Of a stretch of DNA of 64,000 nucleotides, positions 1 through 64,000 are shown piece by piece; positions within the stretch are counted from its first letter, which is position 1, and the number at the start of each line of letters is the position of its first letter. Origin of the DNA: an uncultured Clostridium sp. GTDB taxonomy: Bacteria; Bacillota; Clostridia; Christensenellales; CAG-138. The DNA lies in assembly GCA_900542285.1 (NCBI GenBank), contig UQNF01000003.1, positions 15,585 through 79,584 on the forward strand, in the 5' to 3' direction. The notes under the pieces are model-generated. The model was not told the origin of the DNA and ran no database searches. It worked only from the letters and a program-made list of their open reading frames with translations. The position numbers were made by a program, and so were the translations under genes.

Positions 1-553
1 CCGTTGTTGATCAACCCTATCCTGGGGTTTTCGATACCGACTACGCGCTTCATGTACGCAGTGCCCATCTCTGCGAACTGGGATAGATACTCGGGCTTGC
101 AGTCGGCATTTGCTCCGCAGTCAATGAGCATTACCGGACCTTTCAGCGTAGGAAGAAGTGGAGCAAGAGCGGGGCGAAGGATGCCGGGGATCCTCTTGAC
201 GATGAGCGTAGCTCCAGCCAGGATCGCCCCGGAACTTCCGGCAGAGATGAAGCAGTCAGCTTCGCCATCGGATACGATACGGAGTGCTTTAACAAGCGAG
301 CTTTCCTTTTTTCGCTTGATGGCAAGGGTGGACTGCTCATCGCAGGTGATGATATCCGGAGCGTGGACGATCTCTATCCGTGAACTCAATCTGTTGAAGT
401 CGGTTTCGCGAGCAGCAAGCTCCTCGCGGATCCTTGTCTCGTCGCCGGTGAAAATGACGCTGAAATCATCGTGAGCAAGCATAGCGTCGAGCGTACCGTT
501 GATGACAGAACTTGGCGCATTATCGCCGCCGAATGCGTCGATAGCAAATTTCA
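1..553 (-). CDS. plsX: Phosphate acyltransferase PlsX (N-terminal part; continues past the window edge)
   Basis: Reverse-strand translation from ATG (rc of 551-553) reads MKFAIDAFGGDNAPSSVINGTLDAM...CFISAGSSGAILAGATLIVKRIPGI...LIDCGANADCKPEYL...GIENPRIGLINNG, a typical PlsX N-terminus. RBS is GGAGGTAA (rc of 557-564). Not in the ORF track because it is truncated. Confidence 0.9.
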
Positions 554-736
554 TAGTTACCTCCTGACAGCCGAAGCCCTGAATAAAAACGGATAAAATA
601 TTAATAATACGGACATCAGCTTTGGCTATTATAGAGTATTTTGCGGAAAATATCAATAATCTTAAGAAAAAATGCTGATTGTGCGGCCGTGCCAGTGAAA
701 TGCGCAAAATATATCTGTGTGCGGCAAAGAAAACGG

Positions 737-764
737 TTGACAAATACGCTGAATGGATTATAAT
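737..764 (+). promoter_or_regulatory. Sigma-70-type promoter for ylxM-ffh operon
   Basis: TTGACA (737-742), 16-nt spacer, TATAAT (759-764), about 60 nt upstream of ylxM. Confidence 0.6.
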
Positions 765-823
765 ACATAAGTCGGTGTAAAGAACTTTCGCTTTACACCA
801 AAACCGGAAGGGAGGCTTCATTA

Positions 824-1159
824 ATGCAGGATAAGCTGGAGCTGAGCCTTCTGCTGGATTATTACGGCGCTTTTTTGACGGAAGCGAGACGCGAGATACT
901 GTCGCTGAGCGTGGACGAGGATCTTTCGCTGGGCGAGATCGCCGAGATGAAGGGGATATCACGGCAGGGAGTCCGCGATGCTTTGCAGCGTGGAGAAGCG
1001 CAGCTTTATGACATGGAAAACAAGCTTGGCCTGGTCAAGAGGGATATGGAGATCACTCAACTCGTTTCGAAACTCAGACATGAGTTCGATCGCGCAGGTG
1101 TTTCAGACATACAGATCAGCCGGATATTAGATAGACTTACAGAGATAACGGAGGGTTGA
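824..1159 (+). CDS. ylxM: YlxM/p13-like putative DNA-binding protein (UPF0122), signal recognition particle-associated
   Basis: 111 aa. LLLDYYGAFLTE..R..L.L..DEDLSLGEIAE..GISRQGVRDAL is the sigma-70 region-4-like YlxM signature. It lies directly upstream of ffh, as in Firmicutes. Confidence 0.85.
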   Translation: MQDKLELSLLLDYYGAFLTEARREILSLSVDEDLSLGEIAEMKGISRQGVRDALQRGEAQLYDMENKLGLVKRDMEITQLVSKLRHEFDRAGVSDIQISRILDRLTEITEG

Positions 1160-1160
1160 G

Positions 1161-2504
1161 ATGGCATTCGAGGGACTTGCTTCAAAGCTTCAGGGAATTT
1201 TCAAAAAGCTCGGCAATCGAGGAAAGCTTTCCGAAAAGGAAGTCAAAGAAGTTATGCGCGAGGTCAAGCTTGCGCTGCTCGAAGCTGACGTGAACTTTGC
1301 CGTTGTTAAATCGTTTATCAACTCCGTTACCCAGCGCGCCGTCGGCACAGAGGTGCTTCAGAGCCTGACTCCTTCCCAGCAGATAATCAAGATCGTCAAT
1401 GAGGAACTAACCAACCTCATGGGCGGTTCGGTAGCAAAGCTGAACTTCGGACCGAGAAAGCCTGCCGTTATACTCCTTGCCGGACTTCAGGGCGCAGGCA
1501 AGACGACTATGGCCGGCAAGCTCGCAGGATACCTTGCAAAGACTCAAGGCAAGAAACCGCTTTTGGTCGCTTGCGACATCTATCGTCCTGCCGCTATCAA
1601 ACAGCTGCAGGTAGTAGGCGAAAAGGCGGGGGTCCCGGTCTTTGAAAGGGGAACTCAGAACCCGGTCGAGACCGCCAAGGAGGCAGTTTCCTACGCCGAA
1701 TATCATTTTCTCGATCTCGTTATAGTCGATACCGCAGGACGCCTTCACATCGATGAGAACATGATGGACGAGATAGCCGCAATCAAGGAAGCGGTGAATC
1801 CTGCGGAGATATTGCTGGTGGTCGACTCCATGACGGGCCAGGATGCCGTTAACGTAGCTAAGAGCTTTAACGAAAAGCTTGAGCTTACAGGCGTTATTCT
1901 GACCAAACTCGACGGCGACACGAGGGGCGGCGCAGCTCTGAGTGTCCGTGCCGTTACCGGAAAGCCCATCAAGCTTTCGGGCACCGGCGAAAAGCTCACC
2001 GATATTGAGCCTTTCTACCCGGACAGGATGGCGTCACGAATCCTTGGCATGGGCGATGTTCTGACGCTGATCGAGAAGGCAGAACAGGCATATGATGAGC
2101 AGCAGGCGGCAGAGCTTGCCAAAAAGCTCACAAACGATGATTTCACGCTTGAAGATTTCCTTGAACAGCTTCAGCAGGTCAAGAAGATGGGTTCTATGGA
2201 TGAGCTGCTTGCTATGATGCCCGGTGTTAACGCCGGACAACTGAAGGGTGCCGAGTTTGACCCGAAAGCAAGCGCAAGGATAGAAGCGATCATCCGTTCG
2301 ATGACCCCAAGAGAACGCAAAAAGCCCGATATCCTCAACGCAAGCCGTAAAAAGCGCATTGCGGCAGGAAGCGGCACAAGCGTACAGGAGATCAACAGAC
2401 TGTTAAAACAGTTTGAGCAATCCCGCCAGATGATGAAACAGCTCACAGGCAGGGGAAAGAAACGCTTCGGCAAAAGAGGCTTTGGCGGCTTATTCGGAAT
2501 GTAA
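1161..2504 (+). CDS. ffh: Signal recognition particle protein Ffh
   Basis: 447 aa. Has the [10 protein letters not shown]-loop, [20 protein letters not shown], and an M-domain with a Met-rich C-terminus. Confidence 0.97.
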
Positions 2505-2587
2505 CCGCCACAGTCCGATCAATTAACCAAATACGGCCGATGAATGTGCCGTTTGGATATATAAATCATTTTCCAGGAGGAACTATT

Positions 2588-2830
2588 ATGCTTAAGATCA
2601 GGCTTCGCAGGATGGGCGCAAAGAAGGCTCCCTTCTATCGTATCGTAGTCGCTGATTCCCGTGCACCCCGTGATGGTGCTTTTGTTGAGGAGATTGGTTA
2701 CTATAACCCCCTCACCGACCCCGAAGAGGTCGTAGTTGACGCCGATAAGGCAAAGCAGTGGATCAAGAACGGCGCACAGCCCACCGAAACCGTTCGTGGT
2801 CTTTTCAAGAAGAACGGCGTTATTGACTAA
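2588..2830 (+). CDS. rpsP: 30S ribosomal protein S16
   Basis: [33 protein letters not shown] at 2588 follows RBS AGGAGGA; the longer track ORF from 2540 is an upstream extension. Confidence 0.95.
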
Positions 2831-3093
2831 TGGACGAAGAGGTAAAGAAGGTTTCGGTCGAAGACATGGTATCTCTTGTCGAGTACATCGCAAAGAGCCT
2901 TGTCGACACGCCGGATGAGGTTAAAACAAACCTCAATGAGGATGAAGAAGCGATAACCATCGAACTCTCGGTCGCCAAGGATGATATGGGTAAGGTGATC
3001 GGCAAGCAGGGAAGGATCGCAAAGGCGATCAGGACCGTTGTCAGAGCCGCATCCCTGAAGAGCGAGAAGAAGGTTCTCGTCGAGATAGTATAA
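2830..3093 (+). CDS. KH-domain RNA-binding protein (YlqC-like)
   Basis: 87 aa. GKVIGKQGRIAKAIRTV matches the KH GxxG motif. Conserved position between rpsP and rimM. Confidence 0.85.
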   Translation: MDEEVKKVSVEDMVSLVEYIAKSLVDTPDEVKTNLNEDEEAITIELSVAKDDMGKVIGKQGRIAKAIRTVVRAASLKSEKKVLVEIV

Positions 3094-3095
3094 CT

Positions 3096-3623
3096 ATGGA
3101 CTGTTTCCGTATCGGTTTGTTCCTGCGCCCTCATGGCGTGCGCGGTGAAGTAAAAATGCTTTCGCTCACTGATGACCCCAAGAGGTTTTCCAGGGTACAC
3201 GATGCCTATATAGAGTATCGTGAGGGCGACTATCGGCCGATAAGAGTGCAGTCGGCAAGGACCATTGGCGAAGGCTTTGCCATTGCAAAGATTGATGGCA
3301 TTGATACAATGGATCAGGCTGAAACGCTGAGGGACAAGTACCTGTGCGTGGACAGGGAACATGCCGTTAAGCTTCCTGAAGACACATATTTTGTTAAGGA
3401 TTTAATAGGCTGCCGAGTCATCTCGACCGATGGCTCGGAGCTTGGTATCATGGATGATGTCTATGAGACAAACGCCAACGATGTATATGTTGTCAAGGGT
3501 GAAGGGACAAAGCGGCTTTCCGTTCCGGCACTAAAAAGACTGCTTGCCAAGGTCGATATTGGGAACAAACTGATAGTATTCGATGCGGCCGTTCTTTCGG
3601 AGGTAGGATTGTTTGAGGATTGA
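3096..3623 (+). CDS. rimM: 16S rRNA processing protein RimM
   Basis: 175 aa. GLFLRPHGVRGEVK near the N-terminus and a PRC-barrel-like C-terminus. Synteny with trmD. Confidence 0.9.
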   Translation: MDCFRIGLFLRPHGVRGEVKMLSLTDDPKRFSRVHDAYIEYREGDYRPIRVQSARTIGEGFAIAKIDGIDTMDQAETLRDKYLCVDREHAVKLPEDTYFVKDLIGCRVISTDGSELGIMDDVYETNANDVYVVKGEGTKRLSVPALKRLLAKVDIGNKLIVFDAAVLSEVGLFED

Positions 3624-4359
3624 TATTCTATCAATATTCCCTGAAATGTTCTCAAGTGTCCTTTCTGCCAGCATGCTCGGGCGTGCTGCCGCAAAGGGCA
3701 TTCTTGAGTTTCACACGCATAATATCAGGGATTATTCCGAAAGCAAGCACAAGAATACCGACGATTATCCATTCGGCGGCGGTGCAGGCATGGTCATGAT
3801 GGCTCAGCCCATATTCGACTGTATTTCCGCTATCGAAAATGAAGTCGGTGATGGCAAAAGCATCCGTCGCATCGTAATGACTCCAAGGGGCAGAAGGCTT
3901 ACTCCCGAGATAGCAATGGAGCTTGCAAGGGAGGAAAACATTCTTATACTGGCTGGTCATTACGAAGGGATAGACGAAAGGGTTATGGAGCTTATCGACG
4001 ATGAGATATCTATCGGCGACTATGTTCTGACGGGAGGAGAACTCCCTGCAATGGTGCTTATTGACTGCCTGTCCAGATTCATACCCGGAGTGCTTGGCAG
4101 CAGCGAATCAACGGAGGATGAGAGCTTTTCCGGCTCGGGATTGCTCGAATATCCGCAGTACACAAGGCCTTCGGTTTTTCGAGGCAGGGAAGTTCCTGCT
4201 GTATTATTGAACGGCAATCATGCCGAGATCAATAAGTGGCGCAGACAGCAGGCACTTATAAAAACAAAAGCCATGCGCCCGGATCTCCTTGAAACCGCCG
4301 AGCTTACCAAAAAGGACATTGAGTTTCTTAAAGGCTTGGATGAGATCGAAGGAGAATAA
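3613..4359 (+). CDS. trmD: tRNA (guanine37-N1)-methyltransferase TrmD
   Basis: 248 aa. MRIDILSIFPEMF..., DDYPFGGGAGMVM, LTGGELPAMVLIDC. Overlaps the rimM stop. Confidence 0.96.
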   Translation: MRIDILSIFPEMFSSVLSASMLGRAAAKGILEFHTHNIRDYSESKHKNTDDYPFGGGAGMVMMAQPIFDCISAIENEVGDGKSIRRIVMTPRGRRLTPEIAMELAREENILILAGHYEGIDERVMELIDDEISIGDYVLTGGELPAMVLIDCLSRFIPGVLGSSESTEDESFSGSGLLEYPQYTRPSVFRGREVPAVLLNGNHAEINKWRRQQALIKTKAMRPDLLETAELTKKDIEFLKGLDEIEGE

Positions 4360-4408
4360 AAACAGCTTAAATATATTGCCTTTTGAATGAAAAAGGCGTA
4401 TCAAGCAC

Positions 4409-4437
4409 TTGAAAAACGTTAAACATCGTGCTATAAT
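4409..4437 (+). promoter_or_regulatory. Sigma-70-type promoter upstream of rplS
   Basis: TTGAAA (4409-4414), 17-nt spacer, TGC-TATAAT (extended -10; hexamer 4432-4437). Confidence 0.6.
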
Positions 4438-4505
4438 AGCATGGTTATTTGGGTGGTCCAATGATCGAGCATTCGATTAAGAACATCTGTAAAAAGGAGA
4501 TTAAT

Positions 4506-4859
4506 ATGTCAGAAATCATCAGAGAGCTCGAAAAAGAGCAGCTTCGCACCGACCTCCCCAAGCTCGAGATTGGCGACACCGTTCGTGTATTCGTTAAGGT
4601 TGTCGAGGGCAATCACGAGAGGCTTCAGAACTTCGAGGGAATCGTTATTAAGATGCAGGGCGGCGGCATCCGCAAGTCCTTCACCGTTCGCCGTATCAGC
4701 TACGGTATCGGCGTTGAGAGGACCTTCCCCTACAACAGCCCCCGCATTGGCCGTATCGAGGTCGTTCGTCATGGTGTTGTTCGCAGGGCTAAGCTGTACT
4801 ACCTCCGCGAGAGGACAGGTAAGGCCGCAAAGATCAAGGAACGCATCGTAAAGAAGTAA
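4506..4859 (+). CDS. rplS: 50S ribosomal protein L19
   Basis: [47 protein letters not shown] at 4506 follows RBS AAGGAG. Confidence 0.96.
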
Positions 4860-4875
4860 TCCGCCTAATGCTGGC

Positions 4876-4910
4876 AATGCTCCCCGCACACCGTGTTGGG
4901 GAGCATTTTC
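4876..4910 (+). terminator. Rho-independent terminator/attenuator after rplS
   Basis: 10-bp stem AATGCTCCCC/GGGGAGCATT followed by TTTC. The T-tract is short, so readthrough into rbgA is likely. Confidence 0.55.
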
Positions 4911-4913
4911 TAA

Positions 4914-5834
4914 ATGAATTCAACAAATAAAAACAGTATGCAAACGATTAACTGGTATCCCGGCCATATGGCAAAGGCAAGACGAATGCTTGAAGATAAT
5001 GTCAAGCTCGTCGATATGATAATTGAGATAGTGGATGCGCGCGCTCCGCTTGCCTGCCGCAACCCTGATTTTGAAGCGCTTTTCGTGAATAAGCTCCGCG
5101 TTGTCGTTCTCAATAAAAGCGATCTATCGTCCAAGACACAGAACAAGGCGTGGATAGAGTATTTCAGAAAGCAGGGAATTACCGCTGTCGAACTCGTTTC
5201 CACAAATCCTTCAATGCGAAAGAATGCGGTCGCGCTGATTGAACGAACCGGTGCAGAGACAGTTAGAAGGTATAAGGAAAAGGGAATCAACAAGACGCTG
5301 CGAGCAATGATAGTCGGAGTTCCAAATGTAGGAAAATCCACCTTCATCAATCGAATAGCCGGCACTGCCAAGGCGCAGGTGGGCGACAGGCCCGGAGTAA
5401 CCAAGAGCAAGCAGTGGGTCAAGATAACGGATTTTTTGGAGCTGATGGATACTCCCGGCTTGCTGTGGGGAAAGCTTGACAATGAGATTTTGGCAAAGCA
5501 TCTTGCGTATATCGGTTCGATCAGGGACGATATTCTTGATGTGGAAGAGCTCGCTGCGCTGCTTCTATATGACCTGATGAAGATATGTCCCGACCAACTG
5601 ATCGCAAGGTACAAAAAACTGACGCCGGAGATGAATTCCCCGGAGGAACTGCTTGACGGAGTATGCAGAAGCAGGGGATTCATATTGTCGGGAGGAGTGC
5701 TCGATACGGAAAGGGCCGCAAGGATCGTGCTGGATGAATACAGGGCAGGGAAGATTGCCGCAATCGCGCTTGAAAACCCCGATGATGACTTTGCATCAAA
5801 GCCAGACGAGGTAACCGATCATGCCGACTGCTGA
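4914..5834 (+). CDS. rbgA: Ribosome biogenesis GTPase A (YlqF/RbgA)
   Basis: INWYPGHMAKARR, circularly permuted GTPase motifs (NKSDL ... GVPNVGKST). Start is ambiguous: ATG 4914 or ATG 4938. Confidence 0.9.
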   Translation: MNSTNKNSMQTINWYPGHMAKARRMLEDNVKLVDMIIEIVDARAPLACRNPDFEALFVNKLRVVVLNKSDLSSKTQNKAWIEYFRKQGITAVELVSTNPSMRKNAVALIERTGAETVRRYKEKGINKTLRAMIVGVPNVGKSTFINRIAGTAKAQVGDRPGVTKSKQWVKITDFLELMDTPGLLWGKLDNEILAKHLAYIGSIRDDILDVEELAALLLYDLMKICPDQLIARYKKLTPEMNSPEELLDGVCRSRGFILSGGVLDTERAARIVLDEYRAGKIAAIALENPDDDFASKPDEVTDHADC

Positions 5835-6462
5835 CGAGAGAAAGCAAAAGGAGCTTGCAAGGCTCACTCGGCTCACGGAATACGAGCGCCCATTCTGGCA
5901 GAATGGAGTGTATGTTTCGGGCATGGACGAAGTCGGCAGGGGGCCGCTTGCCGGACCGGTCGTTACCGCATGCGTTATCATGCCTGCCGAGCCGCTGATA
6001 GAGGGAATTAACGACTCAAAGAAGCTATCGGAAAAGAAGCGGGAGCGTCTGTACGAACAGATACTGTCACATGCCGTCGCTTACGGATTCGGCTGGGTTT
6101 GGCAGGACACTATAGACAGGATTAATATTCTCGAGGCTACCAAGCTTGCATTTGCTGAAGCATACGAAAACATGAACTATCCTTGCGAGGATGTCTTCGT
6201 TGATGCGGTTAAGGATCTTGCGATCCCTGCAAAACAGCATCCGCTGATACATGGAGATGCGTTATGCTATTCGATAGCAGCGGCCAGCATCATTGCAAAG
6301 GTTGAGAGGGACAGGTTCATGGCGGAACAGGCAAAGCTGTATCCCGAATACGGCTTTGAAAGGAATAAGGGCTACGGCACAAAACAGCATATCGATGCTT
6401 TGAAGCGCATAGGCCCATGTCCGCTTCACAGGAAAAGTTTCATCGGCAAAATTATCGGTTAG
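5821..6462 (+). CDS. rnhB: Ribonuclease HII
   Basis: 213 aa. GMDEVGRGPLAGPVV, DSKKLSEKKRE, GYGT..H. Overlaps the rbgA stop. Confidence 0.95.
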   Translation: MPTADERKQKELARLTRLTEYERPFWQNGVYVSGMDEVGRGPLAGPVVTACVIMPAEPLIEGINDSKKLSEKKRERLYEQILSHAVAYGFGWVWQDTIDRINILEATKLAFAEAYENMNYPCEDVFVDAVKDLAIPAKQHPLIHGDALCYSIAAASIIAKVERDRFMAEQAKLYPEYGFERNKGYGTKQHIDALKRIGPCPLHRKSFIGKIIG

Positions 6463-6474
6463 CGGCGGTGGAAA

Positions 6475-6855
6475 ATGGGACGGCTTAGACTAAGCAGCGG
6501 AAGCATTACCCAAAAAGACGGAGCAAAGGGTGAAACCATGGTGCTTTGGTATCTGCGCCTTCGGGGATACAGACTTCTCGAACGCAATTACACCGTTGGG
6601 CATAAAGAGATTGACCTTATCATGCGAAAAGGGAATACGATTGCTTTTGTTGAGGTGAAATCAAGAAGGAAGATTGACTCCAAAATGCCTCCGAGAATGA
6701 ACGTTGATTGGAATAAACGCAGAAATATCATAGCGGCAGCCGGGATATATCTCGCTAAAAATGGTCTTACAAGGGTAATTATCAGTTTTGATATCGCAGA
6801 GGTTGATTTGGATGCCAGAAAGATTACATATATTAAAAATGCATTCACGGATTAG
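6475..6855 (+). CDS. YraN-family endonuclease-like protein (UPF0102)
   Basis: 126 aa. GAKGE..VLWYLRLRGYRLLERNY....EIDLIMRKGNTIAFVEVKSR is the YraN signature. Follows rnhB as in many Firmicutes. Confidence 0.85.
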   Translation: MGRLRLSSGSITQKDGAKGETMVLWYLRLRGYRLLERNYTVGHKEIDLIMRKGNTIAFVEVKSRRKIDSKMPPRMNVDWNKRRNIIAAAGIYLAKNGLTRVIISFDIAEVDLDARKITYIKNAFTD

Positions 6856-6868
6856 TACTCTTTGAGTG

Positions 6869-6897
6869 TTGACACCAATTCTTGACTGTGCTATACT
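6869..6897 (+). promoter_or_regulatory. Sigma-70-type promoter driving the cobalamin riboswitch
   Basis: TTGACA (6869-6874), 17-nt spacer, TGC-TATACT (hexamer 6892-6897). Confidence 0.65.
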
Positions 6898-6909
6898 ATG
6901 CACACAAAC

Positions 6910-7172
6910 GAAAGAACGGTTGCCAATCGGTGCAATAGCATCAAAGGCATTAATAGGGAATGCGGTTAGAATCCGCAGCAGTCCCCGCTACTGTAACTGG
7001 AGACGAAAGTTCAAACTGCCACTTCGCATTATGCGTGGGAAGGCGTAACGATTAGATTGACCCGGGAGCCAGGAGACCTGCCGTGCTTTCGCAATGGGTG
7101 GTTCTCGGGAGATAGACGGCCTAATCAATGCGTTGTTTCACACGAGAGCTGCATTATGTGCAGTTCTTTTTG
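6910..7172 (+). promoter_or_regulatory. Cobalamin (B12) riboswitch with intrinsic terminator expression platform
   Basis: AATAGGGAATGCGGTTAGAATCCGCAGCAGTCCCCGCTACTGTAA (6952-6996). GCCACT...GGGAAGGCG (7018-7044). B12 box GAGCCAGGAGACCTGCC (7066-7082). P1 pairs 6910-6919 with 7081-7090. Terminator hairpin AGCTGCA/TGCAGTT + CTTTTT at 7147-7172. Confidence 0.92.
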
Positions 7173-7262
7173 TTGTGTGCAGATTTCGTATTATTATGAC
7201 ATTTCTTCCTGCCGCCCGGGGGATGCAGACCCAAAAGTAATTATTACACGGAGGAATGTGAA

Positions 7263-8282
7263 ATGAAGAACTGCAAAAAACTTATCGCAATCATCGTGAT
7301 TGCAGCGCTTGCAATAAGCAGCGCAGCATCTATCGTGCTGGCAGAGCCTGCATATCCCGAAGTCCCTTCAGGGTATGACGGCTATGTTACCGTATCGGTA
7401 TCCGCTGATACAATCGGATGGGGCTATTTGATAGAACCAACGCTCGTTCCGATACATGAAGGCGAAAGCGTTGCCGAGGCGACCATAAGGCTGTTTGAGG
7501 CCATGGGCGTTGCCTATGAGGCAGGAACGCCGGAGTCATTCTACCTTACCGATGTGGCCTGCGATAACTGTGTTAACGGTGCTGAACCCAACGTTCCGGA
7601 TTACCTTATGGAACAGATAGAGCTTTATCCTGCTTGGGCTGAAGAGAATTTCGGCTTTGCCTATGGCGAATGGACGGGAACCGAAAGCGGAAACGGCATG
7701 CTTGGTACTGATGACTTCAGCACTTTCGGCGGTTGGATGATAGCCGAGGATGATATCGCGCTTCCTGCGACTGCCGGTGATTACAGCGCACAGTCAGGAC
7801 ATGTCTACCAGTGGGCATTCAGCGTATATGGCTGGGGCATGGATCTTGGCTGGAGCGACGGATGGGGTTCGTTCCCTGTTTTCGATAATCCTGCCGAGGG
7901 CGTGAACCGTGCTGATGCCGAGGAAGTCTATGCGCTTATCATGGCGGACGAGGAGCTTGCTGCGCTTGTCTCAGAGGATGGAATGGCATACGATGAGTTT
8001 GAAAGTCTTGTCGCAGCATTGGTCGATCTTTCATCCACTCAGGCTGAGATAGACAGCTGCCTTAATATGCTTCTCAATGCTCTTGATGGCGGTGCCCTGA
8101 TGGGCGATATCAACGGCGATGGTGTCGTTAATATGCAGGATGCTCAGTTAGCTATGCGTTATGCGATCGGCATTGCCGAACTGTCCGATGAGCAGCTGAG
8201 CATTGGCGACATTAACGGCGACGGAATTGTCAATTCATCCGACGCAACAATGATCGCACGCATTGCGCTGAATCTGATTTGA
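7263..8282 (+). CDS. Secreted DUF4430-like (transcobalamin beta-domain-like) protein with C-terminal type I dockerin
   Basis: Signal peptide MKNCKKLIAIIVIAALAISSAASIVLA. The core (VTVSVSADTIGWGYLIEP..., GGWMIAEDD..., ..SGHVYQWAFS) resembles DUF4430. The C-terminus has two DINGDG(V/I)VN..DA calcium-binding repeats, which make a dockerin. Confidence 0.7.
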   Translation: MKNCKKLIAIIVIAALAISSAASIVLAEPAYPEVPSGYDGYVTVSVSADTIGWGYLIEPTLVPIHEGESVAEATIRLFEAMGVAYEAGTPESFYLTDVACDNCVNGAEPNVPDYLMEQIELYPAWAEENFGFAYGEWTGTESGNGMLGTDDFSTFGGWMIAEDDIALPATAGDYSAQSGHVYQWAFSVYGWGMDLGWSDGWGSFPVFDNPAEGVNRADAEEVYALIMADEELAALVSEDGMAYDEFESLVAALVDLSSTQAEIDSCLNMLLNALDGGALMGDINGDGVVNMQDAQLAMRYAIGIAELSDEQLSIGDINGDGIVNSSDATMIARIALNLI

Positions 8283-8284
8283 TA

Positions 8285-9634
8285 ATGAAGAGCTTTTTCA
8301 GCAAGCTGATTTGTTGTCTGCTCCTGCTGTCGGTTTTGTTCCTGACAGCAGGAGACATTGCTGCCGGCACGGAGTATTCGGCTGATTACAATGCCGTGCT
8401 TGGCGCACTGTCATCCGGAGAGCCGCAATTCGGGTCTATCGGCGGTGAATGGAAGGTGCTTGCTCTTGCAAGAAGCGGATATTTCAGTGCAGACTCCGAA
8501 TACATGCGGTCCTATATATCGCTGATTGAAGAGCTGATACTCAGCATTGGAAGTCCAAAGCTTGATGAGCGAAAACCAAACGAGAATTCCAGACTTGTTA
8601 TCGCGCTTTCGAGCCTCGGATATGATGCAAGGAATGTTTCCGGCTTTGACCTGACCGAGCCGCTCAAGGATATCAACTACATTAAGAAGCAGGGCTTGAC
8701 GGGTGTTATTTACGCGCTCATCGCCCTGAGCTGCAATGATGAATATGCGGAAACCGACTACAAGAATACTCTTGTAGATTTTGTTCTTAATGCAGAGATA
8801 GACGGCGGTGGCTGGGCGTTGGGCGGAGGCAATCCCGACCCCGATGTTACGGCAATTGCGATAACGGCCGTTACGGGTTATACACAGGCTCGTTCTGCCA
8901 TTGAAAGAGGAATTGCAAAGCTTTCCGATATGCAGGCGGAGGACGGAACGTATTCGAGCTATGGAGCGACAAACTCCGAAAGCTGCTCTCAGGTCCTGCT
9001 TGCGCTCAGCACGCTTGGTATAGATGCAGATACGGATCAAAGGTTTATAAAAAACGGTGTATCGCTTTTATCTGCGCTGCTTTCATTCTCAACCGGCTCG
9101 GGCTTTTCTCATATGCCGAACGGCTCAACCAATCAGATGGCTTCCGAACAGGCAGCATATGCGTTGTGCGCATATGACAGGATGGTAAAAAGCAGGACGG
9201 CACTCTTTGATATGAGCGATGTGTGGCATGCTCCTGTTCAGCCGACACCGATGGCGGCAAGTACGCCAAAGCCGACACCCAAACCCACACCGACTGCTGC
9301 GCCGTCCCATTCCGAAGCTCCGACTGTTTCGGCAGTAACGACCGAACAGCCAACACAGGAGGATACCGACGCACCGGCATTGATCGAAGTACCTTCTGAC
9401 ATTTCGACGGAAGCTGCCGATACTACGCCTGATTATGAAGCTCCAACGGAGCAGGTGACGATATTTGAAATGGGCTCCGACGCCCCGACCGTTCAAACGA
9501 CACAGGACGATAGCCGGGCTCCTTCCGAAAAGCAGCGCAATGGCTTTATCAAGCTGCTTTGGCTGCTGCCCGCGGCTGTATTGGCTGCTGCATTGATCGT
9601 TATCAAACTAATTAGAGGAAAGAAAAAGGTATGA
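8285..9634 (+). CDS. Surface protein with prenyltransferase/squalene-oxidase-like alpha-toroid repeats, Pro/Thr-rich linker and C-terminal TM anchor
   Basis: Signal peptide. Repeats such as GGWALGGGNPDPDVTAIAITAV and EDGTYSSYG..NSESCSQVLLALS. PTPKPTPKPTP linker. C-terminal LLWLLPAAVLAAALIVIKLIRGKKKV. ATG at 8285 preferred over the TTG at 8279 used by the track. Confidence 0.65.
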   Translation: MKSFFSKLICCLLLLSVLFLTAGDIAAGTEYSADYNAVLGALSSGEPQFGSIGGEWKVLALARSGYFSADSEYMRSYISLIEELILSIGSPKLDERKPNENSRLVIALSSLGYDARNVSGFDLTEPLKDINYIKKQGLTGVIYALIALSCNDEYAETDYKNTLVDFVLNAEIDGGGWALGGGNPDPDVTAIAITAVTGYTQARSAIERGIAKLSDMQAEDGTYSSYGATNSESCSQVLLALSTLGIDADTDQRFIKNGVSLLSALLSFSTGSGFSHMPNGSTNQMASEQAAYALCAYDRMVKSRTALFDMSDVWHAPVQPTPMAASTPKPTPKPTPTAAPSHSEAPTVSAVTTEQPTQEDTDAPALIEVPSDISTEAADTTPDYEAPTEQVTIFEMGSDAPTVQTTQDDSRAPSEKQRNGFIKLLWLLPAAVLAAALIVIKLIRGKKKV

Positions 9635-10122
9635 AAAGAACTGCCGCAATTATCGCATTGCTTTGCCTAATAGTAACAGCGTTTTTTGGCTGCGCAGAGG
9701 GCACGGGATCGGATGCCATGCTGCACTGCACGATACTTATCGAGTGCAAAAACGCTGTCGCTTGCAATGAATTGGCAGCGGAGCAAAAGGAATTCCTCCC
9801 AAGCGACGGAATGATACTTACAAAGACGGAAATTGCTTTTACCGATGGAGAATCCGTTTACGATGTGCTCGTTCGCGAGTGCCGCGAAAGAGGAATTCAT
9901 ATGGAGGCAAGCTATGCTCCTGTCTATGACAGCGCATATATCGAAGGCATTGCAAACCTGTATGAGTTCGATTGCGGAAGCTTGAGCGGATGGACATACT
10001 GCGTTAACGGAGTTTTCCCAAACTATGGATGCAGCAATTTTAAGCTCTCGGACGGTGACGAGATAGAATTCCATTATTCCTGTGATCTGGGCAGGGATGT
10101 AGGCGCAGTATTTGAGGAGTAG
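9631..10122 (+). CDS. DUF4430-family lipoprotein
   Basis: Lipobox LIVTAFFGC. ...SGWTYCVNGVFPNYGCSNFKLSDGDEIEFHYS is the characteristic DUF4430 C-terminal motif. Confidence 0.75.
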   Translation: MKRTAAIIALLCLIVTAFFGCAEGTGSDAMLHCTILIECKNAVACNELAAEQKEFLPSDGMILTKTEIAFTDGESVYDVLVRECRERGIHMEASYAPVYDSAYIEGIANLYEFDCGSLSGWTYCVNGVFPNYGCSNFKLSDGDEIEFHYSCDLGRDVGAVFEE

Positions 10123-10126
10123 CGTG

Positions 10127-11020
10127 GTGAAAATCAGGGATACGATGAATGAGATCCATCCTTTGATCGCATTTGCATTCTTTGCATTTGTGCTTGTGAT
10201 GTCCATGCTGTTTTTGCATCCCGTTTATATAATTATTTCGCTCACAACGGGCACAGTTTGGGCGTTTTTACTTCGTGGAAAACAAACACTCAGGTTTTTG
10301 CTGACGTTCGTGCTGCCGATCACAATTCTTGTTGCAATACTGAATCCGCTGTTTAACCATAAGGGAGTTACTATCCTGTTCTATATTAGGGATAATCCGA
10401 TCACTTTGGAGTCGATGATCTATGCAGTCACATCCGCATTTATGTTTGCCTCTGTACTCATATGGTTCTCTTGCTTTAATGAAGTTATGAAAAGCGATAA
10501 GATAATCTATCTATTCGGCAAGACCATTCCGTCCGTATCGCTCATTATTACTATGGTGCTTCGATTTGTTCCGCTGTACAAGCAGCAGGCAAAAAGGATC
10601 TCTATTGCCATGCGCGCTCAGGGAATAGATGTCAGTCAGGGGAGTATCATCAAGCGTGCCAAGTACGGTCTCAGCATACTGTCGGCACTTATCACCTGGG
10701 GACTTGAAAGCTCGGTAACTACTGCGGATTCAATGCGTTCCAGAGGTCATGGGCTTCCGCACAGGACGCATTATTCGGTTTATAGATTTGACAGACGGGA
10801 TCTGATACTTTCAATACTGCTGATCATTGGCATTGCTTTTATTGGTGTATCTGCCGGAACAAATACTATCTATGCAAAGTTCTATCCGGTATTTAAGCTT
10901 AATTCATGGAATGCCGCATCGATCATCTGCACCGCAGTATATGCATTGATTCTTTTGATACCGATAATTCTTAATTTAACAGAGGCAGTATCATGGCGGC
11001 ACTTGAAATCAAAAATTTAA
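10127..11020 (+). CDS. ECF transporter transmembrane (T) component (CbiQ/EcfT family)
   Basis: Polytopic membrane protein. The A..MRAQG and ..ADSMRSRG motifs match the two Ala-Arg-Gly coupling helices of EcfT. Start is ambiguous (TTG 10112, GTG 10127, ATG 10145). Confidence 0.8.
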   Translation: MKIRDTMNEIHPLIAFAFFAFVLVMSMLFLHPVYIIISLTTGTVWAFLLRGKQTLRFLLTFVLPITILVAILNPLFNHKGVTILFYIRDNPITLESMIYAVTSAFMFASVLIWFSCFNEVMKSDKIIYLFGKTIPSVSLIITMVLRFVPLYKQQAKRISIAMRAQGIDVSQGSIIKRAKYGLSILSALITWGLESSVTTADSMRSRGHGLPHRTHYSVYRFDRRDLILSILLIIGIAFIGVSAGTNTIYAKFYPVFKLNSWNAASIICTAVYALILLIPIILNLTEAVSWRHLKSKI

Positions 11021-12648
11021 GCTTCTCATATCCGACACAGCAGGAAGGCGAGAAAGCGCTGGACGACATAAGCCTAAGCATTGCCGAGGGCGAATTTGTA
11101 CTCGTATGCGGCCCTTCCGGATGCGGCAAGTCAACCTTGCTGCGCCAGATAAAGCCTTCGCTGCGTCCGCATGGAAGATCATCGGGTTCTGTAATGCTTA
11201 ACGGAAGGAGTGTTAATGAACTCAGCTTCCGTGAGCAGACGGAACAGATAGGCTTTGTTCTGCAAGACCCGGAAATGCAGCTTGTAACCGATAAGGTTTG
11301 GCACGAGCTGGCGTTCGGACTTGAAAGCCTTGGTATGGAAAACTCCAAGATGCGGGTCCGGATCGCGGAGATTGCGAACTATTTCGGCATACAAACCTAC
11401 CTCGATGCGTCAACCGCAGAGCTTTCGGGTGGGCAGAAACAGCTTATATGCCTGGCCGGGATAATGGCAATGCAGCCCGAGCTTCTTCTTCTTGATGAGC
11501 CGACTTCGCAGTTAGATCCGATTGCTGCCGGCGAATTCTTCTCAGCCCTGAAGCGTATCAACGAAGAGACCGGAACTACTGTAGTAATCACCGAGCATAG
11601 ATATGAAAACCTGTTCTCTATTGCCGATAGGGTAGTGTTTATGGAGAACGGAAGAGTTATCGGGAACTGCAGTCCACGCAGAGCAGTTTCGGAGCTTTCA
11701 GGCAAGCCGGACTATGTTAATATCCTTCCTGCAGCCATGAGACTCTATGCCGAGACCGCCTCTTCGACAGATAATGCGCCTATAACCGTCCGCGAGGGCA
11801 GGAGCTATCTGCGCAGCATTATCGGTCAAAAGGACGAAAGCGATGAAATCGGCAAAACAAATCCCAAAAAGGAAAAAAGAGAACCGATCCTTTCCGTAAA
11901 CGACGTATGGTTCAGATATGAGCGTAGCGGCAAGGACGTGCTGAAGGGCTTGGGTGTTGATTTCTTTCGTGGCGAGCTTTCCTGCGTAATCGGAGCTAAC
12001 GGCGCCGGCAAAACTACCGCTATAATGAACGCTGCGGGACTGTATAAGCCTTATCGGGGAAAGGTCCGTTTTGACGGCAAAGACATAAGAACATACAAGA
12101 GCTCCGAATTGTACGGAAGGCGGATCGCTCTGTTGGTTCAGAACCCGGCTTGCTGCTTTGTGAAAGATACCGTGCGTGAGGAACTTGAGAGCGTCCGCAA
12201 GCACTTTGAACTGACCGGAGACAGGCTTGACGAGGTAATTGAGCTGATGGAGCTTGCGCCGATTCTTGATCGTCATCCATATGATATCAGCGGAGGAGAG
12301 CTTCAGCGTGCGGCAATTGCAAGACTGCTCCTGCCAAATCCGGAGATCATCTTTATGGACGAGGCCACAAAGGGTATGGACGCATTCTTCAAACAGCGTT
12401 TCGGTTTGCTTCTTAAGAGACTGACCGCAAACGGAACATCGATAGTCATGGTCTCGCATGATATTGAGTTTTGTGCTGAATATGCCGCCCGCTGCGCAAT
12501 GATTTTTGACGGCGGCATTACTGCTGAGGGAAGCTGCAGGGAAGTGCTGATAGACAACAGCTTCTACACCACCGCCGCCAACAGGCTGTCAAGGGGGATA
12601 GTGCATTCTGTGCTGACGGTCAATGAGCTCATTGACAGAGTAAAATGA
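10993..12648 (+). CDS. ECF transporter fused double ATPase (A-A' components)
   Basis: 551 aa with two ABC cassettes: GPSGCGKST ... LSGGQKQ ... LLLDEP, and GANGAGKTT ... ISGGELQR ... IFMDEA. Confidence 0.92.
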   Translation: MAALEIKNLSFSYPTQQEGEKALDDISLSIAEGEFVLVCGPSGCGKSTLLRQIKPSLRPHGRSSGSVMLNGRSVNELSFREQTEQIGFVLQDPEMQLVTDKVWHELAFGLESLGMENSKMRVRIAEIANYFGIQTYLDASTAELSGGQKQLICLAGIMAMQPELLLLDEPTSQLDPIAAGEFFSALKRINEETGTTVVITEHRYENLFSIADRVVFMENGRVIGNCSPRRAVSELSGKPDYVNILPAAMRLYAETASSTDNAPITVREGRSYLRSIIGQKDESDEIGKTNPKKEKREPILSVNDVWFRYERSGKDVLKGLGVDFFRGELSCVIGANGAGKTTAIMNAAGLYKPYRGKVRFDGKDIRTYKSSELYGRRIALLVQNPACCFVKDTVREELESVRKHFELTGDRLDEVIELMELAPILDRHPYDISGGELQRAAIARLLLPNPEIIFMDEATKGMDAFFKQRFGLLLKRLTANGTSIVMVSHDIEFCAEYAARCAMIFDGGITAEGSCREVLIDNSFYTTAANRLSRGIVHSVLTVNELIDRVK

Positions 12649-13406
12649 GGAAAAGAAACGAATCGGCAATTTCACATACGATAAATGAAGAGCAAGGCAA
12701 TAAGCGCCTGAGCATGCGGCATCTTATCGCCGGACTTCTGATACTCGTTTTTATTCCGACGGTCATCGCTGTCGGTATGCTTGCTTGGGGTGACAGGCAT
12801 TATTATATCGTTTCTATCATTATCATCATGGCGGCGCTCGTTCCGTTTGCGATGCTGTTCGAAAAGCGTAAGCCAAGGACGAGAGAGCTTGTGCTTATAG
12901 CCGTAATGACAACCCTTGGGGTCGTTGGACGCGCGGCATTCTATATGCTGCCACAGTTTAAGCCTGTTACCGCAATAGTGATAATAACCGGCGTTGCGCT
13001 TGGAAGTGAGGCAGGCTTTGCCACGGGCGCGCTCACTGCGTTCGTTTCGAATATTTTCTTTGGCCAGGGTCCATGGACTCCCTGGCAGATGTTTGCATTC
13101 GGAATAATCGGATTCCTTTCCGGCGTACTGTTCTCGGACAATAGCAATAAAAAAGTTAATCTGCCGCTTTTGTTAGTGTTTGGTGCGCTGGCGACATTCG
13201 CTATATACGGCGGAATAATGGATACATCATCGCTGTTTATGATGAGCTCTGAAATCTCGTGGAGCGCGCTTCTTGCTATGTTCGCATCGGGCTTTGTTAT
13301 GAACCTTATTCATGCTGCGTCGACAGTGGTGTTTCTGCTTGTGCTTTCAAAGCCTCTTCTGAAAAAGCTTCGAAGGATAAGAATAAAATACGGCATGATG
13401 GAATGA
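12645..13406 (+). CDS. ECF-type substrate-capture (S) component-like membrane protein
   Basis: 253 aa, about 6 TM helices, FFGQGPWTPWQM motif. Last gene of the riboswitch-controlled ECF cluster, overlapping the ATPase stop. Confidence 0.65.
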   Translation: MRKRNESAISHTINEEQGNKRLSMRHLIAGLLILVFIPTVIAVGMLAWGDRHYYIVSIIIIMAALVPFAMLFEKRKPRTRELVLIAVMTTLGVVGRAAFYMLPQFKPVTAIVIITGVALGSEAGFATGALTAFVSNIFFGQGPWTPWQMFAFGIIGFLSGVLFSDNSNKKVNLPLLLVFGALATFAIYGGIMDTSSLFMMSSEISWSALLAMFASGFVMNLIHAASTVVFLLVLSKPLLKKLRRIRIKYGMME

Positions 13407-13541
13407 ATTAGTCAAAAAACATTTCTATACTTTTCTTGGTTTGTCAGGCATTATGCGCTTGAAGATTTACCACTAATGGGATATAATAGAATAAACGAGA
13501 ATACCAAGCCGCTTGCGTATTCATGAAAACAGGAGGAAGCC

Positions 13542-14471
13542 ATGGAAAAAATGCTTTCATTGATCGTTCCCGTTTATAACGAGGAGGAAGTTCTTGAGGT
13601 ATCCTTTGAGAAGATGGATCAGGAAATGAAAAAGATCGGCTATCCATATGAGATAATTTATGTCAACGATGGAAGCCGTGACGGTTCAATGAAGATTCTT
13701 CGCAGAATCGCAAAGGAAAATCCGCAGGTCAAGGTACGTTCCTTCAGCAGGAACTTCGGCCATCAGACTGCCGTTACTTGCGGTATGGATGCCGCAAAGG
13801 GCGATGCGCTTATCATCATTGATGTTGACCTTCAGGATCCGCCCGAAGTCATTGAGGATATGGTAAAAGCTTGGGAAAACGGTGCGGATATCGCGTACGG
13901 AAAACGTCTCAAGAGAAAGGGAGAGACCATATTCAAAAAGTTTACCGCATTCTGCTACTATCGTCTTTTGAAGGCGATGAGTGCGAATGCCATTCCGCTC
14001 GACACCGGAGATTTCCGTTTGATAGACCGCAAGGTTGCCGATGTGTTCCTAAAGATGCGTGAACACAATCGTTTCCTCCGCGGTATGAGCGGTTGGATGG
14101 GCTTTGAAGCAGTGCCTATCGAGTATGTTCGTAATGAACGCTATGCAGGCAAGACAAAGTATACCCTCAAGAAAATGCTCCGTCTCGCTATGGACGGTAT
14201 TATCGGCTTCAGCGACAGGCCGCTGACCATTTGCGGAGCGTTTGGAGCAGGCGTGCTTGCGTTGGGTGGACTTGGACTCATCGCCTTGATAGTGCTTGCA
14301 TGTTGCGCTGTCAAGTTCCCTGCTTGGCTTTGGGCACTTGACGGCATTGTTATCCTGCAGGCAATGCTGTTCATGTTCCAGGGAATTCAGGGCTCTTATA
14401 TGAACCGTATGTATGATGAGCTTAAAGCGCGTCCGCTATACATCGTTGCGGAGGAGCTTAATATCGATTGA
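13542..14471 (+). CDS. Family 2 glycosyltransferase (GtrB / polyprenyl-phosphate sugar transferase-like)
   Basis: LSLIVPVYNEEE, YEIIYVNDGSRD, DVDLQDPPE, plus two C-terminal TM helices. Confidence 0.85.
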   Translation: MEKMLSLIVPVYNEEEVLEVSFEKMDQEMKKIGYPYEIIYVNDGSRDGSMKILRRIAKENPQVKVRSFSRNFGHQTAVTCGMDAAKGDALIIIDVDLQDPPEVIEDMVKAWENGADIAYGKRLKRKGETIFKKFTAFCYYRLLKAMSANAIPLDTGDFRLIDRKVADVFLKMREHNRFLRGMSGWMGFEAVPIEYVRNERYAGKTKYTLKKMLRLAMDGIIGFSDRPLTICGAFGAGVLALGGLGLIALIVLACCAVKFPAWLWALDGIVILQAMLFMFQGIQGSYMNRMYDELKARPLYIVAEELNID

Positions 14472-14611
14472 TTTGCGGAGCTTTATACCTTAAGCATCGA
14501 AAATCTGATTTTTGAATTCGGGAACGGTTTTTAGCAGATTTTCCGAATAATATAGTTGTGTTTTCTGTTTATTTGGCTATAATACAAATTGGAAGCAAAA
14601 TTAATCCTTAG

Positions 14612-15652
<1,041 letters not shown>

Positions 15653-15670
15653 GCGATACTGCTCTTTTTT

Positions 15671-15701
15671 CGGCGTACGACAGCGTGCGCCGATTTTTTT
15701 T
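15671..15701 (+). terminator. Rho-independent terminator after gap
   Basis: 8-bp stem CGGCGTAC/GTGCGCCG (one G-U pair), 6-nt loop, then ATTTTTTTT. Confidence 0.85.
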
Positions 15702-15851
15702 ATGCGTATTCTGTTTATCGAAGCTTCAAATGCGAAATCGGAAGAATATAAACATTGAAAGTTATCTGAGGCATTGAAATAACCTCTCAAATGTGTATAA
15801 TATTGCATGACTCATTTTGTCGAGTCATTTGTAAGGAAGGATCGCTGATCA

Positions 15852-16823
15852 ATGAGCAACTATATCTATAATGCGCCAACCGGAGACGGGTGGATGAATC
15901 TTGCAAGGGATGGATATTTCCTTGATAACGTTAATAAGGGCGACATTATTCTTTATTTTTATGTGAATACCAATGCTGTTATTATCGGCAGAAACCAGAA
16001 TGCATGGAAGGAATGCAACCTGGACAATATGGAAGCCGACTCCGTTCAGCTTGTCAGAAGGCATACTGGAGGCGGCGCGGTCTATCACGACGCAGGTAAT
16101 CTGAATTTTTCGTTCATCATGCACGAATCGGATTATGATCAGACAAGGCAGTTCAATCTTATCATTGATGCTGTATCACGGCTTGGAATGAAGGCTGAGC
16201 TTTCGGGAAGGAACGATATTCTCGTCGATGGGAAAAAGTTCTCGGGAAATGCATTTGGTCTTTCCAAGGGAAACAGGGCGCATCATGGCACGCTTCTCGT
16301 AAATGCCGACCTGAGCAAGCTCGGACGGTACCTCAATGTTTCCGAATCGAAAATCAAGTCCAAGGGCATCACTTCCGTTCGCTCAAGGGTATGCAATCTC
16401 AGCGAGATGGTGCCGGGGATCAGCGTTGAAGATGTCAGAAAAGCCGTGATCGACAGCTTTATTAAGGAATATGGCCCTGCGGTTGAGTACCGCTTTGACG
16501 GGGCAGCCCTTGCGGACATAGAGCAGCGCTATGCCGTCCAGAAGTCATGGGAATGGCGTTTGGGAAAGACTCCGCAGTTTGACTATGTGCTGGATAACAG
16601 GTTCTCATTCGGCGAGCTGCAGCTGCATATGAACCTTAGGGATGCTAAGATACGCGAGGTGAAGGTTTACTCGGATAGCCTGAATGTAAGCATCTGTGAC
16701 AGGCTTGAACCTGCTCTTATTGGCGTTCGCTTTGACGCTCAGACGATTGCAGAGGCACTCTCTTCTATTGGAGCGAACGAGGCGAGCGAAATTGCCGATT
16801 ACATTTGGGAACGCGGACTATAA
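15852..16823 (+). CDS. Lipoate-protein ligase A family protein
   Basis: 323 aa. RRHTGGGAVYHDAGNLNFSFI and KFSGNA...HHGTLL motifs. Confidence 0.88.
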   Translation: MSNYIYNAPTGDGWMNLARDGYFLDNVNKGDIILYFYVNTNAVIIGRNQNAWKECNLDNMEADSVQLVRRHTGGGAVYHDAGNLNFSFIMHESDYDQTRQFNLIIDAVSRLGMKAELSGRNDILVDGKKFSGNAFGLSKGNRAHHGTLLVNADLSKLGRYLNVSESKIKSKGITSVRSRVCNLSEMVPGISVEDVRKAVIDSFIKEYGPAVEYRFDGAALADIEQRYAVQKSWEWRLGKTPQFDYVLDNRFSFGELQLHMNLRDAKIREVKVYSDSLNVSICDRLEPALIGVRFDAQTIAEALSSIGANEASEIADYIWERGL

Positions 16824-16842
16824 AATAGTATTTGCATTTGCT

Positions 16843-16877
16843 AAGGAGCAGGATGTGCCTGCTCCTTGACACATTTT
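16843..16877. terminator. Stem-loop terminator between convergent lipoate ligase and SPOR genes
   Basis: 10-bp stem AAGGAGCAGG/CCTGCTCCTT, loop ATGTG, then GACACATTTTT on the + strand. Confidence 0.55.
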
Positions 16878-17797
16878 TATGGGTTTCGTACGCTGTTTAC
16901 AAGATTAATATAGCTGCATACCACATCGAGCTGCAAATACTTCAGCATCCCGCTCACTTCAACGCGGTTTTCGTTACTCGAAGAAATAAAAGTGGTCATA
17001 TAGGCTTCAAGCTGCATATAGTATTCATCCAGCTTGGAAATGACTCCGCTGGGATCCGAAAAACCTGAAATAGAGCTTCGAATGGTTTTTACATTGGTAA
17101 GCATCTCCCCGACAACCGCCCTCCCATACTCGATACTGCGGCTTTCGGCATCAAAGCCTATCACTTCCTTGGACAGGCTTGTGATAAGCGAGCTTGCATA
17201 GCTTACGGCTGTCTTTATGCTGTCCATCACTGCTTCACTGCATTTGACCGAGATCTCAGTGCCCTCACAGCTAAGCGTTGAAACCATGCATTCATACCCC
17301 TGAGTTCTCAGACGGTCACAGACGCTTCGTGCAGCAGCTTCTGTATCATAGCATGAAGCAATCACCTTATAGCCGCTCCCGGTGTCAAGAACATACCCGG
17401 CAGCTCCCAAGGCTTTCAGCGATGATATCAGGCCGTCTGCCGTGCCTGCATCCGAGTACACGCCCATCTGCAGTACGAATACTTCAAGATTGGAAAAGCA
17501 GATATCGGCCGATATCTCGCCGCTAAGACTCGGAGAAGATGTCGGCTCTCCGCTAACTTGCGGCACAGGGGTGCTGCGGTCATTGTTGCTGCATGATTTG
17601 AAAACATTCTGAACTATCAGCGTTCCAACGGATGTTCCGATCAGGAGGTAGATGAGCCCTGCTGTCAACAGAATAATCAGCAGTGCACCCCAAAAGCCTG
17701 AGCCCTCGCTCTGACCGGCCGCTCTGCCTCCGGAATAGCCGGAATAACCGAAGCCGCGGTTTCTTCTTTTTTTTCTGCGCCTGCGCCTATACTCCAT
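16877..17797 (-). CDS. Membrane protein with SPOR-like (peptidoglycan-binding) domain
   Basis: Arg/Lys-rich N-terminus, one TM helix. VFVLQMGVYSDAGTADGLISSLKALGAAGYVL..GSGYKVIASCYDTEAAARSVCDRLRTQGYE resembles a SPOR repeat. ATG 17797 has better RBS spacing than 17803. Confidence 0.55.
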   Translation of the reverse strand: MEYRRRRRKKRRNRGFGYSGYSGGRAAGQSEGSGFWGALLIILLTAGLIYLLIGTSVGTLIVQNVFKSCSNNDRSTPVPQVSGEPTSSPSLSGEISADICFSNLEVFVLQMGVYSDAGTADGLISSLKALGAAGYVLDTGSGYKVIASCYDTEAAARSVCDRLRTQGYECMVSTLSCEGTEISVKCSEAVMDSIKTAVSYASSLITSLSKEVIGFDAESRSIEYGRAVVGEMLTNVKTIRSSISGFSDPSGVISKLDEYYMQLEAYMTTFISSSNENRVEVSGMLKYLQLDVVCSYINLVNSVRNP

Positions 17798-17861
17798 ATT
17801 CATGCTCCTTCATAAGTATTGATTCAGCTAACAAACTATATGAACAAGCTTTACGGATTAA

Positions 17862-17910
17862 AACCAAATAAAAAATAAGCATGATATTTTCGTGAGAATA
17901 TCATGCTTAT
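17862..17910 (-). terminator. Rho-independent terminator downstream of the tRNA pair
   Basis: 14-bp perfect stem ATAAGCATGATATT/AATATCATGCTTAT (17876-17910). The minus strand then reads TTTTTATTTGGTTT. Confidence 0.8.
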
Positions 17911-17911
17911 C

Positions 17912-17988
17912 TGGTCGGGGCGAGGTGATTTGAACACCCGACCTTTTGGTCCCGAACCAAACGCGCTACCAAACTGCGCTACGCCCCG
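17912..17988 (-). tRNA. tRNA-Pro (anticodon CGG)
   Basis: rc reads CGGGGCGTAGCGCAGTTTGGTAGCGCGTTTGGTTCGGGACCAAAAGGTCGGGTGTTCAAATCACCTCGCCCCGACCA. Anticodon loop is TTCGGGA and CCA is encoded. Confidence 0.93.
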
Positions 17989-17989
17989 A

Positions 17990-18066
17990 TGGAGCCAATG
18001 AAGGGACTCGAACCCTTGACCTGAGCATTACGAATGCACTGCTCTACCAAACTGAGCTACATTGGC
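17990..18066 (-). tRNA. tRNA-Thr (anticodon CGU)
   Basis: rc reads GCCAATGTAGCTCAGTTTGGTAGAGCAGTGCATTCGTAATGCTCAGGTCAAGGGTTCGAGTCCCTTCATTGGCTCCA. Anticodon loop is TTCGTAA and CCA is encoded. Confidence 0.92.
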
Positions 18067-18080
18067 CTGCACAAGAATTA

Positions 18081-18109
18081 ATTATAGCATCAATTTCCTG
18101 CATTGTCAA
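18081..18109 (-). promoter_or_regulatory. Sigma-70-type promoter for tRNA-Thr/tRNA-Pro
   Basis: Minus strand reads TTGACA (rc of 18104-18109), 17 nt, TGC-TATAAT (hexamer rc of 18081-18086). About 15 nt upstream of the tRNA-Thr 5' end. Confidence 0.75.
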
Positions 18110-18283
18110 CGATGAAAAACGAATCCTAAAAAACTTAGATAATATATTTTAAAATTGCTAATTCTATCTTTACAACCGGCGAAATTACTGCTAAAATCCA
18201 TTTCGCAGATTGGAGACCATATAGCTTGCTGCGGAATGCGGCAAGGCGGTCTTATGTATTTTACACGAACTGATGGAGTATGT

Positions 18284-18898
18284 ATGGAATTCAGGATAAG
18301 GAAAGCTGAATTTGTTACCAGTGTCGGCTTAAACGGGAGTTATCCGGATCGTTTGGCTTCTGAAATCGCCATGGTAGGCAAGTCGAATGTCGGGAAGTCC
18401 TCGCTGATAAACTCGCTCTGCGGTAACGGAAAGCTTGCTAAAACCTCACAGAAACCCGGAAAGACGAGGCTCATCAATTTCTTTAAGGTGAATGATGAGT
18501 TCTACCTTGTCGATCTTCCGGGATATGGCTTTGCAAGTGCTCCAAAAGAGGAGAAAAAGAAGTGGGGAGAGCTGATAGAGAGCTATTTGGCTTCCGGAAG
18601 GGTAAAACACATCTATATGCTCCTTGATATCAGGCATGGACCTACCGAGGATGATAAGATGATGTTCCAATACATCCTGTACTATGCTATTCCCTATACC
18701 CTTGTTGCGACCAAGGCCGATAAGCTTGCAAGAAGCAAACGCAGGCAGGCAGCAAATGCATGCGCAAAAGCGCTTGGTGCGCCGCCCTATGCTATTGCAT
18801 ATTCGTCCGAAACCGGAGAGGGCAAGGAAGAGCTGCTTGAGCGCATGGAGGCTGTCATTGCTCCGATGCCTGCATTCCCTGAAGATGCAGCTGAGTAA
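18284..18898 (+). CDS. engB: Ribosome biogenesis GTP-binding protein EngB/YsxC
   Basis: EIAMVGKSNVGKSSLINSL, DLPGYGFA, TKADKL. ATG 18284 chosen; the track ORF from 18155 is an upstream extension. Confidence 0.92.
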   Translation: MEFRIRKAEFVTSVGLNGSYPDRLASEIAMVGKSNVGKSSLINSLCGNGKLAKTSQKPGKTRLINFFKVNDEFYLVDLPGYGFASAPKEEKKKWGELIESYLASGRVKHIYMLLDIRHGPTEDDKMMFQYILYYAIPYTLVATKADKLARSKRRQAANACAKALGAPPYAIAYSSETGEGKEELLERMEAVIAPMPAFPEDAAE

Positions 18899-18914
18899 AT
18901 ATTTATTATAAGCA

Positions 18915-18943
18915 TTGACATACTATTATTGCTCGTGCATAAT
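18915..18943 (+). promoter_or_regulatory. Candidate sigma-70-type promoter
   Basis: TTGACA (18915-18920), 17 nt, CATAAT (18938-18943) preceded by TG. Confidence 0.5.
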
Positions 18944-19018
18944 ACATAGTGAAACCGACAGGATGAAGGGCTATTCATTCTGCACGAAAATTGAGTTTCT
19001 ATAAAGGAAGATTTACTT

Positions 19019-19441
19019 ATGGGATTAAGAAAATGCCCCAAATGCGAACTTAATTATATTAGAGATGATCAACAGTTATGCGATGTCTGCTCAAGAAAAC
19101 GCAGAGTCCACAATGATGACGGCGACGAACTGCTCTGCATAGAATGCGGAGAGCATCCGGCCATGAAGGGCAAGGAGATATGTTCCTACTGCTATAAAGA
19201 AGCGCTGCGCCAGGAACAGCTTGCCAGTCATAGGGGTAATGCTGCTGCTATTGCCTATGGCGAGCTTGAAATAGATGATGTTGAAGTACCTTTGGATGAC
19301 GATGAGATCCCGGAAAGCGAGATCGGCGAAATCGAAGACGAGTTCGGTGAAGACGATGTATCCGACGAGGACTTTGACGACGATGACAGAATGAGTCCCG
19401 ATGATTTTGACGATTACGGAGAAGAAGAAACGGAGAATTAA
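19019..19441 (+). CDS. Small double zinc-ribbon protein with extremely acidic C-terminal tail (function unknown)
   Basis: Four CxxC pairs (CPKC, CDVC, CIEC, CSYC). The last ~70 aa are dominated by D/E. Confidence 0.6.
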   Translation: MGLRKCPKCELNYIRDDQQLCDVCSRKRRVHNDDGDELLCIECGEHPAMKGKEICSYCYKEALRQEQLASHRGNAAAIAYGELEIDDVEVPLDDDEIPESEIGEIEDEFGEDDVSDEDFDDDDRMSPDDFDDYGEEETEN

Positions 19442-19443
19442 GC

Positions 19444-20160
19444 ATGAAGGTATTTGCCCTAGCGGATTTACATATGGACGGCAAGCAGGGCAAGCCCATG
19501 GATGTCTTCGGCGAAAAGTGGCAGGATCACATTTCGCGTATTGAGCATGAGTGGAGAGAGATCGTTTCGGAGGAGGATCTGGTTCTTGTTCCGGGCGATA
19601 CGAGCTGGGCAAAGCAGCTTGATGACGCACTGCCGGATATAGAGCGCATTTCTTCCTTCCCGGGGACTAAGCTGATCTCGCGAGGCAATCACGACTATTG
19701 GTGGAGCTCTCCGACCAAGATGCGTAGTCGCTTTCCCGAAAATGTAAAGCTTATCCAGAACGATTCGTTTGTGTTTGGGAGGATAGCTTTCGCCGGCACA
19801 AGAGGATGGCTGTTCCCTTCTTCTGCAGGTTATGTGCAGGAAGATGATGAAAAGATCTATAATCGTGAGCTGCTGCGACTTGAGATGACCCTCACATCCG
19901 CAAAACGCCGAATTGAACAGGGCGAAGCCGATTCTATCATACTCATGATGCATTATCCCCCGATAGGCGAGATGGGCTCGAGCACCGGATTTACCGAGGT
20001 GATTGCAAAGTATCCCGAGATATCCGATGTTGTGTATGGTCATCTTCATGCTCAATCAACGCTTCACGCATTTGAGGGGGAGTTTGAAGGCAAACGATAT
20101 TGGCTCTGCTCTTCGGATTATCTGAACTTTAAGCCAAGACTTATCAGAACGATTCAATAG
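19444..20160 (+). CDS. Metallophosphoesterase family protein
   Basis: ALADLHMDG, VPGDTSWA, RGNHDYWW, MHYPP, YGHLH are calcineurin-like phosphoesterase motifs. Confidence 0.85.
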   Translation: MKVFALADLHMDGKQGKPMDVFGEKWQDHISRIEHEWREIVSEEDLVLVPGDTSWAKQLDDALPDIERISSFPGTKLISRGNHDYWWSSPTKMRSRFPENVKLIQNDSFVFGRIAFAGTRGWLFPSSAGYVQEDDEKIYNRELLRLEMTLTSAKRRIEQGEADSIILMMHYPPIGEMGSSTGFTEVIAKYPEISDVVYGHLHAQSTLHAFEGEFEGKRYWLCSSDYLNFKPRLIRTIQ

Positions 20161-20172
20161 AATTCAATACCG

Positions 20173-20202
20173 GACTGTCGGCTCATGCCGACGGTCTTTT
20201 TT
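20173..20202 (+). terminator. Rho-independent terminator
   Basis: GACTGTCGGC/GCCGACGGTC stem followed by TTTTTTG. Confidence 0.8.
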
Positions 20203-20253
20203 GTCCGTACATATGAATTACTCGCACAGATAATGATATATTGTTGAAAGCTA

Positions 20254-20282
20254 TTGACAAAAAGTGCAAAACATGTTCTAAT
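20254..20282 (+). promoter_or_regulatory. Candidate sigma-70-type promoter for regulator-potABCD
   Basis: TTGACA (20254-20259), 17 nt, TGT-TCTAAT (hexamer 20277-20282). Confidence 0.5.
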
Positions 20283-20388
20283 AGTGTCGTGTTTGTTTAG
20301 CGTTGTTAAACCACAGGTTTAGCATTGTAGTTGTTAGGGAATGCTGAACCGGATGTTAAGAAATATTGTGCGGAAAGGAGTAACGGCA

Positions 20389-20934
20389 GTGATTGACATT
20401 GGGGATAAGATCAAGCGGCTGCGGCTAAAGCTTGGATTAACTCAGGAAGAACTTGCGGCGAGGACGGAACTGTCTAAGGGATTTATCTCTCAGCTGGAAC
20501 GAAATCTAACATCTCCTTCCATATCTACACTTATGGACATATTGGAGGCGCTCGGAACCGATATTGCAAGCTTTTTTGCAAATGACGGAGTAAACGAGAA
20601 GGTCATCTTCTCGCCGGATGATATGTTCGAAAATGCTGACGAGGAGCTTGGCGTAAACATTTGCTGGCTGGTTCCGAATGCGCAGAAGAATGCACTCGAA
20701 CCAATACTTGTAACGCTTAGCGAGAACGGAAGCTCTGTGCCCGACGATCCCCATGACGGAGAGGAGTTCGGTTATGTGCTCTCGGGGAATATCGTCCTTG
20801 TTATCGGTAATAGAGAGCTCAAGCTTAAAAAAGGAGACAGCTTCTGCTTTAAGCCTCTTGAGACTCATTATATTAAAAACCCTGCAAAGCGTGAAGCCAG
20901 GGTTATCTGGGTGACAACACCGCCGTCATTCTAA
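20389..20934 (+). CDS. XRE-family HTH + cupin-domain transcriptional regulator (PuuR-like)
   Basis: IGDKIKRLRLKLGLTQEELAARTELSKGFISQLER is the HTH; the C-terminal cupin reads GEEFGYVLSGNIVL..G..L.LKKGDSFCF. GTG 20389 sits 8 nt after AAAGGAG. The upstream ATG 20341 is possible but lacks an RBS. Confidence 0.8.
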   Translation: MIDIGDKIKRLRLKLGLTQEELAARTELSKGFISQLERNLTSPSISTLMDILEALGTDIASFFANDGVNEKVIFSPDDMFENADEELGVNICWLVPNAQKNALEPILVTLSENGSSVPDDPHDGEEFGYVLSGNIVLVIGNRELKLKKGDSFCFKPLETHYIKNPAKREARVIWVTTPPSF

Positions 20935-20959
20935 TAGATGCTAAGGTAGGTTATTGATT

Positions 20960-22078
20960 ATGGAAAGTAAACGCTTGATTGAGCTGGTTGGAGTCAGCAA
21001 GGATTTCGACGGAGATATTGCGCTTGACAATATCAACCTTTATATTCGGGATGGTGAATTCCTGACGCTGTTGGGACCCTCCGGATGCGGAAAGACCACG
21101 ATGCTCAGGCTCATTGCCGGCTTCAGCATGCCTTCCTCCGGCAAGATAATCATGGACGGAAAGGACTTGACCTCCGTCCCTCCGTATAAGCGCCGGATCA
21201 ATACCGTATTCCAGAAATATGCGCTGTTTCCGCACCTGAACGTGTTTGATAATATCGCCTTCGGACTGAACATCAAAAAGCTGCCCAAGCATGTTATCAA
21301 GGAAAAAGTAATGGAAATGCTTGCTCTCGTCAACCTGTCCGGCTATGAGAACCGCTATATTGAGCAGCTCTCGGGAGGACAGCAGCAGCGTGTGGCAATT
21401 GCCCGTGCGCTTGTAAACGAACCCGAAGTGCTCTTGCTTGACGAACCTCTCGGCGCGCTGGATCTGAAGCTAAGAAAGGGGATGCAGCTTGAGCTCAAGC
21501 GTATGCAGCAAAAGCTTGGCATCACGTTTATCTATGTCACTCATGACCAAGAGGAAGCCTTGACCATGAGCGACACTATCGTAGTAATGAACCATGGTGT
21601 GATACAACAGATAGGCACTCCGATGGATGTCTATAATGAGCCTAAGAACCAGTTCGTTGCCAAGTTCATCGGCGAAAGCAATATCTTTCCGTCTACAATG
21701 GTTCGCGACTACCTTGTCAATATCAACGGCATCGAATACGAATGCGTCGATAAGGGCTTTGGCTGCAATAATCCTGTTGATGTTGTCGTCAGACCGGAGG
21801 ATGTTGATTTTATCGACCCGGCGGACGCTAAGCTTACCGGAATTGTGAAATCTGTCATTTTTATGGGCGTTCACTATGAGTTTCGCGTAGACTGCGGAGG
21901 CAGCATTTGGCTCGTGCATTCCACCGACTATGTGGAACCCGATACAAAAGTCGGAATTCAGATCCTTCCCGACGCTATACACGTCATGAAGGCGCAGGAG
22001 CTTCCTCCCGAGCGCGAACTCACAGAGGAAGAGCTGGAGCAGAGGGAATTGGCGCGCGAGGATGAGGAACAGTCATGA
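20960..22078 (+). CDS. potA: Spermidine/putrescine ABC transporter ATP-binding protein PotA
   Basis: [30 protein letters not shown], plus a C-terminal TOBE-like domain. Confidence 0.9.
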
Positions 22079-22902
22079 AAAGAAATGCTTTAGCGTATCC
22101 GTATATTGCGATATGGCTTCCCATTTTCATTATTGTGCCGATGATCTTCATTGCATATTACGCATTCTTTGATAATGGCCATTTCACATTGGAATTTGTG
22201 CGGAATCTGAAGGATGCGATGTATTGGAAGGTGCTTCTTCGGTCGGCTTGGCTAGCACTGAGAGCTACGCTCATCTGTCTCCTCATCGGATATCCGGTGG
22301 CGTACATGCTTTCAAACATGAAGAAATCCGTTGCAACAATGCTTTCTATATTCTACATACTACCGATGTGGATGAATGCTTTGCTAAGGACTTATGCATG
22401 GAAGGTGCTTCTGGCGGACGGAGGTATTTTCTCGGTGATTTTGGGCTGGTTCGGTCTTGGCGATGTTCAGCTGCTGTATACCGAGGGGGCGGTCTTATTG
22501 GGTACCGTTTATAACTTCCTACCGTTTATGATAATGCCCATATACACCACCCTCATGAAGCTGGACAAGTCATATCTTGAAGCTGCAAGGGATCTTGGCG
22601 CAAACGGCATACAAACATTTTTCAAAGTCGTACTTCCGCTGTCCAAGTCAGGCGTGATCTCCGGAATAACGATGGTGCTGGTTCCTGCAATGTCGACCTT
22701 TGCAATTTCCAAGCTGCTTGGCGGCGCAAATCACGCACTTTTAGGAGATCTCATTGAACAGAAGTTCCTGCTTAGCAGCACGGGATACGGTATGGGCTCG
22801 ATCCTTTCGCTGATTCTGCTCGTACTGGTATTCATTTCAACCGCGATAATGCGTTTTGTTGAAAAGAATACCGGAGAAGAGGAAGGGGGTACTCTTTGGT
22901 GA
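22075..22902 (+). CDS. potB: Spermidine/putrescine ABC transporter permease PotB
   Basis: 275 aa, 6 TM helices, [11 protein letters not shown] loop. Confidence 0.85.
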
Positions 22903-23720
22903 GAAAGGTCGGAGGCATTTTCAAATGGGTTTATCTGGCGCTCACGCTCATATTCCTGTACGCGCCCATTGCCGTGCTCATAATCTTCTCGTTCACCGAT
23001 TCGAAGACTATGAGCAAATGGAACGGCTTTACACTATCCGCATACCGTGATATGTTTAACGATGCCGCGCTGATGCAGGCATTGAAGGTCACGCTAATAG
23101 TTGCGATCGTTTCGTCCATCGCAGCTACGATAATAGGTACCACCGCTGCAATCGGAATCAACTCCATGAAGCGAAGGAGAAGGTTGGCGATAGAGAACAT
23201 ATCGCAGCTCCCAATGATAAATCCCGATTTGGTGACCGGTATCAGTCTTATGATGCTGTTCTCGGTTGTCGGACTTAGCAGTAAGCTCGGATATTTGAGG
23301 CTTATTCTTGCGCATACCACCTTCAATATTCCGTATGTCATGTTTTCTGTGCTGCCAAAGCTCAGGCAAAGCTCCAATCTTTTGTATGAGGCGGCGCTGG
23401 ATCTTGGCTGTAAGCCTACGCAGGCGCTGTGGAAGGTCGTCCTGCCGGATATTATGCCCGGCGTAATAAGCGGTTTTATCATGGCGTTCACACTGTCGAT
23501 AGATGACTTTGTGATAAGCTGGTTCGTTGCGGACGGTGTGCAGAACCTGTCCATCTATATTTATGGACTGGCGAAACGAGGAATATCAACGAAGATCAAT
23601 GCATTCTCTGCTCTGATGTTTGTTGTAGTGGTAACTCTGCTGCTGATAGTCAATATCAGGAGCATGAGGCAGGACAAGATTGATGCAGCCCAAAGAAAAA
23701 AGGTTGCAAAAACAAACTGA
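22899..23720 (+). CDS. potC: Spermidine/putrescine ABC transporter permease PotC
   Basis: EAALDLGC EAA loop. GTG 22899 overlaps the potB stop (GTGA). Confidence 0.85.
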   Translation: MRKVGGIFKWVYLALTLIFLYAPIAVLIIFSFTDSKTMSKWNGFTLSAYRDMFNDAALMQALKVTLIVAIVSSIAATIIGTTAAIGINSMKRRRRLAIENISQLPMINPDLVTGISLMMLFSVVGLSSKLGYLRLILAHTTFNIPYVMFSVLPKLRQSSNLLYEAALDLGCKPTQALWKVVLPDIMPGVISGFIMAFTLSIDDFVISWFVADGVQNLSIYIYGLAKRGISTKINAFSALMFVVVVTLLLIVNIRSMRQDKIDAAQRKKVAKTN

Positions 23721-23763
23721 GTATGCTATTATTAGCAATTATTAATGAAAGGTATTGAATGAA

Positions 23764-24825
23764 ATGAAAAGAATAATCGCTATCGCACTTATTATCGTTA
23801 TGGCTGTCGCTTCAATGATCTTCCTGACTGCATGCGTTGACGACTCAAAAACGATTTACGTTCTTAACTGGGGGGATTATATCGACCCCGATCTGATAAA
23901 GCAGTTTGAATCTGAAACCGGATACAAGATCAAGTATTCCACCATGACCAGCAATGAAGAGATGATGATCAAGCTTCGCAGCTCAGACTGCATCTATGAT
24001 CTGTGCTTCCCTTCGGATTATATCATTGAGAAACTTATTGCCGAAGATCTGCTTGCAGAGATAAACTTTGATAATATTCCAAACTACAAAAATATTGATG
24101 AAAGATTTTTGGAGTTCACCGAACAGTTTGACCCGGGCAACAAGTATTCGGTTCCTTATATGTGGGGAACTGTTGGCATAGTCTATAATACCGAAAAGGT
24201 TCAGGAGCCTGTTGACAGCTGGAGCATTCTTTGGGATGAAAAGTATTCAGGTCAGGTCCTTATGTATGACAGCATGAGGGACAGCATCGGAATAACCCTT
24301 TTGATGCTTGGCTATGATATTAATACCAGGAATGCCGATGAGGTTGCCGCTGCGCGTGATGCGCTCATCGCTCAGAAGAACATCAGGAAGGGCTTCTTTG
24401 GTGATGATATCAAGGATGCAATGATCAATGAACAGGGCGCTCTTGCCGTGGTCTATTCCGGCGATGCCATGATGTGCATCGATCCCGAGTACGGTAATTC
24501 CAAGCTGGCATACGCTGTTCCGAATGAGGGAAGCAATGTCTGGATCGATAATATGATTATTCCCAAGACCAGCACCAAGCAGGCCATCGTTGAGGAGTTC
24601 ATCAACTTCCTCTGTGACCCTGAGGTTGCAATGCAGAACACCCAGTACATCGGCTATTCCACCACTAATAAGGCTGCGCTTGAGCTTATGGATAAGGAAT
24701 GGACCGAGAACCCGGTCTATAATCCTCCGCAGGACGTACTTGACAGATGTACGATTTTCCATGACCTTGGCGACTTCCTGAATGTGTTTGAGGAAGCATG
24801 GAATAAGGTCTATTTTGAAAACTGA
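23764..24825 (+). CDS. potD: Spermidine/putrescine-binding lipoprotein PotD
   Basis: Lipobox [24 protein letters not shown] is typical of PotD/PotF binding proteins. Confidence 0.85.
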
Positions 24826-24850
24826 TACCGACAACAATAAGGAGACTTTT

Positions 24851-26233
24851 ATGATTAGACTTTATGAACTTCACAAGGATCCTGCAAAGTACGCAGGTGA
24901 CATTGAGGTTTCCGGCTGGATAAAGACCGCAAGAGAGAGCAAGAACGTTGGCTTCATCGAGCTTGGCGACGGGTCTGCTTTCAGGAGCGTTCAGGTGGTT
25001 TATGAGCATGACGCTATCCCCGAGGACGTCAGCAAGTGTTTCTCAACCGGCTCTGCTATCACCGTAAGGGGTGAGCTGGTACTTACTCCCGACGCAAAGC
25101 AGCCGTTTGAGATTCATGCAAAGGAAGTCGTGATCGAGGGCGAATGCCCTTCGGATTATCCGCTTCAAAAGAAGCGTCACAGCCTTGAATACCTCCGCAC
25201 CATTCAGCATCTCAGACCCCGTACAAACACCTTTCAGGCTGTTTTCCGTGTGCGCAGCGTAGTTGCCCAGGCGATACACCGCTTCTTCGATGAGCGCGGG
25301 TTTGTTTATGTACACACTCCTTTGTTTACAGGCAGCGACTGTGAGGGTGCAGGCGAGATGTTCCGCGTTACAACCCTCGATATGGATAACCCTCCCAAGA
25401 CGGAGGACGGAAAGGTCGACTTCTCCAAGGACTTCTTTGGGAAGCCCTGTAACCTGACCGTCAGCGGCCAGCTGCATGGCGAAGCCTTTGCACTTGCATT
25501 CCGCGATATTTATACCTTCGGCCCGACCTTCCGCGCCGAAAACAGCAACACCGCTCGCCATGCCGCAGAGTTTTGGCAAATAGAGCCCGAAATGGCGTTC
25601 TGCGATCTCAACGGATACATGGACACTGCGGAAGCAATGATTAAGTACATCATCAATACGGTGCTTGAACGCTGCCCCGATGAGATGAACTTCTTCAACC
25701 AGTATATGGATAAGACTTTGCTGGAAAGGCTTAACCATGTCGTCAACTCAGATTTTGTTCGCTGCAGCTATACGAAAGCGGTTGAGCTGCTGCTAGCGTC
25801 CGGACAGGAATTCCAGTATCCCGTCTATTGGGGCTGCGACCTTCAGACCGAGCATGAGCGTTATATCTGTGAGCAGATCTACAACTCTCCGGTGTTCCTG
25901 ACCGATTATCCGGCAGAGATCAAGAGCTTCTATATGCGTCTTAATGACGACGGCAAGACCGTTGCGGCGGCTGACCTTCTCGTTCCCGGCGTAGGCGAGA
26001 TAATCGGAGGCAGTCAGCGCGAGGAGCGTTATGATGTCCTCAAGAAGAAGATTGAAGATCTCGGTATGGATATGAGCTACTATGAGTGGTATCTTGACCT
26101 TCGCAAGTATGGCGGAGTTAAGCACGCCGGCTTTGGTTTGGGATTTGAGCGCATACTCATGTATCTGACCGGTGTCAGCAACATCCGTGATGTTACTCCG
26201 TTCCCGAGAACGACCGGAAGCATGGAGCTTTAA
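24851..26233 (+). CDS. asnS: Asparagine--tRNA ligase
   Basis: [23 protein letters not shown] (OB anticodon-binding domain), [17 protein letters not shown], and class II motif 3 [12 protein letters not shown]. Confidence 0.93.
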
Positions 26234-26248
26234 GATAATCGCATAACA

Positions 26249-26276
26249 GCCCACAGGCATGAGCTTGCGGGCTTTT
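26249..26276 (+). terminator. Probable terminator after asnS
   Basis: Imperfect stem GCCCACAGG/CTTGCGGGC followed by TTTT. Confidence 0.5.
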
Positions 26277-26339
26277 ACTATTGAGTGCATACTTTCGTTG
26301 ACCGTGAAATAAAGCGTATAAAGCTGAATAGGAGGCAAA

Positions 26340-28295
26340 ATGAAGGACGGATTTATTAAGGTGGCTGCCTGCTCGCCCAAAATCAGGCTTGCAGACACAA
26401 AATATAACGCAGACAGAATAATCGATTCGATTCGGAAAGCGGATGGGCAGGGAGTTAAGCTGCTGGTATTTCCGGAGCTGGTTTTGACCGGCTCGACCTG
26501 CGGCGAACTCTTCCTGCAGGACGCTCTGCTGGATTCGGTATTGATACAGCTTAAGCGAATTATTGACGAGACAAAGGAATGCACGCTCGTTTCGGTTATC
26601 GGCGCACCACTTAAGCACGACGATTGCATCTATAATTGCGCAGTTGTTTTGGCCGGGGGCAGCGCTGCAGGTATCACCGTCAAGCGAAGCAATAATGATC
26701 AGCGTTATTTTTCTTCGCCGGGAGCAGTGATAGCTGATATGTTCAGCGAACTTGGCACATGTTTCGGAGACAAGAATACGATATATAAATGCGAATTCAT
26801 GGAGGAATTTTCGTTTGGCGTAGAGATAGGCGGCGATTGTATGCTTGCAGATTCCGGGAGCGAGATGCCGAGTAGTAACTGTGCCAGGATAATTGTCAAT
26901 CCGGCCGCGGATGCGGAACTCATCGGCAGCGCCGGGTGGAGAAAGAGCTTTGCCGGCGTTGAGTCTCAAAAAACAATTTCTGCATACATCTATTGCGGAG
27001 CAGGTGAAGGCGAATCAACCACCGATATGGTCTTCTCGGGGCATAGTTTTATCTATGAAAACGGAGAGCTGTTGGCGGAGAACGAGCCGTTCTCGGGAAA
27101 TGGGCTTCTCATTTCAGAAGTCGATCTTGGCAGACTTGCCTTCGACAGAAGAAAGAGAAACAGAATCACGCGTTCCACGAAAAACGATAGAGTGTTTTCG
27201 CTATGCACTGTACAGACTGAGTATGAAAACTATGAGGATCATTTGGCTGAATACAAACAAAGGGCATTCATAGATACGAAGCTTACACGGCGATTTGACA
27301 GACTCCCGTTTTTGCCCAAGGATAGAAGGGAAATGCATTCAAGGGCCGAAAGCATTTTGATGATGCAGGCTGCAAGCCTTAAAAGCAGGGCAGAGCATAT
27401 TCATACAAATGCGCTGCTTATCGGTATCTCCGGAGGGTTGGATTCATGCCTCGCTCTGCTTGCCTGCGTAAAGGCTTGTGATTTGATGAAGGTTGACAGG
27501 CAGTTTGTTCATGCCGTTACAATGCCATGCTTTGGAACAACGGAACACACCAAGAACAACGCCGTAGAGCTTTGCGACGCGCTTGGCGTTACGCTTCACA
27601 CCGTACCGATCGCCGAAGCGGTTCGCAGGCACTTCTCTGACATTGGACACGATGAAGGCGACCATGATGCGACTTATGAAAATGCTCAGGCGAGGATGAG
27701 GACGCTCGTGCTGATGGACATGGCAAATTCTCTTAACGGAATAGTTGTTGGCACCGGAGATCTTTCGGAGCTTGCACTTGGCTGGGCGACATATAATGGC
27801 GACCATATGAGCATGTACGGAGTTAATGCCGGCATTCCAAAGACGTTGATAAGACAGATAGTGCGCAGCTATGCGGAGACCTGCGGTGATGACAGAATCA
27901 GGGAAGTGCTTATGAGCATATTGGATACACCAATTTCTCCCGAGCTCCTTCCTGCGGAAACGGATGGCAGGATAGCTCAAAAGACCGAGGATCTTGTGGG
28001 TCCGTACGAGCTGCACGATTTCTTCCTCTATTATGTGGTCAGATACGGATACAGCCCTGTAAAACTTTACCGCGTTGCCAAGGAAGCATTTAGGGGTACC
28101 GAGTTTGATGATGCAGAGATATTGAAGTGGCTCAAGAACTTCTATAGGAGGTTCTTCAGCCAACAGTTCAAACGCAGCTGTATGCCGGACGGGCCAAAGG
28201 TCGGCACTGTCGGGCTTTCGCCAAGAGGTGATTGGAACATGCCGAGCGATGCAAACGCAAGAATATGGCTCGATGAACTGAATACGCTTGAATAG
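26340..28295 (+). CDS. nadE: Glutamine-dependent NAD+ synthetase (nitrilase-like + NAD synthase domains)
   Basis: 651 aa. N-terminal CN-hydrolase domain (LVFPEL), then the ISGGLDS PP-loop and a ..GDLSELALGW.TYNGD motif. Confidence 0.9.
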   Translation: MKDGFIKVAACSPKIRLADTKYNADRIIDSIRKADGQGVKLLVFPELVLTGSTCGELFLQDALLDSVLIQLKRIIDETKECTLVSVIGAPLKHDDCIYNCAVVLAGGSAAGITVKRSNNDQRYFSSPGAVIADMFSELGTCFGDKNTIYKCEFMEEFSFGVEIGGDCMLADSGSEMPSSNCARIIVNPAADAELIGSAGWRKSFAGVESQKTISAYIYCGAGEGESTTDMVFSGHSFIYENGELLAENEPFSGNGLLISEVDLGRLAFDRRKRNRITRSTKNDRVFSLCTVQTEYENYEDHLAEYKQRAFIDTKLTRRFDRLPFLPKDRREMHSRAESILMMQAASLKSRAEHIHTNALLIGISGGLDSCLALLACVKACDLMKVDRQFVHAVTMPCFGTTEHTKNNAVELCDALGVTLHTVPIAEAVRRHFSDIGHDEGDHDATYENAQARMRTLVLMDMANSLNGIVVGTGDLSELALGWATYNGDHMSMYGVNAGIPKTLIRQIVRSYAETCGDDRIREVLMSILDTPISPELLPAETDGRIAQKTEDLVGPYELHDFFLYYVVRYGYSPVKLYRVAKEAFRGTEFDDAEILKWLKNFYRRFFSQQFKRSCMPDGPKVGTVGLSPRGDWNMPSDANARIWLDELNTLE

Positions 28296-28308
28296 TGTTA
28301 TTCTCTTC

Positions 28309-28337
28309 GGGATTCGCAAATGCGCGGATCCCTTTTT
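28309..28337 (+). terminator. Rho-independent terminator after nadE
   Basis: 9-bp stem GGGATTCGC/GCGGATCCC (one G-U pair), 6-nt loop, TTTTT. Confidence 0.75.
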
Positions 28338-28393
28338 GCATAATTAGGCTAAAAAACGAGAAACTACTACTGATAAATGCATTTGGAGGTAGT

Positions 28394-29434
28394 ATGGGAA
28401 GGATCGGAAAACATTCGTTCGTTTTGGAACGCCGACCGCATATTGTTTCATCGGCAAGCTATGTTGGAGATAAAGAAGGCAAGGGTCCTCTCGGAGGATG
28501 CTTTGATGTTGTATGCAAGGATGATACGCTTGGCCTTGACAGCTGGGAACAGGCTGAAAGCAGGATGTTTGAAAGCAGCGTAAGGGTCGCGCTTGCCAAG
28601 TTTGGGGCTCAGAGTTCGGATCTTAGCTGCCTTATGGGAGGCGATTTGCTCAATCAGATAATATCGGCAGGCTTTGCCGCAAGAGAGATAAGAGCTCCGT
28701 TTCTCGGACTCTATGGTGCATGCTCAACCATATGCGAGGGTATTGTTGTAGGCAGCATGCTTGTGGACGGAGGCTATATGGATATGGTCGCCTGCGCCGC
28801 CAGCAGTCATTTTTCATCCGCCGAACGCCAATACCGCTATCCATTGGAGATGGGCGTGCAGGAAACGCCGACTGCTCAGCGAACGGTGACCGGCGCAGGC
28901 TGCGTTATTATAAAGGATCCCGACAATCTCTGCGGCGATTATCCGTTTATGAATATAGTGGTTACTGGCGGTACTGTCGGGAGCGTTGAGGATTATGGCA
29001 TTACGGATGCAAATAACATGGGCGCTGCTATGGCGCCGGCGGCGGCAGAAACGATATGCACGCATTTTAAGGATACAAATACGACCCCGAGGGACTATGA
29101 CAGGATCATAACAGGAGACCTTGGAAAGTTCGGAACGGAGATGCTGTATGAGCTTTGCTCATCCCAGGGATACAACATCAGCGGCAGACATGATGATTGC
29201 GGAAAGCTGATGTTTTCGGAGGAGCAGAATGTCGTCTGCGGTGGCAGCGGCTGGGGCTGCGCTGCTACCGTCCTTTCCGGTCATTTACTGCCGATGCTGG
29301 AAAGTGGAAAATACAGGCGAATCCTTTTCCTCGCAACAGGAGCGTTGCTTAGCCCTGTCAGCAGTTTGCAGGGCGAAAGCATTCCGTCAATAGCGCACGC
29401 AATAGTAATTGAGCATTCGGAGGAACAAAGATGA
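28394..29434 (+). CDS. spoVAD: Stage V sporulation protein AD
   Basis: MGRIGKHSFVLERRPHIVSSASYVGDKEGKGPLGGCFD..., a thiolase-like fold with GACST. ATG 28394 follows RBS GGAGG. Confidence 0.9.
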   Translation: MGRIGKHSFVLERRPHIVSSASYVGDKEGKGPLGGCFDVVCKDDTLGLDSWEQAESRMFESSVRVALAKFGAQSSDLSCLMGGDLLNQIISAGFAAREIRAPFLGLYGACSTICEGIVVGSMLVDGGYMDMVACAASSHFSSAERQYRYPLEMGVQETPTAQRTVTGAGCVIIKDPDNLCGDYPFMNIVVTGGTVGSVEDYGITDANNMGAAMAPAAAETICTHFKDTNTTPRDYDRIITGDLGKFGTEMLYELCSSQGYNISGRHDDCGKLMFSEEQNVVCGGSGWGCAATVLSGHLLPMLESGKYRRILFLATGALLSPVSSLQGESIPSIAHAIVIEHSEEQR

Positions 29435-29799
29435 GCAGCATAACGGACTATTTATTGGCATTCGTGATCGGAGGAGCGATATGCGTTGTTGGTGAACTGC
29501 TGATGAGCTTGACCAGATTGACACCGGCGAGAATACTTGTCATCTTCGTTACCGCAGGTGCGATTCTGACGGCGTTCGGACTGTATAAGCCGTTGATAGA
29601 TATTGGCGGAGCCGGTGCATCCGTACCGCTCACCGGATTTGGCTATTCGCTTGCGGAAGGAGCGATCGAGGGCGCAAGAAGCGATGGATTGCTTGGCGCA
29701 ATAACCGGAAGCATAAAAGCAACCGCTGCCGGAATAGCGGCAGCGATCTTCTTCGGATACTTATTCGCACTGATATTTACACCGAAAACCAAGGATTAG
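29431..29799 (+). CDS. spoVAE: Stage V sporulation protein AE (SpoVAEb/SpoVAC-like membrane protein)
   Basis: 122 aa, 4 TM helices. GGAGASVPLTGFG motif. Overlaps the spoVAD stop. Confidence 0.85.
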   Translation: MSSITDYLLAFVIGGAICVVGELLMSLTRLTPARILVIFVTAGAILTAFGLYKPLIDIGGAGASVPLTGFGYSLAEGAIEGARSDGLLGAITGSIKATAAGIAAAIFFGYLFALIFTPKTKD

Positions 29800-29803
29800 T
29801 GCA

Positions 29804-30637
29804 TTATGACTCACAGCTGTCCTCATAATGAAGCGCAGCGCCGACTGCTGTTGCGAAAACAGCGTTTTCAGGGACGATGAATTCGATAGGGTATAGCGAG
29901 CGGCACATCTCGATTATATCCATAAGCTGATGTATTTGAGTAAGCGCACCGGTCAGGATGACCTTCTTTACGCTAAGTCCGCGGCAAGCGAATACTGCCA
30001 TAGTCAGTATTGTCTGCATAACCATGTTGATCAGGCCGAGAGCCATGTCGCTGTCACTTGCGTAGTCGCAGATATTGCCGAAATTAGCCGCAGTTATCTC
30101 CATGCCAAGCTTATCAATATCGTTCTTTGAAATATCACCTACGGTCAAATCAACATTATGAAGCTGGCCCGTTTCGGCAAGTGTGCAGATGCTTTCAAAA
30201 TCGGTGGAGCCTGTAAGCTTTCTTCCAAGCCCAGTGATAGTGCCTCCGCCGACGCCGCTGCCTCCAATATGCGAATATTGTTTGCCGTTGGCATGGATGA
30301 AGGCAGTGCCGGTGCCCATGCTGACGACGACAGCTTCATGTGTGTTTGCAAGCGCAAGCCCTCCGCGGGCGGTGGCGGAGAATTCCTCGATCCTGGTGGT
30401 AGGAATGCCGTATATGTCGCCGACCAGATATGAAGCGCCAACTCCGGTAATATAGATCCTGTCAACGTCGGAAAGGGAGAAACCGTTGGAGTTGATATAG
30501 TTTCCGAGCGCACCGTAGAGCGAAGTTATCTGGTCATAAGCCCGAACCATCATTGTTGAAAGCAGGGTTCCGTCATGCTTGAGTCCAACTATTTTAGTAG
30601 TTGAGCCTCCGACATCGATTCCAAGAATAATATTCAT
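29804..30637 (-). CDS. coaW: Type II pantothenate kinase-like ASKHA ATPase
   Basis: GIDVGGSTTKIV, VSMGTGTAF, GGSGVGGGTITGLG, LTVGDI...ITAANFG and ENAVFATAVGAAL run parallel to the staphylococcal CoaW motifs as I recall them. Confidence 0.7.
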   Translation of the reverse strand: MNIILGIDVGGSTTKIVGLKHDGTLLSTMMVRAYDQITSLYGALGNYINSNGFSLSDVDRIYITGVGASYLVGDIYGIPTTRIEEFSATARGGLALANTHEAVVVSMGTGTAFIHANGKQYSHIGGSGVGGGTITGLGRKLTGSTDFESICTLAETGQLHNVDLTVGDISKNDIDKLGMEITAANFGNICDYASDSDMALGLINMVMQTILTMAVFACRGLSVKKVILTGALTQIHQLMDIIEMCRSLYPIEFIVPENAVFATAVGAALHYEDSCES

Positions 30638-30715
30638 TAATTGAACCTTTCGTGGTGTATTGACACGGATTGATTATAGCGTATCGATAATAAAAAGTAA
30701 ATACCCATCACAACA

Positions 30716-30744
30716 GACTCGGCACCGCAGAGCGATGCCGAGTC
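30716..30744 (-). terminator. Stem-loop downstream of the aminotransferase gene
   Basis: 9-bp stem GACTCGGCA/TGCCGAGTC. The T-tract on the minus strand is weak. Confidence 0.4.
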
Positions 30745-30757
30745 CGTTTAGCTTAGC

Positions 30758-31951
30758 TTAGTGGGTTTCGTTATACTTCCTGATGCCCATTGCGAGCAGA
30801 TCCATTGCCCTTTCAAGGTCAGCCTGCTTAAGGACATAGGCAATGCGTATCTCATTGCGTCCCTTGCCGGGAGTAGCGTAGAAGCCTTCACCGGGCGCGA
30901 ACATAACGGTGTCGCCGTTGTCGTCAAAGTCGGTGAGCAGCCACTGCTGGAAGGTATCGGCGTTATCCACGGGAAGAGCAGCCATCATATAGAATGCGCC
31001 CTGGGGAGCGGTAACGACTACGCCGGGGATCTCGAGCAGCTTTGCATAACAGGTATCCCTGCGGAGCTTGTATTCCCTGCGAACCGCATCGAAGTATTCG
31101 GAATCAACATCGTACAGAGCAGCCGATGCGACCTGGTCGAGGGTGGCGACGGAAAGCCTTGCCTGACAGAACTTGAGCAGCTGCTGCTGGAGAAGCTTAT
31201 TGCGGGTGATAATGGTACCGATACGGGCACCGCAAGCGGAGAAGCGCTTGGAGACGGAGTCGATGATAACAGCGTTTTCGCTGATGTCGTCAAATTCACC
31301 AATGGTTGCAAGCTTTTCACCGCCGTAAACGAACTCGCGGTAAACCTCGTCACCAATCACAAACAGGTCATGCTCTTTGGCAACGTCTGCAATGGTGCGG
31401 AGCTCATCATGGGTGAGCACGACGCCGGTGGGGTTTCCGGGGTTGGTGAACATGATCGCGCGGGTGTTTTCGTTAATAAGAGCTTCAAGCTTTTCGCGGA
31501 AAGCATAGCGATAGCCTTCCTCAGGGGTAGTGGTGAGAGGACGGATAGTGCCGCCTGCACTCTTGATAAAGGTATTGTAGTTGGGATAGAAGGGTTCGGG
31601 GATGATAACCTCGCTTCCGGGATCCAGAATGCTGAGCATGAGCATCTGGAGGGCTTCGCTGCCGCCGGTGGTGATGAGGATATCGCTCTCCTCATAATGA
31701 ATACCAAGGTCTTCATAGTACTTCTGTACTGCCTTGATGAGTATTGGCATACCGGGGGAAGCTGCATATTCGAGAACGGGAAGCTCAAAATTCTTAACTG
31801 CATCAAAGTATGCGGGCGGGGTAGCGATATCGGGCTGACCGATATTGAGATGGTAAATCTTCTTTCCCTGCTTTTCGGCGGCTACTGCATAGGGATGGAA
31901 CTTGCGCATAGGAGAAAGATTGCAAGCCATTGCTTTTTGTGAGATTTTCAT
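30758..31951 (-). CDS. Class I/II PLP-dependent aminotransferase (aspartate aminotransferase-like)
   Basis: LNIGQPD, TGGSEAL, NPGNPTG, and SVSKRFSACGARIG containing the PLP lysine. ATG at 31951 follows AGGAGGA; the track ORF to 32041 is an extension. Confidence 0.88.
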   Translation of the reverse strand: MKISQKAMACNLSPMRKFHPYAVAAEKQGKKIYHLNIGQPDIATPPAYFDAVKNFELPVLEYAASPGMPILIKAVQKYYEDLGIHYEESDILITTGGSEALQMLMLSILDPGSEVIIPEPFYPNYNTFIKSAGGTIRPLTTTPEEGYRYAFREKLEALINENTRAIMFTNPGNPTGVVLTHDELRTIADVAKEHDLFVIGDEVYREFVYGGEKLATIGEFDDISENAVIIDSVSKRFSACGARIGTIITRNKLLQQQLLKFCQARLSVATLDQVASAALYDVDSEYFDAVRREYKLRRDTCYAKLLEIPGVVVTAPQGAFYMMAALPVDNADTFQQWLLTDFDDNGDTVMFAPGEGFYATPGKGRNEIRIAYVLKQADLERAMDLLAMGIRKYNETH

Positions 31952-32086
31952 TGAATCCTCCAAACAAATAATCATTAGGGCAAAAAGCGGCTGTCCTATC
32001 GGGCAGCTCTTCAGCCCACGAACATAAAGCAATTTTAGCACTTCGTTCGTGATTTTGCAACGGTATTTATTAAGACGATGGATATA

Positions 32087-32692
32087 TTAGCAGCTTTTAG
32101 TTTGTACTTTTGAAATTTGCGCTGCTTTTGCTATTTCCTTAATATCATAAACGGCATATTGAATGAGTGCATTGAGCATCAGAATCATGTCTGCAATGCA
32201 CAGCCACATGGATAGGGTGGGGGATATGCCGGGAAATATGATATGCACTGCCATGACTGCAACGGTGACGGTAGTGCTCAGCTTTCCGTACCATTTGGCG
32301 CTGTAAACCCTTCCGGTATACCTGATGACAAGAAGGCCCAGAACCAGCATGGAAAGCTCCTTTGCTGCAAAGACTGCAAACAGTATCCGCATCCATTTGA
32401 ATCTAAGCATAAGGCAGATTATCACAGCAGCATGAGTCAGCTTATCAGCAATCGGATCGAGCACTTTGCCGAGATCTGTCACCTGCCCCAGTGACCTTGC
32501 GATGTATCCGTCAAACACGTCAGAAAGCGTTGAAATGAGCAGAACGGCGAACGCAAGCTCAGTATTGTCGCTGGTATATAGTACAATGAATACGGGTATC
32601 AATATGATCCTAAACAAGGAAAGCATATTGGGTATGGTCAATACCTGTTCACCGCTGAACCAGCTGTTTTTACCTGCTTGTTGATACTTCAT
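32087..32692 (-). CDS. pgsA: CDP-alcohol phosphatidyltransferase (PgsA-like)
   Basis: PNMLSLFRI, then DVFDGYIAR.....T..GKVLDPIADK, which matches the DG(x2)AR(x8)G(x3)D(x3)D motif. Confidence 0.85.
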   Translation of the reverse strand: MKYQQAGKNSWFSGEQVLTIPNMLSLFRIILIPVFIVLYTSDNTELAFAVLLISTLSDVFDGYIARSLGQVTDLGKVLDPIADKLTHAAVIICLMLRFKWMRILFAVFAAKELSMLVLGLLVIRYTGRVYSAKWYGKLSTTVTVAVMAVHIIFPGISPTLSMWLCIADMILMLNALIQYAVYDIKEIAKAAQISKVQTKSC

Positions 32693-32929
32693 ATTTCCCT
32701 CCGAAGTAAACACCTATTTACAGTATTTGTTGATATCTATTAGCACTATACCACCAAATCTTTCTTCTTTTCATCAATTCCAGTACATAATTCGATATTT
32801 TATCCATTTATTGGCGGCAGACCAATACGAGAATAATATATTATTATTAAATCTATCGGGGAACTGTCATATGTGGTAAAATTGATATGTTGGTTTTACC
32901 GACAAATAGATAAAAGTTAGGAGAAAAAC

Positions 32930-35335
32930 ATGAAGAGAATTATCAGCGTCTTACTGTCCGTCATGCTTCTCATGACTATCGTTCCGGTAGCAGCAGAAAC
33001 AAAAACGGATGCAGACACTCGCCTTATCAATCAGGGCGTACTTGAGATAGATGATGACGGCAGCGACGGCTATTCGGGAGATTATGTCGTTATCTACAAC
33101 CCGAGCACCAGCGCATATTCGGATGTAAGCACCGGCAACATGAGCGGTCTTATCGAAACCGAGATTGGTACATCGCTGATCGGCAGAATGGATGCCGTCA
33201 AGAGCGATAGGCCGTATAGGATTGATATCGATTCAGAGCTTGCAGATAAAAATGAAAAAGCTCCCGAGTTCGCATCCGAAAAATCCATTTCCTTTGAAGT
33301 AGGCGATACGCATGTTTTCAGCATCAATTCAAGCTATTGTCCGCTTCCGAGTACAAGCGTTGAGTTCGAGGTGCTTGCCAAGGGTGAACATTGCTATATT
33401 TGGACCCCGACGTCTACCGCTTCGAATGTATACCCCCTGGACAGCATCGACTCGAGCTTCGGCCAGCTCTGCGCCGATGAGTTCGATTCAAAGTTTGACC
33501 TTATGCAATCCTCCTTCGGCAACCATTCAAACGGAAGTCAGGGCGATGGCAGGCTGAACATACTGTATTACAATATTGATGACGGTTGGACTCCCGGCAA
33601 TGGTTACGTGGCAGGCTTCTTCTCCTCCGCAGATCTGGCAAGCAATGGTATGCCCATTCTGAACATCGATACCTATCCCGGCGTTTATTATGTAACTACT
33701 GATGGCGAAGTCATAGCCGATGTTACGGATACTTACGGTACCATGGTGCACGAATACCAGCATCTCATCAACTATTCGGAGTGCGGCTACAGCGATACAT
33801 GGCTCAATGAATGCATGAGTGCCGCTGCTGAGGAGATCTGTTACCCAGGCAGCAGCATAGCTCCGAGGATCCAGTCTTGGATGAACTATAAGTTCAGCGT
33901 GAACGACGATTGGCTCAATCCTCCTGCAGAGCATGAGTACCAGTCCTCCTGGAGCCTCCACAACGGCTTCTCGATGTATGATTGGAGCAACTGGCTCGAT
34001 ATGTCCGATAGGCTTGCGCTTTATGCCCAGGTATCGCTTTATGCTCAGTACATTTACACCCAGTACGGCAACTCCACCTTCCGCGCGATCCTCGAGAGGC
34101 TTGCAAACGGTCAGGAATTCCAGTATGCGTTCCAGAATGTAACCGGGCAGAGCGCATCCGAATTCACAAGGAATTTCCGTATTGCGCTTACCGCAAATGA
34201 TCCCAACGCTGAGGATGGCATCTATGGCTTCAGTATGCAGGAGGGGTATGATCCTTCACAGTATCATGACGTAGAAAACCTGTATAACTGGCTTTCTCCC
34301 GTTGTGTTCACGGGCAGCTCATGCACAATCTCGGGCGGCGGTGCAATCACCATTAAGCCCGTTGACGGCGTTTACTATCCGCCTGCAGGCGCCGGAAGCT
34401 CGCTTGAGTATTATGGCATCACGCTCGATGCTATTCCGCCTGAACCCGTTCCGCTAACCAACATCAGCATCAACCCCACTTCGGTCAGCGTTTATACCGG
34501 AGCGACCGCAAGGCTGACCGCTGTAAGGGAACCCGAAAACGCCAATAATTATGAGCTGACATGGACTTCTTCCAACAGCAGCGTTGCAACGGTTAGCGGC
34601 AACAACAGGTTTGCAACCGTTACCGGAGTATCTCAGGGTACCGCCACTATCACCTGTACCGCACATGATCTTCTAAATGACCGAACCTATACTTCAACTG
34701 CAGCGGTTACCGTATTGGGCATGCCCACCGTTAACGATGCGCTTAATGTTGAAAACGGCACGCTGGAGTTTACCACAGGCTCAACATATCCTTGGGAAGT
34801 CGTATTCACCGCTGACGGCAGGGTTGCGGCTAAGAGCAGCAACGAGGGCGTTGAAAGCTCGAGCTCAACCATTACTCTAACGGTCAATATGAATGCCGGC
34901 GACACAATGAGCTTCGATTGGAGCGTAAGCAGTGAATCCAACTATGATAAGCTCTTCTTTAAGGTAAACAATGTCGAGCAGTCCAATATCTCCGGCTCCG
35001 TTGCGTGGACCACTGTGTCCTATACGGCGGCAACCACCGGCAGCTACACCTTTACATGGGTCTATAGCAAGGATGGCAGCGTCAATCGTGACGAGGACTG
35101 TGGCTATCTCGACAATGTCAACGTGCCCGGCTATACCGGCGGCAGCGAATATGAGCTTGGCGATGTAAATATGAACGGCAGCGTAGATATGAACGATGTT
35201 ACTCTCGTTATGCGCCATGCTATGGGCCTTATCAGCCTCAGCAGCGAACAGTGTCAGCTTGCGGATTACAACCGTGACGGCAATGTCAATACGGCCGATG
35301 CAGCCGCTATAATGCGTCGTGCAATGGGAATATAA
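32930..35335 (+). CDS. Secreted HExxH zinc metallopeptidase (hyicolysin/M30-like motif context) with Big_2 domain and C-terminal dockerin
   Basis: Signal peptide. TMVHEYQHLINY (HEYQH at 33749-33763). Big_2-like segment ISINPTSVSVYTGATARLTAV...SSNSSVATVS..G.VTGVSQGTATITCTA. Dockerin GDVNMNGSVDMNDV...ADYNRDGNVNTADA. Confidence 0.7.
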   Translation: MKRIISVLLSVMLLMTIVPVAAETKTDADTRLINQGVLEIDDDGSDGYSGDYVVIYNPSTSAYSDVSTGNMSGLIETEIGTSLIGRMDAVKSDRPYRIDIDSELADKNEKAPEFASEKSISFEVGDTHVFSINSSYCPLPSTSVEFEVLAKGEHCYIWTPTSTASNVYPLDSIDSSFGQLCADEFDSKFDLMQSSFGNHSNGSQGDGRLNILYYNIDDGWTPGNGYVAGFFSSADLASNGMPILNIDTYPGVYYVTTDGEVIADVTDTYGTMVHEYQHLINYSECGYSDTWLNECMSAAAEEICYPGSSIAPRIQSWMNYKFSVNDDWLNPPAEHEYQSSWSLHNGFSMYDWSNWLDMSDRLALYAQVSLYAQYIYTQYGNSTFRAILERLANGQEFQYAFQNVTGQSASEFTRNFRIALTANDPNAEDGIYGFSMQEGYDPSQYHDVENLYNWLSPVVFTGSSCTISGGGAITIKPVDGVYYPPAGAGSSLEYYGITLDAIPPEPVPLTNISINPTSVSVYTGATARLTAVREPENANNYELTWTSSNSSVATVSGNNRFATVTGVSQGTATITCTAHDLLNDRTYTSTAAVTVLGMPTVNDALNVENGTLEFTTGSTYPWEVVFTADGRVAAKSSNEGVESSSSTITLTVNMNAGDTMSFDWSVSSESNYDKLFFKVNNVEQSNISGSVAWTTVSYTAATTGSYTFTWVYSKDGSVNRDEDCGYLDNVNVPGYTGGSEYELGDVNMNGSVDMNDVTLVMRHAMGLISLSSEQCQLADYNRDGNVNTADAAAIMRRAMGI

Positions 35336-35360
35336 CATAGTATTTCCGCATTGATTAGTT

Positions 35361-35396
35361 CGGATGGGTATGGTATCATATACCCATCCGTTTCTT
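35361..35396 (+). terminator. Rho-independent terminator after the dockerin protease gene
   Basis: 11-bp perfect stem CGGATGGGTAT/ATACCCATCCG followed by TTTCTT. Confidence 0.75.
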
Positions 35397-35411
35397 ATAG
35401 GAGATCGTATT

Positions 35412-36020
35412 ATGAAGATTATTGTTACCGGGTTTGAACCCTTTGGAAATGAAACAGTCAATCCATCGTGGGAGGCCGTAAAGGCGCTGCCCGATGTTGC
35501 AGCAGGCGTTGAGCTTGTCAAACTGGAGCTGCCCGTGGTCTATGATACCTGCGGATTCCTGATAGGGCAGGCGATAGCCGCGCATGAGCCTGCTGCGGTC
35601 ATGCTCGTGGGTCAGGCAGGCGGAAGATCATGCATTACTCCCGAATTTGTGGCAATAAACCAGCGTGACGGAATTGCCGATAATTCGGGAAAGGCATACA
35701 GCGGAACCAAAATAGCAGACAACGGCCCGGATGCGTTTTTTTCAACGCTTCCGGTAAGAAAGATGGTGGAGCGCATGAACGAAGCAGGCATACCTGCGAA
35801 GATTAGCTATACCGCAGGAACCTATGTCTGCAATAATCTGATGTACGAAGCACTCCGCCTGACGGAAAAGACCGAAACGATATGCGGATTTGTGCATATT
35901 CCGTTTTCTTCGGAGCAAGCGGCAGCGCATGGCGGCTCGTATCCAAGCATGGAAACAGCTTTATGTACTCGGGGACTAATGAAATGCCTTGAGGTGATAA
36001 TAGAGCAGATAAGAGCATAA
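35412..36020 (+). CDS. pcp: Pyroglutamyl-peptidase I
   Basis: MKIIVTGFEPFGNETVNPSW, GQAGGR, SYTAGTYVCN (catalytic Cys), GFVHIP. Confidence 0.93.
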   Translation: MKIIVTGFEPFGNETVNPSWEAVKALPDVAAGVELVKLELPVVYDTCGFLIGQAIAAHEPAAVMLVGQAGGRSCITPEFVAINQRDGIADNSGKAYSGTKIADNGPDAFFSTLPVRKMVERMNEAGIPAKISYTAGTYVCNNLMYEALRLTEKTETICGFVHIPFSSEQAAAHGGSYPSMETALCTRGLMKCLEVIIEQIRA

Positions 36021-36021
36021 C

Positions 36022-36053
36022 AAAAAAGCAGAGGCTCGAAACCTCTGCTTTTA
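36022..36053. terminator. Bidirectional rho-independent terminator (ends pcp and the minus-strand fibre operon)
   Basis: AAAAA-AGCAGAGG-CTCGAAA-CCTCTGCT-TTTT. 8-bp stem flanked by an A-run and a T-run. Confidence 0.85.
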
Positions 36054-36069
36054 ATTTGCTATTTTGCAG

Positions 36070-36297
36070 CTATTTAGCGCACTCATTACCGCTGCGCCTC
36101 CGGTCGGTTTCTTTCCCGTAAAGCCTCATGGCGCAGTCGTGGCAAAGCTGTCCGACGCCTTCCACATAACCCATGCGGAAATCGATGTGCAGGCTTCGGG
36201 GTGTGTTTGTAGGCCGTCCGCACAGAACGCAGGTCTCGTACCTGTCATCATGTTCCGTGGCTTGGCTTGCTTCTATCTTTTCTGCGGCTTTATACAT
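36070..36297 (-). CDS. Small zinc-ribbon protein (function unknown), last ORF before the operon terminator
   Basis: CVLCG...CHDC. ATG 36297 is preceded by GGAG at 8 nt; the upstream ATG 36348 is also possible. No terminator separates it from the preceding gene. Confidence 0.45.
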   Translation of the reverse strand: MYKAAEKIEASQATEHDDRYETCVLCGRPTNTPRSLHIDFRMGYVEGVGQLCHDCAMRLYGKETDRRRSGNECAK

Positions 36298-36367
36298 ATG
36301 TTCATCTCCAATGAATGACGGTGAAGCCGAATGGGTCGGCAGCTTCACCGTCGGGTCTTAGTGTGCT

Positions 36368-37099
36368 TTATTTCTCCACTGAACTGCGTTTTCTGCTCTT
36401 TTTTAGCAGCACTGCGCAGCCTATCACAGCGCCCAATGCGACGAGCACAACGCCGAAATCAAAGCGGCTTGCTTCGCCGGTAGGGGGAGCAGGAGGCGCG
36501 GAGGGTTCCTCTGAGGGCTCCTCTGAGGGCTCAGAGGAAGGTTCCTCGGAAGGCTCAGGAGAGGGTTCGGGAGTTGGGGTTGGAGGAATGAACTCTTCCT
36601 CAACGCTGAACACCCAGGTAATGGTTCCCACTGCGTTCTGGAACTCATCGCCCATTTCAAGAGAGGCATTGAGCGACAGATCGAGCGTGATCTCAGCGCC
36701 GGCGGCGAATTCGCCAAGCAGAACGCCGTAGCCATCATCATCCGCAAGGCCGCCCTGTTCGTTGGCCGGGGCATTGAATATCTCGGATTCGCCGTTATTG
36801 ACCGTTAGGGTGAAATACGAAAGGAATTCCGCATCCGCAGGGTCAACAGGCAGTGCCTTGAGATAGATGCCAACGGTCATATCGCTCGAATTGCGAATCA
36901 GGATCTGCTGCTCGAGAGAATCACCGGGCATAACACCCTTAAAATTGGAGAACAGGTCGGTCGATTCTGGGGTGAATACGAACTCGTTCTCTTCGCCGGT
37001 GAAATCCACGGTCGGAAGCCCATCGGCAAAGGCGTTGGCGCATGCAAGCGCAAGGCAGGCGACAAGCATCAGAGCAACAAGCTTAAATTTTTTTCTCAT
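36368..37099 (-). CDS. TasA/camelysin-like protein with Sec signal peptide, PEPS-rich linker and C-terminal APPTG + TM + basic-tail sorting signal
   Basis: Signal peptide ends ANAFA|DG. FKGVMPGDSLEQQILIRNSSD..VGIYLKA is TasA-like (compare VMPGDTIAKVVKIENTGD in the 40976-41527 product). The C-terminus reads PPAPPTGEASRFDFGVVLVALGAVIGCAVLLKKSRKRS. Confidence 0.65.
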   Translation of the reverse strand: MRKKFKLVALMLVACLALACANAFADGLPTVDFTGEENEFVFTPESTDLFSNFKGVMPGDSLEQQILIRNSSDMTVGIYLKALPVDPADAEFLSYFTLTVNNGESEIFNAPANEQGGLADDDGYGVLLGEFAAGAEITLDLSLNASLEMGDEFQNAVGTITWVFSVEEEFIPPTPTPEPSPEPSEEPSSEPSEEPSEEPSAPPAPPTGEASRFDFGVVLVALGAVIGCAVLLKKSRKRSSVEK

Positions 37100-37101
37100 A
37101 C

Positions 37102-37695
37102 TCAGTTACCTCCTTGTTCCGTCTTGGCGAGTGTGCCATCCGTACAAACTACTACCGGCCATACCGTTTCGACTGTCGAAGTCGGGAGCGACTGGACGGC
37201 GGAGGCGATGACCTGAAGCTCAAAATCGTACTCGTGCTCTCCATCTTTTACGGTACAGCTCTTGATAAGAATGGGAGTGTATTCGTCCGGCTTGATAAAG
37301 GTCTTGCAGTAGTAGAAACCATCAGTACCTTTGAACCAGAATTGATTGAAATCATCTCCCAAAGTGATGTTGCAATCATCGAGGTAAGCAGGCTTTGCGG
37401 CAATATTGCCCTCATCGTCCACCCATGCCGGAACCAGCGCAACGCGGATATACGCAGGAACGTTACCGGTGTTCTTTATTCTGACATTCTGCTTGGTTGT
37501 ACCATTGAACGTCTCATCAACCTGTATGGTAACTTCACCCGGAGTGAACTCGTTTACAACAGGTCCGGGAGTGCTGATAAGCCATGCCAAGCTGCCGGAT
37601 ACGGCCGCACAGGCGAGAATACAGACGCAGAATGCTATCAGAAACGGCTTGATGGACCGTTTGGGCTTGCGCGAATAGGTTTTAATCTGCCTCAT
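37102..37695 (-). CDS. SipW-class signal peptide protein, TasA-like paralog
   Basis: N-terminus ...SGSLAWLISTPGPVVNEFTPGEVTIQVDE, then VRIKNTGNVPAYIRVALV. Its start overlaps the stop of the vWA gene by 14 nt. Confidence 0.7.
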   Translation of the reverse strand: MRQIKTYSRKPKRSIKPFLIAFCVCILACAAVSGSLAWLISTPGPVVNEFTPGEVTIQVDETFNGTTKQNVRIKNTGNVPAYIRVALVPAWVDDEGNIAAKPAYLDDCNITLGDDFNQFWFKGTDGFYYCKTFIKPDEYTPILIKSCTVKDGEHEYDFELQVIASAVQSLPTSTVETVWPVVVCTDGTLAKTEQGGN

Positions 37696-40600
37696 CGGTC
37701 AAGTCCTCCTTTCCGGGGATGATAGCGGGCATTGGGCTGTATTCCGGACTGCCATTGGAGTCAAAGACGTTCGTTGCCACTGCTTCATCGCTGAGCCAGA
37801 ACTCGTTGTTAAGTCTGTTGGTCATTGTGACGATTGCTTCTTCGGGGCTTTCGGCGGGAAGCGTTGCTAAGACGCCATTTTGTTCTTCAACAAGCTCATA
37901 TCTCCAGGACCATTTGGTGTCCTCGCTGACGGTGTAGGTGCCGACAGGAAGGCCTACAATCGTACGGCTGCCTGCACCGACAATGAGAACATTGTAATCG
38001 GCTGGGCTAAGTATAGTGACCCCTTCTTTCGTAGTAAGTCCGGGGTAACTGACCGTGAAGATAAAGCTCTGTTCCGCATCCAGAAGCCGGCTGCCTTCTG
38101 CGATAGCCTTTTTAACCGTCAATGAGCAGGTGTTGACATGCAGTATGAACTTACACGGAACTGCACCTTCTGTACCGAAGTCACAGCCTGAGTGCTCACA
38201 TTCATCATGCACAAAGCTCACATGGCGATCAATATCGGTTTCGCCGATCTTTACCGATACATTGACCGGGATATCATCGGGAACGACGATATAGCCTTTC
38301 TTAATGGCATTCTCGGGCGTTGTGGCATAGTCAAGCTTAAGCGTGGGTGCGCTGCCCTCCATAGTCACCGAACTGTCCACAGTTTCGCCATGCTTCCAAG
38401 CAACGGGCTTATAGTTTGCCGTATAATCCGTATACTGTCCGCCATACCAGACCTCGCTGTCAGCGAAGGTGAGGACGGGCTTAAAGACATTGATTGTGCC
38501 TTCGTCGTAGCCTGACTGCTGAGTTGCAAGAGTCCCGGGTAGGAGATTACCATCTTTGTCATAACCGGTATCGGGCTTAGGCGATACCGTAACGGTGATG
38601 GAATATGTTGTGTCATCGGACAGTTCGTCAATGCCATCTGTGACAGCATGGCCGCTTGCATCCTTGATAACAACGCTTATGTTCACATACTCCGTTTGCC
38701 AGGTTTCAAGACCGTAGTTATTATCTGCCGCTGCCAGATTAAGTGAGACGCCTCCGACGGTGACGGTCGCATCTTCCTTGAGCTGCGCTGCGGTCAGGCC
38801 GTTCAGCAGATATACGTTCTTGTCGCTTGCGGTTACGGAAACTTCGCCAATCGGAACGTTTACCTCGGGACGCTCAAATGTCAACACCGGGTTAATGGCG
38901 CTACTATTCTCGTACACGCCGGCATTCGCATTGGTGTACACATTGTTGCCGCCAAGGAAGCCGGCTTTCGGGCTGACGGTGAATCTTATCACCAGCTTGT
39001 GGCCGTGGTAAGTAACTTCACCGTTATTGGTTACAGTTCCTACATAGTGTTCGGCAAAGTCAAAGTTGGTAACACTAACCTGACTGCCAAATATACTAGC
39101 CGTTGCGCCCATTGGATCATCTTGATTCATCGAATCAACGTTTCTTCTCCATGTGTATTTATTATCGCCGTTCTTACCGATGCAGGCATAGGTCTTAAGC
39201 GTAATATCTTCAGCCGTTGTGCCTTCCGGTAAAGTGAATGCAGGGGCGATGATGTCCCTGATGACGGTATGTTCGCTCAGGGTAGTGGAGGAACCACCGG
39301 TTTCTATCTGTTGGCTGATCTTCTCAAAGATATCGTTGAGAGCATCAGCGTCGCCTGCGGAAAGATAGTAGCTTGGGCTCTGCACATTACCGTTGTTGGA
39401 AGACAGATTCTGCATGAACCAGTTGGCTTTTTGGGTATCGTTTCCGCTTGAGCTACCTGCGCTTGTTGCATCTGCACCATCAAATATACCAACGGTATAA
39501 ACAGTTGCACCATAGGTGCTTTTTGCAGTGCTTCCTTGCGATATGGCAGCATTTCCTACGGTGCTGTTATATCTTCCGGTGCCAGGCAAGCCATCAGTGA
39601 AAACGATTACGACACGATTTCGCTTTGTCCCTTCTTCAATCTTGTTGACATTCAGAATACCGTTTGCCATCTCCATTCCCAGATCAGTGAAGGTTCCGCC
39701 ATATGCGTCCAAAGCTTTAATTGAGTTCGCAATATTGTTTTTCCCTATTGATGTGTTCATGCTTTGCAACGCATTGCTATACTGAGCAATTGCAGAGTTA
39801 CCATAAGTGTATTGTGTAGCACCGACAAATACTTCTGTGTTTTCATATTTGTCTTCATTGTATTCTGTTCCACTTGATGCAAAGCCAACAACTGCAATAC
39901 GGTGATTAACATCGTCTTCCGTTCCCATCTGACCATCCTTGCCCTTTGCTTTCACAGCTACCGCATTGGCAAATGCAGTTACAGCATTCTTCAATGCTTC
40001 AAGGCGAGTGGTTTCCACAGCAGTCCTCAGATATAGTTTATTATGGATTTCTGGAACAGTGTCCGGTCTATCTGATTCATATGAACCTTCTGACCATGAA
40101 TATGTATACTTAAAGTATCCTCTAATAAGGAAAACAGTCCAAATCCAATCCCTGCTTACTGATACCTGAGCATAACTACCATCATCAAGCTTATAAAAGA
40201 GATTATTTTGCTGATAGTAGTAGTCCGAGTTCGTCATATCGAAATAACTATCATATTTATAACTGCTGGTGAAGCTATCAGCCATACTTCCCGACTGGTC
40301 AAGCACCAGAACGATATCGGTGGGGATATACTCCGTAACCTCGGTGATGACCTTTTCACCGGTTGCATAGGCCTCCAGAGTGATGGTATAGGTACCGTCT
40401 CCGTTCGCAACGGCGTTTTTCGTTATCTCCATACCGCTGTCACCATTTCCGCTGCCCGTATCGTCGCCGGATACGGATGCGCCGCGAGTGGGCGAGCCGC
40501 AAACCGGGTCGAGCAGGGGAGCGACATTGGTGAAGTTGACAGTTGTATAAACATACTCAAGGTCGCCATCCTCTTCGGCGGCGGCGATAAGCTCGTTTAT

Positions 40601-40936
40601 ATGCTCTTCAAGCGCGGCATACTGCTCCTCGGTGAGAGAATCGATAAATGCGCTCAGCTGTTCGTCGGTGAGCCCTTCAAGCAGCGCGTGAGCCTCCGCA
40701 AAGGTCGCGGCTGCCATAAGGTCATTGTACAGTGCGGCATAATCGGGAGCTTCCACCGGGGTATCGGTATCGGACGGAGCGGGAGTTACTGACGGTGCAG
40801 AGGTTGGACTGCCCGAATTCGCTTGGCTGCCCATATTGGCGATGCCGCCTTCGTTCAGCGCGACAATGGCTGAGCCCATGGGCGTAATAAGGCATAAGCA
40901 GAGAAGCAGTGACAATAGCCCTTTAAGTATCTTCAT
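37682..40936 (-). CDS. Large secreted vWA (MIDAS) domain protein, adhesin-like, no recognisable cell-wall anchor
   Basis: 1084 aa. Signal peptide. DIVLVLDQSGSM (DxSxS at 40286-40300) and VVIVFTDGLPG. C-terminal beta-rich modules (e.g. GTYTVSEDTKWSWRYEL). Ends ...GKEDLTDEAD with no LPxTG or TM segment. Confidence 0.8.
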   Translation of the reverse strand: MKILKGLLSLLLCLCLITPMGSAIVALNEGGIANMGSQANSGSPTSAPSVTPAPSDTDTPVEAPDYAALYNDLMAAATFAEAHALLEGLTDEQLSAFIDSLTEEQYAALEEHINELIAAAEEDGDLEYVYTTVNFTNVAPLLDPVCGSPTRGASVSGDDTGSGNGDSGMEITKNAVANGDGTYTITLEAYATGEKVITEVTEYIPTDIVLVLDQSGSMADSFTSSYKYDSYFDMTNSDYYYQQNNLFYKLDDGSYAQVSVSRDWIWTVFLIRGYFKYTYSWSEGSYESDRPDTVPEIHNKLYLRTAVETTRLEALKNAVTAFANAVAVKAKGKDGQMGTEDDVNHRIAVVGFASSGTEYNEDKYENTEVFVGATQYTYGNSAIAQYSNALQSMNTSIGKNNIANSIKALDAYGGTFTDLGMEMANGILNVNKIEEGTKRNRVVIVFTDGLPGTGRYNSTVGNAAISQGSTAKSTYGATVYTVGIFDGADATSAGSSSGNDTQKANWFMQNLSSNNGNVQSPSYYLSAGDADALNDIFEKISQQIETGGSSTTLSEHTVIRDIIAPAFTLPEGTTAEDITLKTYACIGKNGDNKYTWRRNVDSMNQDDPMGATASIFGSQVSVTNFDFAEHYVGTVTNNGEVTYHGHKLVIRFTVSPKAGFLGGNNVYTNANAGVYENSSAINPVLTFERPEVNVPIGEVSVTASDKNVYLLNGLTAAQLKEDATVTVGGVSLNLAAADNNYGLETWQTEYVNISVVIKDASGHAVTDGIDELSDDTTYSITVTVSPKPDTGYDKDGNLLPGTLATQQSGYDEGTINVFKPVLTFADSEVWYGGQYTDYTANYKPVAWKHGETVDSSVTMEGSAPTLKLDYATTPENAIKKGYIVVPDDIPVNVSVKIGETDIDRHVSFVHDECEHSGCDFGTEGAVPCKFILHVNTCSLTVKKAIAEGSRLLDAEQSFIFTVSYPGLTTKEGVTILSPADYNVLIVGAGSRTIVGLPVGTYTVSEDTKWSWRYELVEEQNGVLATLPAESPEEAIVTMTNRLNNEFWLSDEAVATNVFDSNGSPEYSPMPAIIPGKEDLTDEAD

Positions 40937-40975
40937 GTGCTATACCTCCTTTTCTAAAGATTTTTTGTGAAATGC

Positions 40976-41527
40976 TCACTCTGCGGGCCAGCCCTGCGCA
41001 GCCAGAACGGTTGCGCCGTTGTTTGCATACTGTACAGCCTCTGCGTCAACATCGATGCTCAGAACCGCATCCATATAGGAGTTGCCAAGGCTGATGTCGA
41101 ATGCTACGCTTGAGAACAGCTCGTTGGTGAAGGCACCGCCGTCAACGGGGCTGTTGTAGTAATAGTAGCCGTCCGAATAGGTCCAATCGGTGGTGTTGTA
41201 ATCAAGGGTGATGTCGTCGGTTGACAGCGCCTGCTGGTTGGCATCGGTGCAGCTCATGGTGACCTTTACACGGATCCATGCGGTATTGTCGCCGGTGTTC
41301 TCAATCTTAACGACCTTTGCGATGGTGTCGCCGGGCATAACACCGGTCTGATCCACAAAGGGATCGCCGTTTTCGTCGGTCTCATGGATAGCTATCCCGA
41401 GATTGCCGGCGGTTATCTGATTGTTTGCAGTATCCTGCGCGGTGAAGTAGGCGAGGGAGCCGAGCGCAAGGATGGATACGCAGGCGATAATTGCCGCAAG
41501 AATCGTAATCTTCTTCTTGATATTCAT
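40976..41527 (-). CDS. TasA/camelysin (peptidase M73-like) family protein with SipW-class signal peptide
   Basis: ...LGSLAYFTAQDTANNQITAGNLGIAIHE..., GVMPGDTIAKVVKIENTGDNTAWIRVKV. Confidence 0.8.
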   Translation of the reverse strand: MNIKKKITILAAIIACVSILALGSLAYFTAQDTANNQITAGNLGIAIHETDENGDPFVDQTGVMPGDTIAKVVKIENTGDNTAWIRVKVTMSCTDANQQALSTDDITLDYNTTDWTYSDGYYYYNSPVDGGAFTNELFSSVAFDISLGNSYMDAVLSIDVDAEAVQYANNGATVLAAQGWPAE

Positions 41528-41646
41528 ATTCTTTGCCTTTCTTTTTTAATTTATTTGCTATTTGCGGCTTTTGTGCCGCTGCTCACATATACCGCCACCC
41601 CGGCCGCTTTTGCGGCCAGGGCAACGTTAGTGAGGTGGAGGGATTA

Positions 41647-42426
41647 TTAAGCCCAGGGATTTGCGGGAAGACCGGAAGCGGCGAATGCTGCTTCTGCACT
41701 ATCAAAACCGGCAGCCTGAACAGCCTGAACGAATACAGGAATCTCTACGCCTTCGGAGAGATCGTAGTTAATGACTTCAGGACCGTTGCCCCAATCTACT
41801 GTGTAGACGGGATTATTAGTGACTGAATCAATGTGCATATCAACAGTCTTGTCAAGGTAGAATCCGATGTATGCAGGAGTTGCGGTAACTACATCTTTTT
41901 CAAGAGCGGTAGTATAGGTGCGGCTATAGATTTTGTATTCAACGTCATTAATTACTACTTGGTTGGCAACAACTATCTCATCAGTCCACTGGCCTTCTGC
42001 GCAGGAATCTCCGTTAAAGTTCCAATGAAGGACATCATAGCGAGGTGCGTTGGGGGTCTGACCATTCTGAAGAGCGGTAGGAACAGCAACAAAGATGCGT
42101 ACATATGCATCAGATTCGCCGGTGTTCTTGATGGTCATGATTTTATCAACATAGTTCTCGGCAGTGGGAAGTGTAACACCACCAACAGTTTCCTGTTCGC
42201 CCTGTGCGGAACCAACGATAGGCATCAGAACCTTATTCTGTTCAAAGGGTACAAGTGCAGAGCTGTCTGCGTTTCTCTGCCGCTCGATAAGCTGAACCTT
42301 AACTCCGCCAACGGTGAAAACATTGGTTTCTTGATCGGTAGCGGTGAAATAAGCGATGGACATGCCGACGATGGTGACGGCAAGAACGGCAACGGCGAGG
42401 CCGATTGCGAGTAGTTTCTTCTTCAT
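41647..42426 (-). CDS. SipW-class signal peptide protein, TasA-like paralog
   Basis: ...GMSIAYFTATDQETNVFTVGGVKVQLIE..., IMTIKNTGESDAYVRIFVAV. Confidence 0.75.
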   Translation of the reverse strand: MKKKLLAIGLAVAVLAVTIVGMSIAYFTATDQETNVFTVGGVKVQLIERQRNADSSALVPFEQNKVLMPIVGSAQGEQETVGGVTLPTAENYVDKIMTIKNTGESDAYVRIFVAVPTALQNGQTPNAPRYDVLHWNFNGDSCAEGQWTDEIVVANQVVINDVEYKIYSRTYTTALEKDVVTATPAYIGFYLDKTVDMHIDSVTNNPVYTVDWGNGPEVINYDLSEGVEIPVFVQAVQAAGFDSAEAAFAASGLPANPWA

Positions 42427-42495
42427 AAAACAAATTCTCCTTAATAATTTATTGTTTTTGTTTCTTTGTTAGTTGGTTGCTGCGTGATCGATAAA

Positions 42496-43137
42496 TCACT
42501 GAGCATTATATGCTGCCCATGCTGCTTCCGGAGTTTGGAAGCCATCAGCCTGGATAGCGTAAGCATTGACGGTGATGGTCATGCCTTCAATCGTCCTAAG
42601 CTGTGCATTATTGATGGTACCGGGAACGGTGATGCTGTCGAACAGAGCATCGAGTGCTACATCTGCAGTAGGAGCAGCAACGGTTTCCTTATACCAGAAC
42701 TCATAGGTGCGGGTATTTGCTGAGGCATCCTCGGTGTTGCCCTTGCAGATCCAATTTGTACTATCGTAGCCTTTGAAAATACTAGTTAGATCTGCGCCAG
42801 TGGGAGCAAAGATAGCGTCAAGCTCACGAGATTTACTGAAGGTGACGGTCATCTTGATGTAGGAGCTTTCGCTGCCGCTCAAAACGGTGACTGTCGGATC
42901 CTTGGTGTAGGTGTGTCCGGGAATAAGCTTGTAGCTGTTAGCCTTGACACGATCAGCATCTTGCACTGGTGTACCATCAAGATTCACTTTAGCTTCGTCA
43001 AGCTTGATCTGTACGTTACCGACGGTGAAGGTGTTGACAACTCTGTCGGTGCTTGTCAGGTAGGCAAGCGTCATACCTACTGCAAAGGCGCAAACCAGCA
43101 CCATTGCAACTGACATGATTAGAAGTTTCTTCTTCAT
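42496..43137 (-). CDS. SipW-class signal peptide protein, TasA-like paralog
   Basis: MKKKLLIMSVAMVLVCAFAVGMTLAYLTSTDRVVNTFTVGNVQIKLDE. ATG 43137 follows GGAAAGGAAG; the track ORF to 43176 is an extension. Confidence 0.75.
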   Translation of the reverse strand: MKKKLLIMSVAMVLVCAFAVGMTLAYLTSTDRVVNTFTVGNVQIKLDEAKVNLDGTPVQDADRVKANSYKLIPGHTYTKDPTVTVLSGSESSYIKMTVTFSKSRELDAIFAPTGADLTSIFKGYDSTNWICKGNTEDASANTRTYEFWYKETVAAPTADVALDALFDSITVPGTINNAQLRTIEGMTITVNAYAIQADGFQTPEAAWAAYNAQ

Positions 43138-43188
43138 GTTCTTCCTTTCCGGGCGCGCTCTGCGGCGCCCATGCATTATATATGGGAT

Positions 43189-43797
43189 TTATATTAAGCC
43201 CGAAGGCTCTTCCCCGGAATTGGTTGATTCGGCGCCGTCCCTGACGCCGCGCTTTTTGCTCTTGTCCATGCCCTTGATAATATCGGGTACGAACAGAAGC
43301 AGGACGAGCACCACCGCGCCGCAAATCCCGACATACATGCCGGGCGGCGAGGAGAGATAATTGGAAACATATCCAAGATAGGGGATGGAGAACACGGGAC
43401 GGCCGAGAAGATTCTTAAAATAAACCGGCTTACCGTCCGGCGCATCGTTTGCATCGCCCTTGGTGTAGAAAAGCTCGTTCTCCGCATCGATATCGATAAC
43501 ACGGTGAGTGGCGATGACAAGGTCTTCGTTCAGAACGAAGGTTATCGGGTCGCCGACCCTTATCTGCTCCGCGGGAACACCCTTAACATATATGAGTGAA
43601 CCGACATGATATGTCGGCTCCATACTGCCGCTGAGTACGCAGAATGGGCGCAGGCCAAACAGCCTGACGCCGGCCAGAAGTACCGCAATCAGCACCACGA
43701 CACATGTTAGAATGGTTGTGAATACGTTCAGAACAATTTGAACAGGGCTCTTCTTTTCTTTATTCTTTTTTTTCTTTATGTCTGTATCTTGCTCCAT
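43189..43797 (-). CDS. sipW: SipW-type (ER/archaeal-type, S26B) signal peptidase I
   Basis: N-terminal TM helix, SGSMEP (catalytic Ser), ATHRVIDI (His), YTKGDAND, and a C-terminal TM helix. Confidence 0.88.
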   Translation of the reverse strand: MEQDTDIKKKKNKEKKSPVQIVLNVFTTILTCVVVLIAVLLAGVRLFGLRPFCVLSGSMEPTYHVGSLIYVKGVPAEQIRVGDPITFVLNEDLVIATHRVIDIDAENELFYTKGDANDAPDGKPVYFKNLLGRPVFSIPYLGYVSNYLSSPPGMYVGICGAVVLVLLLFVPDIIKGMDKSKKRGVRDGAESTNSGEEPSGLI

Positions 43798-43910
43798 GAT
43801 ACCAAGCTCCTTACTGCCTACTGGGTGATAAATCAGGCAAATATTGGCAGTATTACGATTAACACATGTATACTTGCGCGTCTATCCAATATATCTTACG
43901 CCGAGTTGTG

Positions 43911-43930
43911 CATAAAAGTACACTTTTATG
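43911..43930. repeat. Left hix-like recombination site (palindromic half-sites, core AC)
   Basis: CATAAAAGT-AC-ACTTTTATG: perfect 9-bp inverted half-sites around a non-palindromic AC core. Confidence 0.6.
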
Positions 43931-44056
43931 TATTGACGAACAATGGATAGGTGTAGTATAATTCCGCTGAAAACAGCCGGGAGACGAGTTAAAAACTGGA
44001 CTGTTTTCCACCGTTAAGGTGAATTTGCGTGTGCCGAAGTGTTGTGCATAAAAGTG
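43921..44056. other. Putative 136-bp invertible promoter segment (between the two core dinucleotides)
   Basis: Bounded by a perfect 13-bp inverted repeat: GTACACTTTTATG (43918-43930) and CATAAAAGTGTAC (44047-44059). It contains the only strong promoter in the sipW-recombinase intergenic region. Confidence 0.6.
43933..43962 (+). promoter_or_regulatory. Near-consensus sigma-70 promoter inside the invertible segment, currently pointing away from sipW
   Basis: TTGACG (43933-43938), 18-nt spacer, TATAAT (43957-43962) on the + strand. Confidence 0.65.
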
Positions 44057-44066
44057 TACCTTTTTG
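44047..44066. repeat. Right hix-like recombination site (core GT, the reverse complement of the left core)
   Basis: CATAAAAGT-GT-ACCTTTTTG. Its reverse complement, CAAAAAGGT-AC-ACTTTTATG, aligns with the left site. Confidence 0.6.
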
Positions 44067-44101
44067 CACAAAGCAAAAATATATTTTAATTTTTCACCGC
44101 C

Positions 44102-44707
44102 TCAATCAAACGTTCCGTACTCTCTTAGCCATTTATAGAGCAGAGAACGGCTTATTCCAAGGCTTTCGGCGACCTCTGTGCTGGTACAGCCACGCTTCTT
44201 CCACTGCGCCGCTATCTCGTCGAATCCTTCTGGCTTCGGTATGCTTTCCCTGCCAAGCTTCACTCCTCGAAGCTTCGCAGCGGCAATTCCCTCTGCCTGA
44301 CGCTTGCGAATGTTTTCGCGTTCTGTCTGAGCGACATAGCTCAATATCTGCAAAACGAGATTCGATATGAATACGCCGGTCAGATCCTTATCACGCTGAC
44401 GCGTATCCAACAATGGCATGTCCAGAACAACTATATCTGCTTGTTTTTCCGATGTAATTATCTTCCATTGCTCGATAATCTCCTCATAGTTTCGTCCAAG
44501 CCTGTCGATAGAAAGTATGAATACCGCATCTCCGCTTCGGAGGCGGCGCATCATGCGCTTGTACTGCGGCCGTAAAAAATCCTTACCGCTCTGCTTGTCG
44601 ATGTAGATCATTTCCTTCTCGATACCGGCCTCGTGCATCGCAAGAAGCTGGCGTGATTCATTCTGTTCCTTGGTCGAAACCCGAATGTACCCATAGTTTT
44701 TGTTCAT
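44102..44707 (-). CDS. Small serine recombinase (resolvase/invertase family) with C-terminal HTH
   Basis: 201 aa. YGYIRVSTKEQNESRQ (catalytic Ser), ILSIDRLGRN, C-terminal HTH GCTSTEVAESLGISRSLLYKWL. Strong RBS AGGAGGAA. Confidence 0.9.
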   Translation of the reverse strand: MNKNYGYIRVSTKEQNESRQLLAMHEAGIEKEMIYIDKQSGKDFLRPQYKRMMRRLRSGDAVFILSIDRLGRNYEEIIEQWKIITSEKQADIVVLDMPLLDTRQRDKDLTGVFISNLVLQILSYVAQTERENIRKRQAEGIAAAKLRGVKLGRESIPKPEGFDEIAAQWKKRGCTSTEVAESLGISRSLLYKWLREYGTFD

Positions 44708-44989
44708 TGTGAAATTCCTCCTGGTTCTGCTTTTGTGATGTGATGATAAAAACGCAGTGTGATGCAGCGTTTATATTACTAAGCATAACATGGCTGTTGT
44801 ATAATTCATCCATTCAGGCCAATTTCATATATAAAGCAGAAGCGAACTGCAAAGTGGGAGAAAATACACGAATCGACAGAATTCGGAATAGCATTGAAAT
44901 TGTCTTGCTGTATTTGCCGGAATATGGAAGAATTATCGAGGTGCAGCAGCGATGGTGAATCGAATCGGCCCCAAATGCTGTTATATGTA

Positions 44990-45017
44990 ATAAAAAGCAG
45001 AGGCGCTTAACCTCTGC
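44990..45017 (-). terminator. Rho-independent terminator after trkA
   Basis: The minus strand reads GGCAGAGGTTAAGCGCCTCTGCTTTTT. 7-bp stem GCAGAGG/CCTCTGC. Confidence 0.75.
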
Positions 45018-45035
45018 CAAAATATAGTAATATGA

Positions 45036-45680
45036 TTATCCAATCAGTTTCTTGAAGGCGTCATTTCCGCCAAGAACGATGATATGATCGTCCGGGTTAA
45101 ACATATAGTTGGCGTCTGCAGCAATAAGCTTGCCTTCGGGAGTTTTTGCCGCAACAACATTAACTCCGTAGCGTTTGCGGACATCGATAATCTGAATGGT
45201 CTTTCCAAACCATTTGGATGGCGCGCGCAGCTCGAACATCGCATATTCATCCGACAGCATAAAATAGTCAAAGACCGAGTCATTGCTTATGGTTTTTGCA
45301 AGCCTTTGAGCCATATCCTTTTCGGGGAATACTATCTTATCTGCTCCGTTCTTGAGAAAGAACTTCGCCTGAACCTCCGTCGAAGCTATCGCAATAACAT
45401 AGGGACAGCCAAGCTCCTTGAGAAGGTCAACGATTTGGAGACTGTCCTGAAAGTCCTCCGGTATGCAGACTATCGCTGCGTCAAATTCATCAACGCCGAA
45501 TGTCATAAGGACGTCACGGCGCGTACAATCGCCGATTTTTGCACTGGACACATATTCAACAAGATCTGAGACCTTATTTTCACTTTCGTCCACCAGCATT
45601 ATTTCACATCCGGCATTATACAGATAGCGGCAAATGAAATGGCCGAATTTACCTGCGCCGATCACCAAAAATGATTTCAT
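45036..45680 (-). CDS. trkA: Trk/Ktr potassium uptake system NAD-binding subunit
   Basis: MKSFLVIGAGKFGHF Rossmann motif, plus a C-terminal TrkA-C domain. Confidence 0.88.
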   Translation of the reverse strand: MKSFLVIGAGKFGHFICRYLYNAGCEIMLVDESENKVSDLVEYVSSAKIGDCTRRDVLMTFGVDEFDAAIVCIPEDFQDSLQIVDLLKELGCPYVIAIASTEVQAKFFLKNGADKIVFPEKDMAQRLAKTISNDSVFDYFMLSDEYAMFELRAPSKWFGKTIQIIDVRKRYGVNVVAAKTPEGKLIAADANYMFNPDDHIIVLGGNDAFKKLIG

Positions 45681-45704
45681 AAATTCCTCCTTGACCTAAT
45701 TTGA

Positions 45705-47096
45705 TTACCCGATGGTGATATCCTCTGCTGGGGCGGTTATGCGCGAAGGCGCTTTACGCTCGGCAAGCGCTCCGGCAAAGCTCAGGCTTCCTACACGCCC
45801 GCAGAACATCAGGAAAATTATCACTATTTTTGAAACGATCGAAAGACTGCGAGTGATGCCGGTACTCATTCCGACGGTTGCGACAGCGGAGGTCGTTTCA
45901 AAGATTACATCAATCACCGGAAGCTGATTGTCAGCAATGCAGATAATGAGCGATGCAAGAATGACCAAAGAAAGGTTGGTCACAAATACCGCGGTCGCTT
46001 TATTTAGTATGTTGCTTTCAAGCCGCCTGCCGAACAGACCAAAGCTGCTGTTCTTACGGATATAGGAAAAACCGAACAGCAGAAGCGTTATAAACGTAGT
46101 AGTCTTTATGCCGCCTGCAGTTGAACCGGGACTGCCGCCAATGAACATGAGTACGGTCGTAAGCAACTTTCCGGCAGGGGAGAGAGCACCGGTATCCACG
46201 GTGTTGAAGCCAGCAGTCCTTGCAGTGACCGAGCCAAAGAAGGATGTCAGCACCCTCTCGCCGAAATTCATGCCTGCCGCCGAATAATCTGCTTCGGAAA
46301 AGAAGAGCACCACTGCTCCGACAAGGACAAGTATTGCGCTTATGCTGAGGACTATTTTGCTGTGAAGTCGATACTTCCTCAAATGTATACCGTGGTTCAG
46401 AACATCGTCCCATACAAGGAAGCCAAGTCCGCCTATAATGATGAGTAGCATAATAACTACATTGACAAGCACATCATTATAGAATCCGGTAAGGGAGCAG
46501 AATTCCCCTGTAAAGCCCATTATGTCAAAACCTGCATTGCAGAATGCGGAAACTGAATGGAAGATGCCCATGAATATGCCCTTGGGAACGCCGAACTTGG
46601 GACAAAACCGAATGGACAAAAGAGCAGCCCCGCTAAGTTCAACTACCGCTGTGACGGCGAGAATACGCTTTGCAAGCTTTAATATTCCGCCTATCTGGAG
46701 CGTGTTGATGCTTTCGGACAAAAGCTCGCGTTCACGAAGTCCAAGCTTTTTGTTAATAAGCATGAACAGCACCGTTGCAATGGTCATAAACCCAAGTCCG
46801 CCGATTTGAATCATAAGCAGGATAACGCATTGACCGAATAATGACCAATGAGTACCTGTATCAACGGTAACAAGGCCGGTAACGCAGGTCGATGATGTTG
46901 CCGTGAACAGGCAGTCAAGCAGAGGCGTTACCTCACGATCCCTTGACGATACGGGGAGGGACAGAAGCAGCGTTCCGATGATGATTATCACGAAAAAGCT
47001 AAGCGAAATAACCTGGGTCTGACTCATCCCACGTTTGCGCTGCTTGCGCTTCAGGTCTCCGATTGGATTTACTTGTCCTCCGATAGTAACTCCCAT
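45705..47096 (-). CDS. trkH: TrkH/KtrB-family potassium transporter membrane subunit
   Basis: Polytopic membrane protein with repeated selectivity-filter-like motifs (TATSSTCVTGL, NAGF, RTAGFN, VATVGMSTG). Start is ambiguous (ATG 47096 or 47027). Confidence 0.88.
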   Translation of the reverse strand: MGVTIGGQVNPIGDLKRKQRKRGMSQTQVISLSFFVIIIIGTLLLSLPVSSRDREVTPLLDCLFTATSSTCVTGLVTVDTGTHWSLFGQCVILLMIQIGGLGFMTIATVLFMLINKKLGLRERELLSESINTLQIGGILKLAKRILAVTAVVELSGAALLSIRFCPKFGVPKGIFMGIFHSVSAFCNAGFDIMGFTGEFCSLTGFYNDVLVNVVIMLLIIIGGLGFLVWDDVLNHGIHLRKYRLHSKIVLSISAILVLVGAVVLFFSEADYSAAGMNFGERVLTSFFGSVTARTAGFNTVDTGALSPAGKLLTTVLMFIGGSPGSTAGGIKTTTFITLLLFGFSYIRKNSSFGLFGRRLESNILNKATAVFVTNLSLVILASLIICIADNQLPVIDVIFETTSAVATVGMSTGITRSLSIVSKIVIIFLMFCGRVGSLSFAGALAERKAPSRITAPAEDITIG

Positions 47097-47099
47097 GGC

Positions 47100-47666
47100 T
47101 TAATACTGTGCTCTTTCTCCGCCGATGAGCTTTGGCCTTGTGCGCGCCATTGTTATGTTGGCGCAGCCGATCGAAGTATTCTCGTTGTGTACGGGTACAC
47201 AGACGGGGCGCATATGCATACCGATAAATACACCGCCGATGTCAATGCCGGCGCGTGCGCGTGCCCCAATATCCTCGACCACGACAGGGTCACTGAATTG
47301 CTCAACGGCTTGTACGCTCCATGCTCCGCCTGCGTGCAGCACCGGACGCACGGATACCTGTGTAAAGTCATATTTCTGCATACACTCGCGTTCGACAACA
47401 AGCGCGCGATTCAGGTGCTCACAGCATTGGCAGGCCAGGAACAGATCGTTCTCGCGCACGACCGGAAGGATGACATCCATTATGGCTTTTGCGACTTCTT
47501 CAGTCGAGTGCGAACCCATATGATAGCCCATTACCTTGCTCGTACTGCATCCGATCACAATAATATCACCCTTGTTAAGCTTATAATAACCTTCGCTGCA
47601 AGCGTTCATCAGCTCATCAATAGCTGCTTTAGCTTGAACTTTAATATCATTGATAGAAAATTCCAT
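47100..47666 (-). CDS. UPF0340 (YwlG / TIGR01440-like) family protein
   Basis: 188 aa. GDIIVIGCSTSKVMG...G, ACQCCEHLNRALVVERE. Confidence 0.7.
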   Translation of the reverse strand: MEFSINDIKVQAKAAIDELMNACSEGYYKLNKGDIIVIGCSTSKVMGYHMGSHSTEEVAKAIMDVILPVVRENDLFLACQCCEHLNRALVVERECMQKYDFTQVSVRPVLHAGGAWSVQAVEQFSDPVVVEDIGARARAGIDIGGVFIGMHMRPVCVPVHNENTSIGCANITMARTRPKLIGGERAQY

Positions 47667-47758
47667 AATATCGCCTCTAATTCTGATTTCAGTCCTGCGC
47701 TGAGGAAGGACTGGCTAAATTATAATACCGACGACGGCAAAACACAACAGGCTGCCGA

Positions 47759-48628
47759 CTACTCGTCGATAGGCTTAAAGCCCTCTCCATATGCGGTGTC
47801 GACAGAGCTGACGATTATGAAGGCCGCCGGATCTATCTGATAGGCAATCTTTCTTATCTTGAAAACCTCTGCCTTGGAACAGGTACACAACAATATCTGC
47901 TTATCGTTGCCGGTGTAACCGCCCTGACCGTTGGCGATAGTCACGCCGCGCTCAACATCCTCGCCGATCCTGTCAGCGACTTGTTTGCCCTTTTCCGTTA
48001 TCACCATTACCATCTTTCTTGAATCAAAGCCGTACATCAGCTTGTCTATGATGAGACTGTAAAGGATAGTCATAATAAAACCATAAAGCATTGCGTTTAT
48101 GTTTTTGTAGACAACGGCGCCAAGCACAATGATGATGCTGTCAACGGCAAGTGAGATGTTGCCAAGCGAAAGATGCGGATTCTTCTTGCGGATAGCCATG
48201 ATGACAAAATCGGATCCTCCTGTTGAGGAATCGCGGATATAGATCAGCGCGAGACCGGCACCTGCGAGGATACCGCCGAAAATGGCAGCGAGAATGGGTT
48301 CGCCGGTATAGTTCGGGATAAGGGGAACAAGATAGTCGACGACGACCCAAGAGACTACGATGGTTTTTACCGAACGGGCAAAGAACTTCTTTCCAAGCGT
48401 TTTGAAGGTCAGAAGTATTATAGGGATATTGATCAGCACGGTTGCAAAACCGATGGGGATCTTTGTAAGGTAGTTGAGAAGTATTGCAATACCGGATACG
48501 CCTCCGGGCGCAAAATTGGATGCCGAGGCAAAGGTAACCATACCTACGCCGTAAATAAAACATCCGACAATATCGTAAACCAGATCGACAAGCAGAGTAC
48601 TGATCTGTGTCTTTGTGGGCTTTTTCAT
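47759..48628 (-). CDS. YitT-family membrane protein (DUF2179 C-terminal domain)
   Basis: 289 aa. N-terminal 5-6 TM helices with GGVSGIAIL and GG.DF motifs, plus a soluble C-terminal domain. Confidence 0.8.
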   Translation of the reverse strand: MKKPTKTQISTLLVDLVYDIVGCFIYGVGMVTFASASNFAPGGVSGIAILLNYLTKIPIGFATVLINIPIILLTFKTLGKKFFARSVKTIVVSWVVVDYLVPLIPNYTGEPILAAIFGGILAGAGLALIYIRDSSTGGSDFVIMAIRKKNPHLSLGNISLAVDSIIIVLGAVVYKNINAMLYGFIMTILYSLIIDKLMYGFDSRKMVMVITEKGKQVADRIGEDVERGVTIANGQGGYTGNDKQILLCTCSKAEVFKIRKIAYQIDPAAFIIVSSVDTAYGEGFKPIDE

Positions 48629-48810
48629 ATAAATCCACCTCCAAAAACTTATGAAAACTAGTATGTCTTCAAGTAATCAATACTAACATTATCATAGATA
48701 AAAAACAACCCCGCAGCATAAATATAATCTTAAAACAAATGATACTTGACAGAGCTTTAAAATGACGTAAAATATTGATAACGATTGAGATCTTGAAAGG
48801 AAAACAGGAT

Positions 48811-49770
48811 ATGAATATTTTGGTTGCAATGCCAACTCACCCCGAACATGAAGAAAGACTTCGAAGGGCATGCCCAAACGGAGAACTCACATTCCTTCAT
48901 GGTGGAAAACCAAGTGCCGGACAGCTTGCAAAAGCCGATATCATTGTGGGGAATATCCCGGTTGAGGATGTTGGCAGGTGCGTAAACCTTAAGCTCCTTC
49001 AGCTCAATATGGCAGGTTCCGATAAATATGCAGGAAAAATGCCAGAAGGAGTGCTTCTCGCAAATTCAAGCGGTGCTTACGGCCTTGCGATCAGCGAGCA
49101 TATGCTCGGAGTGCTTTTGATGCTTATGAAAAAGCTGTATCTGTATAGGGACGATCAGAATGCCTGCATTTGGCAGGACGAGGGAAGCGTGACCGGCATT
49201 GAGGGTGCGCGGATACTCACAGTCGGACTTGGTGATATCGGAGGGGAGTTTGCAAAACGCTGTAAAGCATTAGGCGCATACACCATCGGTATTCGGCGCA
49301 ATGTGCGCAGTGCTCCGGAGTATATGGATGAGATGCATACGCTTGACAAACTGGACGAACTGCTGCCCACGGTCGATGTTGTCGCTTTATGCCTTCCGAA
49401 CAGCCCCGAAAGCGTTCATCTGATGAACAGTGCACGCTTACGCCGCATGAAAAAAGGCGGAATATTGTTGAATGTAGGCAGGGGGAACGCAATCGATACC
49501 GAAGCACTTGTTGATGTGCTTCAGGAAGGGCGTATCCTTGCAGGGATAGATGTCACCGATCCGGAGCCGCTGCCAAAGGAGCATCCGCTTTGGAAATGTC
49601 CCGGCATTGTGATCACGCCGCATATCTCCGGATTCTATCATCTGAGACAGACTCACGACAGAATAATTGAGATTGCGGCAAGCAATATCGAAAATTTGAT
49701 TTCCGGCAGACCCATTAAGAACTTGGTAGACAGTTCGACCGGGTATCGGACGCTGGAAAACAGGTATTAA
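48811..49770 (+). CDS. D-isomer-specific 2-hydroxyacid dehydrogenase family protein
   Basis: VGLGDIGGEFAKR (NAD-binding), LLNVGRGNAID, and ITPHISG containing the catalytic His. Confidence 0.85.
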   Translation: MNILVAMPTHPEHEERLRRACPNGELTFLHGGKPSAGQLAKADIIVGNIPVEDVGRCVNLKLLQLNMAGSDKYAGKMPEGVLLANSSGAYGLAISEHMLGVLLMLMKKLYLYRDDQNACIWQDEGSVTGIEGARILTVGLGDIGGEFAKRCKALGAYTIGIRRNVRSAPEYMDEMHTLDKLDELLPTVDVVALCLPNSPESVHLMNSARLRRMKKGGILLNVGRGNAIDTEALVDVLQEGRILAGIDVTDPEPLPKEHPLWKCPGIVITPHISGFYHLRQTHDRIIEIAASNIENLISGRPIKNLVDSSTGYRTLENRY

Positions 49771-49807
49771 AAAAATCGACCGAAGCATTATGCTTCGGTC
49801 GTTGTTT
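49771..49807. terminator. Bidirectional rho-independent terminator
   Basis: AAAAAAT-CGACCGAAGC-ATTAT-GCTTCGGTCG-TTGTTT, a 10-bp perfect stem between convergent genes. Confidence 0.85.
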
Positions 49808-49817
49808 ATACATACTG

Positions 49818-50612
49818 TCAGCTTGCGTACATCTTCCCGACGATCCAATTAGCGAGCCTGCACGGCAAAAGCTTTATCAGCATACAGCAGGCCTTGTACA
49901 TCAGGCCGACGGAGCAGAGAGGCTTGGGATTTTTTTTGACGGATAACGAATAGAACTTCTTTGCAATAGCAATAGGGGGCATACCGTTCTGCTCGTCGTG
50001 CTCCATAGAGGCCACCGACTTTGCAAGCGAAGAATAGCTTTCAGAGCCTTCGTTGATCTTATTCCTTGCGGAGGTGAAACCGGTTTTTATGTCTCCGGGC
50101 ATGACAGCACAGAGCTTGATGCCATAGCTTCTAACCTCATTGCCGACGGCAAGCACGATTGAATTCAGCGACGCTTTTGTTGCGGAATAGTAGGCTTGGA
50201 AAGGAATACCGATCGCGCCCGCAACGGAGCTTGTAACGATAATATGCCCTGCGCTATTTTTACGCATATACGGAAGCACCGCGCGAATACATCGCATTGC
50301 GCCCCAGAAATTTACATCGAATTGCTTCTTGGCTGTTTCAATGTCGGTAAATTCGACAGCTCCGGAGATCCCATAGCCTGCGTTGCAGATAAAAACATCT
50401 ATTCTGCCTGCTTCTGAAACAACCTTTTCAACCGCATTATTTACGGAAGCTTCATCGGTAATATCGCATGAAATGCTGATGACGCCATTCTCAGGGCAGG
50501 GCCTGCGGCTAAAGCAGTAAACCTTATCGCCTTTTTCGGAGAACAGCTTTGCAGCAGCAAGTCCTATGCCGCTGGAAGCTCCCGTTATAACGGTTATACG
50601 ACGATCACTCAT
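49818..50612 (-). CDS. Classical short-chain dehydrogenase/reductase (SDR)
   Basis: VITGASSGIGLAAA, NAGYG, and the S...YSATKAS catalytic triad region. Its start overlaps the upstream gene's stop by 8 nt. Confidence 0.88.
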   Translation of the reverse strand: MSDRRITVITGASSGIGLAAAKLFSEKGDKVYCFSRRPCPENGVISISCDITDEASVNNAVEKVVSEAGRIDVFICNAGYGISGAVEFTDIETAKKQFDVNFWGAMRCIRAVLPYMRKNSAGHIIVTSSVAGAIGIPFQAYYSATKASLNSIVLAVGNEVRSYGIKLCAVMPGDIKTGFTSARNKINEGSESYSSLAKSVASMEHDEQNGMPPIAIAKKFYSLSVKKNPKPLCSVGLMYKACCMLIKLLPCRLANWIVGKMYAS

Positions 50613-51777
50613 CTTTTCCTATCACCTTTTCGATGGCAGCCAGCGCTTCATCCAGCAGCTCCGTAGTGAGATTTGCCATATAGCTGGTGCGCAGCAGGCA
50701 TTCTCCCGGAGGGGTAGCAGGGGGCAGCACAGGATTTACATAAACGCCGTTGTCGAACAGTTCCTTAGCCTTATAGAAGGTCCTCATCTCATCATAGGTA
50801 TAGATGGGGATTATCGGAGTTATGCTGTCGCGAATCTTGATTCCCCTGGAACGAAGACCGTTGCGCATGTATGCAGCCAGTTCCATCAGATGCGTTGGCA
50901 TATCGGGGTTTTCCTTAAGAATATGCAGCGCTTCGATGGCTGTTGCGCAGCTTGCAGGGGGAATTGAAGCGCAGAAGATAAACGGACGAGAGGAGTGGCG
51001 TACATATTCCACGACACGAAGGTCTGCCGCCATGTAGCCTCCCAATGAAGCAAGGGACTTGCTGAAGGTTCCCATTATGATATCGACCTTGTCGGTAAGT
51101 CCGAAGTAGTCGGCGGTACCGCGGCCGCCGTTGCCGAGCACGCCGAGACCGTGAGCGTCGTCGACCATGACTCGAGCATTATACTTTTCTGCCAGAGCGA
51201 CGATTTCGGGGAGCTTGCAGATATCTCCGCCCATGCTGAATACGCCGTCGGTAACGATCAGCTTTCCTGATTCAAGAGGAACATTGCTAAGCGCTGTTTC
51301 CAGATGCTCCATATCGGAATGGTTATAGCGAATGGTTTTGGCGTAGCTGAGCTTACAGCCGTCATAAATACTTGCATGGTTTTCCTTATCGCAGAAGATA
51401 TAATCACCGCGTGAAGCGATAGCGCTGATGATACCGAGATTGCTCTGGAACCCTGTTGAAAATGTCATGACAGCTTCTTTGCCAAGAAACTCGGCAAGTT
51501 CGCTTTCCAGCTGAACATGAAGGTCAAGCGTTCCGTTCAAGAACCTTGAACCGGAGCAGCCGGAGCCGTAGGTCTGAAGAGCCCGTACGCCTGCATCGAT
51601 TACACGAGGGTTGGATGTGAGTCCAAGATAGTTGTTAGAGCCAAGCATGATCCTGCGTTTTCCCTCCATGATTACCTCAGGCGCTTGACGGGACTCGAGC
51701 TCGTGAAAATAGGGATAGATGTTTAGTGCTTTCGCCTGTTCCACGATGTCAACTTTACACTTGTCGAATAAGTCCAT
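50605..51777 (-). CDS. Alpha-oxoamine synthase family PLP enzyme (serine palmitoyltransferase / Kbl / BioF-like)
   Basis: LGSNNYLGL, GSRFLNGT, DDAHGLGVLG, and GTFSKSLASLGGY containing the PLP lysine. Confidence 0.85.
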   Translation of the reverse strand: MDLFDKCKVDIVEQAKALNIYPYFHELESRQAPEVIMEGKRRIMLGSNNYLGLTSNPRVIDAGVRALQTYGSGCSGSRFLNGTLDLHVQLESELAEFLGKEAVMTFSTGFQSNLGIISAIASRGDYIFCDKENHASIYDGCKLSYAKTIRYNHSDMEHLETALSNVPLESGKLIVTDGVFSMGGDICKLPEIVALAEKYNARVMVDDAHGLGVLGNGGRGTADYFGLTDKVDIIMGTFSKSLASLGGYMAADLRVVEYVRHSSRPFIFCASIPPASCATAIEALHILKENPDMPTHLMELAAYMRNGLRSRGIKIRDSITPIIPIYTYDEMRTFYKAKELFDNGVYVNPVLPPATPPGECLLRTSYMANLTTELLDEALAAIEKVIGKDE

Positions 51778-51825
51778 ATTAATTCTCCAGTATGATAGAA
51801 TGGTTTCAATGAAACCGATATACGA

Positions 51826-51854
51826 ATAATATCAGCTTGAACGGAATATGTCAA
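51826..51854 (-). promoter_or_regulatory. Sigma-70-type promoter for the oxoamine synthase-SDR bicistron
   Basis: The minus strand reads TTGACA (rc of 51849-51854), 17 nt, TATTAT (rc of 51826-51831). Confidence 0.55.
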
Positions 51855-51861
51855 GCGGATT

Positions 51862-51903
51862 AATATAAAATGGGATGCAGCATACAAATATCAGCATCCC
51901 ATT
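51862..51903 (-). terminator. Rho-independent terminator after hemW
   Basis: 10-bp stem AATGGGATGC/GCATCCCATT. The minus strand continues TTTATATT. Confidence 0.65.
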
Positions 51904-51906
51904 CCT

Positions 51907-53043
51907 CTACATAAACTTCAATAGAACCTCGTTTTGAAAGTCCAGACCCCTGCGTGTTAATCGCATATAATCTTCTGTGACGATCATATTGCCCTCAAGC
52001 GTTGCCTCGCTCACTGCGGCGGCATAATGAACGACGGGATCAATACCAAAGCGCTCCGTGAAGGAAGCTCTACTTATTCCTTCGATCTTCCTTAGGCCCA
52101 CCATGATCGTCTCAAACATCTCATCATCGCGCTCAATGATCTCAGATGTTTCAACCGGCAGCATGCCGTTTGCTGTCTTAAGCACATATACCGAAAGCAC
52201 CGCATCATTTGCCCAGCGTGACCATTTTCCGTTGAGCCTAAGCGCTGAGTGCGAATTTAGCCCGAGCCCCAGGTACTCTCCGTTATCCCAATAGTTCAGA
52301 TTATGCCTGCACTCATAACCGGGCTTGGCAAAGTTGCTGATTTCATATCTTTGATAGCCCAGTTTGTCGAGCAGAGCAAAGCCTTCGTCCTCCATCTCTG
52401 CCGTTTCATCAGCGTCGGGCAGAATGATCCTGCCCTGTTCAACGTCTTGATACATCGGCGTATGCTCCTCCAAGATCAAAGAATAAGAGGAGATATGCTC
52501 TGCGTGCAGCTCTGCTGCGGTCTTGATGCTGTTGAGATAAGATTCCATGGTCTGCTTGGGGAGACCATGCATAAGATCAACGTTAATATTGTCGAAACCG
52601 GCTTTGCGGGCTGTCTTGAATGCGGAAATAAATCCGTTTAGGTCATGGACCCTGCCGATAGCGCCAAGTACAGCGCAATCGGAGCTTTGAAGACCGATGG
52701 ACAGCCTGTTGATTCCGAAACTGCGGTAATTCAATAGCTTATCCTCTGTCAGCGATTCCGGGTTGGCTTCGATGGTGAATTCGATTTCATCATCAAAGCT
52801 AAAGCACTCCCGAGCGGTATCTATGATACGGCAGAGAAGTTCGGCTGGCATTATGCTGGGCGTGCCGCCGCCGATAAATATCGTGGAAAAGCGTTTGCCA
52901 TCAACAAGCGGCTTATACAGCTTCATCTCGCTGATGAGTGCAGCGGTATATGCGGCATAATCAAATTCATTGTCAAAACTGACAAAGTCGCAATACCTGC
53001 ATTTCTTCCTGCAAAACGGAATGTGAATATAAAGTCCTGCCAT
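51907..53043 (-). CDS. hemW: Radical SAM heme chaperone HemW (HemN-like, oxygen-independent coproporphyrinogen oxidase family)
   Basis: GLYIHIPFCRKKCRYCDF (CxxxCxxC), IFIGGGTPS. Immediately downstream of lepA, as in Firmicutes. Confidence 0.9.
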   Translation of the reverse strand: MAGLYIHIPFCRKKCRYCDFVSFDNEFDYAAYTAALISEMKLYKPLVDGKRFSTIFIGGGTPSIMPAELLCRIIDTARECFSFDDEIEFTIEANPESLTEDKLLNYRSFGINRLSIGLQSSDCAVLGAIGRVHDLNGFISAFKTARKAGFDNINVDLMHGLPKQTMESYLNSIKTAAELHAEHISSYSLILEEHTPMYQDVEQGRIILPDADETAEMEDEGFALLDKLGYQRYEISNFAKPGYECRHNLNYWDNGEYLGLGLNSHSALRLNGKWSRWANDAVLSVYVLKTANGMLPVETSEIIERDDEMFETIMVGLRKIEGISRASFTERFGIDPVVHYAAAVSEATLEGNMIVTEDYMRLTRRGLDFQNEVLLKFM

Positions 53044-53044
53044 C

Positions 53045-54847
53045 TCAGTTTATTCTCAATACGCTCATAAACGCTTCGCTTGGCAGTTCGACGGTACCGA
53101 TCTGCCTCATGCGCTTTTTGCCTTCCTTTTGCTTTTCAAGCAGCTTTTTCTTCCTGGTGATATCGCCTCCGTAGCACTTGGCGAGAACATCCTTGCGGAG
53201 CGCCCTGACGGTTTCTCTTGCGATGATCTTTCCGCCAATGGCTGCCTGGATAGGTATTTCAAACTGCTGCCTCGGTATAACTTCCTGCAGCTTTTCCGCA
53301 ACGGCTCTTCCCTTGGCATATGCCTTATCCCTATGAACGATCGTTGACAGCGCATCACACATATCGCCGTTGAGCAGAAAGTCGAGCTTAACAAGATCGG
53401 ACTGCACATAGCCTTCTATCTCATAGTCAAATGAAGCATAGCCGCGGCTTCTGCTCTTTAAGCTATCGAAGAAATCAAAGATTATCTCATTGAGCGGAAT
53501 ATCGTAAGTGAGCTTTACCCTTGTCTCTTCAAGGTATACCATATCACGGAAAACGCCCCGTTTTTCCTGCGAAAGCTCCATTATCGTACCGACATACTCG
53601 GACGGTGTCATAATATGCGCCTTGCAGATCGGCTCCTCCATGCGCTCTATCTGCGACGGATCGGGGAGATTGCTCGGATTATCTATCCAAATCTCCGTCC
53701 CGTCCGTAGTCACAACGCGATAGACAACGCTGGGGGCAGTCGTGACCAGATCGAGATCAAACTCTCGCTCGAGCCTTTCCTGCGCGATCTCCATATGCAG
53801 AAGTCCAAGAAAACCGCATCTGAAGCCATATCCAAGTGCCTGCGAGGTCTCGGGTTCATATGATATGGAGGCATCGTTAAGAATGAGCTTTTCCAGTGCA
53901 TCGCGAAGGTTTTCATACTCCGCTCCGTCGGCAGGATAGATTCCGCAGAATACCATGGGGCTTGCGTGCTTGTATCCCTTAAGCGGTTCGGATGCAGGGT
54001 TGTTGGCAAGCGTAATTGTGTCGCCAACCTTTGTCTCTGCAACGGATTTAATTGAAGCGGAGATATAGCCGACCTCACCGGCCGACAGCGCATCGGTCGT
54101 TTTCCACTGCGGAGTGAATACGCCTACCTCAGTAACATCGAATTCCTTGCCAACATGCATAAATCGTATTCTGTCGCCTGCGCGTACAGCACCTTCCATT
54201 ATCCTAACATAGCTCAAGGCTCCCTTATAGTTATCATAATAGCTGTCGAAAATCAATGCTCTGAGCGGAGCGTCGGCATCGCCTTTGGGCGGTGGAAAAT
54301 CGGTGACTATCCTAGCAAGAACCTGCTCAACATTCAGTCCCGTTTTTGCGGACACCTGAGGCGCATCCTCTGCCGGAATGCCGATGATGTCCTCGATCTC
54401 ATGTATTGCGCTCTGTGGATCGGCTGAAGGAAGATCGATTTTATTTATTACAGGCAATATCTCAAGATCATTATCTATCGCCAAATAGACATTTGCCAGT
54501 GTCTGAGCCTCAATGCCCTGTGTTGCGTCAACGATGAGAACAGCGCCTTCGCAGGCAGCAAGAGCACGGCTGACCTCGTAGGTGAAGTCAACATGGCCCG
54601 GAGTGTCAATCAAATTGAGCATATAGCGCTTTCCGTCAGTATGAGTATAGAACATTCTGACGGCAGTGGACTTAATGGTAATACCGCGCTCACGCTCAAT
54701 ATCCATCGAATCGAGGAGCTGTTCCTCCATATCGCGGGCGTTGACGGTGTCGGTGTACTCCATAAGCCTGTCGGCAAGCGTTGACTTGCCGTGGTCGATG
54801 TGAGCGATTATGCAAAAGTTCCTTATCAGTTCTCGGGGGTAAGACAT
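53045..54847 (-). CDS. lepA: Translation elongation factor 4 (LepA)
   Basis: [34 protein letters not shown], and the LepA-specific C-terminal domain. Confidence 0.97.
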
Positions 54848-55135
54848 TTATCCTCCAAACTGCCGAATGCAGTCGGCAGCCATGTAGTATATCAGCAAAT
54901 TGCTTTCAACCCATAATTATACTTGGTTTCTCCCGATATATCAAGATAAAAATGGCCGCCGGACTCAATGTGTCTGACGGCCGTTATGTAAAGCTGCAAA
55001 AGCAGCGCGATTTGGAACTTTGTTTCCCGATTGATGCTTCTACTTATTAGACGAATCAAATCAAAAAACGGTTCACTTTTTTATGAAAAAAGTTTATAAT
55101 GCTGTTATCGAGACTGATACGTGTTTGGAGTGGCA

Positions 55136-57031
55136 ATGAACGACAAAATAGAAGCAAAACTGAAACTTTTGCCGGATAAGCCGGGAGTTTATAAGATGTT
55201 CAACTCCTGCGGCGAGCTTATTTATGTGGGAAAGGCTGTCAACCTTAAAAACAGGGTAAGACAGTATTTTCGTTCGTCCGCCAATCATCCTCCCAAGGTT
55301 GCGGCTATGGTTGCGAATATCGACGATTTTGATTTTGTTATCGTCGGCAACGAAACCGAGGCGCTGAATCTTGAGAGCAATCTAATCAAGCAGAACAAGC
55401 CATACTATAACATACTCCTGAAGGACGACAAGCATTTTCCGTATGTGCGGATAGACTATAAGCAGGATTACCCCAGGGTCGAAATAGTGCGCAGGTTTAG
55501 GAAGGATGGAGCAAAATACTTCGGTCCTTATTTGAGCAGCTATGCCCTGCGGGAATCCATTACCGCTGTGCGTGAGCATTTCCCGATTCGTCAGTGCAAG
55601 AAGGACATCGGAAAAGCGATCGCCAGGGGGGAAAGGCCATGCCTTATGTACCACATCGGAAAGTGCTGTGCTCCCTGTACGGGAAGGGTGACAAAGGAAG
55701 AATATGCAGCGCTTTTAGATGAAGTCGTGGCAATGTTCCAAGGCAGCTGCAAGGGATACATTGAGAGCCTCACTCAGCTGATGCGGGAGGCGTCAGACAG
55801 AATGGATTTTGAGAAGGCAGCGCAGTACCGTGATAGGATAAGGGCTATGCAGAGCATATCCGAAAAGCAGATCGCTTCTTCGGCATCCGACAAAAGCTAT
55901 GATGTGTTCGCACTCGCAAGAAATGAGCTTGCAACCGTTGCTTATGGACTATTTGTGCGAGGCGGTAATGTTATAAGTGCGGAAAGCTTCAACATTGGAG
56001 CTGACGATGAGCCGTTTTCAGAAATTATCTCTCAGTTTCTCATGCAGTTCTATAATGGAATGGGACAAATTCCAAAAGAGATAGTGATCATGGACGAGCC
56101 GGAAGATCTTGCGGCAATCGAAAGCTGCCTTGCCGAGCAATGCGGCCATGCGGTGAGAATACATATTCCGCTTAAGGGCGAGAAGCTGAAGCAAGGGGAG
56201 CTTGCCAGAGCAAATGCCGAAGCGACAATAGACAGCAAGAGGGAGCTTACGCATCGCGAATGGGAGCGAGGCGAGGGCGCACTTATCGAACTGATGCAGC
56301 TTGTTGGCATGGATGTTTTTCCGCGCCGCATGGAATGCTTTGACAATTCCCATATTCAAGGCAGAGACACCGTCGGGTCAATGGTCGTTTTTATCGATGG
56401 AAAGCCTGAAAAAACACAATACAGACGCTTCAGGACCAAGCAGGCGGCCGATGGCGATGATTATCTTGCAATGAAGGAGCACCTTTCAAGGCGTTTTCAA
56501 CGCGCGCTGGATGGCGATGAAAAATTTGCGGAGCTGCCTGAGCTCTTGATCGTTGATGGAGGCAGAGGACAACTGAATGTTGCGCTTGAAGTGCTTGAGG
56601 AGTTCGGACTTTCTCATATCAGCTGCATAGGATTGGCCGAAAAAAACGAAGAAATTATCTTGCCCGACAGACAAGAATCGGTTATACTTTCGAGGAGCAG
56701 TCCCGTGCTTCAACTGCTGCAGCGCATAAGGGACGAAGCGCACAGGTTTGCGATAACCTATCACAGGAATCTAAGGGCGAAGAATTCGCTCTATTCGGTT
56801 CTTGACGGCATTAGCAGTATTGGAGACAAGCGCAAGCGGGCGCTTTATGAAAAGTTTCTGACGGTTGAGGCAATTAAAAGCGCAAGCGTTGAAGAATTAA
56901 AAACTGCTGACGGAATGAATATTACCTCCGCTAGATCTGTGTGGAACTATTTTCATCCGTCCGGTGATAGTTTGGATAAATCTGATACTGCAAATGCAGA
57001 CAGGATGAATGGAGATAATAATGAAGTATAA
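55136..57031 (+). CDS. uvrC: Excinuclease ABC subunit C
   Basis: LPDKPGVYKMFN..GELIYVGKA.NLKNRV (GIY-YIG), a UVR domain, and a C-terminal (HhH)2. ATG 55136 follows GGAG. Confidence 0.95.
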   Translation: MNDKIEAKLKLLPDKPGVYKMFNSCGELIYVGKAVNLKNRVRQYFRSSANHPPKVAAMVANIDDFDFVIVGNETEALNLESNLIKQNKPYYNILLKDDKHFPYVRIDYKQDYPRVEIVRRFRKDGAKYFGPYLSSYALRESITAVREHFPIRQCKKDIGKAIARGERPCLMYHIGKCCAPCTGRVTKEEYAALLDEVVAMFQGSCKGYIESLTQLMREASDRMDFEKAAQYRDRIRAMQSISEKQIASSASDKSYDVFALARNELATVAYGLFVRGGNVISAESFNIGADDEPFSEIISQFLMQFYNGMGQIPKEIVIMDEPEDLAAIESCLAEQCGHAVRIHIPLKGEKLKQGELARANAEATIDSKRELTHREWERGEGALIELMQLVGMDVFPRRMECFDNSHIQGRDTVGSMVVFIDGKPEKTQYRRFRTKQAADGDDYLAMKEHLSRRFQRALDGDEKFAELPELLIVDGGRGQLNVALEVLEEFGLSHISCIGLAEKNEEIILPDRQESVILSRSSPVLQLLQRIRDEAHRFAITYHRNLRAKNSLYSVLDGISSIGDKRKRALYEKFLTVEAIKSASVEELKTADGMNITSARSVWNYFHPSGDSLDKSDTANADRMNGDNNEV

Positions 57032-57830
57032 GCTTCTGGTTATGGATATAGACGATACGCTGGTCAGCAATGCGCGTCCGGTATCGCATGAAAACGCAGC
57101 CGCAATAAGGCGCGCAAGGGAAGCCGGAGTGTATGTAACGGTTGCGACCGGGCGAAGCTATTTTGGCACAAGGCCGGTGGTCAAACAGCTGGCTCTGGAT
57201 ACATATGTAATCAATTATGGCGGTGCGGTCATTATGGATGCAAAGACGGAGAAACCTTTGTTCGTAACGGAACTTGAGGATAAATACATAAAGGAGATCC
57301 TTCAGATGGCTTCCGAGCTTGGCGTACATGCGCATATATATCAGGACGATTGCGTTATCTATGAGAAGGATCATCCGTATGTGCAAGCTTACACAAAGCT
57401 TCTCGATCTGCCGCATAGAGTTGAGCCGGATATCAGGAAAATGCACTGGGAAAATGTCCCGAAGGCTTTGATAATAACCGAGCCGGAAAGGGTGAAGGAA
57501 CTGATGCCGATATTCAAAGCGCATTTTGAAGGAAGGGTGCATGTGTCGGAATCATCCGCAGGATTCATTGAGTTCAACCGTGTGGACGCGAACAAGGGCA
57601 CGGCAGCCGAGTCTGTCGCCGCAAGGCTTGGAATACCACATGAACAGACCGCCGCTATCGGTGACAACACGCTTGATTACGAGCTTATTAAATGGGCTTC
57701 GCTTGGAGCTGTCGTCGGTAATGGAAATGAAAAATTGAAAGCTGTTGCAGATGTTATTACTCCGCCTTGCTGTGAGAACGGCGTCGCATGGCTTATTGAT
57801 AACTATATTCTTACTGAAACGGAGAGGTAA
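57021..57830 (+). CDS. Cof-type HAD-IIB family phosphatase
   Basis: LLVMDIDDTLV, TVATGRS, and GDNTLDYELI matching the GDxxND motif. Confidence 0.85.
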   Translation: MKYKLLVMDIDDTLVSNARPVSHENAAAIRRAREAGVYVTVATGRSYFGTRPVVKQLALDTYVINYGGAVIMDAKTEKPLFVTELEDKYIKEILQMASELGVHAHIYQDDCVIYEKDHPYVQAYTKLLDLPHRVEPDIRKMHWENVPKALIITEPERVKELMPIFKAHFEGRVHVSESSAGFIEFNRVDANKGTAAESVAARLGIPHEQTAAIGDNTLDYELIKWASLGAVVGNGNEKLKAVADVITPPCCENGVAWLIDNYILTETER

Positions 57831-58751
57831 ATGATGTTCAGATTTGGTTTTGATATCGGCGGAACAAATATCGCTTATGGGATAGTCGATGAAAGCTATA
57901 GCTTCGTGTATAAGGCTTCGGTTCGCTTTCCGCATTCACCGGCCGCAGAAGTTGCTGAGCTGTTAAATGAACTCGTCATCAGCGGGTGCAAAGATGCCAA
58001 AGTTGCTCTCGATGAAATAGAATTGGTCGGGATCTGCATCCCGGGAAGCATTGATAAGCATCAGGAAGTGGTGATCAATGCATACAATCTGGATTTTCAC
58101 AATGTACCATTCAGGAAGATGGCTGCTGATGCGATAGGCAAACCCGTTCAGTTGATGAACGATGCGGATGCGGCAGCCCTTGCGGAATACGGAATAGGAG
58201 CATTAAGGAACAAGCCCAATTCCATGCTTATAACTATTGGAACAGGCATAGGAGGCGGTATCATTCTTAACGGAGAGCTGTTTCATGGCGGAAACGGAAA
58301 TGGGATCGAGCTTGGTCATGTTCAGATGGATATTCATGGTGAGAGCTGCACTTGCGGTCGCAGGGGCTGCATCGAGACCCTTTGCTCGGCAAGCTATCTT
58401 AACAAAAGGGCTCTGCAGCTCTATGACGACGGCGTTGAAGCATTGTCTCGGTACTGCAGGGACGAGGTTGACGGACGCATTCTTATCGGTGAAGCCAAAA
58501 AGGGCGATAAAGAATGTTTGGCAGTATGGGATCAGTATGTCAACAACCTTGCGGAGGCGTTGGCATCCTACATCAACTTTATTGATCCGGAGTGCATTGC
58601 TGTCGGCGGAGGGGTGAGCAGAGCAGGAGAGTTTTTGCTGAAACCTTTGAGGAAGCTGGCGGCAGAAAAGTGCTTTTTCAGCGATAATCCGCCGGAGATA
58701 GTGTGCGCAGCGCTCGGAAACGACGCCGGTCTGTTGGGGTCGGTAATGTAG
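57831..58751 (+). CDS. ROK-family sugar kinase (glucokinase-like)
   Basis: GFDIGGTNIAYG, GTGIGGGIILNGELFHG..G.G.ELGH, and the zinc motif CTCGRRGCIE. Confidence 0.85.
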   Translation: MMFRFGFDIGGTNIAYGIVDESYSFVYKASVRFPHSPAAEVAELLNELVISGCKDAKVALDEIELVGICIPGSIDKHQEVVINAYNLDFHNVPFRKMAADAIGKPVQLMNDADAAALAEYGIGALRNKPNSMLITIGTGIGGGIILNGELFHGGNGNGIELGHVQMDIHGESCTCGRRGCIETLCSASYLNKRALQLYDDGVEALSRYCRDEVDGRILIGEAKKGDKECLAVWDQYVNNLAEALASYINFIDPECIAVGGGVSRAGEFLLKPLRKLAAEKCFFSDNPPEIVCAALGNDAGLLGSVM

Positions 58752-58781
58752 AACAAATTATCTTGATAGGAGGAAACAATT

Positions 58782-59516
58782 ATGTCAGTTATGTGTGCAG
58801 TGTTTGTGCCGGACGGAATAGTTATGGCCGCAGACAGCCGCCAGACCGTAGGCATTGCGAATGTACAGGTCAAGCCCGGAACTCATCCGGGAGTAAAGCA
58901 GGGTGAACCAAGCCTAATTAACCGCATGGATATGCCGGGACAGCCGCAAATGACACCTATATTCACGCAATCGGATAATGCTCAAAAGGTGATGCTTTTG
59001 AGCAAGGTTAAGGTTGGAATATCGGCCTGCGGCATCGGGATACTTGACGGAAAGACAGTATCGGACTATATAAGGAGCTTCGAGATAGAGGAAGTAACCG
59101 AGCATGACAGCGTTACCGCCGTTGCAAATAAGCTTCAAAAATATGCGTCTAAATTCTTTCCGCAGGTTAACTTCTTTGTTTGCGGATATGATGAGGATGA
59201 GCCGTTTGCGTATACCGTTAACAGAGATATAAAACGCAATAATCTTGAGAACGGGAAGATGCGCTATTCTTCAATATGGTCGGGAGAACAGGCCGCGATA
59301 ACGAAGCTCCTCAACGGTCAGCCGCCGATGATGATTAACCACGCTCTGATGCCGCTTAAGGATGCGATCGATTTTGCAGAGTTTTTGATAGACCTAACGA
59401 TAAAATCACAGCGATTCGAGTTTAAGCCTGCAACCTGCGGCGGCCCGATAGACATATTGGTAATGACAAAGGATCAGCCGTTCTGGTACAGGCACAAGGT
59501 TTATAAGCTGGAATAG
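58782..59516 (+). CDS. Proteasome beta-subunit/HslV-like Ntn-hydrolase fold protein (uncharacterised)
   Basis: MSVMCAVFVPDGIVMAADSRQT aligns with T1-TIVG.K.KDGVVLAADSR.T. Also QKVMLL, FVCGYDEDEPFAYTV, IWSGEQAA and TCGGPIDILVMTKD. Strong RBS AGGAGGA. Confidence 0.5.
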   Translation: MSVMCAVFVPDGIVMAADSRQTVGIANVQVKPGTHPGVKQGEPSLINRMDMPGQPQMTPIFTQSDNAQKVMLLSKVKVGISACGIGILDGKTVSDYIRSFEIEEVTEHDSVTAVANKLQKYASKFFPQVNFFVCGYDEDEPFAYTVNRDIKRNNLENGKMRYSSIWSGEQAAITKLLNGQPPMMINHALMPLKDAIDFAEFLIDLTIKSQRFEFKPATCGGPIDILVMTKDQPFWYRHKVYKLE

Positions 59517-59528
59517 TATTCTGATCCC

Positions 59529-59556
59529 AGGGACTGCATTTGGTGCAGTCCTTTTG
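59529..59556 (+). terminator. Rho-independent terminator
   Basis: Stem GGGACTGCA/TGCAGTCCT followed by TTTG. Confidence 0.7.
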
Positions 59557-59588
59557 CATTACAAAAGAAATCAAGCATATGTTTCTAT

Positions 59589-61004
59589 ATGCCCGGATTG
59601 AAGAAGAAAACATCATACGGCATATTAGTACTGACGCTGTCCAATCTGAGCTTGCAGCTTCTGGGTTTTGCATTCCGCATTATGCTTACAAAGCTTGCAG
59701 GAACAGAAGCGATCGGTCTCAATTCGCTTGTAATGCAGATCTATTCGGTTGCGGTGTCGGTGTGCATTTCGGGCATGAATGTCGCAGTCGTGACGCTGGC
59801 TGCAAGGGTACAGCATCATGGCAGCGGAGCAGTGAGAAAGCTGGCAAGCATTGCGTGCGGAGTCTATCTGGTTCTCTTTCTCTGCATAGCTATCCCGGTT
59901 TTTGCAATGCGAAACGGGATAGCAAATCGTTTGATAGGTGACAGCGGAGTAAGCAATGCGCTGATACTTGTTTTATGCTGTATTTTCCTGACAGGGATAG
60001 AAAACATGTTCAAATCAATACATATCGGAACGGGCAAAGCGCCAACCACAGCTGTTTCCGAATTGGTAGAACAGAGCGCAAGATTCCTGTTTGTTTGGCT
60101 TTTGCTTAAGGGATTAACCGATGGAAGCGACGCAGCGCGAGTTACAGCGATCATTTCCGGAATGGTATTAAGCGAATTCTTCAGCATAGGAACGCTATTG
60201 ATTTCATATGTAAAACACTATATGCAGGCGGATAATGCACCACAAAAATATGGAGAGCTAACGATCGGAAGCTATATGTGCATTTTACTGCCTGCGACCT
60301 TGACGGGAATTGCAAGCACCGCTTTTGAATCCGTATCAACGCTGGTGCTTCCCAACAGATTATTGATTGCCGGCTATACAAGAGAAGGCGCACTGTCGGC
60401 AATAGGCATGTTAAACGGAGTTATCGCCCCTTTTGTAACTATGCCAATGTGCTATATTATGGCAGGGAACAACATCAGGCTTCCGCTGTTGTCAAAAGCA
60501 GTAGGGGAAAAGGACTGCGTACAGATAGCAGGTATAGTTAAGGCAGCAATGCTATCATCCGCTGCGCCTGCGCTTCTGATAAACATCCCTGCAATTCCTC
60601 TGATGCAAAGGCTTATCAGCGTTTTTTTCGGCATCATGCCTCAGCAGCATATTGTAACCCTGCTAACGGTGAAAACGATTATCATTTATTTCCAGGTTAC
60701 ATCGGTTATGATTCTAAACGCAATGATGAAACAGGGAAGGGTATTGCTGTTTGCGGTGATAGGAGAGCTTATGCAGCTCTTGCTAATCTATTATTTGGCA
60801 GCGAATCCGTTTCTGCATGTACTTGGCTATCTTATCTCGATGATAATCGGAGAGGGCTTGCGCCTTGTTTTGAATTTGATCGCAATAACGGTGTCATTAT
60901 CGGAATACAACAAAGAAGGGACGAGCAAAAACCCGTCCCAAGGTTCAGAAGCCAAGAAGGCGATTACTCGGCAAGCGCTTCCATCTCGTCAAGCAGCTCG
61001 TTAA
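59589..61004 (+). CDS. spoVB: MOP/MATE-like polysaccharide or peptidoglycan-precursor flippase (SpoVB-like)
   Basis: 471 aa, about 12-14 TM helices. The N-terminus ...LSLQLLGFAFRIMLTKLAGTEAIGLNSL is typical of SpoVB/MurJ-like proteins. Confidence 0.55.
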   Translation: MPGLKKKTSYGILVLTLSNLSLQLLGFAFRIMLTKLAGTEAIGLNSLVMQIYSVAVSVCISGMNVAVVTLAARVQHHGSGAVRKLASIACGVYLVLFLCIAIPVFAMRNGIANRLIGDSGVSNALILVLCCIFLTGIENMFKSIHIGTGKAPTTAVSELVEQSARFLFVWLLLKGLTDGSDAARVTAIISGMVLSEFFSIGTLLISYVKHYMQADNAPQKYGELTIGSYMCILLPATLTGIASTAFESVSTLVLPNRLLIAGYTREGALSAIGMLNGVIAPFVTMPMCYIMAGNNIRLPLLSKAVGEKDCVQIAGIVKAAMLSSAAPALLINIPAIPLMQRLISVFFGIMPQQHIVTLLTVKTIIIYFQVTSVMILNAMMKQGRVLLFAVIGELMQLLLIYYLAANPFLHVLGYLISMIIGEGLRLVLNLIAITVSLSEYNKEGTSKNPSQGSEAKKAITRQALPSRQAAR

Positions 61005-62766
61005 AGAGCGCAAGCGCATCATTGATCGGCTTGGCGGTCGTCATATCGACGCCTGCGATCTTAAGCAGAGAGATGGGATCGGTGCTGCTTCCGGAGCTCA
61101 GGAATTTCTTGTAGTCGTCGACTGCAGGCTGACCCTCGGTCAGAATGCGATTTGCGATTGCGACTGCGGCAGAGAAGCCCGTAGCATACTGGAATACATA
61201 GAAGTTATAGAAGAAATGAGGTATTCTTGCCCATTCAACGGAGATAAGCTTATCGATCTCGATATCGTCACCAAAGTACTTTTTGTTGAGCTCATAATAC
61301 TTATCGCACATAACATCTGCGGTAAGGGTCTGGCCCTGCTCTGCATACTCGTTCATCCAAAGCTCGAACTCGGCGAACATGGTCTGACGGTAGACGGTCC
61401 CGCGGAATTGTTCGAGGAAATGGTTGATAAGATATGCCTTTTGCTTCTTATCGGTGGTCTTGGAAAGCATATGCTTTACAAGCAGAACTTCATTACAGGT
61501 GGAAGCGACTTCTGCAACAAAAATCACATAATCCCTATAGGGAATGGGCTGGTTATGAACGGAATAATAGGTATGGAGGGAATGACCCATCTCATGAGCA
61601 ATGGTGAACATGCTGTCAAGGGTATCCTTCTGGTTGAGCAGCACATAGGGATGGGGATCGCCTCCGGCAGAGTATGCTCCGCCGCGCTTGCCCTCGTTTT
61701 CATATACGTCGATCCAGCGATTCTCAAAGCCTTCACGAAGCAGCGAAATGTATTCTTCACCAAGGGGAGCAAGACCTTCAAGGATTATTTCCTGCGCCTT
61801 CTCATATGGGATTTCCTCATCAGCGTCAGCGATAATGGGCATATACAGGTCATAGATATGAAGATCTTCAATGCCTGTAAGCTTTTTACGCAGGCTAACA
61901 TATTTATGAAGATAACCAAGGTTGGCATTAACCGCATCAATAAGGTTATGATAGACAGAAACGGGTACTTCCGTGCTGGCAAGCGCTGCTTCGAGGGTGC
62001 TGCCATACCTGCGTGCGCGAGCATTGAAAATTAGTCCCTTTACCTGACCGTCAAGGAATGCCGCAGATGTATTTTTGAAGGAATCAAATGTTCCGTGGAG
62101 GGATTCAAACGCAGCCTTGCGGACAGCCTGATCGGGATTCTCGAGCAAAGGAACATAGGAGCCCTGGGTAACCTGCAGCGTGTTGCCATCGCTGTCGGTG
62201 ATATCGGGGAAACGGAGATCTGCGTTGCGGAAAGCGGAAGCAGTCTCGGAAGGTGCATTGCAAACTTCACCGGAAAGAGCCAGCAGCTTTTCTTCGGCAT
62301 CCGAAAGCACATGATCCTTCTCCTTGAGCATCTTATTGAGCATACGCTCATAAAGACGCAGCTCAGACATCTCGTTCATGAATTCTTCGATACGGCCGTC
62401 AGGCATTGCCAGGATCTCAGGAGTTGAGAAACTTGATGCGCCTGCGATCTGCATATAAAGGTTCATAAAACGACCCTTCATGCCCTGATAAAAACTGTTG
62501 CCGGTGTCCTCGTCAGATTTACGCATACAGTACTCTGCAAGGCGTGTAAGCTTTACGTTCATTTCATCGCCCAACTGCAGAAAATCATAGAGCATTTGCG
62601 CACTGTCACCAAGGTGACCTACGAATGCGGCAAGCTTTTCGGGATAGCTGCGAGCTTCGTTAAGCGCATCCTCCCAAAGTTCATCGGTTGCAAAAATGTC
62701 TTCAAGAGCCCATGTATATTTGGGATCAACTTCGCTTCTCTTGGGAATTACCTTTTGTTTTGCCAT
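60964..62766 (-). CDS. pepF: Oligoendopeptidase F (M3B)
   Basis: MAKQKVIPKRSEVDPKYTWALEDIF..., HEMGHSLH zinc motif. ATG 62766 follows RBS AAAGGA; the track ORF to 63060 is an upstream extension. Confidence 0.92.
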   Translation of the reverse strand: MAKQKVIPKRSEVDPKYTWALEDIFATDELWEDALNEARSYPEKLAAFVGHLGDSAQMLYDFLQLGDEMNVKLTRLAEYCMRKSDEDTGNSFYQGMKGRFMNLYMQIAGASSFSTPEILAMPDGRIEEFMNEMSELRLYERMLNKMLKEKDHVLSDAEEKLLALSGEVCNAPSETASAFRNADLRFPDITDSDGNTLQVTQGSYVPLLENPDQAVRKAAFESLHGTFDSFKNTSAAFLDGQVKGLIFNARARRYGSTLEAALASTEVPVSVYHNLIDAVNANLGYLHKYVSLRKKLTGIEDLHIYDLYMPIIADADEEIPYEKAQEIILEGLAPLGEEYISLLREGFENRWIDVYENEGKRGGAYSAGGDPHPYVLLNQKDTLDSMFTIAHEMGHSLHTYYSVHNQPIPYRDYVIFVAEVASTCNEVLLVKHMLSKTTDKKQKAYLINHFLEQFRGTVYRQTMFAEFELWMNEYAEQGQTLTADVMCDKYYELNKKYFGDDIEIDKLISVEWARIPHFFYNFYVFQYATGFSAAVAIANRILTEGQPAVDDYKKFLSSGSSTDPISLLKIAGVDMTTAKPINDALALFNELLDEMEALAE

Positions 62767-62980
62767 GTTATAGTCCTTTCTCACTGTGGCATAATGCCAA
62801 TATACAACATGATTATAACACAGATACCAGGCTTTGGAAATATATATCTTAGACGCCCGTTTAATACATTGAACGTTTACGGGTTTTTTGAGAATCAAAA
62901 AAGTTTGTTGAAAAAGCGTGTATAAATTCCCTTGATTTCCAAACAATAAAGACAGTTGAACTGACAACAAAGGAGACCGA

Positions 62981-63562
62981 ATGAAAATGAAAGCAACAGG
63001 AATTGTCCGCAGGATCGACGAGCTGGGCCGCGTTGTAATTCCAAAGGAGATAAGGCGCACCCTGAGAATTCGCGAGGGAGATTCCCTTGAGATCTATACG
63101 GACAGGGAAGGCGGCGTTATCCTGAAAAAATATTCTCCGATTGGAGAATTGGGCGATTTTGCTAAGGAATATGCCGAGTCAGTATACCAATCGGTTGGCT
63201 GTATCGTCGTTATTTGCGATAAGGACAGCATTATTGCGGTATCCGGACTAAAACGGGGACAGCAGTCCGCAAACATGGGTATTGCAATCGATAAGCCAAT
63301 TCATACAGACATTGAAAAAGCTATAGTCGAAAGAACCAAGGTAAACCTCAGTTCTTCACGCAATGAAACAATGCTGCGAATAGCGAGCGGCGATTCGGAT
63401 ATGCAATATTGCGCAGAGCTCATCGTTCCCATACTCTCCTCCGGCGACGCGATCGGAGCAGTAATACTCATCTCGGCAGAACCGGGAACGGTGTTTGGTC
63501 AAGCAGAGACAAAGGTTGCCGAAACAGCCGCAAGCTTTATGGGAAAGCAGCTTGAAAACTGA
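62981..63562 (+). CDS. spoVT: Stage V sporulation protein T (AbrB-type N-terminal + GAF-like C-terminal domain)
   Basis: MKATGIVRRIDELGRVVIPKEIRRTLRIREGD.LEIY is the SpoVT/AbrB swapped-hairpin domain. ~190 aa with a GAF-like C-terminus. Confidence 0.9.
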   Translation: MKMKATGIVRRIDELGRVVIPKEIRRTLRIREGDSLEIYTDREGGVILKKYSPIGELGDFAKEYAESVYQSVGCIVVICDKDSIIAVSGLKRGQQSANMGIAIDKPIHTDIEKAIVERTKVNLSSSRNETMLRIASGDSDMQYCAELIVPILSSGDAIGAVILISAEPGTVFGQAETKVAETAASFMGKQLEN

Positions 63563-63564
63563 CC

Positions 63565-64000
63565 GTGACCCCGATCGATGGCATGCCGGACATCTGCCCG
63601 ACATGCTATTGATCTCTCCGACGGAATATTCCGTGTCGATTATAAAATGAAAATATTCAGCTAATCCCCATTCCTCAAGACGTACGATTCGATTATTTAC
63701 TGCGAGCACGCGATCGAAGTTAAAGTAATTAATTCCGTTACCGAATCCCCATATGCTGATATCCGGGTATTGCGGGAATTGGTCATTGTCAACGGCATCA
63801 ATAATTATACTTCCTTCCGTCAACATGAAGCATGAACACGTTTCACCAAACCGTGTGAAGAATGATAAGCGTGCTTCATTAAGCTGTCTAAAGAAATCGA
63901 CTTCATTATCAGCACATTCAGCATCATTGGAATCATTGGCATCGCAGTTAAATGCGTATCCAAGCATGTGAGCGGTGGAGCCGAAGACGCTTTTGAGCCT
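63565..64000 (-). CDS. Hypothetical protein (partial; reading frame stays open to the window edge)
   Basis: The minus-strand ORF has no stop between 64000 and 63356. Its last ~200 nt run antisense through the spoVT 3' end, so the true stop and extent are uncertain. No motif recognised. Confidence 0.3.

Follow-up and report, generated by a model that had tools for sequence, protein, structure and literature searches.

A large adhesin of gut Clostridia has a conserved tail at its C-terminus that probably plugs into the small fibre protein encoded beside it, and the gene that follows the pair is probably that of a sortase-type wall anchor. The adhesin (hereafter the vWA protein) and its small neighbour are encoded within a 64-kb stretch of DNA from an uncultured Clostridium sp., the whole of which is referred to here as the window, and we see perhaps an even chance that the two form part of a phase-variable operon which builds a wall-anchored donor-strand fibre of the TasA/BsaA type with a pilus-type adhesin at its tip. 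The features concerned are the following:

36368–37099, minus strand: base/anchor protein, 243 aa, with a Sec leader, an N-terminally truncated TasA-like domain, a PE/PS-rich linker, APPTG (36476–36490), a TM segment (36404–36457) and a KKSRKRSSVEK tail
37102–37695, minus strand: small TasA/BsaA-like subunit, 197 aa, with a SipW-type leader (aa 1–37), a donor strand (W38–T51, 37543–37584) and a beta-sandwich body (~52–191, ~37123–37542)
37682–37762, minus strand: lineage-specific extension of the vWA protein, DSNGSPEYSPMPAIIPGKEDLTDEAD, and its stop codon; contains the RBS (AAGGAGG, read as G-K-E-D) and ATG of the next gene
37763–37801, minus strand: conserved C-terminal tail motif of the vWA protein, F1046-WLSDEAVATNV-F1058, a candidate C-terminal donor strand
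37811–40441, minus strand: body of the vWA adhesin (aa 166–1042), modelled as an Ig-like domain with an inserted vWA/MIDAS (DxSxS at 40286–40300) followed by beta-sandwich stalk domains (AF2, mean pLDDT 78)
40442–40936, minus strand: aa 1–165 of the vWA protein, with the Sec leader, a PT-rich linker, a helical bundle (66–123) and a conserved disordered motif, TVNFTNVAPLLDPV (AF2)
40976–41527, minus strand: TasA/BsaA-like subunit 3, donor strand AYFTAQDTANNQIT (Pfam Peptidase_M73 35.8 bits, above the cut-off; TIGR04090 2e-14)
41647–42426, minus strand: TasA-like subunit 2, donor strand AYFTATDQETNVFT (TIGR04088 2.3e-4; family alignment)
42496–43176, minus strand: TasA-like subunit 1, with a SipW-type leader and donor strand AYLTSTDRVVNTFT (TIGR04088 1.7e-5; family alignment)
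43189–43797, minus strand: SipW-type (archaeal-type) signal peptidase I (TIGR02228 2.8e-30, above the cut-off; SipW model 2e-28)
43906–44071, no strand assigned: invertible promoter switch, 25-nt inverted repeats (43906–43930 and 44047–44071) flanking a 116-nt segment
44102–44707, minus strand: serine recombinase of the resolvase/invertase family, adjoining the switch (Pfam Resolvase 3.9e-29; NCBIfam Mpi-family master DNA invertase 1.9e-11, below the curated cut-off)

Operons of this kind are widespread in the Clostridia, and the locus is a relative of the Clostridium perfringens bsa operon. In 80 loci from various Clostridia and a few other lineages the gene order was found to be sipW, two to five TasA-like genes, vWA, small protein, anchor and sometimes a sortase. 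The pairing of the vWA and small genes, to which a preliminary description of the window had drawn attention, is conserved: a small TasA-like homologue lies directly 3′ of the vWA gene in 68 of the 73 informative loci, which come from different species, and this adjacency is kept in rearranged operons, including three (L013, L068 and L069) in which the anchor gene has moved away and the two have remained neighbours. The 14-nt overlap described for the window is also present (vWA stop codon TAA at 37684–37682, ATG of the next gene at 37695), with AGGAGG 9 nt upstream of that ATG and inside the vWA reading frame. An overlap is found in only 6 of 62 pairs, the typical gap being 13–20 nt, which matches the spacing between other genes of the operon, and it can therefore be ruled out as a conserved coupling device. 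Both the overlap and the acidic end of the protein (…GKEDLTDEAD) are lineage-specific; the latter was rejected as a functional feature, as it merely encodes the ribosome-binding site and start of the next gene and homologues mostly stop soon after the tail motif. A natural vWA–TasA fusion was considered as Rosetta-stone evidence and found only at L059 (a Faecalibacterium MAG), where a truncated TasA1-like domain is fused to the vWA protein; it is not counted because the gene is frameshifted. The operon lies behind the switch, whose 116-nt segment contains a near-consensus promoter (TTGACG-18-TATAAT, plus strand, 43933–43962) that in the window is directed away from the operon (OFF), whilst two metagenome contigs (L088 and L089) have the same flanks with the segment in the opposite orientation. 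The adjoining serine recombinase is presumed to be the invertase. Taken with the hypervariable heads of the adhesins, the invertible promoter suggests strong host, phage or immune selection on the structure of the fibre.

The account of the vWA protein given earlier holds in most of its parts. The ORF at 40936–37682 (minus strand) does encode 1084 aa with an intact MIDAS (DQSGS, D213–S217, 40300–40286), its N-terminus (MKILKGLLSLLLCLCLITPMGSA, followed by IV) looks like an ordinary Sec leader when read by eye and with the AF2 helix at 2–22, and its last 500 aa are modelled by AF2 as beta-sandwich domains. The leader is without the G-T-L-A-Y-F/L motif of the SipW type. The protein matches Pfam VWA at 2.9e-8, the MIDAS residues D213, S215, S217, T415 and D448 are invariant in family alignments of 22 and 68 sequences, and the module of aa 1–165 is a separate gene in 34 related loci. 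Foldseek searches with the model returned PitA (1e-25), SpaC (3e-24), RrgA (7e-13) and GBS104 (7e-11), and judged on that model the body belongs with the tip adhesins that sortase-assembled pili carry, with a vWA/MIDAS domain inserted in an Ig-like domain and then stalk domains, as in PitA 7w6b, SpaC 6m48, RrgA 2ww8 and GBS104 3txa. It is through the C-terminus that these adhesins are attached to the pilus shaft.

In the vWA protein the place of LPXTG is occupied by the tail pattern W1047-L-x7-N1056-x-F1058. The reported lack of an LPXTG motif or TM segment was borne out, as no LPXTG, hydrophobic segment or wall-binding Pfam domain was found in the protein, and no LPXTG signal was found in the homologues from sipW contexts that were examined. 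Homologues encoded outside sipW operons (L060, L073 and L074) end in LPNSG or LPSTG followed by a TM segment and RK, and have no tail. Within the 22- and 68-sequence alignments W1047, L1048 and N1056 are invariant or nearly so, most homologues end 2–6 residues past the motif, and a DUF5979-type domain with the tail is found also on passengers other than vWA proteins. In the AF2 monomer the final domain closes at 1042 with a confident last strand (aa 1034–1042), and residues 1048–1084 have a pLDDT below 50 and no secondary structure; even with the 68-sequence alignment the tail reached only ~30–38. The donor strand of BsaA is likewise disordered in monomer models (PMC11580942).

Judged from its sequence, the tail looks like a mimic of the small protein's N-terminal donor strand, which is exposed by SipW cleavage. 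When the donor profile of the small family was compared with the vWA profile (ungapped, profile–profile), the tail motif ranked top of 1045 positions (z 4.4); in the reverse scan, of the tail against the operon families, the small donor scored z 5.5 with no other family near, and the observed score was reached in 20 of 20,000 column-shuffle trials. An HMM of TasA donor strands gave 8.0 bits on window aa 1047–1058, and none of 1416 control ORFs exceeded 4.8. The tail was not the top-scoring segment for the donor HMM in many homologues, nor was it picked out by a donor HMM built from small-protein N-termini, and the likeness as a whole is to be read with the shortness of the motif in mind (p ~0.001). 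An analogy with WxL/WxLIP was rejected: in WxL-domain surface proteins WxLIP or peptidoglycan is bound by a C-terminal domain of ~160 aa that has two W-x-L motifs, whereas the tail has 13 aa, reads W-L rather than W-x-L and gave no match to the WxL domain.

The 197-aa product of the next gene had been described as a SipW-motif paralogue with a divergent motif, and both points stand: it is a paralogue in the TasA/BsaA superfamily, and A-W-L-x…N-x-F-T-P is a signature of the whole small family. Its motif GSLA/WLISTPGPVVNEFTPG aligns with those of its neighbours, which together with the sipW gene at 43189–43797 marks the leader as SipW-type. It matches TIGR04090 at 1.6e-9 (37.9 bits, curated cut-off 60), as do 31 of 32 members of its family weakly; it has no Pfam match and no match to TIGR04088 at E 0.01. 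When hhalign was used to compare the small family with the TasA-like 3 family, the member of which in the window passes Pfam Peptidase_M73, the result was 99.85% and E 1.4e-30, and from these scores the small protein is therefore taken as homologous to TasA/BsaA, outside the curated thresholds. The assignment rests on hhalign, because Foldseek returned no TasA entry (best E ~0.01–0.1, to the donor-strand chaperone–usher pilins SafA and Csu, with WxLIP structures matched weakly at E 0.08–0.24) and a PDB sequence-profile search found nothing relevant. AF2 models the body as a confident beta-sandwich (pLDDT >90). The small family has invariant N48, E61 and K68, and the TasA-like 3 family invariant N36, E49 and K71; in the ‘exchange and lock’ of BsaA a donor-strand Asn (N35) is paired with an acceptor Glu (E56) and Lys (K74), the spacing of which differs from that of N48/E61/K68.

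The claim that the adhesin lacks any anchor, and that its retention is unexplained, is not supported when the operon is considered. Its last gene encodes a TasA-like domain (hhalign against the TasA-like 3 family 98%, E 2.3e-13) that is without a donor region and is followed by a sorting signal made up of APPTGE, an 18-aa hydrophobic segment and KKSRKRSSVEK; the puzzle of an unanchored adhesin largely dissolves because of this anchor gene and the conserved donor-strand-like tail of the vWA protein. A sorting signal is present in 59 of 64 complete anchor homologues, 29 of them with a sortase gene no more than 1.5 kb downstream. The APPTG of the window belongs to an xPxTG[DE] class common to ~30 homologues and resembles the (S/P)PXTG motif of C. 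difficile SrtB (PMC4155245), whilst LIQTG-type homologues have a sortase gene nearby. No sortase gene was found in the 64-kb window by tblastn with two locus sortases as queries. The 92-aa ORF after the anchor gene encodes an unrelated Cys-rich peptide. It is nonetheless conceivable that the vWA protein is released and acts in soluble form as a matrix or adhesion factor, its tail serving in wall crossing or folding and its binding to the fibre being reversible, for instance through the MIDAS. It has no covalent anchor motif, and the related vWA protein BsaC was detected in soluble form in the culture supernatant of C. perfringens, its release depending on the type IV pilin PilA3 (PMC11580942); the strain used, however, has lost the LPXTG-bearing BsaB (PMC11580942), no type IV pilus genes happened to be noticed beside the operon of the window, and a tail that is specifically donor-strand-like, is swapped for LPXTG in homologues and co-evolves with the small subunit makes release an unlikely account.

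The small protein is favoured as the partner of the tail by their co-evolution. Distances for the tail and for the small-protein body are correlated with rho 0.73 across 55 loci and 0.79 in a 38-locus subgroup (Mantel p < 0.0005), compared with 0.30 and 0.08 for the anchor (55 loci and subgroup), 0.30–0.34 for TasA-like 1 and 3 (0.34 for the latter) and 0.38 for the vWA head. Physical linkage confounds the signal, the gene ends being 15 nt apart, but the equally adjacent anchor gives no such signal. A linking role for the small protein is plausible because of the 68/73 adjacency and because the C-terminal end of the vWA protein co-evolves far more with the small body than with other proteins of the operon; of the stoichiometric adaptor proposed earlier the linking part thus gains support, whilst coupling of stoichiometry through gene overlap does not (6/62). 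Since the closest match of the tail is the donor strand of the small protein itself, the two strands may share the groove of a third protein, and that likeness would fit both of them plugging such a groove equally well. The tail might accordingly dock directly onto the sortase-anchored base, which is acceptor-like and without a donor region, or onto one of TasA-like subunits 1–3, in which case the small protein would be no link but a competitor acting in parallel, a TapA-like cap or initiator. With covariation so much stronger for the small body than for the anchor or TasA-like 1 and 3, and an adjacency that outlasts displacement of the anchor gene, we regard direct docking as decidedly improbable. 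It is very doubtful that W-L…N-x-F does no more than complete the final DUF5979-type domain as its last structural element, packing back onto it with no part in intermolecular attachment and missed by AF2, for although tail distances also correlate with those of the last domain (rho 0.65–0.80) and low confidence is common near chain ends, the domain is already closed by a confident strand, the segment is absent from LPXTG-type homologues and its directional likeness to a donor strand would be left unexplained.

In the preferred model of a tail-plugged fibre, the vWA protein would be exported by Sec, and the open acceptor groove of the small subunit would take up its tail as a beta-strand by donor-strand complementation. 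An isopeptide bond might lock the junction, joining N1056 in the tail to K68 in the small protein with E61 as catalyst, in parallel to N35–K74/E56 of BsaA. The small subunit's own donor strand would extend the chain, into further small copies or into TasA-like subunits 1–3, until it terminates on the TasA-like domain of the last gene's product, whose APPTG signal a housekeeping sortase would join to peptidoglycan. We infer the strand insertion, the accepting subunit, the isopeptide bond and the order of subunits. The proposed chain end is counted against by the anchor itself, which has Gln in the column of the invariant Lys of TasA-like 3 and is without the Glu-bearing strand. In the published model of BsaA, growth is from the base with an open groove at the distal end.

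Each of the known systems shares part of this design. The bsa operon of C. perfringens has, like the window, a SipW peptidase and several TasA-like paralogues whose donor strand reads VxNxF and which have an N-E-K triad, and, like the operon family of the window, a vWA protein and (in most strains) an LPXTG-bearing TasA-like protein with a sortase. It differs in that BsaC, compared here by description, is ~70 kDa rather than 1084 aa, in that the vWA gene of the window precedes two further TasA-like genes (small and anchor) instead of coming after them, and in that neither a donor-like C-terminal tail nor a tip role has been described for BsaC. Bacillus subtilis TapA donates a TasA-like strand to TasA (Roske 2023, PMC10151520); as in the proposed model, the tapA-sipW-tasA system has an accessory protein whose own fold is complete and which donates a strand mimicking the N-terminal donor of the major subunit and sits at the start of the fibre. 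TapA, however, donates its N-terminus, whereas here the strand would be the C-terminus of a large adhesin, and the B. subtilis system has neither a vWA domain nor a sortase anchor, its TasA being without the isopeptide triad. Sortase-pilus tip adhesins have in common with the model a distal position and a C-terminal attachment point, but the vWA protein of the window is without LPXTG, a pilin-specific sortase or a pilin-motif lysine partner, its proposed attachment being strand insertion into a TasA-like subunit. Chaperone–usher pili (with their Fim/Pap adaptors) and the archaeal threads and bundling pili are likewise ordered heteropolymers joined by donor-strand exchange, to which archaeal threads and BsaA add intermolecular isopeptide locks. 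In chaperone–usher pili the groove belongs to the adhesin and the strand comes from the next subunit, whereas here the adhesin would be donor-only, with no usher or chaperone, in a Gram-positive envelope and on a sortase-anchored base.

Two routes to Gram-positive fibres are established, namely the polymerization of LPXTG pilins by sortase and the donor-strand exchange of SipW-processed TasA-like subunits. This locus and thousands of its relatives in gut Clostridia appear to merge both, in a fibre with a tip of the sortase-pilus type, a donor-strand shaft and a sortase-anchored base. Somewhat short of an even chance is given to the broader proposal of a widespread sorting signal that needs no sortase: the W-L-x(6–9)-N-x-aromatic tail which follows a DUF5979-type domain would act as a C-terminal donor strand, coupling passengers (vWA adhesins and DUF7601/Flg_new/lectin proteins) to SipW-processed TasA-like subunits, possibly covalently through an Asn–Lys isopeptide, and the resulting hybrid pilus would be common in gut Clostridia and switched by DNA inversion. 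If the tail is a donor strand, it would provide a new and recognizable sorting signal for the annotation of surface proteins in uncultured gut anaerobes, its short peptide and partner domain could possibly serve as a protein ligation tag, and the vWA proteins of bsa-type operons, including BsaC, whose function has been stated as unknown, would gain a testable role.

The adhesin-like vWA protein is encoded within an operon that in the window runs, on one strand, from sipW through three TasA/BsaA-like genes to the vWA gene, a gene for a small TasA/BsaA-like protein and a gene for a 243-aa protein, the last of which was not discussed in the preliminary description. The features are as follows:

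44102-44707, serine recombinase gene adjoining the invertible element
43906-43930 and 44047-44071, inverted repeats of 25 nt flanking a 116-nt segment
43797-43189, reverse strand, SipW-type signal peptidase (TIGR02228, 2.8e-30)
43176-42496, reverse strand, first of three TasA/BsaA-like proteins with a SipW-cognate leader (TasA-like 1)
42426-41647, reverse strand, second TasA/BsaA-like protein with a SipW-cognate leader
41527-40976, reverse strand, third TasA/BsaA-like protein with a SipW-cognate leader (TasA-like 3)
40936-37682, reverse strand, vWA protein, 1084 aa
37695-37102, reverse strand, small protein, 197 aa (TIGR04090, 1.6e-9, below cut-off)
37099-36368, reverse strand, anchor/base protein, 243 aa, with a Sec leader

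Upstream of the whole operon lies an invertible promoter (43906-44071), whose 116-nt segment holds the region's best sigma70-like match (TTGACG-18-TATAAT). In the window the promoter points away from sipW (OFF), and in two metagenome contigs (L088 and L089) the 166-bp element is inverted between the same flanks (ON).

The vWA protein has a Pfam VWA match (2.9e-8) and a DxSxS MIDAS at D213-Q-S-G-S217 (40300-40286), and the remaining MIDAS residues, T415 and D448, show no variation in the family alignments. Its N-terminus is an ordinary Sec-type leader without a SipW-type motif (by eye and from the AF2 helix), it ends in ...GKEDLTDEAD, and no LPXTG, hydrophobic segment or wall-binding domain was found (translation, Pfam); these and the other sequence statements of the preliminary description, namely the length, the 14-nt overlap with the next gene and the divergent SipW-type motif of that gene's product, are all correct. 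An AF2 model built from a 68-sequence alignment (mean pLDDT 78) comprises the leader, a disordered PT-rich linker, a helical bundle (66-123), a second disordered stretch, an Ig-like domain with the vWA domain inserted, and beta-sandwich stalk domains whose last strand is 1034-1042. Foldseek against the PDB matched this model to PitA (1e-25), SpaC (3e-24), RrgA (7e-13) and GBS104 (7e-11), all tip adhesins of sortase-assembled pili. Those adhesins are joined to the shaft via their own LPXTG, which the vWA protein lacks, and the matches argue that it is a pilus-tip-type adhesin minus the LPXTG.

Among vWA alleles of the same species group (P0001-P0071), residues 1-100 (in many, 1-150) and the last ~35 are 85-100% identical, and identity across approximately residues 150-650, including the vWA head, is 8-45% (0% for alleles lacking the insert), as if the head had been exchanged by allelic replacement between conserved ends. 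In 34 related loci (for example L001, 7288-7989) the N-terminal module (leader, PT-rich linker and helical bundle; aa 1-165, 40442-40936) is encoded on its own as a secreted protein, which always ends in SEIxxPTVN[FY]TNVAPFGxPVxG. The window has module and vWA protein fused; AF2 leaves the equivalent peptide, TVNFTNVAPLLDPV, disordered, and this conserved end may be a second C-terminal docking peptide.

Just past its last domain the vWA protein carries a tail motif, [YFK]-W-L-[NS]-x5-6-[V]-x-N-x-[FWY], present in 120 of the 120 homologues listed and in nearly all locus homologues. In the window it reads F1046-WLSDEAVATNV-F1058, and in the family alignments W1047, L1048 and N1056 vary hardly or not at all. 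Most homologues stop 2-6 residues beyond the motif. The 26 residues that follow it in the window are specific to this lineage and encode the Shine-Dalgarno sequence of the next gene (GKED = GGA AAG GAG GAC) together with its start codon, which argues that the acidic tail, singled out in the preliminary description, is incidental and has no functional meaning of its own. One alternative casts the vWA protein as a soluble matrix factor comparable to secreted BsaC, the vWA protein of Clostridium perfringens, whose role is stated to be unknown (PMC11580942). The absence of a covalent anchor motif agrees with this; on the other side stand the conserved tail and, in three homologues outside sipW operons (L060, L073 and L074), the replacement of the motif by LPNSG or LPSTG with a transmembrane segment and basic tail. 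An orphan vWA homologue (L015, 9809-12820) also has a W-L...N-x-W tail; no sipW, small or anchor gene was found within 10 kb of it, and its partners, if any, are encoded elsewhere.

The tail resembles the strands that SipW cleavage exposes. After the predicted cleavage G-T-L-A|, SipW substrates of these operons start with [YWF]-[LF]-T-x4-6-V-x-N-x-F-T, which contains the V-x-N-x-F that is part of the BsaA donor strand (PMC11580942). When the small-family donor segment was scanned ungapped over the vWA profile, the C-terminal motif ranked top of 1045 positions (10.5 vs 5.2 for the runner-up; z 4.4), and in the reverse scan the vWA motif landed on the small-family donor segment (11.3, z 5.5), with a weaker in-register match in TasA-like 1 and no match in the sipW, sortase, anchor or N-terminal module families. 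Column shuffling of the motif reached the observed score in 20 of 20,000 trials. A TasA donor HMM gave 8.0 bits at window vWA residues 1047-1058 vs a maximum of 4.8 among 1416 control ORFs (279 kaa), a match that is weaker in many vWA homologues.

Which protein receives the tail was approached by co-variation, comparing distance matrices for the 15-residue tail across 55 loci. The tail tracks the small-protein body (Spearman 0.73; partial correlation 0.67 controlling for SipW) more closely than the anchor domain (0.30), the TasA-like 3 body (0.34), the TasA-like 1 body (0.30) or the vWA head (0.38), and its correlation with the small protein's own donor segment is 0.11, though that segment sits between tail and small body. 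Restricting the comparison to the largest subgroup (38 loci) gives 0.79 with the small body (Mantel p < 0.0005) and 0.08 with the anchor. Such co-variation is confounded by linkage of adjacent DNA, but the equally adjacent anchor gene gives no such signal. The vWA and small proteins probably interact; that the tail docks instead on the anchor or another subunit fits these correlations less well.

A third possibility, that the tail simply belongs to the final domain of the vWA protein, agrees less well with the AF2 model, in which residues 1048-1084 have no structure (pLDDT about 30-38) despite the conservation of the tail; the BsaA donor strand is likewise unplaced in monomer models (PMC11580942). 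A search with the last 149 vWA residues against 1.8 billion representative proteins gave 1266 relatives, and of the best 148 about 84-90% carry the W-L...N-x-aromatic tail at their end, 3 a sorting signal. Domain and tail also occur on proteins of 348 to 2337 aa without a vWA domain (DUF7601, Flg_new and ricin-lectin passengers), so the two together behave like a C-terminal module for attachment that is portable between proteins.

The small gene begins at an ATG (37695) with AGGAGG 9 nt upstream, and the vWA TAA (37684-37682) lies inside it. The SipW-type leader of its product is divergent in sequence. AF2 leaves this leader and the donor segment disordered and folds the rest, from about residue 50, confidently into a beta-sandwich (pLDDT above 90). 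Its family aligns by hhalign with those of TasA-like 3 (99.85%, E 1.4e-30) and TasA-like 1 (99.5%), which marks it as a true paralogue of its neighbours as judged from these profiles; Foldseek matches were all weak, with donor-strand pilins from chaperone-usher systems at the top. N48 (in the donor strand), E61 and K68 are invariant in the family and resemble the N-E-K set of BsaA, with different spacing and compared by sequence alone.

The domain of the 243-aa protein is homologous to the TasA-like family by a match (hhalign 98%, E 2.3e-13) that begins only beyond the donor strand and the first strands. It is followed by a PE/PS-rich linker, APPTGE, an 18-residue hydrophobic segment and KKSRKRSSVEK, an end that reads as an xPxTG-class signal for sorting to the cell wall, of the kind recognised by the clostridial sortase SrtB (PMC4155245). 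No sortase gene was found in the 64-kb window. Separately, an 801-aa secreted protein (32930-35335, forward strand) has an HExxH metalloprotease-like region, a Big_2 domain and a C-terminal type I dockerin, which suggests a cohesin-dockerin (cellulosome-like) system in this organism.

Homologues of the vWA protein number >7000 in the protein collection, and a scan of species-representative genomes, with ORFs classed by phmmer, yielded 80 loci, mostly from Oscillospiraceae, Christensenellales, Lachnospiraceae, Peptococcaceae and Erysipelotrichaceae, with two from Coriobacteriia. Cultivable relatives among them include Brotocaccenecus cirricatena (L012), Pseudoflavonifractor phocaeensis (L062) and [Clostridium] viride (L076). 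The recurring order is sipW, 2-5 TasA-like genes, often a separate N-terminal-module gene, vWA, small and anchor, and a sortase gene closes the operon in about half. A small-family gene lies directly 3' of vWA in 68 of the 73 loci with enough downstream sequence, including the rearranged operons L013, L047, L068 and L069. The earlier proposal of a coupled adaptor finds partial support, in that the two genes form a conserved pair whose products probably interact; the overlap is incidental, being found in 6/62 pairs, with the usual gap 13-20 nt. Sorting signals end 59 of 64 complete anchor homologues: LIQTG-type anchors are followed by a sortase gene in every case, and xPxTG[DE]-type anchors, as in the window, usually are not. 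Five 'anchor' homologues (L023, L029, L071, L076 and L079) are ~440 aa long with another conserved end domain (…WTEL.P.RDW..LE…) and no sorting signal, which suggests another means of fixing the base. A minimal locus in a Faecalibacterium sp. MAG (L059, 9491-12834) has sipW, vWA, small and anchor without separate TasA-like genes; its vWA ORF, split by a frameshift, opens with a truncated TasA1-like domain behind a SipW-type leader, and the locus may have arisen by deletion or fusion.

Of the systems described so far, the C. perfringens sipW-bsaA-bsaB-bsaC operon comes closest: its BsaA polymerises by donor-strand exchange with an N35-K74 isopeptide lock and E56 as catalytic residue, and in the majority of strains BsaB carries an LPXTG and a sortase is encoded next to it (PMC11580942). 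Strains of the ATCC 13124 type keep this LPXTG-bearing BsaB. In the model proposed here, the vWA adhesin would be donor-only, the small and TasA-like subunits both donor and acceptor, and the last protein, which has a sorting signal and no donor region, acceptor-like. These roles agree with the published model of BsaA growth from the base, where the first, distal subunit is left with its groove open (PMC11580942), and a tail that mimics a donor strand has a precedent in the accessory protein TapA, which donates such a mimic (PMC10151520). We therefore propose a chain from the vWA tail to the small subunit, further small or TasA-like subunits and a sortase-anchored base, in which strand insertion by the tail, the isopeptide bond and the order of subunits are all inferred. 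The preliminary description had found no means of retaining the adhesin; the conserved tail and the downstream anchor with its sorting signal would now provide one. The system is one of bsa/TasA-type fibres combined with a sortase-pilus-type tip adhesin, and the W-L...N-x-aromatic tail would be a specific attachment signal, apparently undescribed so far.

Follow-up and report, generated by a model that had tools for sequence, protein, structure and literature searches.

In an uncultured Clostridia species of the human gut, a 136-bp promoter-bearing segment is in all likelihood a real phase-variation (on/off) switch, since it is found in both orientations among metagenome assemblies. The segment sits between the gene of a small serine recombinase and a SipW/TasA-like operon, within the 64-kb stretch of DNA that we analysed (hereafter, the window). 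We put at about 80% the probability that a recombinase inverts this promoter segment (an inverton) and thereby turns the operon on and off. While the type of switch is already familiar, its cargo, a SipW/TasA-like surface-fibre operon, is new.

Natural alleles of the segment

The inversion of 43921-44056 (136 bp, core to core) had been proposed by the first-pass annotation from the window sequence. When this segment is reverse-complemented in silico, the product reproduces the natural allele of 15 full-length metagenome contigs, with 0-1 mismatch in the 304-bp intergenic region, or 16 in the diverged strain L096. Two more contigs (L091 and the partial L092) carry the inverted allele, and six besides the window's own contig have the window allele; the 24 independent same-species assemblies thus comprise 17 inverted and seven window alleles, the window included. 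There are no deletions among these assemblies, every intergenic region being 304 bp in length. The alleles were gathered by exact-protein look-ups and by one metagenome DNA scan (2 hits); in a scan of reference-genome contigs the species was absent, and only relatives of the recombinase at 53-63% identity were found.

Each assembly gives a single consensus orientation. Many of the contigs come from assemblies with k = 115-141, and since k-mers of this length span the 25-nt repeat that bounds the segment, the two orientations are unlikely to be artefacts of assembly. At least two groups of flank haplotypes include both of them: in group A the ON allele is carried by L001, L004, L007, L095 and others and the OFF allele by L006, the window, L099 and L100, while in group B L002 and L098 are OFF and L102 is ON. 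Flipping has therefore been recurrent, and switching would probably take place within clonal populations at an appreciable rate.

Recombination sites

The segment is bounded by an inverted repeat whose sipW-proximal (left) arm lies at 43906-43930 and whose recombinase-proximal (right) arm lies at 44047-44071. Each arm is 25 nt long; the two are complementary at 23 of 25 positions, are separated by 116 nt and constitute the top-ranked inverted repeat of the entire window. The sites as originally described, CATAAAAGT-AC-ACTTTTATG (43911-43930) and CATAAAAGT-GT-ACCTTTTTG (44047-44066), agree with the sequence, as does their spacing of 136 bp (start to start). The perfect 13-bp inverted repeat reported with them, GTACACTTTTATG (43918-43930) against CATAAAAGTGTAC (44047-44059), is equally present, within arms that are longer than had been stated. 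The full sites are about 28 bp, each made up of two 13-nt half-sites flanking a 2-bp core: on the left TGTGCATAAAAGT-AC-ACTTTTATGTATT (43907-43934, core AC at 43920-43921) and on the right TGTGCATAAAAGT-GT-ACCTTTTTGCACA (44043-44070, core GT at 44056-44057). The right site is nearly palindromic, its own half-sites agreeing at 11 of 13 positions.

We write the target-site form as GCATAAAAGT-NN-ACTTTTATGC. With up to three mismatches allowed, the window holds two occurrences of the site pattern, where shuffled sequences lead one to expect 0.01, and this excess, together with the top rank of the repeat, argues that the arrangement is not due to chance. No further target sites of the recombinase were found in the 64 kb, and a half-site scan of 43600-44400 for accessory or enhancer sites gave the four expected half-sites and weak 9/13 matches only. 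The outer-arm variants (on the left, T43913 and A43917) stay in place in both natural alleles. These two fixed mismatches put the crossover inside the perfect 13-bp repeat (43918-43930) that holds the proposed core; any boundary within 43918-43930 / 44047-44059 yields an identical inversion product.

The recombinase

Immediately next to the right site, where the first-pass annotation had placed it, is the gene of a 201-aa small serine recombinase (44102-44707, minus strand; PF00239, 102 bits), outside the segment, upstream of sipW and on the same strand. Its motifs YIRVST (with Ser11) and SIDRLGRN are intact, a C-terminal helix-turn-helix (HTH) at residues 165-199 is matched below the cut-offs of the models concerned, and the identical protein is present on 111 contigs. 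Among solved structures it is closest to Sin (Tn552 Bin3; E = 8.7e-25), followed by Tn3 resolvase (2.1e-21), gamma-delta resolvase (8.8e-20) and Gin (1.8e-14). The "Hin-type" label given to the system consequently holds as a mechanistic analogy and fails as family membership, the enzyme being nearer to the Sin/Tn3/gamma-delta resolvases than to Gin and encoded outside the segment. Nor does it belong to the Mpi family, with 44 bits against a cut-off of 272 for the NCBIfam equivalog (NF009949); "recombinase family proteins" of Firmicute plasmids are about 52% identical to it. Considering the co-occurrence of enzyme and sites, with an intact gene adjacent here and homologues within 4 kb of 27/27 site pairs in related loci, the 201-aa protein is probably the catalyst of the inversion.

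Small serine recombinases have been reported as markers of defence genes (PMC13552941). The bait of that study, EF_B0058 of pTEF2, shares just 33% identity with the present enzyme, and a gap of 54 nt that has no site pair separates it from its type IV restriction gene, so that the inverton family described here does not explain the defence-gene association. No GC anomaly that would signal horizontal transfer is seen across 32-50 kb of the window. A small ORF in the gap between trkA and the recombinase gene (44740-44958, plus strand) has no family match and is probably spurious.

The promoter and its leader

Within the segment lies a sigma-70-type promoter, TTGACG-N18-TATAAT (43933-43962, plus strand), that matches the consensus at 11 of 12 positions and has a suboptimal spacer of 18 bp. 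It had been singled out as the only strong promoter of the intergenic region, and it is indeed the sole match of at least 10/12 in 43500-45100. In the window orientation it is directed away from sipW and would be read into the recombinase gene from the 3' side, as no terminator intervenes; this fits the suggestion that the window had been sequenced in the OFF state, while 17 of the 24 assemblies are ON-oriented. The first-pass annotation expected the promoter, once inverted, at 44015-44044 of the minus strand, some 210 nt upstream of the sipW ATG, and this is exactly where the natural inverted alleles have it: in L001, for instance, it occupies 3664-3693 and faces sipW, whose ATG is at 3911.

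The claim that no comparably good fixed promoter exists stands for strong matches. It has to be qualified for a weak one, the 9/12 match TTGAGG-N16-TATATT (44078-44105, minus strand), which is situated outside the segment, in the stretch from the stop of the recombinase gene to the right site. This match is a possible source of basal read-through and, there being no terminator between recombinase and sipW, could allow basal expression of the operon in the OFF state. The leader of the ON state has a stable fold (z = -4.4), owed mainly to the left site, which turns into a perfect palindrome on inversion. A role of this fold as a terminator was rejected, as no U-tract lies behind it, and a search of the leader for regulatory RNAs in Rfam gave no match at E up to 1. 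From its consensus matches and from the enrichment of such promoters throughout the family (see below), we would predict this promoter to be active and to serve as the main one of the operon, and hence the two orientations to correspond to ON and OFF expression.

The sipW fibre operon

The first gene of the operon encodes a SipW-type signal peptidase I (43189-43797, minus strand; TIGR02228, 105 bits against a cut-off of 51.85; PF10502), with a ribosome-binding site, AAGGAG, 9 nt ahead of its ATG. The remaining genes, assigned by family matches, extend over 36368-43176 on the same strand. Three proteins directly downstream of sipW (42496-43176, 41647-42426 and 40976-41527) are TasA/camelysin-like and have SipW-cognate signal peptides (TIGR04088; 24.8, 21.2 and 35.1 bits, cut-off 19), one of them also matching PF12389 with 35.8 bits. 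They are followed by a 1084-aa VWA-domain protein (37682-40936), a 197-aa protein with a weak, below-cut-off match to the BsaA family (37102-37695) and a putatively anchored 243-aa protein (36368-37099), in which a linker rich in Pro and Glu is found together with an APPTG motif, a hydrophobic segment and a basic tail. A terminator-like hairpin with a 13-bp stem and a T run (36024-36052, minus strand) ends the operon, and no minus-strand promoter of at least 10/12 is found within it. The combination of a SipW-type peptidase with substrates bearing the cognate signal peptides identifies this as a SipW-dependent fibre operon, although two more specific models score below their cut-offs, that of the Bacillus SipW equivalog with 99 against 190 and that of the BsaA subfamily with 53.9 against 60. 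The fibre subunit genes downstream of the switch are hypervariable among strains.

The same module in other Clostridia

Relatives of the recombinase, at 53-63% identity, occur in other Clostridia with the same module of recombinase and site pair. We have collected 27 site pairs from homologous loci in many genera, with the consensus GGCAAAAAAGT-NN-ACTTTTTTGCC. In 24 of them the pair directly adjoins the recombinase gene, starting within about 170 nt of its stop (most within 70). The spacing between paired sites is 93-200 bp, apart from one at 527 bp. The model of dimer sites with reverse-complementary 2-bp cores, first put forward for AC/GT here, extends to all 27 pairs: 20 have GT/AC, two AG/CT, one AA/TT and four AT/AT, and a changed core (AG/CT, AA/TT) is always matched by that of the partner site. 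A palindromic AT core, as in four of these loci, should not enforce orientation, and core asymmetry is thus not the whole story for the family.

Near-consensus promoters are enriched inside the homologous segments, in either orientation: 10/27 have a match of 11/12 (0.24 expected) and 16/27 one of at least 10/12 (2.4 expected). The segments of L036, L037 and L075 hold a terminator-like hairpin and no promoter. Related genomes had been suggested as a place to look for both orientations, and these are found there, L016 being opposite to L022, L026 and L051 to L031, L042 and L062, and L066 to L060 and L070. Moreover, several contigs of metagenome-assembled genomes (MAGs) break or fold back at the homologous invertons (L024, L059, L050 and L080, as well as L092 of the window species), as is expected for mixed populations. 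The cargo varies from locus to locus: besides TasA-like fibres there are LRR surface proteins of the BspA type, a VWA adhesin, a GGDEF cyclase (in L020), and genes for helicases or kinases. In L016/L022 a glycosyltransferase gene follows the site pair, at a distance of 3.5 kb upstream of the recombinase. Among the carriers are the cultured Lentihominibacter hominis NSJ-24 (L039), Murimonas intestini DSM 26524 (L054, with its site pair at 4589/4693) and Lachnospiraceae bacterium A4 (L022).

We tentatively suggest, at somewhat less than even odds, that these loci are portable phase-variation cassettes, widespread in gut Clostridia and apparently undescribed, in which a Sin-like recombinase is followed at its 3' side by a 90-200-bp promoter inverton with two bare crossover-type sites, free of res accessory sites and of a Fis enhancer, and combined with diverse cargos. 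If they do form such a cassette family, the OFF-state promoter would always run antisense into the recombinase gene, and the rate of switching could depend on the state.

Proposed mechanism and alternative readings

By the mechanism that we propose, recombinase dimers would bind the two ~28-bp sites and synapse; double-strand cuts with a 2-nt stagger would be made at AC (43920-43921) and GT (44056-44057), followed by rotation and religation. The cores being reverse complements of each other, inversion of the 136-bp segment would be the only productive outcome. In the OFF (window) orientation the promoter would fire toward the recombinase gene, in antisense, and may thereby affect recombinase expression. 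In the ON (flipped) orientation it would lie by the recombinase-proximal site and transcription would pass along a leader of ~210 nt and then through sipW and the rest of an operon of ~8 kb, as far as the terminator at 36024-36052.

It might be argued that a rare historical inversion has simply become fixed in different strains, making this a structural polymorphism and not active phase variation, and the single consensus orientation of each assembly is compatible with such a history. However, both orientations are present inside at least two groups of closely related flank haplotypes, the junctions are base-perfect in every case, and repeats of 25 nt would, in our judgement, hardly be long enough to support efficient homologous recombination. 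The gene next to the segment encodes a recombinase that is intact and strongly conserved, the module is found in both orientations in several other species, and MAG contigs break or fold back at its homologues; a fixed relic is accordingly quite unlikely. Still less probable is that the palindromes are transcription-factor operators in DNA that never rearranges. Palindromic sites around a promoter can be operators, and the left-site palindrome also makes a 26-nt direct repeat, but the 17 natural inverted alleles refute this idea and leave it next to no chance.

Accepting that the segment inverts, it could mainly control the recombinase, by antisense or convergent transcription, or else upstream read-through, with the operon relying mostly on other promoters. 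The window-orientation promoter running unterminated into the 3' end of the recombinase gene, the weak fixed promoter-like site upstream of the switch, and the homologous segments that have a hairpin in place of a promoter (L036, L037, L075) all lend this some appeal. Nevertheless, there is no other promoter of at least 10/12 ahead of sipW or inside the operon, the homologous promoters face the cargo in one state in front of many unrelated cargos, and the two effects are not mutually exclusive and can coexist, so that we regard such a predominant role as unlikely. Alternatively, the inversion might be the work of another recombinase, such as a RecV-like tyrosine enzyme, whose gene lies elsewhere in the genome, the neighbouring serine recombinase being unrelated, perhaps the remnant of a mobile element. 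Our view covers 64 kb of the genome, and global trans-acting invertases such as Mpi and RecV are known. Yet site pair and homologous serine recombinase occur together in 27 loci of many genera, the pair usually starting 3-100 nt past the stop codon; the sites are built as one would expect of crossover sites for a serine recombinase, with two inverted half-sites flanking a 2-bp core; and plasmid relatives of the enzyme, at 52% identity, share the AAAAGT-NN-ACTTTT palindrome in their res-like region. A distant enzyme therefore seems very improbable, and a promoter inverton driven by the adjacent recombinase remains the reading that we prefer.

Comparison with known systems

Like Hin/hix of Salmonella and Gin, Cin and Pin, the present system has a small serine recombinase with a C-terminal HTH and two inverted sites of ~26-28 bp with A/T-rich inverted half-sites and an asymmetric 2-bp core. 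As with Hin, the segment carries an outward-reading promoter, which in the present case is predicted to toggle a surface-appendage operon. However, hin lies inside its segment of about 1 kb, whereas here the recombinase gene is outside a segment of 136 bp; the half-sites differ in sequence (GCAAAAAAGT); and the enzyme is nearer to Sin/Tn3/gamma-delta (E of 1e-25 to 1e-19) than to Gin (2e-14). Hin and Gin also have a Fis-bound enhancer, in or near the recombinase gene and within the segment, whereas no enhancer-like or repeated accessory motif was found at this locus; Fis, an essential cofactor of Hin and Gin, is not known in Firmicutes. The Mpi capsular-polysaccharide invertons of Bacteroides fragilis resemble the present system in having a serine recombinase outside short promoter-bearing segments, a surface cargo and a gut commensal as host, and we know of no Fis dependence of Mpi. 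Mpi, however, acts globally on many distant invertons and has a different repeat motif, whereas here a single recombinase is paired with one adjacent inverton (only two sites in the 64 kb).

The closest relatives in sequence are Sin, beta and other resolvases of Firmicute plasmids and transposons. The plasmid relatives have crossover palindromes of the same type, CGTAAAAGT-AC-ACTTTTACG and CGTAAATGT-GT-ACTTTTACG, upstream of the gene, which share the AAAAGT-NN-ACTTTT core with the present sites. There, only one site lies upstream of the gene, together with additional repeats of the half-site that resemble the accessory sites of res, whereas the present locus has two bare sites, inverted and downstream of the gene, with no accessory half-sites found. 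The partner sites of the Sin and beta resolvases are in direct repeat and lead to resolution; here the two sites are in inverted orientation, and every natural product is an inversion, with no deletion among them. In the RecV switches of Clostridioides difficile (cwpV, flgB, cmrRST, pdcB/pdcC), operons for surface or signalling functions are likewise preceded by a short invertible regulatory segment, again in a gut organism of the class Clostridia, but RecV, a tyrosine recombinase, works in trans and serves several switches (PMC7446863, PMC9286219). The present system differs in its cis-adjacent serine recombinase, and thus in its chemistry.

As for the cargo, the sipW-tasA operon of Bacillus and the sipW-bsaA operon of Clostridium perfringens similarly have a SipW-type peptidase followed by TasA/camelysin/BsaA-like proteins with cognate signal peptides; the present operon exceeds them in size, since it encodes three or four paralogous subunits as well as a VWA protein and the putative anchored protein. 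Those operons are regulated transcriptionally (SinR/AbrB/Spo0A), and inversion of DNA is not known for them.

Our literature search gave no paper that joins an inverton and sipW and no report of inversion control for SipW/TasA-type fibres, and a search for the site strings returned unrelated primers only. The recombinase/site family is not described in the searched text of inverton catalogues and reviews (PMC11892184, PMC11602134 and PMC11868660); the 2019 PhaseFinder tables may list similar loci.

Significance

The site consensus and the assignment of recombinase to site could aid the annotation of invertons in Clostridia genomes that come without read data. The system also raises a mechanistic question, namely what activates a resolvase-like enzyme to invert DNA when it has just two isolated crossover sites to act on, and the cultured carriers make experiments possible. 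For the organism itself, the finding means that an uncultured but common Clostridia species of the human gut varies a TasA-like surface fibre through DNA inversion, the effect on expression being predicted. The hypervariability of the subunits is as expected under immune or phage pressure on an exposed structure, and the ON state of most gut assemblies is perhaps a hint that the fibre is used in vivo.

Natural alleles of the switch

The intergenic region (43798-44101) between two minus-strand genes, encoding a serine recombinase and a SipW-type signal peptidase, contains the two sites and the promoter listed in the first-pass annotation, all of which we found exactly where it had placed them: a left site, CATAAAAGT-AC-ACTTTTATG (43911-43930), a right site, CATAAAAGT-GT-ACCTTTTTG (44047-44066), and the promoter TTGACG-N18-TATAAT (43933-43962, + strand, 11/12 match). 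The repeat finder gives inverted-repeat arms of 25 nt (43906-43930 / 44047-44071), complementary at 23 of 25 positions, and each recombination site covers ~28 bp, as two 13-nt half-sites flanking a 2-bp core. The pair ranks first among inverted repeats across the whole 64 kb, and the window contains two occurrences of the site pattern where 0.01 would be expected. Since the left site is itself palindromic, the two sites score as a direct repeat too; only the cores and outer flanks distinguish the inverted from the direct reading.

Natural alleles were sought among contigs that encode the recombinase (identical or as a 99.5%-identical variant) or the same SipW, with one additional DNA scan of JGI metagenomes. 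Besides L094, the window's own source contig (0 differences, counted apart), there were 23 other independent assemblies: 6 carry the window allele and 17 have the intergenic region with segment 43921-44056 reverse-complemented. The in silico inverted product, a comparison proposed from the sequence alone, found its match in nature, with 0-1 mismatch in 304 bp against 15 full-length contigs (a diverged strain among them has 16); the match extends to L091 and to the truncated contig L092. The intergenic region is 304 bp every time, and therefore no deletion products were seen among the assemblies compared. Positions 43913 and 43917, at which the arms differ from their partners, retain their identity in both alleles, which places the exchange within the perfect 13-bp repeat (43918-43930 / 44047-44059) that includes the proposed core.

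One might suspect that the orientation is only an assembler's choice. The assembly names of many contigs indicate k = 115-141, however, which exceeds the 25-nt repeat, so that the orientation is read-supported. Moreover, by the distances between their flanking sequences the contigs fall into three or more haplotype groups, of which two include both orientations; hence the segment has flipped repeatedly. We put the probability that inversion takes place in nature at about 97%. As a separate observation, among contigs L024 (end, 4622-4984), L059 (end), L050, L080, L011, L019 and L092, which are of MAG or metagenome origin, several stop at or just past a recombination site or finish as long inverted duplications that span the inverton, with arms of 81 nt and 64 nt. 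Such stops and fold-backs at invertons are what assemblers yield when reads hold both orientations.

Probable consequences for the fibre operon

In the window allele the region's sole strong promoter aims away from sipW and towards the recombinase gene, which it would enter at the 3' end (OFF). In the flipped allele (ON) of contig L001 it lies at 3664-3693, equivalent to minus-strand positions 44044-44015 of the window and ~210 nt upstream of the sipW ATG, precisely the position and distance that had been predicted. The proposal of an invertible promoter for the sipW operon is supported by 17 natural inverted alleles with the promoter turned to sipW. No other minus-strand promoter match of at least 10/12 was found before sipW or inside the operon; outside the switch, a weak promoter-like match (44105-44078, minus strand, 9/12) could be a source of basal transcription. 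In our view the orientation of the segment probably sets operon expression. In the OFF state, antisense transcription into the recombinase gene would follow from the geometry, which is common to nearly all family members whose recombinase precedes the switch.

The ON leader gave no match in an Rfam search and no terminator was found in it; its most stable feature is the hairpin of the left site, which inversion turns into a perfect palindrome. A further imperfect hairpin, GAAAACAG...CTGTTTTC, lies mid-segment (43965-44010; L001 3700-3740 in the ON leader) and adds to the unusual stability of the leader (z = -4.4). No Rfam family matches this hairpin, which is not a terminator.

The operon begins with the SipW-type signal peptidase gene (43189-43797, minus strand; TIGR02228 at 105 bits) and extends to 36368, with a strong terminator-like hairpin at its end (36052-36024). 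It encodes three TasA/camelysin-like proteins with SipW-cognate signal peptides, a VWA protein of 1084 aa, a protein with a weak, below cut-off match to the BsaA family and, last, a 243-aa protein (36368-37099, minus strand). This protein combines a signal peptide and a Pro/Glu-rich spacer with an APPTG motif, a hydrophobic segment and a basic KKSRKRS tail. Its make-up resembles a sortase-type cell-wall sorting signal, and the protein may be the fibre anchor. The first two TasA/camelysin-like genes, Tas1 and Tas2 (in 41647-43176, minus strand), encode proteins 74-95% and 29-99% identical, respectively, to those of the window in L001-L005 and L096-L103, contigs whose TrkA, recombinase and SipW show 98-100% identity. 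Their called lengths range from 226 to 233 aa, with many contigs ending inside these genes. Such hypervariability between strains suggests that an exposed structure is under diversifying selection or undergoes allele replacement.

A recombinase of probable resolvase lineage

The recombinase (44102-44707, minus strand, 201 aa) matches PF00239 at 102 bits, its C-terminal HTH matches falling below cut-offs; the catalytic motifs YIRVST (Ser11) and SIDRLGRN are intact, and the identical protein occurs on 111 contigs. Among solved structures its best matches are Sin/Tn552 Bin3 (8.7e-25), Tn3 resolvase (2.1e-21) and gamma-delta resolvase (8.8e-20), whereas the Gin invertase follows at 1.8e-14. With the NCBIfam Mpi model the enzyme reaches 44 bits, short of the cut-off of 272. 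The family label "Hin-type" must consequently be abandoned: the system resembles Hin and Mpi in its mode of working and belongs to neither family. We read it as a resolvase-lineage enzyme that would act as an invertase on a pair of bare crossover-type sites. That the adjacent recombinase is responsible for the inversion seems very likely.

Firmicute plasmids encode "recombinase family proteins" ~52% identical to the window enzyme. Two of these genes, on the S. aureus plasmid pM083782_1 (L105) and a Bacillus plasmid (L106), both with recombinases 52% identical, have 150-180 bp upstream just one palindrome, built to the same AAAAGT-NN-ACTTTT plan (CGTAAAAGT-AC-ACTTTTACG and CGTAAATGT-GT-ACTTTTACG; L105 1318-1343 and L106 about 1360-1390), followed by extra TTCGTAAA half-sites, an arrangement that looks like a res region. 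By contrast, only four half-sites are detectable in the window switch, those of its two crossover sites. This comparison suggests that the chromosomal invertons derive from resolvase systems.

The same module in related genomes

Scanning one genome per species gave 80 loci with recombinases 53-63% identical to the window enzyme, nearly all in Clostridia, with some in Erysipelotrichia and others. A half-site weight matrix located 27 site pairs including that of the window (consensus half-site GGCAAAAAAGT), 24 of which start no more than about 170 nt past the recombinase stop codon, most within 70, with spacings of 93-200 bp and one of 527 bp. The half-sites being palindromic, relative orientation is set by the core, and the cores are mutually reverse-complementary in all 27 pairs (20 GT/AC, 2 AG/CT, 1 AA/TT and 4 palindromic AT/AT). 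All 23 asymmetric-core pairs are inverted and none is direct, a changed core always being matched by its partner, as would be expected of serine-recombinase inversion sites; a palindromic core should not favour inversion over deletion. Sigma-70-type promoters are strongly enriched in the segments: those of 11/12 occur in 10/27 (0.24 expected from shuffles), and those of at least 10/12 in 16/27 (2.4 expected). The comparison of related genomes envisaged in the first-pass annotation did reveal homologous segments in opposite orientations: L016 versus L022, L026/L051 versus L031/L042/L062, and L066 versus L060/L070.

The recombinases that come with invertons are scattered through the chromosomal clade of a rough neighbour-joining tree, and their cargo genes are diverse (BspA-type LRR proteins, ResIII/HA helicases, a Ser/Thr kinase, a GGDEF cyclase, DUF6591 and a dehydrogenase). 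In the Lachnospiraceae loci L016 (307-465) and L022 (300-458) the module takes a second layout: the pair precedes a gene for a GT2 glycosyltransferase and lies 3.5 kb upstream of the recombinase instead of directly behind it. In cultured Lentihominibacter hominis NSJ-24 (L039 4588-4790), a convenient experimental model, three sites come after the recombinase: a direct pair (AAGT-AG-ACTTTT, near 4597 and 4639) and an inverted third site (AAAGT-CT-GCTTTT, near 4771). The locus may allow alternative inversions; the sites lie upstream of an ORF of >1200 codons with a VWA-like region that runs to the end of the 8.5-kb locus.

Other segments differ in content. Those of L036 (4662-4780), L037 (2354-2472) and L075 (3316-3422) have a terminator-like hairpin with a T run (for example, GCACCCTTTTCGGGTGCTTTTTTGCG) and no promoter, and could be invertible terminators; the core in L036 and L037 is the palindrome AT. 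The 527-bp inverton of L021 (4664-5214), upstream of a BspA-type LRR protein, has a promoter-like site and an ARAGORN-predicted tRNA-like gene (5027-5103, minus strand; Tyr, with the unusual anticodon ATA).

Mechanism and novelty

In the mechanism we propose, recombinase dimers would bind each site and the sites would synapse; after staggered cuts at the AC and GT cores, the subunits would rotate by 180 degrees and the ends be religated, inverting the 136-bp segment and aiming the promoter at sipW (ON) or at the recombinase gene (OFF). Sin and beta recombinase use the nucleoid protein HU, and our guess is that a nucleoid protein of this sort serves here as activator without accessory sites or enhancer.

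Promoter inversion is a classical theme, whether driven by serine invertases (Hin, Mpi) or by tyrosine recombinases (FimB/E, RecV). Catalogued invertons number in the thousands (PMC11892184, PMC11602134); our literature search found no paper that ties SipW/TasA-type fibres to DNA inversion, and a text search found no mention of the site motif, though the tables of the 2019 PhaseFinder paper may still list similar loci. Small serine recombinases have recently been reported as markers of defence genes (PMC13552941); the bait is only 33% identical and has no adjacent site pair, and these enzymes are a different subfamily.

It is well supported that the switch represents a known, textbook class of mechanism with a new cargo, for which the natural alleles provide unusually clean evidence. 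The recombinase/site family itself seems undescribed so far, and it raises a concrete biochemical question: how a resolvase-lineage invertase is activated with neither accessory sites nor an enhancer.
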